Below, one piece after another: positions 1 to 64,000 of a stretch of DNA of 64,000 nucleotides. Each line of letters begins with the position of its first letter. Positions within the stretch are counted from its first letter, which is position 1. The position numbers and the translations under genes were made by a program. This DNA comes from Caldisericota bacterium (GTDB lineage: Bacteria > Caldisericota > Caldisericia > JAAYUI01): positions 64,001 to 128,000 of the forward strand of contig JAKPMO010000002.1 of NCBI GenBank assembly GCA_029548865.1. The letters run 5' to 3'. The notes below the pieces were generated by a model, which did not search any database, had not been told where the DNA came from, and saw only the letters and a list, made by a program, of their open reading frames with translations.

Positions 1-377
1 GCCACATAGAGGTTCTGGGTGCCGACATTGATTGTTGGGGATGAAACCGGGAAATTTGACATTTCTGTCGTCTCCCAGAGCTCTTCGCCGGTCGTCCTGT
101 CGATGCAGTGCACCTTGCGGTCGTTTGATGCGATATAGACCCTTGATCCGCAAGCAACAGGGGGTGTCGAGATATTGGCTATGCTCTGCCAATACCATGT
201 TTGCAGAAGGGCGGGTGCATTTATCTGGGTGCCCTGGTAGACGCCATCCCTGAAGTTGTTTCCTTTTCTTGTATCAAAACATCCGTCCGCGGCGATGGTA
301 CTCTGAATGGTTGCGGGGAACGGAACAAGTGGTGCCATTATGGCCACAGAAAGCAGCAAAACTAGGATCTTCTTCAT
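1..377 (-). CDS. Secreted PQQ-like beta-propeller repeat protein (5' part; runs off window start)
   Basis: Not in ORF track. ATG at 377 with AGGAGGAA SD. Manual translation MKKILVLLLSVAIMAPLVPFP...STPPVACGSRVYIASNDRKVHCIDRTTGEELWET gives a signal peptide plus a PQQ/BamB-type repeat. Confidence 0.8.
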   Translation of the reverse strand, partial: MKKILVLLLSVAIMAPLVPFPATIQSTIAADGCFDTRKGNNFRDGVYQGTQINAPALLQTWYWQSIANISTPPVACGSRVYIASNDRKVHCIDRTTGEELWETTEMSNFPVSSPTINVGTQNLYV

Positions 378-388
378 GCTTTCCTCCT

Positions 389-1885
389 TTATCTCTTCAC
401 GTATACTATCGTGACCCTGCGGTTTGCCGAGTCGTAGTCTATTGTCGCACCAAAAGATTCTGCAATGAACCTTATTGGAACCATTGTTCTTCCGGAAACA
501 ATTTGTGGTGGTACGTCAAGGAACATTGTTTTTCCATCAAGCGTGTAGTTCTTTTTGTTTATCCAGAGCCTCAGGTGGTGCTGTATCGGTGTCCCACCCT
601 CTTTGACTGTCCAGATAATGTCGACACGTTTTTCTGTTGACTCGTAAGTTGGGTTCATGCCGAAGGCCTCAGTGATGAATCTTAGTGGGACCAGAACACG
701 GCCTTTGATGTTTGTTGGTGGTGGGTCAATTATGACGACGCTTCCGTTGATTGTTCCCTGGCGCTGGCCTTCATTCATTATGATAGTAGTCTTCTTGATG
801 AGCGACACGGAATGTGTTTCCTGGACTATGTTGCCGGCCTTGTCGATTGCCGCAACATGAACGGTATTCGGGCCTTCCACGAGCCTGAGCTGGACACAGA
901 AGGTACCATCATTGTTTATTGGTACCCTTGCACCCTGCACGAGGAGCGAGATTCCGGTTTCCGGTTTTTCCGTTTTGCCGCAGAGATTGTATGTGATTTC
1001 TTCAACTTCTGGAGGTATTGGGGCAAGCTCAAGGATTGGCGGGGTCGAGTCATAATTTATTGTCACACATGCAGGTTGGGAGACGTTTCCAAACTCGTCC
1101 CTTGCCCTGACGCAGAAGGTGTTTTTGCCCTGGGCACCAAACGTGTAGGAATAGCAGGTCTTGTCCATCCAAGGTGTCCATTCGCCACCCCTGATCGGGT
1201 CTTCAAGCCTTACCGAGTACTGGATTTTGTCCTGAGGGGTGCTGTCATCTGTCGCCTGGTAGCAGAATTGTCCTATGACCTGGTTTGTTTCTAGAGGTGG
1301 GCTTTTGGTTATGGTCACGTTCGGGGCGATATTGTCTTTTGCACAGATATTTATTTTTGATTCTTCCAGTTTCACCGGGACTTTTTCGAGAGAGGTTTCG
1401 CCCTGTTTTGTCTGGAGGTTGATCAGATTGACTTCCTTGAAGCCGAGCGCGCACTCGCCAACCACTTTCACCTTTGCCGAGAAATACAAGACGAGACCCT
1501 CTCCAGCTATTGGCCCGTATGAATCGTTCTGGTCATTGAATCTGGTAATGCCAAATATCAGCTTGCCGACCTTTGGGTTTTGCGGGTCAGTGGTCACCTT
1601 GCTGGCAAAATATGTTGTGGCGCCATCTTGCCTGAAGAATTCGCCCTCAACCACCTTGTCAGGGTTGATCTCGAGATATTGGGTGTCAAAAAGTATTTGG
1701 GCACCGATCCCGTAGGCGAAGGGACATTCAGTTATCTTCACCTGCACGAGGATCTCAGAGCCTACTGTTACACACTCAAGCTGGGGTGATATCCACAGGG
1801 TCGCCATGTCCTGAGACGATGCTGTCCCATAGAATCCACCCAAAACAAGAAAAAACAGCAATGCAAACGTTGCCAGTTTTTTCAT
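389..1885 (-). CDS. Secreted cohesin + Ig-like domains + C-terminal copper amine oxidase-like (stalk) domain protein
   Basis: Signal peptide; cohesin-like VTVGSEILVQVKI..QILFDTQYLE..EGEFF..GEGLVLYFSAK; Ig repeats (ARDEFGN, AIDKAGN); stalk motifs GRVLVPLRFITEAFG and GRTMVPIRFIAESFGA. Confidence 0.85.
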   Translation of the reverse strand: MKKLATFALLFFLVLGGFYGTASSQDMATLWISPQLECVTVGSEILVQVKITECPFAYGIGAQILFDTQYLEINPDKVVEGEFFRQDGATTYFASKVTTDPQNPKVGKLIFGITRFNDQNDSYGPIAGEGLVLYFSAKVKVVGECALGFKEVNLINLQTKQGETSLEKVPVKLEESKINICAKDNIAPNVTITKSPPLETNQVIGQFCYQATDDSTPQDKIQYSVRLEDPIRGGEWTPWMDKTCYSYTFGAQGKNTFCVRARDEFGNVSQPACVTINYDSTPPILELAPIPPEVEEITYNLCGKTEKPETGISLLVQGARVPINNDGTFCVQLRLVEGPNTVHVAAIDKAGNIVQETHSVSLIKKTTIIMNEGQRQGTINGSVVIIDPPPTNIKGRVLVPLRFITEAFGMNPTYESTEKRVDIIWTVKEGGTPIQHHLRLWINKKNYTLDGKTMFLDVPPQIVSGRTMVPIRFIAESFGATIDYDSANRRVTIVYVKR

Positions 1886-2006
1886 AATTCCTCCTTCCCA
1901 AACACTTGGTTTTGAAAACCTATTACGGAAAGAAAAAATACATATTGGTTTATAAATACCACTCTTTTGCCGGTCAAACTTAAATACGTTTCATCAGATA
2001 TGCGGT

Positions 2007-3359
2007 TTAATACCATTTTGTCAGTAACGCCCCCTGATAGTAGTGGGATATAATCTGGGTATACGTTTTCCCGGATTGCGCCATGGCCTTGGCACCGTAC
2101 TGGGAGAGTCCGACGCCGTGGCCCCATCCTCTTCCGCAAAAAACAACAAATCCTGAAGCAAAAACCACATCAAACCAGGTACTGTTGAGTGAAAATGCCG
2201 ACCTTACGGTTCCACCTGAAACCTTGGCTTCACCTTTTGTACCGATGGCAGACCCTGCATAGGTCCTTCCGGAGACACCCAGTTTTGTTGGTTTCCAGTC
2301 GATTATTTCCCCTATGTCTGTTTTGACCAGCGGTTTGAATATCTCCTGGAACTCCTCCATGGGCACCGTCTTAAACCATGTGTGGCGCGGCGATTCCTCC
2401 TCGCCTGGCGAAGGGACACCTTTCAGATACGGGGTCGGGCTCGAAAAGACGTATTCGGAATTTTCCGTGTAACCGCCAGAGTTGGCAAAAAATACTGCAT
2501 CTATTGGTTTTCCCTGGTAGATGGCCACCATCCCCCTTGTTTCATCAATTGCTTTGTTTGATTGCGGTTGCTCACGATCCAGACCGCCGTACACCTGACA
2601 ACCGGTGTCTGCACAGATGTCGTAGGCGTAGTTTGTTGGCCTGTCGATGTAGCGTATTGCGTATGTTCTGGCCGCAACGGTCTGCGATTTGACCGCTTCA
2701 ATGTGCCATAGTGCCGGCATCTCTGCAGGAACAACACCCCTCAGGTAGTCTTCAAACGGAAGAGTGTTGACCATTACAAATTTTTCGTTCGAATAAAACA
2801 GCTCAAGTATTCCCCGGTACCTTCTGCTGTTGTATTTTGCGTATTGCCCCTCTTTTATTTCAATCGCAAATATTTTTGTGGCCTTTCCGGTCACGATAGG
2901 GTGCATGACGATGTTGTCGCCGATCTTTACTGTCAAACCAGCATGCGCAACGACCGCTGCTTTTGGGAGATCGGAGAGGAAAGATTTTATGGCGTTTTTT
3001 GCCTCGTCCTCTGTCGGGTATTCGCCAATCTCGAGTGAAAAAACACCCTTTTGCGAAACGATATTGTAGCTAGTACCAGCCGGGAACCTCGAAAGCAGTG
3101 TTTTGGCAAAGTTCTCAGCGTCCGTGCTGGTGTAGAAAGTGTCTATGAATACTGAATAAACTGCTTTTTCACCGTCCTGGACGAGGCATTTTGTTTCCTT
3201 CTGGAGAGTGCATGCTACCTTCCCGCTGGATGCTTCGACAACAGAGAACTGGTCTGTTCCGCCAATGGTGAATTCTTCGGCAATTGACCCCAGCCCAACC
3301 CTTATGGCTGGTTCTTTGCTTGCCGATATGGTGAAGGGGAGCGTTAGGCTAATAGCCAA
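2007..3359 (-). CDS. SpoIID/LytB domain protein with SPOR-like domain (lytic transglycosylase); start uncertain (TTG 3359 or ATG 3446)
   Basis: Motifs YLRGVVPAEMP, EAVKSQTVAARTYA, CQVYGG, GRGWGHGVGLSQYGA, HYYQG. The 5' extension to 3617 overlaps cvpA. Confidence 0.85.
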   Translation of the reverse strand: MAISLTLPFTISASKEPAIRVGLGSIAEEFTIGGTDQFSVVEASSGKVACTLQKETKCLVQDGEKAVYSVFIDTFYTSTDAENFAKTLLSRFPAGTSYNIVSQKGVFSLEIGEYPTEDEAKNAIKSFLSDLPKAAVVAHAGLTVKIGDNIVMHPIVTGKATKIFAIEIKEGQYAKYNSRRYRGILELFYSNEKFVMVNTLPFEDYLRGVVPAEMPALWHIEAVKSQTVAARTYAIRYIDRPTNYAYDICADTGCQVYGGLDREQPQSNKAIDETRGMVAIYQGKPIDAVFFANSGGYTENSEYVFSSPTPYLKGVPSPGEEESPRHTWFKTVPMEEFQEIFKPLVKTDIGEIIDWKPTKLGVSGRTYAGSAIGTKGEAKVSGGTVRSAFSLNSTWFDVVFASGFVVFCGRGWGHGVGLSQYGAKAMAQSGKTYTQIISHYYQGALLTKWY

Positions 3360-4047
3360 GCACAAGGCGAGTGATTGAGCCGTAAATTGTTTGAATTCCC
3401 AAGAAGTTGTTATAGACCAGACCTCCGAAGAATGATTGTGAAACATAAGTTCCCACAGGCGACTTGCCAGCAACGCCCATGGGGAAAAGTGCTGCAAAAA
3501 TGGCCAGGATGCCAAACCCGATAAAAAAGGCGAGAAGGGCATAGGTTGCTCCGCCAAGGAGGTTGTCGAAATCGTGGACAAAACCCTCCTGCGGAAGTGA
3601 GAGTTTGGTTCTTTCAACCAGCATCCTTGTAAAAAATCCGATTATCATGAGCAATAGCATGAATACTATCACTACGATTATCGTGTTTGCGACCCAGTAA
3701 GAGATGAGGTCGCCAGTTGTTGAAACCACATATCCCTGGTCAACAACCCTTCCCAGCATTCCCTTTGCCCATGGCGGAAGACCGCATTTAACCAGTGCAT
3801 CTGCAACAGTTGAACAGCCCTGAAGTGGTGTTCCCGGTATGGCAGGGGAGAGCAGTGATGCCAGCCACGAGACGACACCAAACAATGACTGGAGGAGATT
3901 CTTTACTGGAGCGGCCAGCAAAAATGCCGCAATCCACGCAATCAGTGTTGCAAGACTACCGAGGATTGCACCGGAAAATCTTATAATGAACCCCTTGACG
4001 GCCATGTACAGGACAAAAGCTAGGAAGATGTAATCAATCCAGTTCAA
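3349..4047 (-). CDS. cvpA: CvpA family (colicin V production) membrane protein
   Basis: MNWIDYI...KGF N-terminus, DNLLGG motif, several TM helices; ATGA overlap with the upstream peptidase. Confidence 0.75.
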   Translation of the reverse strand: MNWIDYIFLAFVLYMAVKGFIIRFSGAILGSLATLIAWIAAFLLAAPVKNLLQSLFGVVSWLASLLSPAIPGTPLQGCSTVADALVKCGLPPWAKGMLGRVVDQGYVVSTTGDLISYWVANTIIVVIVFMLLLMIIGFFTRMLVERTKLSLPQEGFVHDFDNLLGGATYALLAFFIGFGILAIFAALFPMGVAGKSPVGTYVSQSFFGGLVYNNFLGIQTIYGSITRLVLGY

Positions 4048-7004
4048 TCACCCCTCCAGACAATTGTTGCTCTTGAATCTCCAACGTCTCCGCCAAAAGC
4101 GGTTACCAACGCTCCAAGAGGAATCATTACCACATTGTCTTTTGCTTCAGGCGGATTGCAGAATGACGCTTTGCCATCCACTATAATAAATGGTTGTCCA
4201 ATCATCATCAGGACAGCCTTCTTATCGAGTGTAAAAGTCAGGTTCTGCCCTTTTTTGTCAAATGTGATCCCATCAGCAAGGAGGCCAAGTTTTGAAGCAT
4301 CAACCATTATCTCATTGTCGACAATTGTAAACGAAACATCAGGCATCTTTTTGCCGTTTAAGGTGATGCCGGTGTTGTCCCAGGAAATTTCTGCTTTTCT
4401 GAGAGACTGGAGGTTAATTGTAAGGACTGTTTTCAAGCCTGCTATGTTCAGGACAGTTATTGAAACAGAGTTGTCGCCCCTCTTGAGCGTGGTTTGGAAA
4501 CTAAAGCTGCCATCTTCCTTTATTTCCAATGGTTTCTCAGAGTTTAAAACAACCATCTCAAAGGCCTTTTCGCCAAGACCTTGGAAATCAAAGAGCGGGT
4601 CCTTGATTGAGCCAGAAAGGGTCACAGGTCCATCAAGATTGTAGAATTTCCCATTTGTTGCATTCAGCTGGATCAATGGGGCTTTTGTTGTGGCCATGAA
4701 TTCGATTGGCCCAAAGTGTTCCCAGTTTGCCTGTTCCTTTGGGTCTCTTCCGGTTACGAGGGTGTAGAGGTGTATCCTGTAAATTCCGTCCTGGATTTTC
4801 ATTCCTTCTATACTGCCGTCCCAGCCGAGGTCCCACATTCCACCACCCTGGGTCCCGTAGGAATAATCAAGGATGGTCAAAATTTTGTTGTTTGTATCAG
4901 TTAGATCCAGCTCGAAACCGTCCACCATTTTGTTCAGGGACACCGTTGCACTCAGATAATCACCCCTTCTGTCGCCATTGGGCGAGAAGGTCGGCAAAGG
5001 CATCTTTATGTCAGAAACCGTTGGGGGATCGGGTTTGTCTCCCGTGAAGTAGAGGTAGGCCACCCTGGCTTTTGAGTCGCCATAGTCGAAAACGAGATAA
5101 CCTGCGTGCGCCCCAGCCGTTGATGTGTCTGGCGCGATGTTGGTTGTGAAAAGCTTGGATTCGGACGCTTTGAGTGTGATTTCGCCAATTTTTGCTGATT
5201 GCCCGCCCTCTGGCTCGTTGGTCACTGTTACTTTGAGCGGGGCTTTTGTGATGTTTCTGATTGTTACCGATGCAGTGGAGTCAGATTTTATGTATCCAAG
5301 GTCAACTGATGTCGGGCGGAAGAGCGCCTTCGCGCCTATGGATGAAACAATGTCGATCCTTCCGGTGCCCTGTGAGAAGACCGGGTGCAAATTCCCTTCT
5401 TTGTCTTTTTGTGGAACAGCATAGTTTATTATTGCCGACCTCACATCAAACGGTGTCCATTCGGGATGGGCCTGGATGAGTATGGCGCATGCGCCGGAAA
5501 CCATTGGAGTGGCCATGCTTGTCCCGGACATTCTTACATAGCTGTTGCTGCCGACAGCCGAAAGGACGTTGACACCAGGTGCAGAAACATCAGGTTTTAG
5601 CCTGAAATCGTTTGTCGGGCCCTGTGAGGAAAAGCCAGCCATCAGGCCAAGCTTGCTCTTGACATCCAGGGTTGCGTTATTGCCGGTGGAGGCAAACCCA
5701 TTCAGCTTATCGCCTATATCGCTTGATATACCAACAACGGGGATATTAATGCCTGAAGAACCAAGTGTTCCCTGAACATCTCCCTCCTCATTGTTGAAAA
5801 TGACGCAGGCCAAAGCCCCTTTTGATTGTGCATTGGTCGCCTTGTCAAAAAATGTGTTGTCGCCCCTTTTGATGAGGGCAATTTTGCCAGTAAGATCAAT
5901 ATCTTTTACATCATCAGTCTTTCCAAGGCCGCAAAAAACCAGTGGGCCTGTGATTGGGTCATCTATGGGTTTTGAATAGGTGAGGTATTCTGGTAAACAA
6001 TCAACATTGCCAGCCACCAGGTGCGGGTATTGCGAATCATCAACAGCCCCGACGCATATTGCATTTTTTGCTCCGCCTGGTGAGATTATCTTGTATGGGA
6101 GCTCGTCTCTTGACAGGTCACCATCATTCCCGGCCGCGGCCACAACGACAACTCCATTTTCGACCACCCTGTCTATCAGCTTGCAAACGGGCTCATCGGC
6201 CCAAACATAGTTGCTTCCAAGGCTCAGGGATATGACCTTGCATCCGTCCTTGTAGGCCCTCTCTATTGCGGCTATTACCCTGTCGTTCCTTGCCCCGCCA
6301 CTTTTGCCAAAGACTTTGTAGGCGCCAAGTTTTGCATCGGGTGCTATTCCGCTTGGGGCTGGGTCTGAACTGGGAACTCCGGGGAGCCCTGAACCAGCGA
6401 CAATTCCTGCACAGTGTGTTCCATGCCAGCCAACATGTCCTGGTTCTGGCATTGGATCATCATCCATGTTTGCAAAATCGTAGCCAACACAAACTTTTGA
6501 GTCAGGGTTGAATCCCCCTGAAAGCGATGGGTGGTCGTAGCTTATGCCGGAATCGACAATGCCAACGAGCACATCCTTGCCGGTTAAAGGTTGTCCCTGA
6601 CCATCTTTTATGTCCCAGGCTTCCTTCGCCCTGGTACTTTCTACAGACTCAAAAAGTACTGGATAATAAAACTTTGTGAAATAGATGTGTTCCACATCGG
6701 GGAGCGATGCCAGGCCATTTATCTCGTCCTGTGCAACATTTACCGAAAAACCAGAGGAGAGAACCGAGTACTCAAAATTGACTGATGCTGTCGGAAAGTT
6801 ATTTTTTAATGCCTCAAGGAAACCCTTGTGCTGGCTGGCAGTCAATATTGAGCTTGTTTCACCCCGCCCCGTATAGTCGGTGAGCTCGACGATGCAGGTG
6901 ACTAAATTCTGTCTGGCCTGTGTTGGGAAAGGGGCTGAAAAATTCAGCGAAAAAAGAACCACAGCTATTAAAATGGTACATACGACGGGCACTATTCTCC
7001 TCAT
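4044..7004 (-). CDS. S8 subtilase (Vpr-like) with I9 propeptide, PA domain, FlgD-Ig and a degenerate C-terminal stalk domain
   Basis: Triad motifs VGIVDSG, HGTHCAG, SGTSMATP; PA motif GKIALIKRG; FSPNGD..WDG FlgD-Ig; C-terminal VMIPLGALVTAFGG. Confidence 0.92.
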   Translation of the reverse strand: MRRIVPVVCTILIAVVLFSLNFSAPFPTQARQNLVTCIVELTDYTGRGETSSILTASQHKGFLEALKNNFPTASVNFEYSVLSSGFSVNVAQDEINGLASLPDVEHIYFTKFYYPVLFESVESTRAKEAWDIKDGQGQPLTGKDVLVGIVDSGISYDHPSLSGGFNPDSKVCVGYDFANMDDDPMPEPGHVGWHGTHCAGIVAGSGLPGVPSSDPAPSGIAPDAKLGAYKVFGKSGGARNDRVIAAIERAYKDGCKVISLSLGSNYVWADEPVCKLIDRVVENGVVVVAAAGNDGDLSRDELPYKIISPGGAKNAICVGAVDDSQYPHLVAGNVDCLPEYLTYSKPIDDPITGPLVFCGLGKTDDVKDIDLTGKIALIKRGDNTFFDKATNAQSKGALACVIFNNEEGDVQGTLGSSGINIPVVGISSDIGDKLNGFASTGNNATLDVKSKLGLMAGFSSQGPTNDFRLKPDVSAPGVNVLSAVGSNSYVRMSGTSMATPMVSGACAILIQAHPEWTPFDVRSAIINYAVPQKDKEGNLHPVFSQGTGRIDIVSSIGAKALFRPTSVDLGYIKSDSTASVTIRNITKAPLKVTVTNEPEGGQSAKIGEITLKASESKLFTTNIAPDTSTAGAHAGYLVFDYGDSKARVAYLYFTGDKPDPPTVSDIKMPLPTFSPNGDRRGDYLSATVSLNKMVDGFELDLTDTNNKILTILDYSYGTQGGGMWDLGWDGSIEGMKIQDGIYRIHLYTLVTGRDPKEQANWEHFGPIEFMATTKAPLIQLNATNGKFYNLDGPVTLSGSIKDPLFDFQGLGEKAFEMVVLNSEKPLEIKEDGSFSFQTTLKRGDNSVSITVLNIAGLKTVLTINLQSLRKAEISWDNTGITLNGKKMPDVSFTIVDNEIMVDASKLGLLADGITFDKKGQNLTFTLDKKAVLMMIGQPFIIVDGKASFCNPPEAKDNVVMIPLGALVTAFGGDVGDSRATIVWRGD

Positions 7005-7012
7005 GATAAGCA

Positions 7013-7041
7013 ATCATATAACACTTTATCTGACAATTCAA
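7013..7041 (-). promoter_or_regulatory. sigma70-like promoter of the S8 peptidase (TTGAAT-N17-TATGAT)
   Basis: Consensus-like boxes with a 17-nt spacer; ATG at 7004 lies 8 nt after the -10. Confidence 0.55.
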
Positions 7042-7361
7042 GCCCGATGCTCATTGCGTCGATGTTGAAAAATATTTTTGCCAAAAAACTTAGCACTGAT
7101 GATGTTTTGTTTTATATGGCCCATATGTGGCTATATGTGCAATCTTATACAGCAGTTTTGACTTTGTGTTTCTAAATGAACTATATGATTACATTTGGTG
7201 TCTTTTATAGCAAATAGTTTACATTAGTTAACTTCCTGGTTGGAAAAAGAAAATAAATTATTGATTGCTGTGAATAAAAAACACAGCGTAAAAATTTCCC
7301 AATTATGACTTGTTTATGAAAATAATTTACATTAACCCTTTTCCTCAATATCATGGGTACA

Positions 7362-8909
7362 ATGAGAAAAATATCATTTGTTGTTTTTTGTCTGGCCGCC
7401 GTGATTTTGCTGGCAGGTTGTACAGCAAAAGTCGAGTCACCGCTCGCTTCAAAGCGTCCCCTTGAATTCTCCAATGTAAACGGGACTGCTTTTTCTTCAA
7501 AGATGATTGTTTCTTCGGGCCAGCTCCCATTGGCTTTTGAAATCAATTTCAGAAAAACTTCGGGCACACTAAAATACAGGATCGAAACTCCATCTGGAAA
7601 AACCATGCAAGAAGGTGTCCTCCTTTCAAACGCCGAATTCCAGAAAAACCAGAGTGAAATCGAGAGGGCAACCTGGGGCATCTTTACATTTGCCAAAACA
7701 TCTGAAGAACCAGGTATTTTTAAGGTCGAGGTGTTGGGTGAAAACGCTTCCGGCATTGTCCAGATAAACCCCAAATATGATACTGGGTTCACAAATTTTA
7801 CTGGAATAGCATCAGAAGCTATCCAGGAAGCAAAGGACCCCTCGCAAAAAATTAACTTCAGCTTCCACGGGGCCTATGAAAGCGGCACTCTTACCGCAAA
7901 GGTTTTTGCCCCAGACGGCAAACAGCTCTATACGGCCAGAATTTCATCGGGACAAAAACTTGACAACCCTGTCGTTTTCAGTCAGAAGGCTGGGCAGACA
8001 GGAACTTTCAGGGCAATAATCGAATCAGAGAAGACAACCGGTCAGGCTGTTGCCATAAGCTACACTGAGGAAGAAATCCCCTGGGTAGCTTCGCTAAGGC
8101 CAATACTTTTCCTTTTGCTTGCCATTGCTGCGATTGTGAGTGTTGGCAAGAAAAATATGCGTGTGATGGTTTGGGGCGCCATGATTTTCCTTGTTTCAAA
8201 CTTTGTGGGCCAGATCATTGGCGAGATTGCCAGGGGCAACATCGCAAAGTTTATAAACAGCCCATATAGTTATCTTGTTCCAACGCTCTCCGGCGTTGCC
8301 ATAATAGCAATCATTGTTGTAATAGGACTCTATTTCTCCAGGTCAATAGCCGAGATGAAGACGATAACCCCAAGAGAGCTGTATGGTTTTGCAGTGGGTT
8401 ACATAATGGTCGAGCCATTGCTGTCAGCGTACACTGGCTTCACAAGCCTTTTTGGAATTGGCTCCAGCAATGTTCCTGTCATGTATGGAGCACCACTGCC
8501 AGGTGTCTATCCTTCAACCTCGCTTGCCATCTATGATCTGACTGTTCCTTTTCTCCAGAGAGGGATGGGAATGGTGATAACACTTGCTCTTGTGATCTGG
8601 GTCCTCTGGTCTTTCAGAAGGCAGACGCACGAAGGAATGAAAACCTGGGCCGTTTTTACTCTGGCGATAGTTGCAAAGATTGTCCTGGATGTACTGATGT
8701 CCTACTTCAATGTTCTTCCAGTGCTTGGGGTCAGCCAGGCCAGCATGCTGGAACAGTTTCCGTTTGTTTCATCTGTTACCCAGGGTATTGTCATAACTTT
8801 AATCATTTTTGTAGGTTTTTTTGCCGTGCTGCTATACCGCCAAAAGCTGGCCAGGCTCTCCCAGGAGGCCTGCGCTGTGACCATTGACCAGCTCCGCGCG
8901 CAGAAATAG
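7362..8909 (+). CDS. Lipoprotein-signal membrane protein: beta-rich ectodomain + YhfC/PrsW-like multi-TM domain (apparently degenerate)
   Basis: Lipobox LAGC; C-terminal ~7-8 TM helices with WGAMIF, GFAVGYIMVE, LQR and AIVAKIVLD, resembling YhfC motifs. Confidence 0.6.
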   Translation: MRKISFVVFCLAAVILLAGCTAKVESPLASKRPLEFSNVNGTAFSSKMIVSSGQLPLAFEINFRKTSGTLKYRIETPSGKTMQEGVLLSNAEFQKNQSEIERATWGIFTFAKTSEEPGIFKVEVLGENASGIVQINPKYDTGFTNFTGIASEAIQEAKDPSQKINFSFHGAYESGTLTAKVFAPDGKQLYTARISSGQKLDNPVVFSQKAGQTGTFRAIIESEKTTGQAVAISYTEEEIPWVASLRPILFLLLAIAAIVSVGKKNMRVMVWGAMIFLVSNFVGQIIGEIARGNIAKFINSPYSYLVPTLSGVAIIAIIVVIGLYFSRSIAEMKTITPRELYGFAVGYIMVEPLLSAYTGFTSLFGIGSSNVPVMYGAPLPGVYPSTSLAIYDLTVPFLQRGMGMVITLALVIWVLWSFRRQTHEGMKTWAVFTLAIVAKIVLDVLMSYFNVLPVLGVSQASMLEQFPFVSSVTQGIVITLIIFVGFFAVLLYRQKLARLSQEACAVTIDQLRAQK

Positions 8910-8918
8910 GAGGACTAA

Positions 8919-9269
8919 ATGTACATTAACTGGTGGTTTTACTCTTTCTGGTTTATCGTGTGTTTTGCGTTTGCCATGTTCTTGCTCCCTTTGATAGTAA
9001 AAGCGTTTTCAGGCGAGAAAGTACCAACCCAGGCAAACCTTTATGCTGTTATTACAACGACATTGTTTACGTTGTTCATGTTTTCGTTGTTTGGACAGGG
9101 CTATCTCTGGATGGTTATTTTCAATGTTCTTCTCCTTGTCTTTTTCCAGTTCTGGTGGCCAATCCAGGGACAGAGCAAGTTTAAGGCTTGGGGCATTTAT
9201 GCCGCTACAAATTGTGTTTTTCAAATTTTTATATTTTGGCTTTTCATACTAGTAAAACTTGGAGCTTGA
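8919..9269 (+). CDS. Small hypothetical 4-TM membrane protein
   Basis: AGGAGG SD, hydrophobic helices, sits in operon between neighbours. Confidence 0.7.
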   Translation: MYINWWFYSFWFIVCFAFAMFLLPLIVKAFSGEKVPTQANLYAVITTTLFTLFMFSLFGQGYLWMVIFNVLLLVFFQFWWPIQGQSKFKAWGIYAATNCVFQIFIFWLFILVKLGA

Positions 9270-9273
9270 AAAA

Positions 9274-10905
9274 ATGAAACTGATTAAGGAAATTGCTGGC
9301 GTCCTCGGACTCACTGAAGATGACATAGAACTTTACGGCAAATACAAAGCTAAAATCTCCTATGCCACTGCAAAAAAGTACGGATCAGAAAAGAAAGGCA
9401 AACTGATCATTGTCACTGCAATCAACCCCACTCCATTCGGGGAAGGAAAGACAACCACCTCGATAGGTCTTGGTGATGCATTGAGGAAGATTGGTCTGAA
9501 TTCAATAATTTGCCTCAGGGAGCCTTCGCTTGGCCCCTGCATGGGTGTGAAGGGTGGCGCTGTTGGTGGAGGAAAGTCGCTTATAGTGCCAAGTTCCGAC
9601 ATCAACCTCCACTTCACTGGTGACATTCATGCGGTTACAACGGCAAATAACCTTCTCTCCTCGATAATTGACAACTTCATTAAGTACGACCTTGAGCCAA
9701 ATATTGATATAAGGCATGTCCCGTGGAAAAGGTGCGTTGACCTCAATGACAGATGTCTTAGGGAAGTCATTGTCGGTCTTGGAGGGCAGACAAATGGTGT
9801 TGTAAGGGATGAAGGATTTGTTATTTCAGTAGCTTCTGAAATCATGGCGATCCTTTGCCTTTCTGATGATCTTGCCGATCTTAAAGTCAGACTTGGAAGG
9901 ATTGTCTGCGCCTATGGAAATGACGACAAGCCGATAACGCCAAAGGACCTGAAGTGTGTTGGCGCGCTTGCCGCACTGATGGCAGAAGCGATCAAGCCAA
10001 ACCTTGTACAGACAATTGAAGGCACCCCTGTGTTCATACATGGTGGCCCATTTGCGAATATTGCCCACGGCACGAACTCTGTCATAGCGACAAGACTGGC
10101 CCTTGGCCTTGGCGACTACATTGTCCAGGAAACCGGCTTCGGTGCTGATCTTGGATGCGAGAAATTCCTTGATATTGTTGCTCCAAGCAAGGGTCTACCA
10201 CCGGATGCCATTGTAATAGTGGCCTCGACAAGGGCACTCAAGTACAATGGCGGAGTTGGCAAAAAGACTGTCCTGGAGCCAAACGAGCAGGCCATAAGAC
10301 TTGGATTTGCAAACCTTGCCAGGCACATTGAGAACATCAAAAAGTTTGGAATCACGCCGCAGATTGCCATTAACAGGTTCCCTACAGACCTTGATTCCGA
10401 GCTCCAGTTGATCTGCTCGCTGTGCGAGCAGATGGGTGCAAGCGCCGCAATAATCAGTAACTATGAGCAGGGCGGCCAGGGTGCCATTGGTCTTGCAAAG
10501 AACGTTGTTGAGGGAATAAAAAACAATCCGCCAAACTACAAGCCAATCTACGACTACTCGCTCCCGATAAAAGAGAAGATTACGGCAGTTGCAAAGGAAA
10601 TCTATCGCGCAACAAAGGTGAATTTTACTTCCAGAGCCTCTTCCGACATCAAGCGCATTGAAGAGATGGGCTACGGCAATCTACCAGTTTGCATGGCAAA
10701 AACCCAGTACAGCTTCTCTGACAACGAGGACCTTCTTGGTGCGCCAACAGGTTTTGAAGTCACCGTGAGGGAAGCAAAGGTCTCTGCTGGTGCCGGATTT
10801 GTGGTTGCGATATGTGGCGATATAATGCTTATGCCTGGTCTCCCCAAAGAGCCGGCCGCCGAGCACATTGACGTAGACGACAACGGCGTTATAACTGGAA
10901 TCTGA
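9274..10905 (+). CDS. fhs: Formate--tetrahydrofolate ligase
   Basis: TAINPTPFGEGKTTT, LREPSLGP, GGPFANIAHG, CMAKTQYSFSD, MPGLPKEPAA. Confidence 0.97.
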   Translation: MKLIKEIAGVLGLTEDDIELYGKYKAKISYATAKKYGSEKKGKLIIVTAINPTPFGEGKTTTSIGLGDALRKIGLNSIICLREPSLGPCMGVKGGAVGGGKSLIVPSSDINLHFTGDIHAVTTANNLLSSIIDNFIKYDLEPNIDIRHVPWKRCVDLNDRCLREVIVGLGGQTNGVVRDEGFVISVASEIMAILCLSDDLADLKVRLGRIVCAYGNDDKPITPKDLKCVGALAALMAEAIKPNLVQTIEGTPVFIHGGPFANIAHGTNSVIATRLALGLGDYIVQETGFGADLGCEKFLDIVAPSKGLPPDAIVIVASTRALKYNGGVGKKTVLEPNEQAIRLGFANLARHIENIKKFGITPQIAINRFPTDLDSELQLICSLCEQMGASAAIISNYEQGGQGAIGLAKNVVEGIKNNPPNYKPIYDYSLPIKEKITAVAKEIYRATKVNFTSRASSDIKRIEEMGYGNLPVCMAKTQYSFSDNEDLLGAPTGFEVTVREAKVSAGAGFVVAICGDIMLMPGLPKEPAAEHIDVDDNGVITGI

Positions 10906-10914
10906 GGAGGCACA

Positions 10915-11766
10915 ATGGAAATCCTTCTTGACGGCAAACTGCTTGCCGAAAAAATGGACGCAGAATTTGCTCTAAGAGTGGAGAAAATCCGCAAAAACGG
11001 TCTTCCGGTCAAGCTGACCGCCATTCTTGTTGGCAACGATCCCGCCTCCGAAACGTATGTCAGGATGAAGGGTAAAAGGTGCAACAAACTCGGCATGGGT
11101 TCAGAAACAATCAATCTTCCGGAGGGAACAACCCAGCAGCAACTGCTCGAGCTGATTGACAAATTGAATAAAGACAAGGAAACAACAGGCATCCTGACTC
11201 AGCTGCCATTGCCAAAACACATCAATGAGCAGGTGGTCCTTGAGGCAATTGACCCTTCAAAAGACGTTGATTGCTTCCACCCGTACAATGTTGGCAGGCT
11301 CTCCATCGGGTCACCGGTTTTCCTTCCGGCAACACCGGCTGGAATAATCGCCCTTCTTGAGAGATACGGTGCAACCCTTTCCGGAAAAAGGGCCGTTGTG
11401 ATTGGCAGGTCGAATATTGTTGGAAAGCCTGTTTCAATGCTGCTTCTTTCAAAGAATTGCACGGTCACCGTCTGCCACTCGAAAACAGCCGATCTCCCCA
11501 GCGTTGTGAGGGAAGGGGACATTGTGGTCGCAGCAGTTGGCAAGGCAGAGATGGTCAGGGGCGACTGGATAAAGCCGGGTGCCTGGGTCGTTGATGTAGG
11601 CACCAACAAGCTCGAAGATGGCAGACAGGTCGGAGACGTGGCATTTGATGAAGCAAAAGAAGTTGCATATGCAATTTCTCCAGTTCCAAAGGGCGTTGGG
11701 CCAATGACAATCACGATGCTCATGGAAAATACAATCAGATCAGCGGAGTTGAGAGCAAACTTTTAA
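10915..11766 (+). CDS. folD: Bifunctional methylene-THF dehydrogenase/cyclohydrolase
   Basis: KDVDCFHP, PATPAG, GRSNIVGKP, PVPKGVGPMT. Confidence 0.97.
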   Translation: MEILLDGKLLAEKMDAEFALRVEKIRKNGLPVKLTAILVGNDPASETYVRMKGKRCNKLGMGSETINLPEGTTQQQLLELIDKLNKDKETTGILTQLPLPKHINEQVVLEAIDPSKDVDCFHPYNVGRLSIGSPVFLPATPAGIIALLERYGATLSGKRAVVIGRSNIVGKPVSMLLLSKNCTVTVCHSKTADLPSVVREGDIVVAAVGKAEMVRGDWIKPGAWVVDVGTNKLEDGRQVGDVAFDEAKEVAYAISPVPKGVGPMTITMLMENTIRSAELRANF

Positions 11767-12608
11767 TGAAGATAGGCATCTTCATCAGAAAAATCACAGA
11801 GTCAATCGTCATGACTGCGATTGACTCTGTAAGATGGCTGCAAGACAGGGGGATCAGTGTCAGCGCCCCGGAGGATGTTGCAGTCCATCTTGGCATGAAC
11901 GCAGACCCTGATTTTCCTAAGGGGTGTGATTTGGTGCTTTCGCTTGGTGGTGATGGCACCCTGCTGAGGGCAATCCACAAAACGGCCCCGTATGCAATCC
12001 CCGTGCTTGGTATAAATCTTGGCCATCTGGGTTACCTGACCGAAGTTGAAGGCTCATGGCTCAGGAATTCCCTCATCAGAATTATCTCCAACCAGTACGA
12101 TCTGGAGCGCAGGTTCATGATAAGGGGTACCCTCATGAGAGAGGGCAAGGAGCTCCTCACGATTGATGCTGTAAACGATATATATCTTTACAGAAACATT
12201 CTCTCCCAGGTGGTCGATGTTGAAGCGTACGTGGGCGAGGAAAAGGTTTCAACAACAAGGGCTGATGGTCTTATTGTCTTTACCCCCACGGGATCGACAG
12301 CTTATGCACTTTCTGCTGGCGGACCAATAATTGACCCCGAATGCGAAGTCATAGGGATGATCTCCATATGCCCACACAGAATAGACCAACGCCCGATAAT
12401 AATCCCGAACAGCAAACCCTTGAGGCTTGTTTTTGACATGTCTTATGGGCCAGCATCCATTTTTGCCGACGGAGACATTGTTTCCCAGCTTCGTCCGCAA
12501 GACGAGCTGACTGTGACAAGGTCACCGTATAACGCCGTTTTTGCAAAATTCGGCCAAAAAGAGTTCTATAGGGTCCTTCAAATAAAATTCAACTGGGGAA
12601 AAAGATAG
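11766..12608 (+). CDS. nadK: NAD(+) kinase
   Basis: GGDGT, GINLGHLGYL, DGLIVFTPTGSTAYALSAGGP. Confidence 0.95.
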   Translation: MKIGIFIRKITESIVMTAIDSVRWLQDRGISVSAPEDVAVHLGMNADPDFPKGCDLVLSLGGDGTLLRAIHKTAPYAIPVLGINLGHLGYLTEVEGSWLRNSLIRIISNQYDLERRFMIRGTLMREGKELLTIDAVNDIYLYRNILSQVVDVEAYVGEEKVSTTRADGLIVFTPTGSTAYALSAGGPIIDPECEVIGMISICPHRIDQRPIIIPNSKPLRLVFDMSYGPASIFADGDIVSQLRPQDELTVTRSPYNAVFAKFGQKEFYRVLQIKFNWGKR

Positions 12609-12611
12609 GCG

Positions 12612-18188
<5,577 letters not shown>

Positions 18189-18297
18189 TGCCTCCTCAAG
18201 AAGAAGATATTACCATCTAAGAACACAAGGTCAACACAATCTCTTGACATTGGGCGGTTTTCAGCGGAAACTCCACTAGAAAGAAAAGGAGAGAAAA

Positions 18298-18612
18298 ATG
18301 ATAAAAGAAGTCAGATTTGACATCGGTTGCGAAAACCTTGAAAAGATGCTCGAGTTTTACAAAAAACTTGGCGCAAAAGAAATTTCCAAAGAAGATGATT
18401 TTATCGCTCTCGAAATTGGCAATGTGAAGTTCGCCCTGTGGAAGGCTGAAGAAGACCAGCAGGGAGTTGGATTGACTTTTGTCAGCGACGACTATGAGAA
18501 AGAAAAGGCACTCCTGAAAAATGAAAAAGCAGTCATTGAGGAATGGGAAGACTGTAACATGGTGCTTTTTGAGGACCCGGACACCAACGCAATGTCTCTG
18601 CTTGGGGAGTAG
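18298..18612 (+). CDS. VOC/glyoxalase family protein
   Basis: LEKMLEFYKKLG and FEDPDTN motifs; AGGAGA SD. Confidence 0.8.
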   Translation: MIKEVRFDIGCENLEKMLEFYKKLGAKEISKEDDFIALEIGNVKFALWKAEEDQQGVGLTFVSDDYEKEKALLKNEKAVIEEWEDCNMVLFEDPDTNAMSLLGE

Positions 18613-18618
18613 CCTTAG

Positions 18619-19242
18619 CTAGATAGATTCAAAAATCATCCTGCGTTCAACAGGGGAGAATGGCTCTTCTCCCCCAAGTGCTTCTTTCAGCAGCATCGAA
18701 ACAGTGTTTATTTTGTCCTCCCTCACCAGAAAGGAAACTTGGATATTCTCACCAAAGCTGGTTTGGGGGGACTTGTCATATTCACGGACCAATTTTTCTA
18801 TCTTCGCCCATTCCCTGTAGCCAATGGTCCCGTTCATCAATGAAAATGGTGCCATTCTGCCCATTTTTGCAGACAGGACGCAGGACTGGGCGGCCTCTGA
18901 ATAGGCCCTTGTGAGACCGCCTGTCCCAAGAAGCGTTCCACCAAACTTTCTCATCACGACAATCCCACAATTTATCAGGTTCTTGCGTTGCAAGACATTC
19001 AGTATGGGTCTGCCGGCTGTTCCGGAAGGTTCACCATCGTCGCTTGCCTTTTCAACAAGCGTTGGGTTCCTGAGCCTGACTGCACTGCAGAAATGGCACA
19101 TTTCCCTGTTTTTCTGCCTGAGTTCCGAAATGAAACCCTCAAACTCCGCAAGCGATTTTGAGGGGACAAGAAACGAGAAAAATTCGGACTTCTTCTCCTC
19201 AAGGTAGCCTTCCGAGCGCCAGGCAACGGTCAGTTCTTCCAA
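18619..19242 (-). CDS. yigZ: YigZ/IMPACT family protein
   Basis: KKSEF, SDDGEPSGTAGRP, RKFGGTLLGTGGLTRAY. Confidence 0.92.
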   Translation of the reverse strand: MEELTVAWRSEGYLEEKKSEFFSFLVPSKSLAEFEGFISELRQKNREMCHFCSAVRLRNPTLVEKASDDGEPSGTAGRPILNVLQRKNLINCGIVVMRKFGGTLLGTGGLTRAYSEAAQSCVLSAKMGRMAPFSLMNGTIGYREWAKIEKLVREYDKSPQTSFGENIQVSFLVREDKINTVSMLLKEALGGEEPFSPVERRMIFESI

Positions 19243-19251
19243 ATGTATCCT

Positions 19252-20067
19252 TTACGACCTCTCTATCACATATTTGTTTATTGGTACAGCTGCAACCATA
19301 CACAAGATGGTCTCGGGAACAAGGTGTATGGCTATGTAAATTGAGGTGTAGCCCAGTATGCTGTATCCTGGCCATGCGAATGTGTAGAAGAACAGCATCC
19401 CGGACAGCAAGTGGGCAAGAAAACGTGCAAATGCACCAATCGCAACACCACCTGCTGGCGACCATGCCCCACCCCTCTTTGCGATCAGGAACCCTGGAAC
19501 GAGCAACCCAAGCATTATTGCCAGTGCAACAAATTTGTCCCAGGAATACCCGCCCTCAAGCACCAGGTCCAGTATGAACCCGCCACAAACCAGCAGTACC
19601 AGTCCGCCTATTACCCACAGGAGCGTTTTTTTCTCGCCACCCGTTTTCCACAGCCCAGCCAGACCGACAAGCCCCCATGCTACCGGATAATCAAGCAGAA
19701 ATTGTGGCAGATTGTAGAATAACGGGTCTGGAAAATATTGGAGACATCCGGCAATAACACCGGTGATAACTCCGGGCACAACCCCTTTCGTCAATGCCAC
19801 AACAACCACCGGCACCATTGCCAGCGAGATTGTTCCGCCTTCCGGCATCCTGAAGAATGGAAAGTAGCCAAATACCAGCGACAATCCGGAGCAAATTCCA
19901 ACGATTGCAATCGTGTGGACATCCCATTTGTATTTCCGTGATGCAATAATGAGGAATACAAAAAAAGCCAGAATTGCCAAAGTGATAAGGAAGTTGAAGG
20001 AGTTGAAATAGCTGGCAATTTTCTCGAAGAGGCCCGTTTGGGCCACAACACCAGAATCACTAAGCAT
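19252..20067 (-). CDS. thiT: ECF transporter S component for thiamine (ThiT)
   Basis: RMPEGGTI, QFLLDYP, RFLAHLLSGMLFF motifs; upstream TPP riboswitch. Confidence 0.88.
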   Translation of the reverse strand: MLSDSGVVAQTGLFEKIASYFNSFNFLITLAILAFFVFLIIASRKYKWDVHTIAIVGICSGLSLVFGYFPFFRMPEGGTISLAMVPVVVVALTKGVVPGVITGVIAGCLQYFPDPLFYNLPQFLLDYPVAWGLVGLAGLWKTGGEKKTLLWVIGGLVLLVCGGFILDLVLEGGYSWDKFVALAIMLGLLVPGFLIAKRGGAWSPAGGVAIGAFARFLAHLLSGMLFFYTFAWPGYSILGYTSIYIAIHLVPETILCMVAAVPINKYVIERS

Positions 20068-20104
20068 GCAAAAGCCTCCTTTTAAATTATCAGGAGGGAG
20101 GAAG

Positions 20105-20195
20105 GTCCCATTCCCTGCGCTGGTATTACCCAGATCAGGTCTTGCGGGTCGGGCTTTTCGCCCATCTCAGCCTTCACAGCACCCCGATGGTTATT
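20105..20195 (-). ncRNA. TPP riboswitch (probably translational control of thiT)
   Basis: Minus strand reads CCATCGGGGTGC..GCTGAGA..GACCC..ACCTGATCTGGGTAATACCAGCGCAGGGAATGG. Downstream CCTCCCTCCT can pair with the AGGAGG SD of thiT. Confidence 0.95.
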
Positions 20196-20271
20196 AAGAC
20201 ATTTCCTTGTTACATCCAGAAGGGGGCTGTGTCAAGAAAGTGTGGTCAGGCTATTTTTGAGACGGTCAAAT

Positions 20272-20304
20272 AAAAAAGCCTCTCCATCTAAAGATGGAGA
20301 GGCT
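20272..20304 (-). terminator. Rho-independent terminator of the TetR operon
   Basis: 13-bp inverted repeat AGCCTCTCCATCT/AGATGGAGAGGCT followed by a T run on the minus strand. Confidence 0.8.
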
Positions 20305-20317
20305 GGACATCTTTTGG

Positions 20318-21064
20318 TTATCTTGCTTTTGTGCCTGTCTTTGGGGTTATGGTTATTGTGGGTGGTTCATCAGAGCTGGACTTTGCGCCTGTGCTTGGTG
20401 TTATGGTTATCGGAGGCGTGTTGGGGTTTGGCAACAGTTTGTTTGATTCAATCTTGAATTTGAGCACTGGGGGTGTCTCAAATGAGTAAACGCCGCCTTC
20501 TTTGCTATCTTTAATATGATATGTTACCGTTGTATCGCCTTTCATGATGTGAGGTGCCGGGTTTGTATTTTCATAAACGAAGTAAGTGCTCTCTTCGCCG
20601 TTTTCTTCGATTTTGTACGTCACTGTTGTGTCGCCTTCCATTTTTTCAGAGGAAGGAACAACGATCGTGTTTGGCTGCTCTGGCATAGGTACCGCCTCAT
20701 AATTGAACATTCCGGTTGGAGGTATGGCATCATTAATTTTAAAATTGAATGCATTGTTTGCCGAAACATCGGGCAAAGTTGTTGTTACGGTCCCTATGGA
20801 ACTCACCAAGTATTCATTTTGGTTCTTGCCGATATTTGTAGTCACAAGGGCCACGGACAATCCGATGATTGCAACGCCCATTGCCCCAATGATCATTGGC
20901 GAAACCGAGACAGTCTTCTTGAGCGATTTTGAAAACCAGCTCGGGCCTGCGGGTCTGTATTCAAACATTTCCGTTGCGATCTTTCTTGCCGCTTCCTTGT
21001 CAAGGCCCTGTGTTTTTACCATGTGTTCTGCGAGTTCTTCTATTCTTTCGTCTCTTTCGTTCAT
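20318..21064 (-). CDS. Hypothetical single-TM protein with internal repeats
   Basis: GAGGGA SD, one TM, duplicated GDTTVTY and P(I/T)ITIT P segments; directly downstream of TetR. Confidence 0.75.
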   Translation of the reverse strand: MNERDERIEELAEHMVKTQGLDKEAARKIATEMFEYRPAGPSWFSKSLKKTVSVSPMIIGAMGVAIIGLSVALVTTNIGKNQNEYLVSSIGTVTTTLPDVSANNAFNFKINDAIPPTGMFNYEAVPMPEQPNTIVVPSSEKMEGDTTVTYKIEENGEESTYFVYENTNPAPHIMKGDTTVTYHIKDSKEGGVYSFETPPVLKFKIESNKLLPNPNTPPITITPSTGAKSSSDEPPTITITPKTGTKAR

Positions 21065-21087
21065 TTATTTTCCCTCACTTTCCTTTT

Positions 21088-21702
21088 TTACTTTCTGACC
21101 ATACGCATGTAAAAACCAATTAATTCCTCACCTTTGTTTTCGATAACAGAACCACCAGGTGCAAAGAGGTCCCTGTTTGAGAGGTAGTAGTAAATAAGGC
21201 TGGTCCAGCAATTGAAGGCCAGGTGCCCCGGCAGGTCCTTAAAAATCCAGTTTGTGACCCCCTTCTTCAATCCTCTCTGGAAATGGTGCGAAACAACAGA
21301 CTGGATGCCTATGAGGACGTTTCTTGCATCACTCGGGAGCCTCGATATTGACGAGACCAGTTGTGCATAAAAAGGCTCGTATTCCCCGATGACCTTGAGG
21401 TCGGCCCTCAGTATCTTTTCAAGGTCGTTCTCCTCTTTTACGAGGTTGTTGAATTTTTCGACAATCTGCGAGCCATACTCATTGATGACCCTTACCAGAA
21501 GGTCATCCTTTTTGGGAAAATGGGCAAAGATCGTGCCGTATGAAACATTTGCCGCTTTGGCGACATCCTGGACGTTTGTGTCGGCAAGGCCTTTGTCCAC
21601 AAATTCCCTCAATGCAGCCTGGAGAATGTTGTTCCTCGTGTTCTCTTTCTGCTGCTTCCTGTTCGTTGACTCACCAGTCATTGATTCATTAGTCATTGAC
21701 AT
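21088..21702 (-). CDS. TetR/AcrR family transcriptional regulator
   Basis: TRNNILQAALREFVDKG..VQDVAKAANVSYGTIFAHFPKKDDL HTH; start chosen from promoter geometry. Confidence 0.93.
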   Translation of the reverse strand: MSMTNESMTGESTNRKQQKENTRNNILQAALREFVDKGLADTNVQDVAKAANVSYGTIFAHFPKKDDLLVRVINEYGSQIVEKFNNLVKEENDLEKILRADLKVIGEYEPFYAQLVSSISRLPSDARNVLIGIQSVVSHHFQRGLKKGVTNWIFKDLPGHLAFNCWTSLIYYYLSNRDLFAPGGSVIENKGEELIGFYMRMVRK

Positions 21703-21737
21703 GTGAGTCATCATAATCGTCAATTTTGATTTGTCAA
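21667..21737 (-). promoter_or_regulatory. TetR promoter (TTGACA-N16-TATGAT) overlapped by three tandem 15-bp palindromic boxes (putative operators)
   Basis: Plus strand: TGACTCACCAGTCAT, TGATTCATTAGTCAT, TGACATGTGAGTCAT at 21667-21711. Confidence 0.7.
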
Positions 21738-21851
21738 GTTTTTTAAGGAACGCCCTGTTTGCTTACTATTGTTTTAAGTTTCACGGCATTGTTTTTAAAA
21801 TATGGAACTCTTAGAACAAAATCATTGAAAACTGGTGGAGGAGGGAATTTG

Positions 21852-23033
21852 ATGAGGAGATGCATATCTGTTGTTTTGCTTTTGTTGTGCCTGTTTCTGG
21901 CGTCATTTCCTGCCAGTGCTGAAAACAAGACAGTGTCATTGGACAAAGAGCATGTCTACAATGGTCATGTCAATTCAAGATTTTGTGTCTGGAGAAACGC
22001 AGCGAAGGGCAATTCGTCAGTATTGAACTTGTTTGACATGGCAAATGGCAAACAGTTCAAGATCAATAGTGGCATCATGCTTGAGATGGCACAATACCAG
22101 GAAGAAATTCATTTGAGTTCGGCGTATGTTTGTTGGAGCTCAATTGGTCCAGGCTGGCCAAAATATGGAATGGCGTGCACTGGCACCACACCAAAGAAGC
22201 TTTGCGAGAACAGTACCATTGATAAACGTGCAAATATTTATGACAGCAGGGTGGTTTTCTTTTCCACTGACAATGGGCGTGGCATTTACTGGAATGATAT
22301 TGCTGATATGGAATCCAAACCTGTGCTTATAGATAAATTAGCTGAACGAACAGCCTATTATTACGAGAAGTTCCCCCGCATTGCCAATGGGAAGGTTGTT
22401 TATTGCAGGCCAAATGAGGAATCGGGTCTGGAAGAGGTTTGCCTTTATGACACCGAGACAGGGGAATTGCAGGTAATAGATTCTGCAAAAGAAGTTGTCA
22501 TGCCCAATATCACCAGAGAATTCATCATCTATGGCGTCATGGACAAAGGAGGCAACCCCGAACTGAGGGCCCTGAACCTGGAAACGAATGAGAAATTCAC
22601 ATTCTTTGACAAAACTCTGGCAAAAATGACCATTTCTATACCAAACAACCCTTATTCAGAACTGTTTCTTTTCAAAACCAGGACGAAAACCCGCTATGAT
22701 TCAGTTGACAAACTTATGTGCTATGACCCGATTACAAAGAAGACAATTACAATTGCGGAGCCTTCATCAAATGGCGATAAGCCAAAGGATGCTTTTTATC
22801 TTGAAAGCCTTTCCGGGTGCTGTTGCGGAAGAAGGGTCGCATATTGTGAAAAGATAGGCCTCAACAGCCAAAGTGGCAAGCTGTTTGTTGTTGATGTCAA
22901 GAAAGATGGCTCCCTGAAAAAGACTGACATCGTGTCCGATTACGCTGAAATTGGAATTTTCAGGGTTTTTTGCGACAAAATGATTTATACAATCAGGAAC
23001 AAGGGCCTGTATTTAACACAGCTGGGAGAATGA
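21852..23033 (+). CDS. Secreted hypothetical protein (TolB-like/beta-propeller repeats)
   Basis: GGAGGAGGG SD, signal peptide ending ASA; repeated LYD..TG / LNLETNEK / CYDPITKK strands. Confidence 0.7.
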   Translation: MRRCISVVLLLLCLFLASFPASAENKTVSLDKEHVYNGHVNSRFCVWRNAAKGNSSVLNLFDMANGKQFKINSGIMLEMAQYQEEIHLSSAYVCWSSIGPGWPKYGMACTGTTPKKLCENSTIDKRANIYDSRVVFFSTDNGRGIYWNDIADMESKPVLIDKLAERTAYYYEKFPRIANGKVVYCRPNEESGLEEVCLYDTETGELQVIDSAKEVVMPNITREFIIYGVMDKGGNPELRALNLETNEKFTFFDKTLAKMTISIPNNPYSELFLFKTRTKTRYDSVDKLMCYDPITKKTITIAEPSSNGDKPKDAFYLESLSGCCCGRRVAYCEKIGLNSQSGKLFVVDVKKDGSLKKTDIVSDYAEIGIFRVFCDKMIYTIRNKGLYLTQLGE

Positions 23034-23048
23034 CAAAACTGGAAAAAC

Positions 23049-23078
23049 AAAAGCCCCGGGGTCGGCGGGGCCTTTTTT
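23049..23078. terminator. Bidirectional hairpin terminator
   Basis: AAAAGCCCCG..CGGGGCCTTTTTT. Confidence 0.7.
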
Positions 23079-23135
23079 AGGAGAGGAAAAAAGTTTTAAC
23101 TTGCTTTGGGATCGGGGAGGTCATTCCCGATACAA
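23049..23135 (-). ncRNA. Candidate small RNA
   Basis: 5' hairpin ATCGGGAA-TGACC-TCCCCGAT, single-stranded TTCCTCTCCT, then a terminator; lies between two independent terminators. Confidence 0.4.
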
Positions 23136-23173
23136 CCCTTACAAACGATTTTCGGGTTTTGTTCCCAAAAAAC

Positions 23174-23202
23174 AAAAAGCCCTGCTAAAAGCAGGGCTTT
23201 TT
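23174..23202 (-). terminator. Terminator of the PQQ-propeller gene
   Basis: AAAAAGCCCTGCT-AAA-AGCAGGGCTTTTT. Confidence 0.8.
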
Positions 23203-23224
23203 GAATATCGGTCAATTTTTTAGG

Positions 23225-24382
23225 CTATTTGCCGGTTGCCGCCTTGTCCTCGAAGCAGTAGAGTTTTCCATCTGCAGAGCCAATATAAACCCTGTTTTTG
23301 TATACGGCAGGGGAAGCAAATATCCTGTCGCTAGTTTCGAAATGCCAGAGTTTTTTGCCTGTGATCGTGTCTATCAGGTAAACGTTCTTGTCTGCCGAAC
23401 CAACAAACATTTTTGTGCCTGCGATCGCTGGCGTTGACGGGATTGGCACCCAAAGGCCAGGATCAAATGACCAGAGCTCTTTGCCGTCTTCTATCGAAAC
23501 ACAGTAAACGACTCCTGCGTTTGAACCGACAATAAGCCTGTCAATGTAGACTGAAGGCGTCGAGACGATGTCTCCGCCAGTCTTGAATTCCCATATTTTC
23601 TCGCCAGTTGTTGCATTCAGGCAGTATATTTTGTCGTCGTAGGAACCAAAAAACACTCTGTCCCCCCAGACGGATGGCGTTGAAACGACGGCGTTGTCTG
23701 TCTTGAAAGACCACAGCTCGTTCCCGTTCTTGGCGTTCAGACAATACACGTTGTAGTCATTCGAGCCGACGTATGCCCTGTCATTTACCACTGTGACCGA
23801 GGAGCCTATCGGACCTTTTGTTTCAAAGCGCCATGCTTCCTGGCCTGACGACAGGTCAACGCAGTAAACATTGCGGTCTATTGAAGCGTAGTAGATCTTT
23901 GACTGGTAGATTGTGGGTGATGAAAAGTTCTGGGTGCCTTCAATTTCCCAGACTGTTTCACCTGTGGCAGAGCTGAGACAGTAAAGCTTTTTGTCCTGGC
24001 TTGCAAAGCAGACATACCCGCCAGAAACTGCCGGTGAACCAACGGTTCCGCCAGTTTCATGCTTCCATATCAGCGAACCCTCAACACTGTCGATGCAATA
24101 AAGGTTTTTGTCGAAACATCCGAAGAAACACTTTTCATTTTCGAATGCACAGGATGAGGTTATTGGCCCCTTTGTTGCAAAAGACCATTTTTTTATGAGG
24201 TCACTCGTTTGCGGCCCGCAAGTGCCGTGCACTGATGAATTGTGTGATGCACTCTGCCCAAACATTGACCAGTTGCACTCTCCAGAGGGGCCAGGGCCTT
24301 CATTGAACGCCCTGGTGCATGATGATGTCAGGGTGACCATAACAACCAGAATCAGGCTTTTTTGGACAAATCCAATTTTCAT
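23225..24382 (-). CDS. PQQ-binding-like (BamB-type) beta-propeller lipoprotein
   Basis: Lipobox-like TSSC; eight W.F.T...I.S.P....VY.GS.D..LYCL repeats. Confidence 0.9.
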   Translation of the reverse strand: MKIGFVQKSLILVVMVTLTSSCTRAFNEGPGPSGECNWSMFGQSASHNSSVHGTCGPQTSDLIKKWSFATKGPITSSCAFENEKCFFGCFDKNLYCIDSVEGSLIWKHETGGTVGSPAVSGGYVCFASQDKKLYCLSSATGETVWEIEGTQNFSSPTIYQSKIYYASIDRNVYCVDLSSGQEAWRFETKGPIGSSVTVVNDRAYVGSNDYNVYCLNAKNGNELWSFKTDNAVVSTPSVWGDRVFFGSYDDKIYCLNATTGEKIWEFKTGGDIVSTPSVYIDRLIVGSNAGVVYCVSIEDGKELWSFDPGLWVPIPSTPAIAGTKMFVGSADKNVYLIDTITGKKLWHFETSDRIFASPAVYKNRVYIGSADGKLYCFEDKAATGK

Positions 24383-24438
24383 TTGGCTAAATATTATTAC
24401 CAGATTGGCAAGTCTTCAAGCCTCCAGCCAGCTAAAAT

Positions 24439-24469
24439 AAAAAAGAGGGGGCAAAACCCCCTCTTTTTT
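24439..24469 (-). terminator. Terminator after the giant Cys-rich gene
   Basis: AAAAAAGAGGGGG-CAAAA-CCCCCTCTTTTTT. Confidence 0.75.
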
Positions 24470-24487
24470 CAGAAAATTTGCTTAATG

Positions 24488-27400
24488 TTATTTTGGGCAG
24501 CAGTCCTGGTCCGGGAGTGCCTTCCAGCCTACTATCTCATTGTTGTCATTGATGCACAGCTCTGCGCATCCCTTGTATTGCGAGAGCTTATATCTTCTTG
24601 TTATGTCTATGAGGTCTTCATTTGCCATATAAACGGTCTCGGTCCCGTCACAGCGCTTGAAACCAACCTGCCACTTGTTGTTGGCGTACCTTACATAGCT
24701 GACGATGCCTCTTGTCCACTTGCAGTCCTGGGAACCTACACATGGGCAATCGGTGGCGGTTATTGTCGATGCATAGATGACATATTCCCCCGAGTCAAGG
24801 CGGGTCAATTTTCCGCAAACTTTCCAACATGTCCCAGGTTTTGCGAGGTAGCATATCCTGAGCATGTCGCTAGTCAGGATCACCTTTATTTCCCTGCCTT
24901 TTGCATCTTTGGTGTACAAAACTGGCGGATTTGCATTGCAGTCAGCTTTCAGGACAGTCACGCAATAGCATTCGGTTTGCCCGGAATCGCAGGGGCAATC
25001 CACTTTTTCATACTTTGTGACCTTCATTTTTGCTGGCCCACCCCTTGTTGTCGGGGCGGTCACAATACCACAGACCTTCCAGCATGTGCCTTTCACAAAC
25101 AGTTTGCATATATCCGGCCCGAGCTCCAGCATCCATGTCCTTCCGTTTGACTGTTTGCCGTATGCAATGTATTTCCCTTCTCCACAACTGCTGTCTGTTA
25201 TCTCAAGGCAGATGCATTCTTCTTTCTGGGTTTCCTGGCATGGACACTCGGTTGGTTCTAGTTTGGTGATTTTCAGCCCAAGCCCTGTGGTTGAGGCATC
25301 AATCGGATACTTTACCATCTGGCCACAGACCTTGACGCACCTTCCGGGGACGAGGTAATTGGCCCATTTCTGGCACAATTCCTTTGAAAGAACCAATACT
25401 ATCTCATTCCCGTTCTCGTCCACGCCCCAGACAAGCGGTGGTTCCCTTGTGCAGTCTACCTTTTTGATTGTAACACAGTGGCAAATTTCCTCAGGTGGTT
25501 TTTCTTCACACGGACAGTCCCTCTTTTCGATTTTCAAAAGCTTGAATGATGGTGTTGCACCGGGGTTCTCAACCCATTCGCCACAGACCCACCAGCAAGT
25601 GCCCACTTCTGCCATCTTGCACAAATCGGCAGGAACGGTCATCATGACCGTCTTCTCGCCGATCTTTACATACAGTATGCCTTTCTCACAGTCCCTTCTG
25701 AGTACCTCCATGCAGAAACAGTCAGGTTCTTGTTCTTTGCATGGGCAATCGACTGGGTAGATTTTTGTCAGCTTCAGCACTTTGATGGACACCGTGTCGC
25801 TTATGGCAATCTTTGACCAGACGCCACAAACTTTGATGCATTTTTCTGGCACCAGATAGTTTGCATACCTGTCGCACATCCAGCTTTCGAGAACTAGGGT
25901 GATCTCATTGCCGTTTTCATCGACACCCCAAATCATGGGTGGTTTTGCCGTGCAGTCGACTTTTTTGATCGTGACGCAATGGCATATTTCTTCTGGCGGT
26001 TTTTCTCCACACGGGCAGTCAACCACCTTGATCAGGGAGATTTTCCATGCAATCTGCCCATCTGCCAGTGTTGTTTTGGTTCCACAGACTTCAATGCATT
26101 TGCCTGAGACGAGATAATTGGCGTATTTGTCACAAAGCTCTTTTGAAATCACAAGCACAATGGCGTTTCCGGCCTTGTCCTTGCCCCAGATCATTGGCGG
26201 ATCACTTTCGCATGAAACCTTCTCGATAGTCACGCAAAAACATTCTTCCTTGGGGAGCTGTACGCACGGGCAGTCGACCTGGTTTATGTAGGTCAGCTTT
26301 AATGCCAGTGCGTCAACATTGGGCGCCAAAGCGACCTTGACCATTTTTCCGCAGACCTTGAAACACTTGCCAGGGGAGAGTTTGTCGCCAAACTTCTCGC
26401 ACAGTTCTTTTGTCAGCAGAATGTTTATTTCGTTCCCGTTTTCATCGACACCCATCGCAATTGGCGGGTCTGAATTGCAATCTACTTTTCTTAGTGTCAC
26501 ACAGTGGCAAATCTCCTCTGGTGGCTTATCGCAGGGGCAGTCCCTCTTTTCGTATTTTGTGACCTTAAAATAGGGTGCTGCACTAACCTGCTCTGACCAC
26601 TCGCCACAGACCCACCAGCATGTTCCTGGCTCTGCCATTTTGCAAAGCTCTGGAGGGACCATCAACATGATGGTCTTTTCTCCGATCTTTGCGTACAAAA
26701 TTCCGCGTTCGCAATCTTTTTTCTCAACCTGGACACAGAAGCAGTCTGGTTTTGGCCCCTGTTTGCACGGGCATTCAACAGGGACGATTTTTGTCAGTTT
26801 AAGCACTTCAATGGACACGGTGTCGCTTATGGCAATCTTTGACCAGACGCCACAAACTTTGATGCATTTTTCCGGTACGAGATAATTTGCATACCTGTCG
26901 CACATCCAGCTCTCAAGCACCAGAGTGATCTCGTTGCCGTTTTCATCGACACCCCAAACCACTGGCGGTTTTGCTGTGCAGTCTACTTTTTTGATCGTGA
27001 CGCATCTGCAAATTTCTTCTGGCGGTTTTTCTTCGCATGGGCAATCTGTCTGGCTTATTTTTGTTACCTTCCATACGACAAGTCCGCTTGCAAGCGTTGT
27101 TTTAACTGCACATACCTCGACGCACTTTCCAGGGCCAAGCGCCTCAGCATACTTCAAACATATCTCTTTGCTGACTGCAAGCACGACCTGGTTCCCTTTT
27201 TTGTCCTTGCCCCAGATCATTGGCGGGTCCTGGTCGCATGCAAAGCGGTCAATCGTTACACAGAAGCACTCTTCTTTTGGTTGCTCCGTTCCACAAGGGC
27301 AGTCCCTCTTTTCGTATTTTTCAACCTTGAAATATGGGACAGCACCAGCAACCTCGACCTTTCTTCCGCAGACCCACCAGCATGTTCCGGGCTCTGCCAT

Positions 27401-29887
27401 CTTGCACAGTTCGGCTGATACCGAAAGTATCAGGGTCCTGCCATCGATTGTTGCATAAAGAAGTAGATTCTCGCAATCTTTCTTTTCGATCTTTACGCAG
27501 AAACAGTCAAGCTTTGTTTCTTCCTTGCATGGGCATTCCACCGGGGTGATTGAGGTGACTTCCATATATAGCGCAGAACTTAATGGGCTTGGCTTTGGCA
27601 CCCCACAGACCTTTAAACACTTGCCTGGGACAAGATAGTTGGCATACTTGGCACAGAGTTCCTTTGAGAGACCAAGCGACCACCGTGTTTGTCCACTCTC
27701 GTCTTTCCCAAGTGCCGTCGGGTTCTCACTTGTGCAGTCTACCCTTTCCAGCGTTATGCACAAACATTTCTCTTTTTGCGCTTCACAGGGGCACTCGACA
27801 GGCGCTATTGATGTGACCTTCATTATGACTGCAAGCGTTGAATCCGTGATTATGTAGCAAACTTTCAAGCACTTTCCAGGGACCAGATAGTTTGAATATT
27901 TTTCGCAAAGCTCTTTCGAGAGAAGGAGCGAGAAAAATTTTCCGTTCTCGTCTTTGCCATAAAGCATTGGTTTGTCCGAATTGCAGTCAACCCTCTCTAT
28001 CGTCAGGCAAATGCAATTTTCCTTTTGTTCCTTGATCTTGCACTTGGAACAATCGACCTTTTCTGCCCTTATGACTTTCATCCAGGGCGGGCTGTCGACG
28101 CGGATGATTTCTGGCGGATTTCCACACACCATCCAGCAGGTTCCAGGCTGCATGTCGGCGCACCATTTTGAATCAACGTAGAGTGCCCAAAGCTTGCCAT
28201 TTTCATCATAGCCATAAACGGTTGGCTGGGTTGCATTGCAATCCACGCGGTCAATCTTTACGCAGAAGCATTTTTCATCTGGTTTGCACTGCTCGCACTC
28301 GATTTTTTCAAATCTTACAACCTTGATCCTCTTCGCCTGTACATATGTTGTTGCTGTGGATTGTGGTTGGACATGCCCGCAGATTATGTAGCAGGAACCT
28401 AGTTTCAGCTCCAGGCACATCTTCTCGTCCAGTTCCATCACCCACGGTTTGCCGTTTTTGTCGGTGCCCCATGCCATTGGCGGTGCGCTTGCACAGTCGA
28501 CCTTTTCGATCTTCATGCAGAGACACCTTGGTGCCTGGTTGCCACCGCATGGGCAATCGACTTTTACCGCCCTTGTAACCTTCATTCTTGGCGGGAAGGA
28601 TGCAGAAATGGTATTTGCAGTTGTCACCCCAACAGTCCCGCAAACTTTCCAGCATGTTCCAGGTGTCATTTGCTGACAGAGGCTGGCATCAACTTGCAAG
28701 ATCCATTTCTGGTTCTTTTCATCGACACCATAAACAACAGGAGGGTTTTCCGAACAGTTCTGGGTTTCAATCGTTACGCACATGCACTTGTAGTCCGGGT
28801 ACGGCTCTGGTTTGCATGGGCAATCGGCCTGTTTTACGACCGTCGCGATGAAATAGGTGTTTAGAGCTGTTGCTGTGGTTGGTGTTGAGGCACCTTGCCT
28901 GATTGAACCACAGAATGTGTAGCACCCGCCTTCCTTTACTTTAAGGCACAGTTCTTTTGAAAGGTATATCCGCCACTCTTTGCCATTGGCATCTTTTCCA
29001 TAGACAACTGGCGGTTTTGCATTGCAGTCAACCTTTGATACTGTGACACACATGCACCTTCTGCAATTTGGGTCACCAAACAGCAACTGGACAATCTTGG
29101 TGGCCTCGAACCATTTGATGTCTTCGGGGCCTGTTGCGCCAAGGTTTTCGGCCACAAACCTCATTGGGAGGACTGTCCTTCCACCCACTATGAAGGCAAC
29201 CACTTGTGGGTTGTTCGGGTCAATCTGGACAGGATTTCCATTTACCTTTGCTGTTGGATTTCCGATCTGGATTTCCAGCGTCTGGCCATCGAGTGTTTTT
29301 ATTGCGACGGTTTTTGTCGATGCGTCATAGGCAATCGTTGCTCCGATTTCCTCGGCCACATACCTTATGAGCAGGAACATGCGGTTTTGTGTAAGAATTG
29401 GTGCCGCCTCCATCGGGCCTTTCTGTACATCCCCAGATTTGTAGTATTTATTGCCAATCTGGTATTCCAGCATCAGCCTGCAATCTTCATTCTCTGGCGG
29501 TATTTCCTCAGGAGGATTTTCGCAAGTTGGTGTCCCGCAGGCCTCTTTGGATTGTGTAAACTCATTTGCATTTGCATCCACTGCCCTGACAAAATAACAA
29601 TATTTTGTGCCATTTATGATGTTGATTTCATCTTTGAATACATTATCCGGGATTGGAAAATCTGTCAGCGGGGTGTCGAATTCGGCGCCCTCGGAGGGGC
29701 CCCTGTAAATCCAGTAGTTTATTGCTCCTGCTACTTTCTCCCATTTGAGCACGTTGTAGCCACAGCCTGGTGTTACCTCCAAACTAAACGTTGGTGTAAG
29801 TGAATATGTGTTGCTAAAAGAGAATGGAGTAAAAATAGAGCTTGTCATGGCCAGAACGGTCAGCCAAATAAATAGATTTCTCCTCAT
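24488..29887 (-). CDS. 1799-aa secreted protein: Fn3 + copper amine oxidase-like stalk domain + 17 tandem 8-Cys repeats + divergent C-terminal Cys domain
   Basis: AAAGGAG SD; signal peptide; Fn3 (LKW..YWIYR..YCYFVRAVD); stalk motif GRTVLPMRFVAENLGA; repeats CxC-x7-C..C..GxCxxxCG..CPC. Confidence 0.92.
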   Translation of the reverse strand: MRRNLFIWLTVLAMTSSIFTPFSFSNTYSLTPTFSLEVTPGCGYNVLKWEKVAGAINYWIYRGPSEGAEFDTPLTDFPIPDNVFKDEINIINGTKYCYFVRAVDANANEFTQSKEACGTPTCENPPEEIPPENEDCRLMLEYQIGNKYYKSGDVQKGPMEAAPILTQNRMFLLIRYVAEEIGATIAYDASTKTVAIKTLDGQTLEIQIGNPTAKVNGNPVQIDPNNPQVVAFIVGGRTVLPMRFVAENLGATGPEDIKWFEATKIVQLLFGDPNCRRCMCVTVSKVDCNAKPPVVYGKDANGKEWRIYLSKELCLKVKEGGCYTFCGSIRQGASTPTTATALNTYFIATVVKQADCPCKPEPYPDYKCMCVTIETQNCSENPPVVYGVDEKNQKWILQVDASLCQQMTPGTCWKVCGTVGVTTANTISASFPPRMKVTRAVKVDCPCGGNQAPRCLCMKIEKVDCASAPPMAWGTDKNGKPWVMELDEKMCLELKLGSCYIICGHVQPQSTATTYVQAKRIKVVRFEKIECEQCKPDEKCFCVKIDRVDCNATQPTVYGYDENGKLWALYVDSKWCADMQPGTCWMVCGNPPEIIRVDSPPWMKVIRAEKVDCSKCKIKEQKENCICLTIERVDCNSDKPMLYGKDENGKFFSLLLSKELCEKYSNYLVPGKCLKVCYIITDSTLAVIMKVTSIAPVECPCEAQKEKCLCITLERVDCTSENPTALGKDESGQTRWSLGLSKELCAKYANYLVPGKCLKVCGVPKPSPLSSALYMEVTSITPVECPCKEETKLDCFCVKIEKKDCENLLLYATIDGRTLILSVSAELCKMAEPGTCWWVCGRKVEVAGAVPYFKVEKYEKRDCPCGTEQPKEECFCVTIDRFACDQDPPMIWGKDKKGNQVVLAVSKEICLKYAEALGPGKCVEVCAVKTTLASGLVVWKVTKISQTDCPCEEKPPEEICRCVTIKKVDCTAKPPVVWGVDENGNEITLVLESWMCDRYANYLVPEKCIKVCGVWSKIAISDTVSIEVLKLTKIVPVECPCKQGPKPDCFCVQVEKKDCERGILYAKIGEKTIMLMVPPELCKMAEPGTCWWVCGEWSEQVSAAPYFKVTKYEKRDCPCDKPPEEICHCVTLRKVDCNSDPPIAMGVDENGNEINILLTKELCEKFGDKLSPGKCFKVCGKMVKVALAPNVDALALKLTYINQVDCPCVQLPKEECFCVTIEKVSCESDPPMIWGKDKAGNAIVLVISKELCDKYANYLVSGKCIEVCGTKTTLADGQIAWKISLIKVVDCPCGEKPPEEICHCVTIKKVDCTAKPPMIWGVDENGNEITLVLESWMCDRYANYLVPEKCIKVCGVWSKIAISDTVSIKVLKLTKIYPVDCPCKEQEPDCFCMEVLRRDCEKGILYVKIGEKTVMMTVPADLCKMAEVGTCWWVCGEWVENPGATPSFKLLKIEKRDCPCEEKPPEEICHCVTIKKVDCTREPPLVWGVDENGNEIVLVLSKELCQKWANYLVPGRCVKVCGQMVKYPIDASTTGLGLKITKLEPTECPCQETQKEECICLEITDSSCGEGKYIAYGKQSNGRTWMLELGPDICKLFVKGTCWKVCGIVTAPTTRGGPAKMKVTKYEKVDCPCDSGQTECYCVTVLKADCNANPPVLYTKDAKGREIKVILTSDMLRICYLAKPGTCWKVCGKLTRLDSGEYVIYASTITATDCPCVGSQDCKWTRGIVSYVRYANNKWQVGFKRCDGTETVYMANEDLIDITRRYKLSQYKGCAELCINDNNEIVGWKALPDQDCCPK
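24491..29056 (-). repeat. Intragenic tandem array of ~255-bp Cys-rich coding repeats with a ~1026-bp higher-order duplication
   Basis: Identical ~53-bp blocks at 25794 and 26820; TTGTCCTTGCCCCAGATCATTGGCGG at 26175 and 27201 (offset 1026). Confidence 0.9.
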
Positions 29888-30299
29888 ATAGTGCTCCTTT
29901 CACGTGACGAAATATATGCAACAAAATCAGTCGTAGCTAATATTAAATTGCTCTTTATATGCGCTGTCAATAAGTGGATTTTTTTATAATCTCAATTTTA
30001 TTTGGACCCTGTTTGTGATTTTTATCTGTTTGAATATGTCTGTTGGGCATTTTTCCTGTTTGGAAAATCTTGTATCTCTATTTTTATGGTGTTTGAGTTT
30101 TTGCTTTTTTCTTCTTTAATGCAAGTTTTGATCTGGCAGAAAATATTTTCGCCTTGTCGGTCGTGTTTTTTTGTTTGTTGTCAAATTGTGGCCCAAGTTA
30201 AGGATTTTGTTAAAAAGACAAGGTCTTGTCCGTGTTTATTTAAACTGGCCTATCTATAATAAAAACATGGGTGCCAAAGACAGGCAAGGAGGGTTCAGA

Positions 30300-33200
30300 A
30301 TGAGGAGAAATTTTGTTTTTTCGCTTTTGGTTGCAGTTCTTGTATTTTCAATCTTTTTTGTCAATATGCCACATATTTTTGCGCTGCTGGGGCCTATCCA
30401 TGTTGAGCTTAATATTATGGGAGATTCACCATCCTCGGTGAGGGCTGGCCAGGCGACTGCTTTCAAAATCCACATCAGGTTTAATGTAAACATCAGGGTC
30501 CACGACTGGGTGAAGGTCTGGTTCCCGATTGACGAGGCCTCGTGCAAGCTGGAGGACATCTGTGACGGGATGCCGAAAATCACTGGCGCAAAAGAGCACC
30601 CAAGGTTTGTGCCAAATGATGAGTACTTCAAGAAATACAACAACGAAGAGGAAGCAAAAATTGGGAAGCTTTATGAAGCGCTAGATGATAGAAGGGGAAA
30701 AACCAGCTTTGAGAAATGCGAGTGTGAGGATGGTGCTCCGCCGTACAGCAACTGCGCACCTGAGGGCAATTGCAGGATAATTGCCGATCCATCTGGCCTG
30801 GGGTGCTGGATGACCGGTATGGTCATGCCTGCACTGCCAAGAGATGAAAAAAAGCGTTATGAATTAATGCATTCGATAATACATGAAGCAAGGCTTGGTT
30901 ACTATGATGATTGTTATTGCAGTGGTATACCAATAATTATTAATACATACAAAGAGCGATCTTTGCAAATCAATTCCCCACTCGAAGTCGAAGCATGGCG
31001 GAAGGGATACAATCCAATTGATTATAATATTGGAAAAGGGGCTGGCATCCTTGCCCCGATGACACCCGGAAGATACAGGCTTTCTGTTGCAACAGCGCCG
31101 GAGCCAACGCCTGTCGAATCGGAATACTTTGTTTTCCCGTGTTCCCAAATTTCAAGGCCGGTCGTGACGCTTGCTGGTTCCGATCCGGGCGAGCCAAGCG
31201 ACATTGCAATAAAATTCAGTGTTGGCGATGGTGGCGCACTGGACAAGGGAAAATCGAAAATCTGGGTGCGCTTTCCAGAGAGTTTTGTTTTTCCGGAGGC
31301 AATAAATGCCAGGCATGTAAAAATAAACGGGGATACCCTTGAGGCAAGCCCAAAGATTGACAGCCAGTCGCACGCCATCGAGATCACCTGTCCGGTGAAC
31401 ATAAATAATGCTGGAGAGGTCAACATCGCCTTTTCCCCAGAGGCCGGAATAAGAAACCCTCCCAAGGAGACAGAGGCAACACTTACCGTGTGGACAGACC
31501 CGGAACCGGAAAAAGTCGAGTCACTGCCGTTTGTGGTCGAGACGAAGCCAAGGGTGGAAGTGAAACCCAATATCTTCAGCAACATTGCCGAATATTACGC
31601 AGTGGCTTTGCTCCCCGACGGGCCAATAAAGGCCGGAAAGGAATTCAAAATCATTTTCCCGGACGGCACTTTGCTGCCAGAAACTATTGCCTCTTCAAGC
31701 ATTGTTCTTAATGGAAGGAAGTATGACGGAAAGACATCGATAGGCTGGCAAACCGTTTCGCTCAGGTCGTACTTCGACATTGTGGATGCCCTGAAAATCA
31801 GGTTCCTCAAAACTGCCGGCATCAGGAACCCCCTGCCCGGCGAATACGAGCTCTCATACGAAGTGGATGGCAAGGGGTATGCTTTCCCAAAATACATCAT
31901 TTCAGACAGGCATGAAGTCCTTGATCTCATGCTAAGCGACTACCAGGGCTGTGAGCGGTCCGGATACAAATTCACCTACATACCATCCTACAGAGGTGAT
32001 CTTGAGCCTGGCGACAAGCTGACGGTGGAGTTCCCGTGGGACACAAGCATTCCGAAGGTGATACCAAATGACGCAGTTCTGGTTGGCGACAAACCTTCAA
32101 GATCGGTGTCGGTTGACGGCCTCAAGCTCACCATAACAACAGACACGGCAATCAAAACTGCAGATGGCGGTGCAGTTGTGTATATCACATGGGACGCTGG
32201 TATCATAAACACGAGATATTCCGGGAAGTACAATCTCAAAATCTGGACAGAGAAGGATGAACCGGTGTTTTCTCCGGAATTTGCCATCACCATGCCAAAA
32301 GTGGAATCATGGCTTGAATTCAAGGACCCTGCACAGCCGGATGGCCTTGAATATGGTGGCTGTCTCTGGTACAAGACGCCGCCAATCCTCTCGATAACAA
32401 GCTGCAATCCTCTTGCAAAGATATTTATGTGGTACGACAACAAGACCGATTCAATCAGACAATACACCGGTGAAAAGAGGCTGGACTATGGCTTGTTCCG
32501 TGCAACAATCTGGTATTACGCACAGGTTGGAGACATCAAGGAAGAACCGAAATTCATGCATCTTTGTCTGGATACGGTTATGCCAAGGTTTTCGATCGCC
32601 AAACCTGACAAGCAGGTAGTTATTGCCAATAAAAGAACTTACGTTGTCAAAGGCGAACGCGAGCCATGCGAAATGCTCACCGATGGTGACGCTGAAAAAT
32701 ACCAGGCAGTTGACGGCATTTATGTCAACGGCAAGGAGCTCCTCGCCCCGGAGATATTTGAGACCGTGAGCAGGGACGAGATTAAAATGACCTTTGAGAC
32801 AACGATTGACCTGAAAGAGGGGTCAAATGTTGTCGAGATAAGGGGCATTGACCAGGCAGGAAACGAGAAGATTGAGAAGAGAACAATTATTCTGGACACC
32901 ATTCCACCAACAATAGAAATTGTTCGGCCGGACCCAAAAGAACTCCAGAAGCCGGGTGAAAACATCGCAATCCAGGTCAAGTCTGAGACCGATGCCTCAG
33001 TGTTTATCGACGGCCAGATTGCCCAGAAGATAGAGGAGCTTCCAGATGGGAAAACAGCCATCTTTGAAGGTGTCTGGGATGTCGTAGAAGGCGAGAACAA
33101 AGTTAAAATCTTTTCCACCGATGTGGCGGGGAACACTGCAGTAGCCTACCTCACATTCAAGGGTGGAACAAAGGCTGTTACCATCGAGCTCTGGATTGGA

Positions 33201-33608
33201 AAGACCGACTTCGTGGTCAACGGGAAAAAGATGCCAAATCTCGCCACAGCACCAACAGCCTCTTCGCCACCACTTCCAAAAGCATTTGCTGGCACAACAT
33301 TCATGCCGATTGCTGATGTCGCAAAAGCGCTTGGCGCGGAGGTCAATTGGGATGCAAAAACCAAAATGATTGCACTTACTCAAACCCTCGACAATGGCAC
33401 CAAAAAAGTCATCCAGCTGTGGATTGGCAAGAAGCAGGCAAAGATTGACGGCAAGGAAGTCTGGATTGATGCAAAAAAGGTCCTTTACCCAACAATCATC
33501 TCTGGAAAGACGTTGCTTCCGCTCAGGTTTATCGCCGAGAACCTGAATTGTGACGTGCAGTATGATGCAAAAACAAAAAAGATAACACTGACCCACCCAA
33601 AACCATGA
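30300..33608 (+). CDS. Large secreted multi-Ig-domain protein with C-terminal copper amine oxidase-like stalk domain
   Basis: AGGAGGG SD; signal peptide; repeated FP....P..I....V.ING..AGIRNP modules; DQAGN/DVAGN Ig domains; GKTLLPLRFIAENLNC. Confidence 0.88.
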   Translation: MRRNFVFSLLVAVLVFSIFFVNMPHIFALLGPIHVELNIMGDSPSSVRAGQATAFKIHIRFNVNIRVHDWVKVWFPIDEASCKLEDICDGMPKITGAKEHPRFVPNDEYFKKYNNEEEAKIGKLYEALDDRRGKTSFEKCECEDGAPPYSNCAPEGNCRIIADPSGLGCWMTGMVMPALPRDEKKRYELMHSIIHEARLGYYDDCYCSGIPIIINTYKERSLQINSPLEVEAWRKGYNPIDYNIGKGAGILAPMTPGRYRLSVATAPEPTPVESEYFVFPCSQISRPVVTLAGSDPGEPSDIAIKFSVGDGGALDKGKSKIWVRFPESFVFPEAINARHVKINGDTLEASPKIDSQSHAIEITCPVNINNAGEVNIAFSPEAGIRNPPKETEATLTVWTDPEPEKVESLPFVVETKPRVEVKPNIFSNIAEYYAVALLPDGPIKAGKEFKIIFPDGTLLPETIASSSIVLNGRKYDGKTSIGWQTVSLRSYFDIVDALKIRFLKTAGIRNPLPGEYELSYEVDGKGYAFPKYIISDRHEVLDLMLSDYQGCERSGYKFTYIPSYRGDLEPGDKLTVEFPWDTSIPKVIPNDAVLVGDKPSRSVSVDGLKLTITTDTAIKTADGGAVVYITWDAGIINTRYSGKYNLKIWTEKDEPVFSPEFAITMPKVESWLEFKDPAQPDGLEYGGCLWYKTPPILSITSCNPLAKIFMWYDNKTDSIRQYTGEKRLDYGLFRATIWYYAQVGDIKEEPKFMHLCLDTVMPRFSIAKPDKQVVIANKRTYVVKGEREPCEMLTDGDAEKYQAVDGIYVNGKELLAPEIFETVSRDEIKMTFETTIDLKEGSNVVEIRGIDQAGNEKIEKRTIILDTIPPTIEIVRPDPKELQKPGENIAIQVKSETDASVFIDGQIAQKIEELPDGKTAIFEGVWDVVEGENKVKIFSTDVAGNTAVAYLTFKGGTKAVTIELWIGKTDFVVNGKKMPNLATAPTASSPPLPKAFAGTTFMPIADVAKALGAEVNWDAKTKMIALTQTLDNGTKKVIQLWIGKKQAKIDGKEVWIDAKKVLYPTIISGKTLLPLRFIAENLNCDVQYDAKTKKITLTHPKP

Positions 33609-33664
33609 TTGTTTATTGGTGAGAACTAGATTTTAGGGTTTTGCCTGGTCTCAAGAAGCTGGGC

Positions 33665-34108
33665 TTATTTGCCAGGGTCCTCGCCCTTTTTGAGTTTTTC
33701 GACCATCTGAATGATTTTGCTTTTCATTTTTGCCATGTATTCTGTCTCAAACTGCATTTTGCCTTTGAGTGTTTCGTGCTGGGGGTCTGCAGTTGTTGAT
33801 CTCATGATCATTGCCTTGTCTTCAATGGCCTTGCCGGCAGACATTCTCCATTCCTTGTAGGTTTCAGAGAGCTGGCTGTTTTTGTACTCGGTCCAGTCCC
33901 AAATCGGCTTTGAGAGCTCAGATGGTTTTTTTCCATTGTTTTTTGTGATGGAGTCGATAATTTCCGATGTTTTTTGTTCTATCTGCACGAAGGAATCGTA
34001 GACCTTTTGCTCGTTGTCGTTCCAGGTGATTTTGCCACTGCCACCGCAAGAAACTAGCACTAAGGCCGAAGTGGCCACCAGGATGCAGCATAATGTTTTC
34101 AGGTTCAT
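33665..34108 (-). CDS. Hypothetical lipoprotein
   Basis: AGGAGG SD before MNLKT; lipobox LVSC; helical mature part. Confidence 0.75.
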   Translation of the reverse strand: MNLKTLCCILVATSALVLVSCGGSGKITWNDNEQKVYDSFVQIEQKTSEIIDSITKNNGKKPSELSKPIWDWTEYKNSQLSETYKEWRMSAGKAIEDKAMIMRSTTADPQHETLKGKMQFETEYMAKMKSKIIQMVEKLKKGEDPGK

Positions 34109-34112
34109 GTTT

Positions 34113-34601
34113 TTATTTCCTCCTTGCGTTGCCGACTCTGGGAGTCGGGGAATTTTCAAAAAGCATGTTTTTTGTCCAGACGAGTGCGCCGGATATGGCA
34201 AAACCTCCAAGGCACAACAAGATCGGGCCTGTCTGGTTGAATATTGCGCCAACAACCGTTTGCCCCGTGATGAGATTTGCCAGCTCGTGGCATGCCCATG
34301 TCAACGCCCATGAGACGAGCCCAAGCCCTGCGGACACAGTCAGGGTGGTCATGAAACTTGATTTTGTTGGGGTTGCAAACCCAAAGATAGATAAAATCTG
34401 GTTTTCATGGAGTTTTTTGCCAAAAATGAAACCCAAAATCAAAAAGAGACCCAGAAACACCAGCCAGCCTGCAAGGAAAGATACTTTTGAGACCACAACG
34501 CCAATATTTCCGCCAAAAACTGCAAAGCACGCCGTTGTAAATACATATAAAAGCGAGCCTTCCAGTAAAGCGTTTATTGCCCATCCAAATCTTGGTTTCA
34601 C
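34113..34601 (-). CDS. Hypothetical 4-TM membrane protein
   Basis: Hydrophobic helices; 4 nt upstream of the lipoprotein start. Confidence 0.6.
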   Translation of the reverse strand: MKPRFGWAINALLEGSLLYVFTTACFAVFGGNIGVVVSKVSFLAGWLVFLGLFLILGFIFGKKLHENQILSIFGFATPTKSSFMTTLTVSAGLGLVSWALTWACHELANLITGQTVVGAIFNQTGPILLCLGGFAISGALVWTKNMLFENSPTPRVGNARRK

Positions 34602-34721
34602 GCCCTTCTATTTATCCAGAATGGTTGCTCTAGTCAACAAACATGGTTGTAGAAAAAGAGGATTTTGTTATTTGGCTGGTTGTGGAAAGGCCGGGCCATT
34701 TGTTGGGGCCGACCTGAAATT

Positions 34722-34754
34722 AAAAAAGGCCGGGTTTTATCTGCCCGGCCTTTT
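34722..34754 (-). terminator. Terminator after the SIMPL gene
   Basis: AAAAAAGGCCGGG..CCCGGCCTTTT. Confidence 0.7.
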
Positions 34755-34774
34755 AGATGTTCATCTTTTTTCTT

Positions 34775-35530
34775 CTAGTAGTTGAACTCAACGTTCACAT
34801 TTACTGTGATTGAGTAATTGCCGCTGATGATGTTTGGTGATACTCCACCTGCTCCACCGCCACGGGAATCTTCGCTTGGTGCCATGCTCTTGTTTGTTAT
34901 GTATGGCTGGTATCCAGCGATGTTGATGTTTTTGACCGAAAGGACTTTAAGGCTGTATTCGCCAAGCGCGGTGTCTGCCTTGGATTTTGCGTCCCTCATA
35001 GCCGTCTTGAGTGCTTCGGCATAGAAATCTGCCTCGTTTTTCACAGTGTAGTTTATGGAGCCAATCTGGTTGACGCCGTTTTCTGTTCCCTTGTCGATGA
35101 TCTCGCCAATCTTTTTGAGGTCATAAGCTGTCACCTTGAGGGTGTAGCTTGCCTGGTAGCCAACAAGCCTGCTCTCGTTGTCTTCCGGAAAATACTTGTA
35201 GACTGGGTTGAGGTAGTAGCCAATTGTTTCGAGGTCATCTTCCTTGCAGCCGATCTTCTTGAGCGCCTCGATGAGCGCATTTGCCTTGCTGTCGTTCTGC
35301 TGCTGGGCCTGTCTTGCCGATTTGTCAGTTGTTGTAATGGTCAGATCGATAATAAATTTGTCAGGCTTTGCTGTTACTGTCCCTACACCAGTCACAAATA
35401 TTGTATTTTTGTTCTCTGCTTCCTGAACATTCTGCGTGTCTTTTGCACCTACAACGCCAAAGGCCGCTATGGAACCGATAATTAGCGAACCTATGACTAT
35501 CCCTGTCGTCATTATTATAGTTTTCTTCAT
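34775..35530 (-). CDS. SIMPL domain (DUF541/YggE/BP26) protein
   Basis: TIFVTGVGTVTAKPD, GYQASYTLKV, GVNQIGSINY, ALKTAMRDAKSKA; GGAGGT SD. Confidence 0.9.
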   Translation of the reverse strand: MKKTIIMTTGIVIGSLIIGSIAAFGVVGAKDTQNVQEAENKNTIFVTGVGTVTAKPDKFIIDLTITTTDKSARQAQQQNDSKANALIEALKKIGCKEDDLETIGYYLNPVYKYFPEDNESRLVGYQASYTLKVTAYDLKKIGEIIDKGTENGVNQIGSINYTVKNEADFYAEALKTAMRDAKSKADTALGEYSLKVLSVKNINIAGYQPYITNKSMAPSEDSRGGGAGGVSPNIISGNYSITVNVNVEFNY

Positions 35531-35725
35531 TTTGTTACCTCCGTTTTTTGAGTTAGGAGCGCTCACCTTCAGTACACTCCATGCCGTAAAAAAGTTTTTA
35601 ACTGTTCAAAAAAATGTCAAAAATACTGATTTTATTTGACCTGGAACGAGTGTTAGTCAATGCCGGGAGTACCACTATTAATTATAAAAAGAAAATGTTT
35701 TTGGAACAATCAGAAAGAACGTGAT

Positions 35726-36574
35726 CTATTTTGTTTTTTCCCTCAAATAGATAAACCAGTAAGAAATACCAACAAATAACGCCCCTCCAACAATATTGCC
35801 GAGCGTGACCCACAAGAGATTGTTTGCCATGGCGCCTGGCGAGAGGTGTGAAAAATCCTGGGCAGTTTTGCCAATTGATGACCAAAATGATTGCCCTGCA
35901 AAATTTTTTATGAGTATGGCGATGGTGCCAAAATACATGTTGGCGACACTGTGTTCAAATCCTGCGGCCACAAAAGCGGTGATTGGAAAGATTATTGCCA
36001 TTATCTTGCATGTTGTTGTTTTGGCACTGTATGTGAGCCATACAGCCAGGCAAACGAGCACATTACATAAAATTCCTAGAAAAAACATCTGTGATGGCTG
36101 AAGTGCAAATTTGCCCTCTGCAATCTTGAGCGCCCAAAGTCCCACCTGGCCGCCAGAGAAGAGATATTGTCCGCCGAGGAAGATTGTTGCAGCTATTATC
36201 ACGGAACCTACAAAATTGCCAAAATAGACTATCGCCCAGTTGCGAAGAAGTTTTGAGAAGGTGATTTTTTTGTTTGCCCAGGCCATCGCTATCAAGTTGT
36301 TGCCGGTGAAAAGCTCTGCCCCTCCAACAACGACCAGTATGAGTCCAGTGCAAAATGCAAATCCTGCGAGCATTTTTGATATCCCGTAAGGGATTGCCTC
36401 TGAGCCCACAAGAACGGTGGACGAAAAGAAGCCACCTATTGCAATGTATGCACCCGCCAGCAACGAAAGGGTGAATGTTTTTGTAAAGCTCTGGTTGGCT
36501 TTTTTAACGCCTATTTCTTCAGCTTTTTTTGCCATTTCATGAGGTAGCAGCGAATCGAATGATTGATTGTCCAT
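35726..36574 (-). CDS. focA: Formate/nitrite transporter (FNT family)
   Basis: LAGAYIA, GAELFTGN, GNFVG, GILCNVLVCLAVW, FEHSVANM, LGNIVGG. Confidence 0.92.
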   Translation of the reverse strand: MDNQSFDSLLPHEMAKKAEEIGVKKANQSFTKTFTLSLLAGAYIAIGGFFSSTVLVGSEAIPYGISKMLAGFAFCTGLILVVVGGAELFTGNNLIAMAWANKKITFSKLLRNWAIVYFGNFVGSVIIAATIFLGGQYLFSGGQVGLWALKIAEGKFALQPSQMFFLGILCNVLVCLAVWLTYSAKTTTCKIMAIIFPITAFVAAGFEHSVANMYFGTIAILIKNFAGQSFWSSIGKTAQDFSHLSPGAMANNLLWVTLGNIVGGALFVGISYWFIYLREKTK

Positions 36575-36715
36575 TTTTCACCAGCCTTTTGGGATGTAAT
36601 TTATTGCCCCGATTAGGATTTTTTCAAGGTTCATATTTTTGAAAAAAATAGAGTATTGACTTCCCATTAAATGGTGCTAAAAACACAGGAAAACATTTTT
36701 TTGGTTATTTTTAAA

Positions 36716-37297
36716 ATGAAAGATAGAAAATACCAATTTTTAGAGTCAGTAAATAATATTTACCGGAGAACCAAAAAGCCGGTCCATTACTCTAGTGTTG
36801 CGGATTTTTTGGGAGTGTCACTCTCAACCGCATACAACATCCTTCTTGAATTGTCATCCAGGGGTCTCCTCAAAAAGATTTATGAACCTGATGGAAAGAA
36901 GGGCAGGGCGAAGATTTTGTTCATGCCCACAGAGGATGGCACGCTTACTGCAAGCCGTGAAAATGGTGGGAACCTTATGGATTGCATCCTGGCTTGCCAC
37001 TTTGCCATTATGACTGCAGTGATGAAGGCCCCGGAGATTCTCTCCTCAACAAGATGTTGCAAGGATTCTTCCAAATCGGTTGTCGTTGGGCTCATGACCG
37101 GAATATGGGATAAAATAATTGAAAACATATCATGTGATCAAACCTCCATGGAGTTCCTGAACAGGGTTTCAGGGACCAAGAGGCAGTTTCTCAAATCTAT
37201 TTCAAAACTCTCAGATGTTGAAATTAGGTCGTTATGTAGGGCGCTGACATCATTTTTCTTCATGGCAAATAATCTAATCATTATGGGAAGGGGATGA
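36716..37297 (+). CDS. Winged-helix transcriptional regulator
   Basis: PVHYSSVADFLGVSLSTAYNILLELSSRGLL wHTH with GR...F.PT wing; ATGA-coupled to the radical SAM gene. Confidence 0.75.
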   Translation: MKDRKYQFLESVNNIYRRTKKPVHYSSVADFLGVSLSTAYNILLELSSRGLLKKIYEPDGKKGRAKILFMPTEDGTLTASRENGGNLMDCILACHFAIMTAVMKAPEILSSTRCCKDSSKSVVVGLMTGIWDKIIENISCDQTSMEFLNRVSGTKRQFLKSISKLSDVEIRSLCRALTSFFFMANNLIIMGRG

Positions 37298-38757
37298 GAG
37301 AAATTATGAATGCCATTGAAAATGCAAAAAGAATCGCTGGAAATGTTGTTGTAAATGCTGCCATGAATTACATCACCAATGGTAATGTTGAAAGGAAGAT
37401 TGATGACCTTTTTAACATTGCGCTTAAACTTGCCTGGAGACCATGCGACAGGGAACCCATTCTCCAGCTCAAAAGCAGATTCAGGGACCCTGATTGCCCA
37501 CAGAAAAAGCTTCTAGTAAACGTCCTCAAATCCGATCCGAACTGGTTGAAAAAAGCCGCGGCCAATTTTTTTGTAAATTCAATCATTGTTGGCAGAAAAA
37601 AAACGCTGGAGCTGGAAAAAAGAAATAAAATGATGCTCCCGTTCTTTCTCCTTATTGATCCAACAGAGAGATGCAATTACAGGTGCAAGGGCTGCTGGGC
37701 CGGGAATTTTGACCCATGCGACATGCCGTATGAGGTTTTTGATCGCCTGCTTTGCGAGGCCAAGGAGCTTGGGATTTATTTTGTTACGATCAGCGGAGGA
37801 GAGCCTTTTCTTTACAAGGATCTTTTCAAGGTCATGGAGAAGCATCCTGACATGACGTTTCATTTCTACACAAATGGTTCATTGCTTGCTGATGAGGAAT
37901 TTGCTGATAAATTCGTTGCGCTTGGAAATGGACTTCCATGTTTTTCACTTGAAGGTTTTGAAGAAAGAACTGATGAAAGAAGGGGCAAGGGTGCTTTTGT
38001 CAAGGTCATGAAGGCCATGGACAACCTGAGGGAGAGGAGATATCCTTTTGGAATCTCCTGCACTGCAACTTCGCAGAACTACAAAGAAATAACATCTGAC
38101 GAGTTCGTTGATGCCATGGTCAAAAAAGGGGTCGTGCTTGGCTGGTATTTTATGTACATGCCAATAGGCAGGGACCCGGATTTTGAAATCATGCTCAAGC
38201 CAGAACAGCGCAAATACATGTGGCAGAGGACAACAAAAATCAGGAATGAGAAACCGATCGTGTTTGCAGATTTCTGGAACGACGGCCCAGTCACCGATGG
38301 CTGCCTGGCTGGAGGAAGAAGGTATGTACATATAACGGCCGATTGCCATGTTGAGCCTTGTGCTTTTGTGCATTTCAACAGACCTGAAGATAGTGTAAGA
38401 GAGAAATCATTGTTGAAAGTGCTGGAAGAGTCGAAGTTGTTCAATGCGATGAGGGCAAGGCAGAATCCTGCCTATGAATCCAATCCCATGAGGCCATGCT
38501 GGATTGTGGACAGACCGTGGGCCCTGAGAGATGTTGTAAAAGAGGTCTCTGCCGATGCGTCTGAAGCTGGCTCCATCCATCTCATGGATGAAAAAGTCGC
38601 TGGTGAACTTGACAGGAGAGCAAAAGCCTGGGAGCCTGTCGCCAATGAAATATGGGAATCAATCCAGAATTACAACAAGAGATTTGAAAAAATCAGCAAG
38701 ATTGCCCAGAAAAACATACAAAGCCTGGATGACATAAAAGAAGAGGACTTGCATTAG
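37294..38757 (+). CDS. Radical SAM protein with SPASM/twitch domain
   Basis: CNYRCKGC (CxxxCxxC), SGGEP, DFWNDG..GCLAGGRRY.HI...VEPCAF..RPC. Confidence 0.93.
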   Translation: MREIMNAIENAKRIAGNVVVNAAMNYITNGNVERKIDDLFNIALKLAWRPCDREPILQLKSRFRDPDCPQKKLLVNVLKSDPNWLKKAAANFFVNSIIVGRKKTLELEKRNKMMLPFFLLIDPTERCNYRCKGCWAGNFDPCDMPYEVFDRLLCEAKELGIYFVTISGGEPFLYKDLFKVMEKHPDMTFHFYTNGSLLADEEFADKFVALGNGLPCFSLEGFEERTDERRGKGAFVKVMKAMDNLRERRYPFGISCTATSQNYKEITSDEFVDAMVKKGVVLGWYFMYMPIGRDPDFEIMLKPEQRKYMWQRTTKIRNEKPIVFADFWNDGPVTDGCLAGGRRYVHITADCHVEPCAFVHFNRPEDSVREKSLLKVLEESKLFNAMRARQNPAYESNPMRPCWIVDRPWALRDVVKEVSADASEAGSIHLMDEKVAGELDRRAKAWEPVANEIWESIQNYNKRFEKISKIAQKNIQSLDDIKEEDLH

Positions 38758-38781
38758 CTAAGCTTTTAAATATTCCTTAAT

Positions 38782-38822
38782 CAACAACTGCCCTTTGCAT
38801 TTTGTGCAAAGGGCAGTTGTTG
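38782..38822 (+). terminator. Long perfect hairpin (18 bp) after the radical SAM gene
   Basis: CAACAACTGCCCTTTGCA-TTTTG-TGCAAAGGGCAGTTGTTG. Confidence 0.7.
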
Positions 38823-38878
38823 TATTTGGCTTTTCCAAAACATCATAAATAATTTCTTGTATCAACATCAAATTTCAA

Positions 38879-38907
38879 TTGACGAATTGACCGCGTCAAA
38901 CTAGAAT
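38879..38907 (+). promoter_or_regulatory. sigma70-like promoter TTGACG-N17-TAGAAT with overlapping inverted repeat TTGACG-N9-CGTCAA
   Basis: Read directly from the sequence upstream of the second S8 peptidase. Confidence 0.6.
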
Positions 38908-38952
38908 GTATGCAAGACTTAATACAAGCCTGAAATGGCGTTGGAGGCTTTG

Positions 38953-41900
38953 ATGAAGAAAGTTTTAGCGGTTATCTTTGTTTTGGCCATGGTACTCACT
39001 GTCATTCCGTTGCATGGTGATGCCTTTGCTGCGTCCAATGTTGATCCAGAGATCATCTCCATGAAGAACGACGGGAACAAGGTCATTGAAGTCCTTGTTA
39101 AATTCAGTGCTGAACCTGTTGTACAGACATACACGTACCATGGAGCATTCCCGACAACATCAAGTGAAATAATGAGACCAGGAAACGTCATGACAAGTGT
39201 TGCCATGACCCCTATCAGGTTCCAGCAGAGTGTTTTGATGCCGAAACTTGCAAACATAAAAGGCATCATCAAGGTTGGGACGCCACTTCAGTACGTTTAT
39301 AACGGCGTATATATGAGACTTCCGGTAAATAAGGTGTTTGATGTCGCAAGAATTCATGGTGTCAAATACGTAACTTATCTGCCAGAAATGAAGGTAGATC
39401 GTATCAGGTCAAAGACTTTTCTTGGTGCAGAAAGGGTCTGGAATGAAGTAAAGGACCCAAAGGGTAGAAAAGTTGATGGAACGGGAATTATCTGTGCCGT
39501 CACTGATACTGGAATTGACTACACACACCAGGATTTTGGGAGCCAGAAGTCACCCCAGGGCAAAAAAGTAGTTTTCAGCCATGATTTTGGTGATGGCGAT
39601 GATGATTGCCAAGAAATTCAGCCAAGTGGTGCCCAAAACCCAGGAACCAGCCACGGAACAGCATGCTCCGGAATCATAGCCGGTGATGGTCCTGATAATG
39701 AAAAAGGAATGGCCCCAAAAGCCCTTCTTGCTGGTTACAAAATATCTGATTCAAAAAATAATGGTGGCCTTAATAGCGATGGTATCTTAAAAGCATTTGA
39801 GTATCTTGTCACCGAAAAAATACATGTGTCAAACAATTCTTATGGCGCACCTGGTGGTTCTTCATACATGGATGAGCTTGAGAATAATACCGTTTTGGCA
39901 GGTTGCGCTGTCGTTGCCTCTCAGGGTAATGAAGGTTCTCCTGGTCCAAAACTTCCGATCCCATCTGGTTCTACGGCCACACCGGACAATGTTATTGGTG
40001 TTGGTGCAACCGATGACACCGATGGTGTTATCATGAAGATCGAAGATGCCCCAACACAAGAAATGCAGGGTACGTTGTTCCCAGGTGAATGGGGAGATAC
40101 TGGAAAAGTGTTTGGCAATACCGGCGCACCGCTTGAGCTTGTTGATTGTGGATGGGGAAGACCAGAGGATTTTGAGGGTCTTGATCTGACTGGAAAAGCA
40201 GCTCTCATTCAGCGTGGTCCTTCACCAGTGCTTTTCGGAGACAAATTTGGTCCTGCGATCAACTTTAAAGACAAAAACCTGAATGCATCAAAAGCTGGCG
40301 CTAAGGTAATGGTCCTTTATAATCATGAACCAGGTAAAATTGGCGCTCTTTATGCTAATTCCCCTGGTGGTCCGCTTGACAAGAATCTTATCCCAAGCTT
40401 TCACCTTTCGAGAATACAGGGTGAGGCTCTAAGGAAAGAGCTCCACCGTGATAACGAGTGGGAACTTGGTCAAAAAGATACTGACCAGAAAAAAATCATC
40501 ATTAGTTTTGGCAAACCTTCGATAAAAGCCAATGTGGCTGATTTTACTTCCTCTGGTCCAACCCGCAGAATGATGCTCAAGCCAGATGTTTCAGCTCCTG
40601 GAGTTGGCATAGAAACCACAAACCCAACATGGGACGCAAAGAACCCATATATGTTCACATTTGGTGGGACCTCTGCTGCTGGCCCATTTGTGGCTGGTTG
40701 CGTCTCTCTTATACGTCAGGCAAGACCAGACTGGAATCCATTTGAAATAAAGCGTGCCGTAATGAACACAGCAATCCCGCTCAAGCGTTTTGATGGGCAG
40801 GGATATATTCCTTTGACTGTTCAGGGACAGGGAAGAATAAATGTTTACAATGCGATAAATACAGATCTTATGTTCCAGCCACCATCAGGTCTTATTGATA
40901 CAAACAATAACAATGCCATTCATGTTGCAGATTGGCCAGCAGAATGGGCAGATCCAGACAAGAGAAGTCAGCTTCCGGCCAATGTCAGGGACTATCCGAT
41001 AGGAATGAAGATTTACAATTACAACGACAAAGAGAACAAAAATATAGAATTTTCCTTTGAAGTTAATGCAAGGTATCCTGAAAGAATTGATGTATCATTC
41101 TCTACAAAAAATCTTACTGTTCCAAAGATGGTTGGTAAAAAACCTGGAGAAGCATGGGTAGGATTCAACATTACACTCCCAAAAAACATTCAGGGTAACG
41201 TTAATGATATTTTTATTTGGGCGACCGATAAGGCAACTGGCAAAAAGTGGCATGTTGGTTGGTGTATTTATAACAACCAGAATCCAAGAAACAACACTCA
41301 TGCTGGAGCAATAGAGATCAATCCTCCTGAATTTACTCCAAATGGTGATGGTGAGCAGGATGAAATTAAAGTCGACTACACTTTAACCAATGGTACCCTA
41401 CAGCTTTGGAGTGGTTATGCTTGGGATTCTTATCTCAACTTCCAGGATGAGCTGATTTTCTGGGCAATCGATCTAAATTCAGAAAGATGGGTGAAGATTC
41501 ACGAGGCTTCAAATGTGGAAATTGGCAACCATAGCTTCATCTGGGATGGCAAAGATAGCTTTGGAAACTATATTCTTCCTGAAGGAGAATGGTTTATCCA
41601 GGTTTCTGCTTCAGGATCGAAACTTGATCTGTCTAAACGAGCTTTTGTACCTATAAGCGATGATTTTAATCTCCTGAATGAATCTTTTGTTGTTTCAAAA
41701 AGCACTGTGCCGCCGCTACCCACGATATTTGCTTATGCCTTGCCGATTGAGCCGGGTGTTGGCGATGAATTCTCTGTTGGGATCTATATCAAATATGCCG
41801 TCAATGTAAAAACATTACAATTCCAGATCAATTTGAAAGGTTCAGAGGGAATAATAAAATATCTCGGTCATGAAGTTGGTGAATTCATGCAGAGAGATGA

Positions 41901-42336
41901 GCCAAACCTTCTGACCAATATCGAATATGATGAAGAAAAAAATATCGTGAATGTTGACATGCAGAGAGCCCTTGATGGAGTCAGTGGAGAAGGTTACCTC
42001 CTCAAGCTCAGGTTCCTTGCCGAGGAAGCAAACTATTTTGATGTCAACTTCCAGAACCTCTTAGTAACAAGACTTGAAGATCCATCAGATCCAACCAGCG
42101 AAAAGAGCGCCAAGGCTTTCTACAGGAAAGGTGAAATTTCCATCTATAAAACAGCATATTCTGTTGCCGATTTCAACAGAGATGGTGTAGTCAACGAAAA
42201 AGATGCTGCAATAATCCTTGGTAAACTCGGCCTGAGGAGAGGTGATGATGGCTTCTTCTGGAGATGCGATCTCAACTTTGATGATGTTATTGACATCAAT
42301 GATCTCACGGAATTTGCAAAACTGTATCAGAATTGA
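38953..42336 (+). CDS. S8 subtilase with PA, FlgD-Ig, cohesin and C-terminal dockerin-like domains
   Basis: AVTDTGID, HGTACSG, GGTSAAGP triad; GKAALIQRG (PA); FTPNGDG..WDGKD; cohesin GVGDEFSVGIYI..GVSGEGYLLKLRF; dockerin DFNRDGVVNEKD..DLNFDDVIDIND. Confidence 0.92.
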   Translation: MKKVLAVIFVLAMVLTVIPLHGDAFAASNVDPEIISMKNDGNKVIEVLVKFSAEPVVQTYTYHGAFPTTSSEIMRPGNVMTSVAMTPIRFQQSVLMPKLANIKGIIKVGTPLQYVYNGVYMRLPVNKVFDVARIHGVKYVTYLPEMKVDRIRSKTFLGAERVWNEVKDPKGRKVDGTGIICAVTDTGIDYTHQDFGSQKSPQGKKVVFSHDFGDGDDDCQEIQPSGAQNPGTSHGTACSGIIAGDGPDNEKGMAPKALLAGYKISDSKNNGGLNSDGILKAFEYLVTEKIHVSNNSYGAPGGSSYMDELENNTVLAGCAVVASQGNEGSPGPKLPIPSGSTATPDNVIGVGATDDTDGVIMKIEDAPTQEMQGTLFPGEWGDTGKVFGNTGAPLELVDCGWGRPEDFEGLDLTGKAALIQRGPSPVLFGDKFGPAINFKDKNLNASKAGAKVMVLYNHEPGKIGALYANSPGGPLDKNLIPSFHLSRIQGEALRKELHRDNEWELGQKDTDQKKIIISFGKPSIKANVADFTSSGPTRRMMLKPDVSAPGVGIETTNPTWDAKNPYMFTFGGTSAAGPFVAGCVSLIRQARPDWNPFEIKRAVMNTAIPLKRFDGQGYIPLTVQGQGRINVYNAINTDLMFQPPSGLIDTNNNNAIHVADWPAEWADPDKRSQLPANVRDYPIGMKIYNYNDKENKNIEFSFEVNARYPERIDVSFSTKNLTVPKMVGKKPGEAWVGFNITLPKNIQGNVNDIFIWATDKATGKKWHVGWCIYNNQNPRNNTHAGAIEINPPEFTPNGDGEQDEIKVDYTLTNGTLQLWSGYAWDSYLNFQDELIFWAIDLNSERWVKIHEASNVEIGNHSFIWDGKDSFGNYILPEGEWFIQVSASGSKLDLSKRAFVPISDDFNLLNESFVVSKSTVPPLPTIFAYALPIEPGVGDEFSVGIYIKYAVNVKTLQFQINLKGSEGIIKYLGHEVGEFMQRDEPNLLTNIEYDEEKNIVNVDMQRALDGVSGEGYLLKLRFLAEEANYFDVNFQNLLVTRLEDPSDPTSEKSAKAFYRKGEISIYKTAYSVADFNRDGVVNEKDAAIILGKLGLRRGDDGFFWRCDLNFDDVIDINDLTEFAKLYQN

Positions 42337-42349
42337 TCAGGTAAGAAAC

Positions 42350-42381
42350 AAAAGGGGCGGTGATTTTACCGCCCCTTTTTT
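42350..42381 (+). terminator. Rho-independent terminator
   Basis: AAAAGGGGCGGT..ACCGCCCCTTTTTT. Confidence 0.8.
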
Positions 42382-42387
42382 CATATT

Positions 42388-43347
42388 ATGAAAACAAGGG
42401 CTTTCGAACAAAATTTTTTGGGTTTTGCAGCTTCAAAGAAACTCCTTGCAAAAGGAGATAAAATTCTTGTGGGTTGTTCTGGGGGGCCTGATTCAGTTTG
42501 TCTTTTGTTTTTATTGGAAAAGCTCAAAAAAATCCTCGAAATAGAAGTGTTTTGCTGTCATGTCAACCATAATATCAGACCCACATCAAAGAGAGACGAG
42601 AATTATGTTGCATCCCTTTGCGAGAGGCTTGGGACCCCTCTTTTATGCAAAGAAATTTGCCTACCGAAAGAGTTGAAAGGTAACCTTGAAGAGGAAGCAA
42701 GAATATTGCGCCACCACGCACTTGACGAAGCCGCAGAACATTTTAGGTGCAACAAGATTGCCCTTGCCCATAACGCAACAGACAGGGCAGAAACCCTTTT
42801 ACACAATATCGCCAGAGGCGCAGGTCTCTTTGGTGCTGGCACCATGCACCCAAAAACTGGGAAGATTGTAAGGCCATTGCTTTTTGCTTCCAAAAGGAAC
42901 ATTTTGTCTTATCTTTTGTTGCTGGGCGAATCTTATTGCACCGATGAAACAAATGAGGATGTAAGATATTCCAGGAACAGGATACGCAAAAACGTCATCC
43001 CGGAGCTTGAAAAGATTTTTGTCCAGGCTGGCGCAAACATCTCCAGGTTTGCAGATATTGCACAAGAAGAATCCAATTATCTTGACGTGCTTGCCAAAGA
43101 TGCCTTAAAACAGTGTGTTTTTGAGAAAGAAGGGTGCACTTTCTTGGATTGCAGTAAATTATTTGAACAAAACTTTGTAATTCAGCGTAGGGTTGTAAGA
43201 ATCCTTACCAATGGTTCCCCGCCGCTTTCTGCAGTTGATTCGGCATTAATTTTTTTTGGAAAAGGAGAAAATGGCAAATCAGAAATTGTTGGCAGGGCTA
43301 GATTTGTAAAGGTTGGAAAAAATATTGTCAAGGTTTTGCCCTTGTGA
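42388..43347 (+). CDS. tilS: tRNA(Ile)-lysidine synthetase (short form)
   Basis: SGGPDS PP-loop, HVNH, EEEAR, AHNATDRAET, RPLL, RNRIR; tilS-hpt-ftsH synteny. Confidence 0.93.
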   Translation: MKTRAFEQNFLGFAASKKLLAKGDKILVGCSGGPDSVCLLFLLEKLKKILEIEVFCCHVNHNIRPTSKRDENYVASLCERLGTPLLCKEICLPKELKGNLEEEARILRHHALDEAAEHFRCNKIALAHNATDRAETLLHNIARGAGLFGAGTMHPKTGKIVRPLLFASKRNILSYLLLLGESYCTDETNEDVRYSRNRIRKNVIPELEKIFVQAGANISRFADIAQEESNYLDVLAKDALKQCVFEKEGCTFLDCSKLFEQNFVIQRRVVRILTNGSPPLSAVDSALIFFGKGENGKSEIVGRARFVKVGKNIVKVLPL

Positions 43348-43376
43348 TTGATAATGCACAAAAGTATACTCTGGCC

Positions 43377-43904
43377 ATGAACATGAAACTGGAAGGCGTG
43401 CTGATTGACAGCCTTGCGATCCAGAAAAGGGTCGCAGAGTTGGCCTGCCAGATTGCCATGGACTATGGTGAGGATCCGCCGGTTCTGCTACCTGTGCTGA
43501 CAGGTTCTTTCATGTTTGCATCCGACCTGACAAGAAACTTCTCCTTTGATGCACCATTGCATTTTGTTAAAGTCAGCTCTTATGGTTCTTCCACAGTTTC
43601 CAACGGAAAAGTCTCCGTTTCATGTCTGGATAAAATTGATGTGTCCGGCAGGAGGGTCCTGATAATAGAGGACATTGTTGATACAGGACACACGATCAAA
43701 ACTCTTGTTGAACAAATAAAACAAAAAAGCCCGAAAGATGTCAAAGTCGTGTCGCTTTTGGACAAACCCGAAAGGCGTCAGGTCGAGGTCTCGGTTGACT
43801 ATGTGGGGTTTGTGGTGCCAAACAAATTTATTGTTGGCTATGGGCTCGATTGCGATGAGCATTTCAGGTGCCTAAAAGACATATACACAATTAGTGAGGA
43901 GTAA
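43377..43904 (+). CDS. hpt: Hypoxanthine phosphoribosyltransferase
   Basis: VSSYG, VLIIEDIVDTGHT, LLDKP, FIVGYGLD. Confidence 0.95.
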   Translation: MNMKLEGVLIDSLAIQKRVAELACQIAMDYGEDPPVLLPVLTGSFMFASDLTRNFSFDAPLHFVKVSSYGSSTVSNGKVSVSCLDKIDVSGRRVLIIEDIVDTGHTIKTLVEQIKQKSPKDVKVVSLLDKPERRQVEVSVDYVGFVVPNKFIVGYGLDCDEHFRCLKDIYTISEE

Positions 43905-45733
43905 TGAACAAGAACCAAGACAGTGTAAAGACGTATATACCGATAATAATACTTGTTGCAGTCGGTGTTTTGCTGTATTTCTTTTTCTCAGCTTTTAATG
44001 CATCCCCGAAACAAACGCTGACTTACAGTGAATTTTATAAGAGCCTTCAGGCAGGTGAGATAAGCTCGCTTGCCATTGATGTAAACAGCTTCTACACAGA
44101 AGGGGAGCTTTCCCCAAAGGAGCCTGGCAAGCCAAGCATAAAGTTTGAGGTCACCATACCACCGCAGTTTGCTGAGGAAGTGACCCATCTGGCCATGGAG
44201 AAAGGCATCAAGGTGCTGGAGTTTGAGCCACCTTCAAGCAATTTCCTCCTCGAACTTCTGAACTACCTTGGGCCATTCCTGATAATCATATTCTTCTGGT
44301 TTATGATGTCACGTTCCATGCAGGGTTCTGGCTCGCAGGTGCTCAGCTTTGGCAAATCAAAGGCCAAACTTTTTATGGACGATAAGCCGAGGATCACATT
44401 CAAGGACGTGGCCGGCATTCCCGAGGTAAAGGAAGAACTCCAGGAAATAATTGATTTCCTTAAAGACCCAAAGCGCTTTGCTGTAATGGGTGCCAAGGTG
44501 CCAAGAGGTGTTCTGCTTGTTGGCCCTCCAGGATGTGGAAAAACGTACATCAGCAGGGCGGTTGCTGGCGAGGCAAAGGTGCCTTTCTTCTCGGTTTCTG
44601 GCTCAGAGTTCGTGGAGATGTTTGTCGGCGTTGGTGCCTCAAGGGTGAGAGACCTGTTCGAGCAGGCAAAAAAATATGCACCTGCGCTCATCTTCATCGA
44701 TGAGATTGATGCAGTCGGAAGGCAGAGGGGCGCGGGCCTTGGTGGCGGACATGACGAGAGGGAACAGACCCTGAACCAGCTCCTTGTCGAAATGGACGGT
44801 TTTGATCCACACGTTGGGATAATAATCATTGCCGCGACCAACAGGCCTGACATTCTCGATGCAGCACTTCTAAGACCTGGCAGATTTGACAGGCGCGTCA
44901 TGATCGATTTGCCGACACTCATGGAGAGGGAAGCAATCCTCAAATACCATGCCAAAAACAAGCCAATGGCACAGAACGTCGACCTGGCTGTTGTTGCAAA
45001 AAGAACGGCCGGTTTTTCTGGCGCTGATCTTGAGAACCTGCTTAATGAATCAGCCATAATAGCCACTCGCCGCAGAAAGAAAGAAATTGAAAACAAGGAT
45101 GTGGAAGAGGCGATCGACAGGGTCATTGCCGGCCCGCAAAAGAGGACAAGGGTCCTCGGCACTGAAGAAAAGAAAAAGGTTGCCTACCATGAAGCAGGCC
45201 ATGCCCTTGTGACTCATGTTCTTGGCCCGGAGATTGTCCATAGAATATCCATTGTTTCGAGGGGAATGGCCCTTGGATACACCCTCCCTTTGCCAGTAGA
45301 AGACAAATACCTGAGCTCGAAAGACGAGCTTGAGAGGAACATTGCTGGGATACTTGGCGGAACTGCCGCCGAGAGGGTGGTGTTCGACGAAATATCAACA
45401 GGTGCTTCCAATGACATAAGGAAGGCCACTGACATTGCAAGAAAAATGGTCACCGAGTATGGAATGTCTTCTCTTGGGCCAATAGCTTTTGGACATCCAG
45501 CCGAAATGGTTTTCCTTGGCAGGGATTTCTCGGCTTCTCCAGATTATTCTGATGAAACCGGCAGGATGATAGACCAGGAGATAAGAAGGATCATATCCGA
45601 TGGTCTTGAAACAGCCATAAAGACTGTTCAGGAAAACAGGGGAACCATGGACAAGCTCGTCGAAGTGCTTATTGAAAAGGAAACATTGGAGGCAGAAGAG
45701 TTGCAAAAGCTGCTCTTTGATGCCAAAAAATGA
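43904..45733 (+). CDS. ftsH: ATP-dependent zinc metalloprotease FtsH
   Basis: Two TMs, GPPGCGKT, FIDEIDAVG, LLRPGRFDR, HEAGH. Confidence 0.97.
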   Translation: MNKNQDSVKTYIPIIILVAVGVLLYFFFSAFNASPKQTLTYSEFYKSLQAGEISSLAIDVNSFYTEGELSPKEPGKPSIKFEVTIPPQFAEEVTHLAMEKGIKVLEFEPPSSNFLLELLNYLGPFLIIIFFWFMMSRSMQGSGSQVLSFGKSKAKLFMDDKPRITFKDVAGIPEVKEELQEIIDFLKDPKRFAVMGAKVPRGVLLVGPPGCGKTYISRAVAGEAKVPFFSVSGSEFVEMFVGVGASRVRDLFEQAKKYAPALIFIDEIDAVGRQRGAGLGGGHDEREQTLNQLLVEMDGFDPHVGIIIIAATNRPDILDAALLRPGRFDRRVMIDLPTLMEREAILKYHAKNKPMAQNVDLAVVAKRTAGFSGADLENLLNESAIIATRRRKKEIENKDVEEAIDRVIAGPQKRTRVLGTEEKKKVAYHEAGHALVTHVLGPEIVHRISIVSRGMALGYTLPLPVEDKYLSSKDELERNIAGILGGTAAERVVFDEISTGASNDIRKATDIARKMVTEYGMSSLGPIAFGHPAEMVFLGRDFSASPDYSDETGRMIDQEIRRIISDGLETAIKTVQENRGTMDKLVEVLIEKETLEAEELQKLLFDAKK

Positions 45734-46524
45734 CTTGGAGATATTATAACACCGTCCCAATGAGGGGCGCCAGGAACATGGCTTATGACGAGGTGATGCT
45801 GAAAACTGCACCGCCTTCATCAGTCACGCTCAGGACATACACCTGGGATCCGGCATGCCTCTCTTTAGGGTGTTTCCAAAAATATTCCGAAGTTAATCTT
45901 GAGAAGATAAAAGAGAATGGTTTTGATGTCGTGAGGAGGTCGACTGGCGGAAGGGCAGTTCTTCACGATAAAGAGCTGACCTATTCAATCGTCATCACGC
46001 CGCCCCATGAGATTTTGAACATGAATGTTCTTGATTCGTATTACCTCTTGTGCGAAGGGATAGTCTCCGGGCTAAATTTCCTTGGTGTGAATGCTGCCCT
46101 TAAGAAGGGCGATGACAGGGAGCTTTCTACGCCGTCTTGTTTTGCCGCTCCAACATTCAATGACATCGAGTCTGGCGGAAGGAAACTTGTTGGGTCTGCA
46201 CAAATGAGAGCAAAAGAGGGCCTTCTCCAACATGGTTCAATACTGCTTGACGTGGACATAAAAAAGTTGTTTGATGTTGTCAGTAAAGATGAAAACCAGT
46301 CATCAAGGCTTGCTGAGGCTGCAAAAGCAAAAATCACAAGTGTCAACGAGCAACTGGGTTTTAGGATTGGTCTGGAGCAATTGAAAGAAAACATTTTAAA
46401 TGGTTTTTCCGATTCATTTAGTGTCGGGTTTGAAGAGGTCACCCTTGATGGTGATTTCTTTGCCAAAGTCGACGATCTTGAAAAAAATAAATACAATTCG
46501 GCCGTATGGACCGAGAATAGGTAG
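45730..46524 (+). CDS. Lipoate--protein ligase family protein (LplA/LipM-like)
   Basis: NMAYDE, RRSTGGRAVLHD.ELTYS, SCF, GRKLVGSAQ, LQHGS. Confidence 0.9.
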   Translation: MTWRYYNTVPMRGARNMAYDEVMLKTAPPSSVTLRTYTWDPACLSLGCFQKYSEVNLEKIKENGFDVVRRSTGGRAVLHDKELTYSIVITPPHEILNMNVLDSYYLLCEGIVSGLNFLGVNAALKKGDDRELSTPSCFAAPTFNDIESGGRKLVGSAQMRAKEGLLQHGSILLDVDIKKLFDVVSKDENQSSRLAEAAKAKITSVNEQLGFRIGLEQLKENILNGFSDSFSVGFEEVTLDGDFFAKVDDLEKNKYNSAVWTENR

Positions 46525-46530
46525 GGTGGG

Positions 46531-48816
46531 ATGAAAAAAATTCTTACTTTTATGATCGTTGCAATTATCGCATTGTCCCCATTGGTGTTGGTTGAAGCCG
46601 GCAATAATGAAGCGACAGACTGGTTCTGTTTTCAGAAAGATCACCAGAGGACTGGTACTGCTTTCTTCTCCGAAAAGATTTCCACCCCACTTATTCAGGC
46701 ATGGGATGGTATCATTGATACCAATATCTATATCGCCCAGAACATAGATCCTGTCAAAGGTACAATCATCATTGGCAAAGACATAGCTGTTGCGGCAACT
46801 GAAAAAGGGAAGATAGGCGCTTTCAGTACGCTCGATGGTAAACCTGTTTGGAGGAGAGATATTGGTTTACCTCTCACAACAGACATGGCACTCTCGGATG
46901 AAGTGCTTCTTGTTCCGTTAAAGGGTGGAAAAGTCCTTGGGCTTGATCTCTATACTGGTGGCACCTTCTGGGAATACCAGGCAAAAGGTGAGGTAAAATC
47001 TCCTCCTCTGCCATACAATGGGTATTTCTATTTTCCAACCACCGAAGGCAAGCTCGTACAGCTCACCTCGGCCTCGGGGCTTGTTTCAAATGAATTTAAC
47101 ATGAATGTGAACGTTCAATTGCCAATGGCAGTTCAGCCTGTTGGCTACAGTGTGTCTTCTTATGCCCAGATGATCATGAATTCATCAGATGGCAACATGG
47201 TTGCATACAATCCATCCACCAAGGATTTCGACTGGCAAATGAAGCTTGATTCACCAACTGCCGTTGGCCCATTGCCGATAGGCGAATCAATCATTGTCTG
47301 CTCAAAAACTGGCCAGGTCAATGCTTATGCTCTCTCTGACAGAAAGAAATATTGGTCTTATGATATAAAGCGCCCGATAGTTGCCGCACCATGCCGCTAT
47401 TATAATGCAACCTATGTTGGTATTGGCACTGAAGATGGACAAGTTTTTTGCATCAGGCTTGGCGACGGGAATGCCATCTGGGACCAGAAAGCTGCTGGCC
47501 CAATCAAGCAGGCAGTCATAGGTATAAATCAAAACCTTGTTGCGGCCACCGAAAATGGCCACATCCAGGCATTTTTTGCTTTTGATGGGACTGTTGTTGC
47601 AGACGTTGACCTCAAAGACAACATCACCACACCTCCTTCATACAGTAGCGGGTCGATATTCGTTGGCACAAAATCAGGCCGTGTTGTTTGCGTCAGGCCA
47701 AAACAGGGATCGCTCTCTTTAAGGCTTGACCCATCAATAGTTTTCATATCACCCACAGAATCCAAATCTGTCAAAATTCGCCTTGGAAGCATTGAGGGCG
47801 ACAGCAATGTATACTATCTTTCAAACTCCGGTTTCCCATGCAGGTGCAAACTTGCAAGAAATTTCATGCCTTCCTCGACGATGAAGGCCACCGATGAAAG
47901 AACGCTTGATCTTAAGGCCGATCCTTCTGCCGAACCTGCAACTTACGAGTATCTTGTTACAGCAATGTCACAGAGCAGTTCTGAAGCAAGGGTTTCTGCC
48001 ACCGGTATCTGCATTGTTGTCAAACCGGAAGACATAATGAAGTCATATATGAGGTTTGATACAAGCAAAAAGAACCAGTTGGTTGTAACAGTTGGCTATG
48101 AGAACCAGAAGTTCATGAAATCTTTTGCCGGAAAAATCATCTATGATCAAGCAATTTTAAGACCTGTTGAAACAAAATCCCTACTTGAAGGACCCGAATA
48201 CGCCCCATTCTTTGATTTGACAATCAAGGGAGAAGTTGGCACCTATATGGGATTTTCACCAAGCAAAGCCAAAGAAGCCAAGGCAGATGTTTTCCAGATT
48301 ACATTTGACATCATAAAGTCTGCCAAAACAAACCTCAAGTTCAGTCCAGTAAGCCGCACAATGAGCTCTTACATTCTTCCAACCACTGACACAGCCGTTG
48401 ATGTCGAGGTTGTGCGCAAAATGACTGAGCATGTCGTAAAACTCCAGATTGGAAATGTGATGGCCACAGTTGACGGCAAGCAGGAAAAGCTTGCTATTGC
48501 ACCTTACATAAAGAGTGGAAGAACAATGGTTCCACTACGTTTTGTTGGCACTGCACTTGGATCAGTGGTGGACTGGATTGCTGCAGAAAAATCTGTTCTC
48601 TATACCAACTCGCTGCCAACTGGCGCAAGGACCATAAAGCTTTGGATTGGCAAGAAGGTCGCCCTTGTTGATGGCAAGGAAGTAGCAATCGACCCGCCGC
48701 CGGAGCTGGTCAAAGGCAACACCTGTGTTGGCCTCTCGTTTGTCTCAACCAACTTTGGTGCAAAGATTGCCTATGATTCAAAGACAAAGACGGTAACAAT
48801 CAATTTTGAGAATTAA
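46531..48816 (+). CDS. Secreted PQQ-like beta-propeller + cohesin-like + stalk domain protein
   Basis: Signal peptide; W..FQKD.QRTG and propeller repeats; possible cohesin (FAGKIIYDQAIL..VFQITF); GRTMVPLRFVGTALG. Confidence 0.85.
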   Translation: MKKILTFMIVAIIALSPLVLVEAGNNEATDWFCFQKDHQRTGTAFFSEKISTPLIQAWDGIIDTNIYIAQNIDPVKGTIIIGKDIAVAATEKGKIGAFSTLDGKPVWRRDIGLPLTTDMALSDEVLLVPLKGGKVLGLDLYTGGTFWEYQAKGEVKSPPLPYNGYFYFPTTEGKLVQLTSASGLVSNEFNMNVNVQLPMAVQPVGYSVSSYAQMIMNSSDGNMVAYNPSTKDFDWQMKLDSPTAVGPLPIGESIIVCSKTGQVNAYALSDRKKYWSYDIKRPIVAAPCRYYNATYVGIGTEDGQVFCIRLGDGNAIWDQKAAGPIKQAVIGINQNLVAATENGHIQAFFAFDGTVVADVDLKDNITTPPSYSSGSIFVGTKSGRVVCVRPKQGSLSLRLDPSIVFISPTESKSVKIRLGSIEGDSNVYYLSNSGFPCRCKLARNFMPSSTMKATDERTLDLKADPSAEPATYEYLVTAMSQSSSEARVSATGICIVVKPEDIMKSYMRFDTSKKNQLVVTVGYENQKFMKSFAGKIIYDQAILRPVETKSLLEGPEYAPFFDLTIKGEVGTYMGFSPSKAKEAKADVFQITFDIIKSAKTNLKFSPVSRTMSSYILPTTDTAVDVEVVRKMTEHVVKLQIGNVMATVDGKQEKLAIAPYIKSGRTMVPLRFVGTALGSVVDWIAAEKSVLYTNSLPTGARTIKLWIGKKVALVDGKEVAIDPPPELVKGNTCVGLSFVSTNFGAKIAYDSKTKTVTINFEN

Positions 48817-48841
48817 TCAGTAAAAATTGATCTAGTGATTT

Positions 48842-48872
48842 AAAAAAAGGGCCTCAACTGAGGCCCTTTTTT
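48842..48872 (+). terminator. Rho-independent terminator
   Basis: AAAAAAAGGGCCTCA-AC-TGAGGCCCTTTTTT. Confidence 0.8.
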
Positions 48873-48987
48873 ATTTTCGGTCAATTTGCTGCTTCCCCAA
48901 AACCTAAAAAGTACAAAACACTTGAAGCTTTTCAAACCGGCAAATATAATTCCAATCATAACAGGCGAAAGGGGTGTATTGTCAGAC

Positions 48988-49572
48988 ATGAGAAAATGGA
49001 TTTATATCCCGTTGGCCCTCGTATGCGTATTTATGATTTATTGGGGCATATGGGGCACAGAAATGCACAAAATTGAGCCGGTACTTCAGAGCAGGACAAC
49101 AACCACAGGCACCGTCTCTGGTCTTGATGCCCAAAATGGAAAGTTGACCCTTAATGTTGACGACAAAGGCAAGACTGCAGTTTGGGAAGTGTCATTTAAT
49201 CCTGAAAAATTGAAACTTTTTTATATAGATAGAAAAACTGAGGATGGTAAGGAGACTGAAAAAAGAGTTCAGGTAATGTACACCGAAAAGCCTGAGCTGC
49301 TCAAAGATGGAATCACTATAACAGCTACCGGTGAGAAAAAAGATGGCAAGATAAAATCGTCAGTTTTCCACATTGGTGGAATTTACAATCCACCTGAGCT
49401 GGTCCAGAGAAAAGAGAACGTGACCATCTACAACACGGCCGACAAGCTCTGCATTGCTTGTGTCGGGCTTGGTGATTCCGATCTTACGAGACTTCTTCAG
49501 ATTGGCATCATCTTCATTGGCATAATGATTATTTATGCTGCAGTATCTTATGTGACAAGGAGGGCGGCATGA
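48988..49572 (+). CDS. Membrane-anchored CxxC protein (CD1871A-like motif) with an inserted OB-like domain
   Basis: N- and C-terminal TMs; IYNTADKLCIACVGLG; ATGA-coupled to the 4Fe-4S membrane protein. Confidence 0.65.
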   Translation: MRKWIYIPLALVCVFMIYWGIWGTEMHKIEPVLQSRTTTTGTVSGLDAQNGKLTLNVDDKGKTAVWEVSFNPEKLKLFYIDRKTEDGKETEKRVQVMYTEKPELLKDGITITATGEKKDGKIKSSVFHIGGIYNPPELVQRKENVTIYNTADKLCIACVGLGDSDLTRLLQIGIIFIGIMIIYAAVSYVTRRAA

Positions 49573-51017
49573 GCGAGCTGGTCAAAAAACTTCAGAAAAA
49601 ACTTCCACCCGGTGAGTTCCGTATCCAGGTCAGGATCTGGACCCAGTGGGCTTTCCTGGCCCTCGCAGCGGGACCGCTTTTCATCCTTGCACCAATCGTA
49701 AAACAGATACCGGCCCCTTGGTATGTTTGCTGGTCATGCCCAACAGCGATTGCTGCCTGTCCACTCGGGACACTCCAGCATTACACCGCCTCTGGCGGTT
49801 TCAGCTTCTTTGCAGTTGGTTTCCTTGCCCTTATCGGCGTTCTTATTGGCAGAATGACATGTGGATGGACTTGCCCAATGGGTTTTGTCCAGGAAATGCT
49901 TTACAAGGCAAAGAGATATGGCAATTACATTGTTGGTGGAATAATTTTTGTCACGACGATGTTCCTGGCCTGGTTCACCCCCTTTCTTGGCCTCATCAGG
50001 GCTCCGGTTGGCGAGGGATACGGCCTCGGCTATCTCCTCTCCTCGGGCAATATCAATGCTTTTATTGGCTGGCTCCTCACCTATTTGTCCGTTGCGTTGC
50101 TTGTTTCTGTTCCATTTTTCCTTGTGGAAAAGAAAAACAAGTGGTCAAACTTCTTCTGGTGGCTGCTTTTCATCGTTCCATTTGCAGGCCTTTTCCTTGC
50201 GTTCTACCTCACGGGTTTCATGAAATCGGAACCCCTCACAGTTTTCCTTGTCCTTGGCATCGTGATCCCGATAACACTCCTTTGCTTCATGAACGTCAAG
50301 AAATTCTCCATTCCAAACAATCTGGCAACATTCATGAGATGGTTCTTCTTCATCGTCCCGTTCATCATCTTCCCGTACATAACCAGATTTGTTGCCACAG
50401 ATGCCGGCATCAAGCTGCTTGAGGGCGAGGTCTGGTGGTGCAAGATATGTCCCATCGGAACAATAACCGCGGGTTTCCCGCAGATGTACCTCCAGCTTGT
50501 GCCACAGGGTGCCTTCCCGCTCTTCGGACTCACCTCGACCGCTTTCATTGGCGTTTCAACCTACCAGGGCATTTTTGGTGAGGCCAGGGTAATGTATTTC
50601 ATAAAATGGGTAATGACCTCCGGAATCATCTTTGCAATGGTCAATTCAAAGAGGTTCTTCTGCAAAGCAGTTTGTCCACTTGGCACTTTCTTTACCATCT
50701 TCAACTGGTTCTCGGCAACCAGAATCAAGGTCGACCAGGCGAACTGCAGGGGCAAGTCCTGCAACTGGTGTCTCAAACACTGCCCGATGGACATTGCAAT
50801 CTACGATCCAACATCACAATGGCACTGCATCAGGTGCCTGGATTGCCTTGGTTGCCCGTTTGGCGTTGTGACACATGAAGTCCCTGTCGTGTTCTCTTGG
50901 ATGGTCAAGAAGGAAGAAAAGAAAGTAATACCTCTGAAGACACCGAACCCTCCAAACAACCCAACTTTCCTCCAGTGGGCTAATTTTATAAACTACACCC
51001 CACCACAGGCTAGATAA
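49569..51017 (+). CDS. 4Fe-4S binding membrane protein (NapH/YccM-like polyferredoxin)
   Basis: CWSCP..ACPLG, GRMTCGWTCPMG, WCKICPIG, RFFCKAVCPLG, CNWCLKHCP, CIRCLDCLGCP. Confidence 0.88.
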   Translation: MSELVKKLQKKLPPGEFRIQVRIWTQWAFLALAAGPLFILAPIVKQIPAPWYVCWSCPTAIAACPLGTLQHYTASGGFSFFAVGFLALIGVLIGRMTCGWTCPMGFVQEMLYKAKRYGNYIVGGIIFVTTMFLAWFTPFLGLIRAPVGEGYGLGYLLSSGNINAFIGWLLTYLSVALLVSVPFFLVEKKNKWSNFFWWLLFIVPFAGLFLAFYLTGFMKSEPLTVFLVLGIVIPITLLCFMNVKKFSIPNNLATFMRWFFFIVPFIIFPYITRFVATDAGIKLLEGEVWWCKICPIGTITAGFPQMYLQLVPQGAFPLFGLTSTAFIGVSTYQGIFGEARVMYFIKWVMTSGIIFAMVNSKRFFCKAVCPLGTFFTIFNWFSATRIKVDQANCRGKSCNWCLKHCPMDIAIYDPTSQWHCIRCLDCLGCPFGVVTHEVPVVFSWMVKKEEKKVIPLKTPNPPNNPTFLQWANFINYTPPQAR

Positions 51018-51030
51018 AAAACCCAACATC

Positions 51031-51062
51031 AAAAAAGGCCGGCACTGAAATGCCGGCCTTTT
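51031..51062 (+). terminator. Rho-independent terminator
   Basis: AAAAAAGGCCGGCA..TGCCGGCCTTTT. Confidence 0.75.
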
Positions 51063-51150
51063 GAATTTTTTGATACCTTTTGTTTATGGATATTGAAACT
51101 ATTTTTGCTTGGCTGATAAACTACAATGAAAAGCGTTTGAAGGAGGGAAC

Positions 51151-53010
51151 TTGAGAAAAGCATTCTTGATTGTCATGCCAGCTATTCTGCTTCTGTGCTC
51201 CTGTGGTGCGCCCCAGGACAAAAACACCCAGGCTCCAGGTATTTACAGGAAGGCAACCAGCCAGGAAATGTCCCTTGCAGTAACTTTTTTACCTGAAGGA
51301 TGGAGTTTTTCTTCCCCCATTGTGGTCGATATCGGCCAGAAATACCTCTTTGCTGAAGCCGTGAAGTACGACAAGGGTGGAGGAAAGAGTGAAAGATTCA
51401 TGGCATTCAGGATTGATGGGGACTTGGTGCTTGATGTTTATGATTCGCTGCCTTCGCGATTTCGTATAGTTGATGACAGCGGCATTTCCAAAAACCATGA
51501 GACCAAATACAAGGTTGAATCTGACCTTTTCCCGGAAGATGGAAAACCTGTACAGGAACTTAATGGTGGGGCATACGTTCCTGTCTGCTGGACTGATGAT
51601 GATTATCCGGCAACATGGTCGCCAGTCTACATTATCAGAAACGACAAGGTGGTTTCCCTGCCAATGTGGCCCAAGGTTTTACAAACCATTGTTGGCCCTG
51701 CCAAGATTGGAGAAGAGAACGTCCTGGTTTCCATTGAGCTTGAGTCTTTAACAAGGATCAGTGCATCCTCCGAAGAGCCAATTTATGTTCCAGCAATTTA
51801 TGCTCCTGCAATCGACAGGGTGATGAAGAAAAAGGACGGCATCTGGGTAGATGCGTGCGAGGAGTTCCAGAGCTATGGCCAGAAGAAGGCCGATGAAATA
51901 CTCGACACGCCAAATGGGGAACTTGATTTTGAGAACCTGAGAAAGGTCTATCTTTATGGTCTTGTCTATGGTTTCAAGGACGAGGCAATCAGGAAGATTG
52001 AATCCAGGATTGAAAGCGACCCCAATTTGAAAAACAACCCTTTGGGCAAGGACAGGGTATTCATCAAAAAAATAACATCAGAAGACGACTATCAGCCGAT
52101 ATATCCTGGAAGAGAGGAAGCAAGGCTCTTCCTCCAACCTAGCCCAAAAAGGATGGAAGCTTTCAGGTCAGCTGTTGACAAAAAGTATGTGGTGGAAGCC
52201 GTCAGAATGGCTGATAGCAACTCGCTTTTTGCGATTACAAGCACACAGGGGGATGATGGCCAGCAGGAGAAAGCCCTCTTTTTCGCCTCTTTTGCCGGAG
52301 ATTCCATTGCCAGCCTTTACAAAACCAGCATTTCCGGCCTTGCGACCTTCGGGTTTATGGAAGGGGCAGACCTCTGGGGTTATGAGGGTCTGGCGCCATT
52401 TCCGGTTTATCCTGTCGGTGTCAATGAGGTTGGCGATTTTGAGCACCCGCGCTCGATTGTTTTCAAGGTTGAAGAAGACAAGCCTGTCCAGGTCCCTTTT
52501 GAATTTGAAAAGGGCGAAGTGGCAAGAGGTGTAAAGGTTGTGGGTGAAAAGGCCTACATTTACGCCATAAGCGAGCACTTTGGGTCACCATTTGGAATTG
52601 CCTACAAAGACAGGCTGATGGAGTATTCAGGCGACTCATTCAGGGAAATCTGGCCCATACTAAGTAGCATGCAGGGAAAGGCTGTTAGTGATGATTATGA
52701 GAAGAACGGCCTGGAGCTTCTTATAGACGCAAAAAAAGCTTTATTGTCCAAAGAAGAACTGACCGATTATTACTCGTACTACTCGGCAATTGATGCGTGG
52801 TTTTGCTTTGAAACCGGGATGTCAATTGATATCCATGGCCAGAACATTATTGATTTCATGAAAACTTTGCAAAACAAGCGCAATTTTGACCAGGCGTCCG
52901 AAATGGCGACCAAGATGCAGGGAGCCCTGAAGACCAGCAAAAAACTCACCGAAGTTTGGGGCGAAGAGCAGTTGGAATATCCACCAGTTTCATGGGAGAA
53001 GATAAAATAG
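51151..53010 (+). CDS. Hypothetical lipoprotein (two related halves)
   Basis: AGGAGGG SD, TTG start, lipobox LCSCG. Confidence 0.8.
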   Translation: MRKAFLIVMPAILLLCSCGAPQDKNTQAPGIYRKATSQEMSLAVTFLPEGWSFSSPIVVDIGQKYLFAEAVKYDKGGGKSERFMAFRIDGDLVLDVYDSLPSRFRIVDDSGISKNHETKYKVESDLFPEDGKPVQELNGGAYVPVCWTDDDYPATWSPVYIIRNDKVVSLPMWPKVLQTIVGPAKIGEENVLVSIELESLTRISASSEEPIYVPAIYAPAIDRVMKKKDGIWVDACEEFQSYGQKKADEILDTPNGELDFENLRKVYLYGLVYGFKDEAIRKIESRIESDPNLKNNPLGKDRVFIKKITSEDDYQPIYPGREEARLFLQPSPKRMEAFRSAVDKKYVVEAVRMADSNSLFAITSTQGDDGQQEKALFFASFAGDSIASLYKTSISGLATFGFMEGADLWGYEGLAPFPVYPVGVNEVGDFEHPRSIVFKVEEDKPVQVPFEFEKGEVARGVKVVGEKAYIYAISEHFGSPFGIAYKDRLMEYSGDSFREIWPILSSMQGKAVSDDYEKNGLELLIDAKKALLSKEELTDYYSYYSAIDAWFCFETGMSIDIHGQNIIDFMKTLQNKRNFDQASEMATKMQGALKTSKKLTEVWGEEQLEYPPVSWEKIK

Positions 53011-53039
53011 CTTTGAAACATCGGAACGGAAGGATTATC

Positions 53040-53969
53040 ATGTCTAATATGAAAAAAGTTTTGCCTTTGTGTGTTGTTTTGCTGTCCACTCTGTCTCTTC
53101 TTTCTTGTGGGGCTCCCCCGAATGATGGTGCTGGCAAAACCTTTGAGGAACGCATTGCAAAGTTTATCCCGGCTGATTTCAATGTTGCAGAAAAAAGAAA
53201 CATGGCTGGTGAGAACGTCTTTGTCCTGGCAAAAAGTCCCAAATCGGGCATCGCCCAGTACATGGCAATGATTGTGGATGATTCTGGCGGGGAATTGAAA
53301 ACGGTAAAGCAAGCAAAACCTTTCAGGGCCGAAAATGTCCAGCTGGCACCAGAACGCCAGTGGGGAGCGAAGCTTTCTGGTGATGAAAAAGGTTATGCAA
53401 TCATGATAAAGCTTGGTGGAGACAGACTTGAAGATACATTTGTCAAAGTCCTTGACAATTCCTTCAATGAAATCCCGAACGAGCTTGGCCCTGGCTATGT
53501 CACAAGAGATTTTGAGGACGTAGATTTCGATGGCAATTTCGACATCATAGTGCTTGACACGCGCTGGTCCAGGCTGGCAAAAATCTTGGGGAGCCAGCCT
53601 TATACGCAAAGAGTCTGCACCTACAGCGATGGCAAGTTTGTGCTTGACGATCCAAGGTTCAAGGACCGCTATGATGCTGGAATAAAGGCGTTTAAGGCCA
53701 AGCTTGATGAAGAAGCGCAATATGAAAACGAGGCTTTCTACTATTCCCTGAACCTTCTGCTTGTCCAGGAGGCGCTTGGACAGACAAAAGATGGACTCTC
53801 GAAGTTCCAGGCCTTTATAGGGACACTGAAAGACGAGAAACTTATCGGGCTCGGAAAAGAACTCCTTGGTGCTTTTACCTCCCAGGCTTCAAAGGGAGAA
53901 AAGCTGTCCGATCCTCTCTGGAAACCCTACAGTGCCCAGGCCTGGGAGCCACTTTTCTGGAAGGATTAA
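53040..53969 (+). CDS. Hypothetical lipoprotein with DxDxDG motif, probable paralog of the upstream gene
   Basis: Lipobox LLSCGAP (upstream: LCSCGAP); DVDFDGNFD; start at MSNMKK. Confidence 0.78.
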   Translation: MSNMKKVLPLCVVLLSTLSLLSCGAPPNDGAGKTFEERIAKFIPADFNVAEKRNMAGENVFVLAKSPKSGIAQYMAMIVDDSGGELKTVKQAKPFRAENVQLAPERQWGAKLSGDEKGYAIMIKLGGDRLEDTFVKVLDNSFNEIPNELGPGYVTRDFEDVDFDGNFDIIVLDTRWSRLAKILGSQPYTQRVCTYSDGKFVLDDPRFKDRYDAGIKAFKAKLDEEAQYENEAFYYSLNLLLVQEALGQTKDGLSKFQAFIGTLKDEKLIGLGKELLGAFTSQASKGEKLSDPLWKPYSAQAWEPLFWKD

Positions 53970-54030
53970 ACTTGGCTCAGCAAATATTACTTGACCTAAA
54001 AACCGACTTGTATTATATAAACATACGCGC

Positions 54031-54106
54031 TGCCGGATGGTGTAATTGGTAACACGCCTGACTCTGGATCAGGAGACTCTAGGTTCGAGCCCTAGTCTGG
54101 CAGCCA
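54031..54106 (+). tRNA. tRNA-Gln (CTG)
   Basis: Acceptor TGCCGGA/TCTGGCA, anticodon arm CCTGA-CTCTGGA-TCAGG, GGTTCGAG T-loop, encoded CCA. Confidence 0.96.
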
Positions 54107-54120
54107 AAAAAGAGGAGAAC

Positions 54121-54195
54121 GGCGCCATAGTATAATGGTCAGTACAAGGGGCTCTCAATCCCTAGATAGGAGTTCGATTCTCCTTGGCGCTACCA
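54121..54195 (+). tRNA. tRNA-Glu (CTC)
   Basis: Acceptor GGCGCCA/TGGCGCT, anticodon arm AGGGG-CTCTCAA-TCCCT, GTTCGATTC, encoded CCA. Confidence 0.95.
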
Positions 54196-54216
54196 ATTGC
54201 GTCAAGGAAACACCAT

Positions 54217-54241
54217 AAAGGCCCACAAAGGGCCTTTTTTT
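54217..54241 (+). terminator. tRNA operon terminator
   Basis: AAAGGCCC-ACAAA-GGGCCTTTTTTT. Confidence 0.8.
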
Positions 54242-54289
54242 GTTTTTTGTGGTCTTGAGGGAATTGCCACTCAATGGTATTATTTGGGC

Positions 54290-57235
54290 ATGATCAGGAC
54301 AAAGTTTTTGGGGATATGCCTTTCCTGCATTATTCTTGTGGGGTTTTCGTTTCCCATAAACCCTCAAATCCTTAGCGTTGTCTCTGTTCCAACAAGACTT
54401 CATTTTGAACTTGATGCCTATTGCTCGATAGGCAAACTTGATCATCCTGCTTTTGCAAACGAGGAGTTTCCTCAATTTTCTTCCTTTCCAAGATTCAAAG
54501 TGGCCATTGTGCCTGTTGCTACCGATACTAGACTCAATGGAACAAACCTCAAAAGACTCATTAATGTAAAAGATTTTGCAGATTATATTTCTTTTCATGC
54601 CCCAAATCTCAAGCTTGTGCAGCTCGGTGAAAGCTACACCTATTATCAAAATGGCCAGCCGGTCAACACGGGCAAGCTTTACAATGCGCTCACGGTGTCG
54701 TCCGATGATCCAAAAAGCGTCAAGGAGAGGATTGAAGCGACCCTTTCAAACAAAAAGGTCAATTGGACAATGCCGGCTGCTGAGCGCAGTTACTATGATG
54801 TCAGGGTGTTTGCGTCGCCAGATCCACCCTTCTCACTAGGAGAACTGACCAGCGACAAAAAATCTCTTGCCAATGGGGCCTTTCTTGACCAGCTTTCCCA
54901 GGGCTATTTCCCGGAGAATGGTTTTGCAAGGGAGAACGTAAAATTCAATGCTTGCCAGCCGTATACCGTTGTACCTGTTATTGTTGCGCAAGACAATTTC
55001 CTTGATTTCATGTTCAGGCCCGTCGGGACAGTTTTCGAAGAGGTTGGTGGGGAATATGTCCAAAAGCCCTCTTCCGAGTCAGCATGCGCAATAAAATCCA
55101 TTTTTCACGATGTTATTTTTGATCAAACAAGCTCTTCAATGGGTTTTGATGGTGTCATGGACATGACGATCAAAACCAAGTTGAGATATAAAAATGAGTT
55201 CAGGTTTGACTATTCGGTTGATCCACCGGAAATAGCCGGTCTTTCAGCGTTGCCGCTTGCAACATCCAACAATGGTGTTTCAAGCATGTTTGAACAGTCT
55301 GGCAAAAACCATCTTGTTCAGGGTTTCATGTCACTGGGAAAATTGTACAGGTGGATGCCGCAAACTGACCCGGCGTATCCAAACCAGAAACTGCTCATAA
55401 AGCCCGCCGTCAGAGACAGGGTACTTGCAGATGGGACTTACTGGGAACTTTCAAAATTCAGGGTCCATTTTCCAGATGCCACGCTTGTGGATGGGAAGGT
55501 GGAGGTCACCGAAAAGTTTGTTGATGTCTCCCCCATCAAGTTTGATGAGATATCACAGGGGAGATTTGCATACTTCACTTTCACAAATAATCCACTGCTG
55601 GAAGGCGCCGATTCGACCTTCTTCGTGGAGAAAATAGACAGGCCTTTCAGGGTTGAGGCAGTGTATGAACCGGGCAGACTTGGTGCCAGAGGAAAGCAGA
55701 ACACTGCCGAATCAACAAGGCTCAAACTTTTCTGGTCGGCGACGCCACAAATGAAGGACCTGGCAAAGAGAAAAACCCAGGAATATGGGGAAAACTGGTG
55801 GAAAAAAGCTTTTCCAACTTACTACAAGATCGTTCTCAAGGGTCCGGACGGCCAGAAAACATTTGACAAGATAAATCCCATGCAGGAGTCAATGATTGCC
55901 GATGGGTTGAAACCAGGCGCCGAATACTCATGGGAACTACAGACGTGGGTATCTGATGCCGAGGGTTCACCCCAGCTTGTCGAGACCTGGAAATCCGATT
56001 TTGTCAAAACAAAGCCTTTGCCGCTCCTTGTCGGCCACTGTGGCCAGCCTTCAATCATCAAGGTAAAAACAGCCGTTGATGTTGATGGTGATGAAGTTTG
56101 GGTAATATCGGCCCCAATGGCGTATGAGCTGGGCCTGACAAAATTCCAGCCGCTCTATTTTATGGCCAAGCCAACATCTTTTGGGCAATTCGAGAAACTC
56201 CTGAAATCAAAAACATACTATACGGTCGTTGAAAAAGATGATCAAAACTATCTCAGGGCCTACATAAAAGTATCGGCCTTCTCCGACTCGTATGAAAAGG
56301 ACGATCAGGGAAGAAATATCATCCACCTTGAATTCCAGCCTGTTGAAGTCAGGGTGGAAGGCGAGGCTGTTGATGAATTCATGCAACCCATTGGCAAATC
56401 CCTCGGCGGACATGCCGGAACGTGGTGGCCTGCGAGGGACGGCCCGTCAACCTCGTCGTTGAGGGTTGTTGAGGCCCCCCTGCTTGTCAAAACCAACAAA
56501 CTCTATCGCTTCAGAAGATGGACCTGGGTTGGTCCGATTTATGCACTGAGGACCCCAATCGAGGACGCTGAAAAGGGTATCGCCGTTTTGTTTGCCAATG
56601 TTGATGGTTGCCAGGCGAACCCTGACAAATATGTAAAGCCAAAGATATATGCCGTTTATGATACTGTGCCAGTGGATTGTTTTACGGTCACCTCAGATTT
56701 CGCAATCAACTGGAAACCTGTTGCTTACAGTGGAAGAATACCTATAAAACCGGAAGGTGATTGCCCGGGCAACTCCAGCGCGTATATGGCCGGAACACAG
56801 GTATCAATCGGCCCGGCACCAAAAGAGATTGTTATTGAGGAACTTAAATACAAATTTGTTGGTTGGATAATTGGTGAGAATTCGATTCCTGGAAAGGAAG
56901 TCTTAACCATAAACGTTGACAAGTCATACAACGTCCTGGCCAACTACCAGCCGGCCAATGATAGGTATGAGCTGTTCTTCTTTACTGACGCTGATGGCAG
57001 GCGCATAGACCTCAGACTGAGCGTAAATCCTCCACCAGACAAAGACGGTCTCTATAAGGCCGGAACTGTCGTAACGGTCGGCCCAGCACCACTAGAGCTC
57101 GATGATGGCAAATACTCATTTGCAGGTTGGGCGCTGGATGGCAATATTGTTGGGACTGATTTCAGGACAAATTCAATCCAGGTGACCATGGACAAAGCCC
57201 ACAGGCTCATCTGTCTCTACAAGCTCGGCGGGTAG
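54290..57235 (+). CDS. Large secreted hypothetical protein with an Fn3-like domain and C-terminal InlB B-repeat-like modules
   Basis: Signal peptide; GLKPGAEYSWELQT (Fn3); Y.AGT.V..GPAP..Y.F.GW...(I/V).(V/M)DK repeats. Confidence 0.75.
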   Translation: MIRTKFLGICLSCIILVGFSFPINPQILSVVSVPTRLHFELDAYCSIGKLDHPAFANEEFPQFSSFPRFKVAIVPVATDTRLNGTNLKRLINVKDFADYISFHAPNLKLVQLGESYTYYQNGQPVNTGKLYNALTVSSDDPKSVKERIEATLSNKKVNWTMPAAERSYYDVRVFASPDPPFSLGELTSDKKSLANGAFLDQLSQGYFPENGFARENVKFNACQPYTVVPVIVAQDNFLDFMFRPVGTVFEEVGGEYVQKPSSESACAIKSIFHDVIFDQTSSSMGFDGVMDMTIKTKLRYKNEFRFDYSVDPPEIAGLSALPLATSNNGVSSMFEQSGKNHLVQGFMSLGKLYRWMPQTDPAYPNQKLLIKPAVRDRVLADGTYWELSKFRVHFPDATLVDGKVEVTEKFVDVSPIKFDEISQGRFAYFTFTNNPLLEGADSTFFVEKIDRPFRVEAVYEPGRLGARGKQNTAESTRLKLFWSATPQMKDLAKRKTQEYGENWWKKAFPTYYKIVLKGPDGQKTFDKINPMQESMIADGLKPGAEYSWELQTWVSDAEGSPQLVETWKSDFVKTKPLPLLVGHCGQPSIIKVKTAVDVDGDEVWVISAPMAYELGLTKFQPLYFMAKPTSFGQFEKLLKSKTYYTVVEKDDQNYLRAYIKVSAFSDSYEKDDQGRNIIHLEFQPVEVRVEGEAVDEFMQPIGKSLGGHAGTWWPARDGPSTSSLRVVEAPLLVKTNKLYRFRRWTWVGPIYALRTPIEDAEKGIAVLFANVDGCQANPDKYVKPKIYAVYDTVPVDCFTVTSDFAINWKPVAYSGRIPIKPEGDCPGNSSAYMAGTQVSIGPAPKEIVIEELKYKFVGWIIGENSIPGKEVLTINVDKSYNVLANYQPANDRYELFFFTDADGRRIDLRLSVNPPPDKDGLYKAGTVVTVGPAPLELDDGKYSFAGWALDGNIVGTDFRTNSIQVTMDKAHRLICLYKLGG

Positions 57236-57260
57236 CTTGTAACAGTGAAAGGAATGATTG

Positions 57261-57902
57261 ATGAAACAAAACGGTGTTAAACTCTCTACTGCAATAATTC
57301 TTGCCATTGTAGTTGGAATTGCCTCATATTTTGCAACAGCTTTTTTCATTGGTGCGTGGCCTTTTGAGAAGGCAAAGCAGCCAACTACAAAAGACCTTCT
57401 AAAGGAATCTGGGTCACAGGATGGCTCACTTGAAGGCCTGTTCCCTGATGGAAAAGGCACTTATGGCACTTCAGATGGTTCGCAAAAGACATTTGATGGT
57501 TTTTCCATAGCCTTTCCAGATAAATGGCTCTATATGAGAATGCAAGATTCTGGCGTTGTTACTGGCCTGGATTCGCTTGATCCGATGGCCTCGGTTCAGG
57601 TGCTAAAGCTTTCGGGGAAGGACGTTCCCGAAGGTGACCCGGAAAAGGCACTGGATGAAATCCTCAAAACAACCGATGATAGCAAAATCGAAATCATAAG
57701 CAGAGAAAAGGTAAAATTTCTGGACAAGGACTGTTCACTTTTTCTTGGCAAGACCAAGAGGATGGACAAGGAGATCGGGATGATAACGCTTGTTGTGCCA
57801 AGCAGCAAGGACGCTTATGTCGTAATGGGCACTTTTAATGTTGATGATGGCAAAACCAAAGAAATTGTTGAAGATGTTATTGCGACATTCAGGCTAGAAT
57901 AG
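57261..57902 (+). CDS. Single-TM hypothetical protein (PsbP/DcrB-like fold possible)
   Basis: N-terminal TM; FSIAFPDKW and C-terminal VIATFRLE typical of PsbP-like domains. Confidence 0.65.
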   Translation: MKQNGVKLSTAIILAIVVGIASYFATAFFIGAWPFEKAKQPTTKDLLKESGSQDGSLEGLFPDGKGTYGTSDGSQKTFDGFSIAFPDKWLYMRMQDSGVVTGLDSLDPMASVQVLKLSGKDVPEGDPEKALDEILKTTDDSKIEIISREKVKFLDKDCSLFLGKTKRMDKEIGMITLVVPSSKDAYVVMGTFNVDDGKTKEIVEDVIATFRLE

Positions 57903-57908
57903 AAATAA

Positions 57909-58868
57909 ATGCTGGCGCTTACAAGAATTCTGCAGCTCCTTGACATGTTGTTACAGGCAGGTAGCAGAAAGCTCACAAGTGCTGAAATATCAAACAAGCT
58001 TGAGATTTCAAGACGCCAGATCATAAGGGACATAGACAAACTCAGAGACGAAGGTTTCAACATCCGCTCTGACATGAACGGCTACTGGCTTGAAACTGCG
58101 CCTGATTTAGGCAGTTTCGGGTTGAGCAAGTTTGACAAATTTGTGATTACAACAGGGCTTGGGAGGATAATCGATTCAAAAGACCCGTGTCTTTCAAGGA
58201 TAGCCCAGGAAATCATTGAAAAGATCACAAACGAGAATCCCCAGACTGGTAGAGAAAAACCGGTCGATGAATTCAAGGTTGTCTATCTCAACGAGATAAA
58301 AAAAATCCAGAAAATAAGAGTTGCCATAGACTCAATGGTTGTGATCAATTTCAAGTACGAGCGTCCCAACAAGCTCGATGAAAAGCTCAGGAAAGTCAAA
58401 CCATACGAGCTTTTTTTCAAGAGACATGCCTACTATATGATTGCAATGCCAGAAGACAGCGACACTCTTATCATGTACAGAGTCAACAGGATGAAAGATA
58501 TAACACTCACCAGAGAGAGGTTCGTCAGAAGGCCCATAGATTTGAACAGCCACCTTTCAAACGCTTTTGAAGTGATGATTACTGGGCCGGTTGAAGACGT
58601 CGAAATACTGTTCAAAAAAAGTGTTGCGCCTTTTGTGTCGGAGCTTGTATGGCACAGCACGCAGAAAATAACTAAGAATGATGATGGGAGCATTATTTTT
58701 AAGGCAAGAGTTGCGATCAACCACGAGATTTTGCGCTGGGTGATGGGATATGGTAACGAGTGCGTTGTAGCCAAGCCAGAGCAACTCAAGCAGATGGTCA
58801 TAGAGCAAACAAAACTAATGCTGGAGGACTATCTTGACCAAAAGTCACCAAATGTCATTAATGCTTGA
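57909..58868 (+). CDS. HTH-WYL-WCX transcriptional regulator (YafY/PafBC family)
   Basis: LEISRRQIIRDIDKL HTH; R.VKPY.L....AYYM; YRVNRM; WVMGYGNECVVAKP. Confidence 0.92.
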   Translation: MLALTRILQLLDMLLQAGSRKLTSAEISNKLEISRRQIIRDIDKLRDEGFNIRSDMNGYWLETAPDLGSFGLSKFDKFVITTGLGRIIDSKDPCLSRIAQEIIEKITNENPQTGREKPVDEFKVVYLNEIKKIQKIRVAIDSMVVINFKYERPNKLDEKLRKVKPYELFFKRHAYYMIAMPEDSDTLIMYRVNRMKDITLTRERFVRRPIDLNSHLSNAFEVMITGPVEDVEILFKKSVAPFVSELVWHSTQKITKNDDGSIIFKARVAINHEILRWVMGYGNECVVAKPEQLKQMVIEQTKLMLEDYLDQKSPNVINA

Positions 58869-59001
58869 CATAAAAATATATTTGTGCTAGTTTGCAATCA
58901 GTATTATACTTTAATGTATATTTCATGTGATAAAGCGACATCAATTTGGGGATGAACCAAAATGGTGGTCAGCGCGTACCTTTTTTTGAAAGGAGAAAGC
59001 C

Positions 59002-61470
59002 ATGAAAAGAACGCTTTGTGCGCTTCTTGTTTTTGTGCTTGCTGCCCCGGTCGTTTTTTCGGCCACATCAGACAGCATAACCATACCGTCTTTCGCAAAA
59101 TATAAGGACAATCCAGTCCTTCTTGCCAGGAAGGCAAAGCCTGGCGAATCAAAATACTTCGACTCCTCCGCTGTGACCGACCCATGCGTCATCTACTGGG
59201 AAGGCAGATACCACATGTGGTATACAGGCTGGATCAACTGGATGGGTGGCTCTGGCAGACAAGGGAGAATAGGCTACGCAATCTCGCCCGATGGCAAGAA
59301 ATGGACCAGGGTGGATGGCACTGCTGGTGGAATTGAAGCTCCGGGAGCAGTCCTTGGAACTGGCGCCAGCAATGAGTATGACGGGTTCTCTGTCCAGTCC
59401 CCATGGGTCATCAATGACAATGGTAAACTCAGAATGTATTATGTTGCCGTTGACACCAAAGGCAAAATGACCCTTGGCCTTGCCGAGAGCAATACCGGAA
59501 ATTACTGGAACAAGAAGGGCCAGATACTCATGCCCACAAATGAGCTGGCTTTCGATGGTTTCCAGGTCGGAAAGTGCTCGGTTGTAAGAGTCAACAACAT
59601 CTTCAAGATGTGGTATGAGGGCCAGTCCAAAATCGATTCAAGGTGGAGGATCGGCTATGCCACGTCGTATGATGGTTCGACCTGGACCAAAAACATTGGT
59701 GAAAAAACTGGCGGAGCAGTCCTTGACCTTGGCGACAAGATAACTGATTTTGACAACTTCACGGTCAGAGCGCCAAGCGTGGTCTTTGACGGTGTCTATT
59801 ACTATATGTGGTATGACACCTCGATGAGGGACGAGAAAACCAGCCAGATTGGAATCGCGACCTCAGTCAATGGAATAAGTTTTGAAAAGAAGGGTGTTTC
59901 CCTTGATGTCGGCAAGATAGGTGATTTTGATGCACAGAGAGTTGCCTCTCCTGGTGTCCTGAAGAATGGCCTTGTTTTCTACCTTTATTACTGCAATTAC
60001 TCCGACACCAACTCTGGCATTGGCCTTGCGACTTCAGGTGATTTGCCGGCCAACATCGGATCGGGTGTTGTGAAGCTTGACTGCAAGATCGGTGACGGTT
60101 TTGACTTCTCGCTTGGCAACAAAACAATTGATCCGACACTCGCTGATCTCGTTGTGGACTGCGGTTTTGGCGCCCCCAGAATGTGTGGCAGATATATAAG
60201 AAACGCTGTTGATTTTGCCGATGCAGAGTGTGTTCCTGCAGAGGGCTATCCAGCCGTTTCAAGCGTTAAGGAAAACTGCCAGAATATCGAAGTTGGCGCG
60301 ACCTATGCTTTCAAGACCATCAACGAGCAAAATTATGCCAAGATCAAGATAGAGGGCATCTGGCAGGACCCAGTTGACCCGAACCACTACGAAATAACCA
60401 TCAAGTGGATGTACCAGAGCAATGGTTCGCCCTGTTTCATTGGCGGGTCAAAAGAGCCACCTTCAAAACCATACAACCTCACCTGCGTGCCCGGCGACAG
60501 GGCCATCAAGCTCCAGTGGACAGCCGCTTTTGCGCCACCAGGAAAAGTCATTTCCTATTATGTCTACAGAGCCGATGAATCAGGTCAGGCCCAAAAGAAC
60601 AAGTCGCCAATACATGATTTCCCAGTTTCTCTAACGCAGTACACTGACATAGGTTTGACCAATGGGAAGACATACTACTACATCGTCAGGACGATTGACC
60701 AGTTTGGCAACATATCGGAAGCCTCAAATGAGACCTTCTGCCAGCCAAAGGCCGTCCATCCACCTACCTTCCCGCAGCCTCTTCCACCGGCCGGTGGAGC
60801 GCCTGTACCAGGCGACGGCTCATTTGATAATCCTTGGGTAATAGAGCAAAATCCTTGGGAATTTGACTGGTGTGGCTTCCAGCCGCAAACGCTGGTCATC
60901 ATAGCCGGAACCCAGTACGTTGCAGATGGCAATGGTTGCATTCATGTTTCAATAACACTTAAACCAGGCGGAAAGAACCAGATTGAATACACAATCATAA
61001 CCCCGACTGGTGACACGCTCTCTGGAAGCATCTGGGCAACACTAAAAGACACAAATGTTCATATAGAACTCTGGATTGGTAGGGGCTATATGATGAGAAA
61101 CAACCAGCAGATGACACTTGACCAGCCGCCAGAAATAAAGTTCGACAGAACAATGATCCCTATAAGGGCTGTCAGTGAGGCGCTTGACTGCCAGGTGGAA
61201 TGGGATGAAAAACAGAGAAAAATTACTGTCAGCAACTGCCTTAATAAAATCGAGCTTTGGATCAATAAGCCAACAGCTGTTGTAAATGGGACTCCTATAG
61301 CGATAGATGACAAGGATAAGAAAGTTGTTCCATATATATCTAAAGCTGGCAGGACCCTTGTTCCGTTCCGCTTCATAAGCGAAACGCTTGGTGCAAATGT
61401 TCAGTATGATGCAAACGAAAAAAAGGTAACAATAGATTATACACCACCAAAGTGTCCCAAGAACCCGTAA
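59002..61470 (+). CDS. Secreted GH-like 5-bladed beta-propeller + HmuY-like + Fn3 + stalk domain protein
   Basis: AAAGGAG SD; repeats P.V....Y.MWY.G...IGYA.S.DG..W; YAFKT..NYAKIKI; Fn3 GLTNGKTYYY; GRTLVPFRFISETLGA. Confidence 0.85.
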   Translation: MKRTLCALLVFVLAAPVVFSATSDSITIPSFAKYKDNPVLLARKAKPGESKYFDSSAVTDPCVIYWEGRYHMWYTGWINWMGGSGRQGRIGYAISPDGKKWTRVDGTAGGIEAPGAVLGTGASNEYDGFSVQSPWVINDNGKLRMYYVAVDTKGKMTLGLAESNTGNYWNKKGQILMPTNELAFDGFQVGKCSVVRVNNIFKMWYEGQSKIDSRWRIGYATSYDGSTWTKNIGEKTGGAVLDLGDKITDFDNFTVRAPSVVFDGVYYYMWYDTSMRDEKTSQIGIATSVNGISFEKKGVSLDVGKIGDFDAQRVASPGVLKNGLVFYLYYCNYSDTNSGIGLATSGDLPANIGSGVVKLDCKIGDGFDFSLGNKTIDPTLADLVVDCGFGAPRMCGRYIRNAVDFADAECVPAEGYPAVSSVKENCQNIEVGATYAFKTINEQNYAKIKIEGIWQDPVDPNHYEITIKWMYQSNGSPCFIGGSKEPPSKPYNLTCVPGDRAIKLQWTAAFAPPGKVISYYVYRADESGQAQKNKSPIHDFPVSLTQYTDIGLTNGKTYYYIVRTIDQFGNISEASNETFCQPKAVHPPTFPQPLPPAGGAPVPGDGSFDNPWVIEQNPWEFDWCGFQPQTLVIIAGTQYVADGNGCIHVSITLKPGGKNQIEYTIITPTGDTLSGSIWATLKDTNVHIELWIGRGYMMRNNQQMTLDQPPEIKFDRTMIPIRAVSEALDCQVEWDEKQRKITVSNCLNKIELWINKPTAVVNGTPIAIDDKDKKVVPYISKAGRTLVPFRFISETLGANVQYDANEKKVTIDYTPPKCPKNP

Positions 61471-61494
61471 AAAGACAATTTCAGAGCTGAATTT

Positions 61495-61526
61495 AATCCC
61501 CCACCCATACGGGTGGGGGATTTTTT
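61495..61526 (+). terminator. Rho-independent terminator
   Basis: AATCCCCCACCC-ATAC-GGGTGGGGGATTTTTT. Confidence 0.8.
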
Positions 61527-61570
61527 AATGTAACCAGCCAGGGCAAACGTGAATCAAAGACAGTAACAAT

Positions 61571-61771
61571 ATGATGAGTGACTTAAAAAATTTGCTTAAG
61601 GTTCACAGGGTGCCCGGATTGTTCACGCAGAGCGTTATTGATGCATGGCGTGACAGACAAAACAAGCAGAAAGTCGTAAAGACAACAGCCGTCGCAAGCT
61701 ATTTCCTTTTTGCAGCGTTTTTGGCGTCGCTTCTGCTCATGTTTGCCAACAGGAGGCAAAGTGGAGCTTAA
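61571..61771 (+). CDS. Small hypothetical single-TM protein heading the fab operon
   Basis: 66 aa, one C-terminal TM; overlaps the fabZ start by 11 nt. Confidence 0.5.
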
Positions 61772-62198
61772 TCAAAGTGAAATTCAGAAAATTCTACCGC
61801 ACCGCTATCCGTTCCTTTTTGTGGACAAAATACTTGAGCTTGAGCCTGGTGTAAAGGCTGTAGGAGTCAAGGCGGTAACTGGAACAGAGTCCCATTTTCA
61901 GGGGCATTTCCCTAACTATCCCGTAATGCCCGGCGTATTGATTGTTGAGGCCCTGGCCCAGGTCGGCGCTGTTTGTGGGCTTTCCCTCCCCGAATACGAG
62001 GGTGCGTTGGCCTTTTTTGCCGGTATTGAAAACCTGAGGTTCAAAAGACAGGTTGTTCCTGGTGATCTTTTGAGGCTTGAGATTGTTGTTGAGAGTGTCA
62101 AGATGGGTGTTTTCAAGTGCAATGCAACAGCCTATGTTGGTGATGAAGTCGCTGTTTCAGGGAGGCTTCTGGCCGCACTTCGAAAGGTGGAGAAATGA
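61761..62198 (+). CDS. fabZ: 3-hydroxyacyl-ACP dehydratase
   Basis: [32 protein letters not shown] start with AGGAGG SD. Confidence 0.96.
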
Positions 62199-63172
62199 TA
62201 AATTCAGGAATCTTTGGTATAGGGACCTACCTACCCGAGAAGGTACTGACAAATTTTGACATGGAGAAAATAGTTGACACTACCGATGAATGGATAGTGT
62301 CTAGGTCTGGAATAAGAAATCGCCATGTTGTGGCCGAGGGACAGGCAACATCGGACATTTCCGTAATTGCTGCCCAGAGGGCCCTTGAAAATGCAGGTCT
62401 TGAGGCGAAGGACATAGACATGTTTATCGTTGCCACAGCAACGCCTGACATGCTGTTTCCGTCAACTGCTTGCATTGTTGCTTCCAAATTGGGCATTGTA
62501 GGCCCACCTGCATTTGACATCGCAGCTGGTTGCACCGGTTTTGTCTATGCTTTGACTCTTGCAAACTCATTTATTAAGTCTGGAATCCACAAGAGAATCC
62601 TTGTTATTGGGGCAGAGTCGCTCACAAGAATTTTGGACTGGACTGACAGATCAACATGCGTTCTTTTTGGTGATGGTGCTGGAGCAGTCATTGTTGGTGA
62701 AACTGAAAGAAATGGCATTGTGCACTCGGTCCTTGGGGCCGATGGTTCTGGTGGGCACAACCTCACCCTTCCTGCTGGAGGTTCGGCACTGCCCGCCTCC
62801 CATGAAACCGTTGATAAAAGATTGCATTATGTTCACATGAATGGGCCTGAAGTTTTCAAGTTTGCCGTAAGGGCAATGGCAAAGAGCTGCAAAGAAGTTT
62901 TGGAAAAGGCTGGAATGACAGTTTCAGACATCAATTGGTTTGTGCCACATCAGGCAAATATAAGGATCATCGAGTCAGCCTCCCAGAAACTTGGGATACC
63001 GATGGAAAAAGTCCTTGTGACCCTGGACAAGACTGGTAATACCTCTGCAGCGACAATTCCGATAACCATAGACATGGCAGTAAAAGAAGGAAAAATAAAG
63101 AAAGGAGACAAGCTCCTTGCAGTGGCTTTTGGCGCTGGATTGACATGGGGAGCTGTGGTCCTGGAATGGTAG
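62195..63172 (+). CDS. fabH: 3-oxoacyl-ACP synthase III
   Basis: [34 protein letters not shown]. Confidence 0.96.
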
Positions 63173-63912
63173 ATCTTGAAGGAAAAGTAGCACTGGTAAC
63201 CGGTTCCTCAAGAGGCATAGGCAGATCAATTGCGCTTGAACTGGCAAAAGATGGTGCTGATATAGCAGTGAATTACCCTTTTGAGGCCGAGCTTGAAAAT
63301 GCAAACGAAACCGCAAGGCTTGTCCACGAGTTGGGCAGGAGAGCCCTTGTTGTTGAAGCAAATGTTGCTAACCTTTCATCGTGCGAAGAAATGGCAAAAA
63401 GGGTTGTTTCTGAGTTGGGCAAAATAGATATTCTTGTCAATAACGCAGGAGTGACAGCAGATACTTTGATTTTAAGGATGAAAGAGTCTGACTGGGACAA
63501 GGTAATCGAAATCAACCTCAAAGGTACCTTTAATTGCACAAAAGCTTGCCTTAGGGCGCTAATGGAAACAAAAGGCAGGATCATCAACATTTCTTCAGTG
63601 ATTGGAATCATGGGCAACATAGGCCAGGCAAATTATGCTGCTTCAAAAGGCGGCATAATTGCTCTGACAAAATCTGTTGCCAAAGAGATGGGCTCAAGGG
63701 GCATAACATGCAACGCAATTGCTCCAGGTTTTATTGAAACACCAATGACCCAGGCACTTACAGAGCAGGTCAGAAATGAATATTTGAGCAAGATACCACT
63801 TCGAAGATTTGGTCTTCCCGAAGACATCGCAGGAGTAGCATCCTTCCTTGCCTCCCCGAAAGGCAGTTATATAAATGGGGCCACCATCGTAATCGATGGC
63901 GGGCTCCTCTAA
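63166..63912 (+). CDS. fabG: 3-oxoacyl-ACP reductase
   Basis: TGSSRGIG, NNAG, YAASK, PGFIET. Confidence 0.95.
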   Translation: MVDLEGKVALVTGSSRGIGRSIALELAKDGADIAVNYPFEAELENANETARLVHELGRRALVVEANVANLSSCEEMAKRVVSELGKIDILVNNAGVTADTLILRMKESDWDKVIEINLKGTFNCTKACLRALMETKGRIINISSVIGIMGNIGQANYAASKGGIIALTKSVAKEMGSRGITCNAIAPGFIETPMTQALTEQVRNEYLSKIPLRRFGLPEDIAGVASFLASPKGSYINGATIVIDGGLL

Positions 63913-63934
63913 TCCACTTTACAAGAGGTGAATC

Positions 63935-64000
63935 ATGAACACAAACGAAATTTTTGAACAGATGAAAGACATCATAGTCGAGAAGCTTGGCGTTGAAAAA
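63935..64000 (+). CDS. acpP: Acyl carrier protein (5' part; runs off window end)
   Basis: GAGGTG SD; MNTNEIFEQMKDIIVEKLGVEK; follows fabG. Confidence 0.8.
   Translation, partial: MNTNEIFEQMKDIIVEKLGVEK

Follow-up and report, generated by a model that had tools for sequence, protein, structure and literature searches.

A predicted secreted protein of Caldisericota carries 17 tandem eight-cysteine units modeled as OB barrels and probably stapled by disulfides

Small OB-like barrels arranged in tandem occur in secreted proteins of the DUF5666 family (PF18914), for which we know of no function. The same five-stranded barrel is found in PriB, SSB, RPA, and Teb1, where it is cytoplasmic or nuclear and, in RPA and Teb1, also tandemly repeated. 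The TIMP/NTR module, a secreted OB fold with disulfide bonds, has a CxC motif at its N terminus, and inhibition by TIMP requires a free N-terminal cysteine. Long surface proteins with tandem repeats and an anchor at one end have been described as fibrillar adhesins (10.1101/2020.12.07.414375), and one PF07833 domain of the kind found in surface proteins mediates homodimerization (PMC10432803). As outlined in PMC12453122, obligate anaerobes tend to exclude cysteine from exported proteins, and their disulfide catalysts are poorly known; anaerobes are described there as having DsbA-like or AhpC/TSA catalysts that lack a membrane partner and are recycled by small thiols.

The gene considered here lies in a 64,000-nucleotide stretch of the genome of a Caldisericota bacterium (GCA_029548865.1, contig JAKPMO010000002.1, positions 64,001 to 128,000), which we call the window. 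It encodes a predicted secreted protein with a cysteine fraction of 8.2%, which ranks first among the 838 stop-to-stop frames of at least 300 amino acids genome-wide (median 1.3%). Its parts, in window coordinates, are the following.

24488 to 29887, minus strand: gene for the OB-repeat protein, 1,799 amino acids with 148 cysteines (open reading frame and cysteine count)
29813 to 29887, minus strand: probable Sec signal peptide, residues 1 to about 25 (judged by eye)
29513 to 29791, minus strand: Fn3-like domain, about residues 33 to 125, with four cysteines (profile match to PDB 3mpc, E value 3e-4)
29090 to 29416, minus strand: PF07833 (Cu_amine_oxidN1, "stalk") domain, residues 158 to 266 (74.3 bits against a cut-off of 24.2)
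24740 to 29056, minus strand: 17 type-A units, residues 278 to 1716, predicted eight-cysteine OB barrels with linkers of 5 to 9 residues (alignment, AlphaFold2, fold search, cysteine covariation)
26336 to 27304, minus strand: units 8 to 11, the first copy of a four-unit block from an old duplication (72% DNA identity over 972 bp)
25310 to 26275, minus strand: second copy of that block, units 12 to 15 (72% DNA identity over 972 bp)
24491 to 24724, minus strand: type-B unit, residues 1722 to 1799, a predicted six-cysteine OB-like barrel that is tandem in relatives (model and relatives)

The type-A units hold 136 of the cysteines, and the N-terminal head and the terminal domain hold six each. The original prediction, made from the DNA alone, had described 17 tandem units with a fixed eight-cysteine pattern and about 136 cysteines, and the alignment bears this out: the units are 78 to 90 residues long and share 22 to 90% pairwise identity, and all eight cysteine columns are invariant. 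A regular expression for the pattern finds 18 starts; the match at residue 1206 is the CPC with which unit 11 ends, leaving 17 units. The divergent eighteenth cysteine domain was also correctly spotted, but it is a separate repeat type rather than a decayed unit. The Fn3 domain placed after the signal peptide is matched by the 3mpc profile, whereas a Pfam search of this part of the head gave no match. The PF07833 domain does lie near the N terminus, as had been pointed out, while that of each of the five other PF07833 proteins among the 41 window open reading frames scanned is C-terminal; genome-wide, only 8 of 86 such proteins carry it within the first 30% of their length. The domain resembles those of PF07833 surface proteins in scoring above the cut-off and differs from them in being N-terminal, behind an Fn3-like domain. 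We presume that it serves as an envelope anchor or a dimerization module.

The Fn3 plus PF07833 head also carries unrelated cargo in two paralogs (L033:8049-11630 and L035:8233-11862). In both proteins, Pfam finds PF07833 alone; the His-Gly and cysteine motifs of the cargo resemble those of clan CD proteases. Elsewhere in the window, a divergently transcribed 1,145-residue PF07833 protein (30171 to 33608) has a cysteine-rich N-terminal part without a family match, and four open reading frames of 214 to 1,012 residues without a Pfam match (51151 to 57902) adjoin a WYL-domain regulator (57909 to 58868).

We rejected the possibility that the array is an assembly artifact. The block duplication is the longest internal DNA repeat and the sole long one, and because its copies are just 72% identical, the array does not look like a collapsed or duplicated assembly. 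Moreover, two congeners carry a complete gene for 1,797 residues with 148 cysteines and 17 units, arrays are present on two single-contig genomes (G006 and G010), and contigs from RNA libraries cover the gene, as detailed below.

Sequence searches place the repeat in no named family. With type-A units, Pfam gave only summed weak OB matches, NCBIfam nothing useful, PDB sequences no match at E values up to 10, and the ESM Atlas no usable match; type B reached scores of 0.80 or less there. A search of 1.84 billion representative sequences matched only 30, one of which (P0025) we set aside as an Ig-repeat protein. We found no description of the array family in the literature covered, which mostly comprised journals outside subscription.

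To see the shape of the repeat, we turned to structure prediction. AlphaFold2 modeled units 12 and 13 with a pLDDT of 85 and a pTM of 0.48, each unit being a closed barrel of five strands and one helix in the order b1-b2-b3-helix-b4-b5. The domains are thus confidently predicted, and their mutual orientation is not fixed, a pattern that fits the beads-on-a-string arrangement proposed earlier. A complex prediction with two copies of the two-unit fragment returned a score of 0.00, which is no answer and counts neither way. A VIA fold search with type A returned OB domains as best matches (PriB 4gs3, Z 11.1, rmsd 1.9, 79 residues aligned). The model and this search support membership in the OB-fold superfamily, as the OB-like small barrel of the original prediction implied. 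The type-B model (pLDDT 95) appears OB-like at Z 7.8, in the range where the tool warns of generic matches. Profile comparison of types A and B gave no significant alignment (probability 5%); by eye, they share a CxxxC strand. Type-B units occur up to nine in a row in relatives, and since 54 of 66 keep all six cysteines, their pairing cannot be fixed from losses. TIMP/NTR gave no Pfam match to the protein and is absent among the best 50 fold matches listed; unlike TIMP, the internal repeats have no free N-terminal cysteine.

The fold brings to mind a filament outside the cell that would bind nucleic acids and capture or retain eDNA, as the tandem OB domains of RPA, SSB, and telomere proteins do with their nucleic acids. 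Domains that bind single-stranded DNA are the top fold matches, with PriB, SSB, RPA, and Teb1 at Z 10 to 11; the summed PF01336 score is 59.7 against a cut-off of 27; and an outward beta2 aromatic residue and a beta5 lysine are common. Yet no single stretch passes PF01336, only 3 of the 17 units match it at all, and identity to these fold matches is 5 to 17%. With a net charge between -3 and +3 in 16 of the 17 (pI 5.8), the units are close to neutral, and, unlike the proteins matched, the query is secreted and predicted to be cysteine stapled. Function does not follow from a shared fold, and we regard DNA binding as quite improbable.

Paralogs in the same genome connect the array to DUF5666. 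The genome encodes several related secreted OB-repeat proteins, located on contigs C22, C11/C26, and C9 in addition to the query. One is a 1,420-residue DUF5666 protein with about 13 units, mostly with two cysteines each, and a C-terminal PF07833 domain (C22; L059:1339-5598); another is split over two contigs, the end of C11 and the start of C26 (L023 and L022), whose translated ends overlap. Profile comparisons link cysteine-free DUF5666 units to the two-cysteine C22 units (98%), these to the C26 units (97%), and these to the query units (97%), with C3 and C4 of the pattern aligned along the C22, C26, and query steps. Against PF18914, C22 scores 96.7 bits and the C26 part 34 bits (cut-off 27), whereas neither the 1,799-residue protein nor its 17 units match. 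Compared directly with cysteine-free DUF5666 units, type A reached a probability of only 0.1 to 0.2%, and against a local DUF5666-like profile, its units did no better than shuffled sequences. The score of C22 on that local profile is circular because the profile included a unit of the C22 ortholog; the link between C22 and DUF5666 therefore rests on the Pfam score and the profile chain. Since the stepwise links hold but the direct comparison fails, we consider the query a derived relative of DUF5666 and not a member by score, which qualifies the earlier remark that the repeat was not recognized as a named family. Judged by these profiles, the array is a variant of secreted DUF5666-like OB arrays, sharing their tandem small barrels and differing in its eight invariant cysteines and units of about 85 residues. 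Across the paralogs, the number of cysteines per barrel rises from 0 to 2, 4 to 6, and 8.

How the eight cysteines pair can be read from the units that have lost some of them. We compiled 315 nonredundant type-A units, leaving out 12 listed redundant or fragmentary proteins, P0025, 19 of 350 low-scoring units, and units more than 70% identical. Among the 105 possible matchings, C1-C6, C2-C8, C3-C4, C5-C7 ranks first: of 221 incomplete units, 109 agree with it, whereas the second-best matching accounts for 93 and the median matching for 9; these counts overstate independence because units are related by descent. Each single-pair loss is seen in 5 to 10 different proteins of the full set. In the query's subfamily, the 166 gap-free units were counted after 12 paralog-like proteins and 17 gapped units had been set aside. 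The full set of eight cysteines is present in 94 of them, 60 of the 72 incomplete ones have lost whole pairs, and the count is even in 155 of the 166. The main exception is the joint loss of C1 and C2, seen in 17 units and in none of those tabulated for the subfamily; as we interpret it, this loss fits paralogs with an alternative upstream cysteine. This pairwise loss points to four structural disulfides rather than four-ligand metal sites.

The original prediction had left the choice between disulfide stapling and metal binding open; the disulfides are favored, indirectly, by the pairwise losses, and tetrahedral metal sites are disfavored. A metal-binding chain, in which cysteine pairs or quartets hold Zn, Cu(I), Hg, or a similar metal as a sponge or structurally, would account for the lack of a recognizable oxidase (see below) and for six of the eight cysteines apparently lying on one outer face (b1, b4, and the C-terminal CPC, deduced from residue alternation). 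Lower down the list of fold matches are SilB and SilF, OB proteins that bind metal, and two-coordinate bis-thiolate sites are compatible with the covariation. Against it, the cysteine pairs disappear independently of one another, and some units retain just one or two of them, whereas ligands of Cys4 or CysHis metal repeats are kept as fours with Cys/His exchange. Lost cysteines are replaced mostly by T, E, S, K, V, and I; His takes their place just 10 times, and the whole protein contains 4 His. We therefore give metal binding little credence.

The array is a family trait. A two-unit profile detected it in all 11 genomes of one Caldisericia family. Of 82 genomes from elsewhere in the phylum, two matched, and in the one of these that was inspected, units of types A and B follow the same head. 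Family genomes carry several paralogs each, and array DNA also occurs in sludge, digester, and wastewater metagenomes. Orthologs range from about 1,330 to 3,191 residues, with the number and order of A and B units varying freely. One ortholog, in G006, has an in-frame TGA in a linker (L026:8703-8705) with about five further units in frame behind it, which may reflect a nonsense mutation or an error in sequencing. Compared with three congeneric sequences, no cysteine has changed and pN/pS is 0.04 to 0.16, indicating that the gene is under purifying selection; diversifying selection was not seen in this comparison.

We next considered expression and genomic neighborhood. Three features flank the gene.

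29965 to 29970, minus strand: TTGACA hexamer, a possible -35 element, kept in two congeners (sequence comparison)
29894 to 29900, minus strand: Shine-Dalgarno-like AAAGGAG, 6 nucleotides before the ATG (sequence)
24439 to 24469, minus strand: hairpin resembling an intrinsic terminator, downstream of the stop codon and flanked by T/A tracts on either side (hairpin scan; ends of RNA contigs at 24461 to 24480)

The TTGACA site was not among the calls of a consensus promoter scan. In three studies, contigs from RNA libraries span most of the gene; these runs were found by searching with the gene and are contigs, so they speak to its presence in RNA and not to expression level. Their ends at the hairpin hint weakly at a monocistronic transcript. 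A beta-propeller lipoprotein is encoded downstream in 5 of 7 genomes of two other genera, and four of the five best match the window's propeller. We do not favor an operon with this lipoprotein because a hairpin follows the stop codon here and, by eye, in most relatives. In those two genera, all six genomes with upstream DNA have a cluster of Fur, rubrerythrin, ferritin, and flavodiiron genes head-to-head with the array gene; in the query's own genome, this cluster is about 70 kb away.

Taken together, these observations incline us, by a modest margin over even chances, to the view that the protein is a wall-tethered, load-bearing, disulfide-stapled surface fiber or adhesin that binds matrix, glycans, or partner cells. 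After Sec export, the Fn3 plus PF07833 head would hold the protein on the envelope of a cell that probably has a single membrane, and the chain of 18 small OB barrels would extend outward from it. Omp85 was not found, consistent with the single membrane, and the occurrence of this head with unrelated cargo in two paralogs is in keeping with such an arrangement. In each type-A barrel, four intradomain disulfides (the pairs given above) would close the fold. Because C2-C8 would tie the first and last residues of the unit together, a pulling force would be carried by the linkers and disulfides and not by the barrels. The resulting tether, at most about 70 nm long as estimated from linkers of 5 to 9 residues, would resist both proteases and force. 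Surface residues of type-A units vary widely, as does the beta4-beta5 loop; this loop and the outward beta2/beta3/beta5 face could offer many weak sites for the matrix of flocs and granules, for glycans, or for partner cells. Speaking against this, the exposed beta2 aromatic residue is retained by just 53% of units of the query's subfamily.

The free variation in unit number and A/B order resembles that of fibrillar surface proteins. Like fibrillar adhesins, the query would be a long surface protein with tandem repeats and an anchor at one end, its elongation being predicted; unlike in them, none of the adhesive domains or anchors listed in 10.1101/2020.12.07.414375 was detected, and the presumed anchor is N-terminal. 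The main text of that study does not contain the terms "DUF5666," "OB-fold," "amine oxidase," or "disulfide." Pfam, NCBIfam, and PDB sequence searches of the protein revealed no known adhesive domain. A coat or spacer without a specific ligand, such as the subunit of a sheath or an S-layer-like mesh, would share much of this evidence: the array is present with several paralogs in every family genome searched, its surface residues are widely variable, and the gene has its own terminator and RNA coverage. A lattice, though, is poorly suited by a more than twofold range of ortholog lengths and shuffled unit order, and the low pTM predicts no fixed geometry between units. For these reasons, a plain coat seems to us a slim prospect.

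The fiber reading requires that the bonds be made, and here the genomes hold a puzzle. The surprise expressed earlier at such cysteine density in a secreted protein of an anaerobe stands. No DsbB or VKOR scored above the cut-off in 41 genomes, and neither of two DsbA families was found in the query's own genome (93% complete). That genome (G000, 1.8 Mb) encodes 86 PF07833-like proteins among 1,459 crudely called open reading frames. All 83 complete ones contain cysteine (content, 1.59%), with even counts in 36 and odd counts in 47; a further test on 76 proteins gave 31 even and 45 odd, both with crude trimming of signal peptides. Since cysteine is universal in these proteins without an even bias, the envelope tolerates it without a general signature of oxidative folding, and neither the enzymes nor the even counts of DsbA-DsbB/VKOR substrates were found. 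The absence of the even-cysteine bias argues against routine oxidative folding and is the main result against the fiber reading, which the presence of CcdA, part of a reducing route, in all 11 family genomes also weakens. Of the 41 genomes, a single one has cytochrome bd, and COX1 was not found in the query's own. The cytochrome bd subunit I gene (L026:1-887, in G006) lies beside the oxidative-stress cluster.

The bonds would then have to form without DsbB or VKOR, perhaps by way of exported TlpA-like thioredoxins or small-molecule oxidants. The query's genome has 10 thioredoxin matches, nine of them apparently exported as read from sequence and three carrying PF07833; the latter are candidate wall-tethered thiol oxidoreductases. 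In these three, exported thioredoxin-like CxxC domains are fused to PF07833 (C29:16225-22533, C18:63991-64917, and C18:64847-65761), one of them within a 2,049-residue protein resembling a peptidase. A separate cluster (L050:7391-13041) combines arsR, a small thioredoxin, a PF07833 propeller protein, two exported thioredoxins, ccdA, an ArsP-type permease, and an SBF-family transporter. The partner-free catalysts of PMC12453122 offer, by analogy, one possible oxidation route. TatC is present, and Tat export of a protein preloaded with metal may be conceivable, yet the RR pair of the signal peptide is not kept in most relatives.

Alternatively, as a surface thiol-redox buffer, the protein would carry its pairs as dithiols while the digester is reduced. 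Oxygen, peroxide, or polysulfide would oxidize them, so that each chain could store as many as 148 electrons and the coat would stiffen, with CcdA and exported thioredoxins re-reducing the pairs. In keeping with this, no oxidase was found, yet CcdA, which belongs to a reducing route, is in 11 of 11 family genomes alongside several exported thioredoxins; exported proteins show neither even-cysteine bias nor cysteine exclusion; and the head-to-head oxidative-stress cluster recurs in the two other genera. That cluster, however, may reflect ancestral synteny because of its distance here, no conserved Fur-like box tied to the array gene was found, and 10 genomes from other families have CcdA without the array. 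Four stereospecific pairs per barrel and the stepwise cysteine ladder of the paralogs look like progressive stabilization, and we judge a redox buffer unlikely. Somewhat less doubtful, although we still would not expect it, is the bolder proposal that dozens of disulfides made without DsbA, DsbB, or VKOR reflect either an undescribed anaerobic oxidation route or a redox-switched armor, a 148-electron store that locks inextensible on meeting an oxidant and is reset by CcdA and wall-tethered thioredoxins.

If the disulfides form as predicted, the protein would be an extreme counter-case to the exclusion of cysteine in anaerobes, with up to 74 pairs per chain, family-wide and with no recognizable oxidase. 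It would provide a defined substrate, together with a short list of candidate catalysts, for the study of anaerobic disulfide formation. The paralog series suggests stepwise stapling of a single fold and gives a structural handle on DUF5666. With its variable loop, an OB barrel stapled end to end could, in addition, make a stable scaffold for binding.
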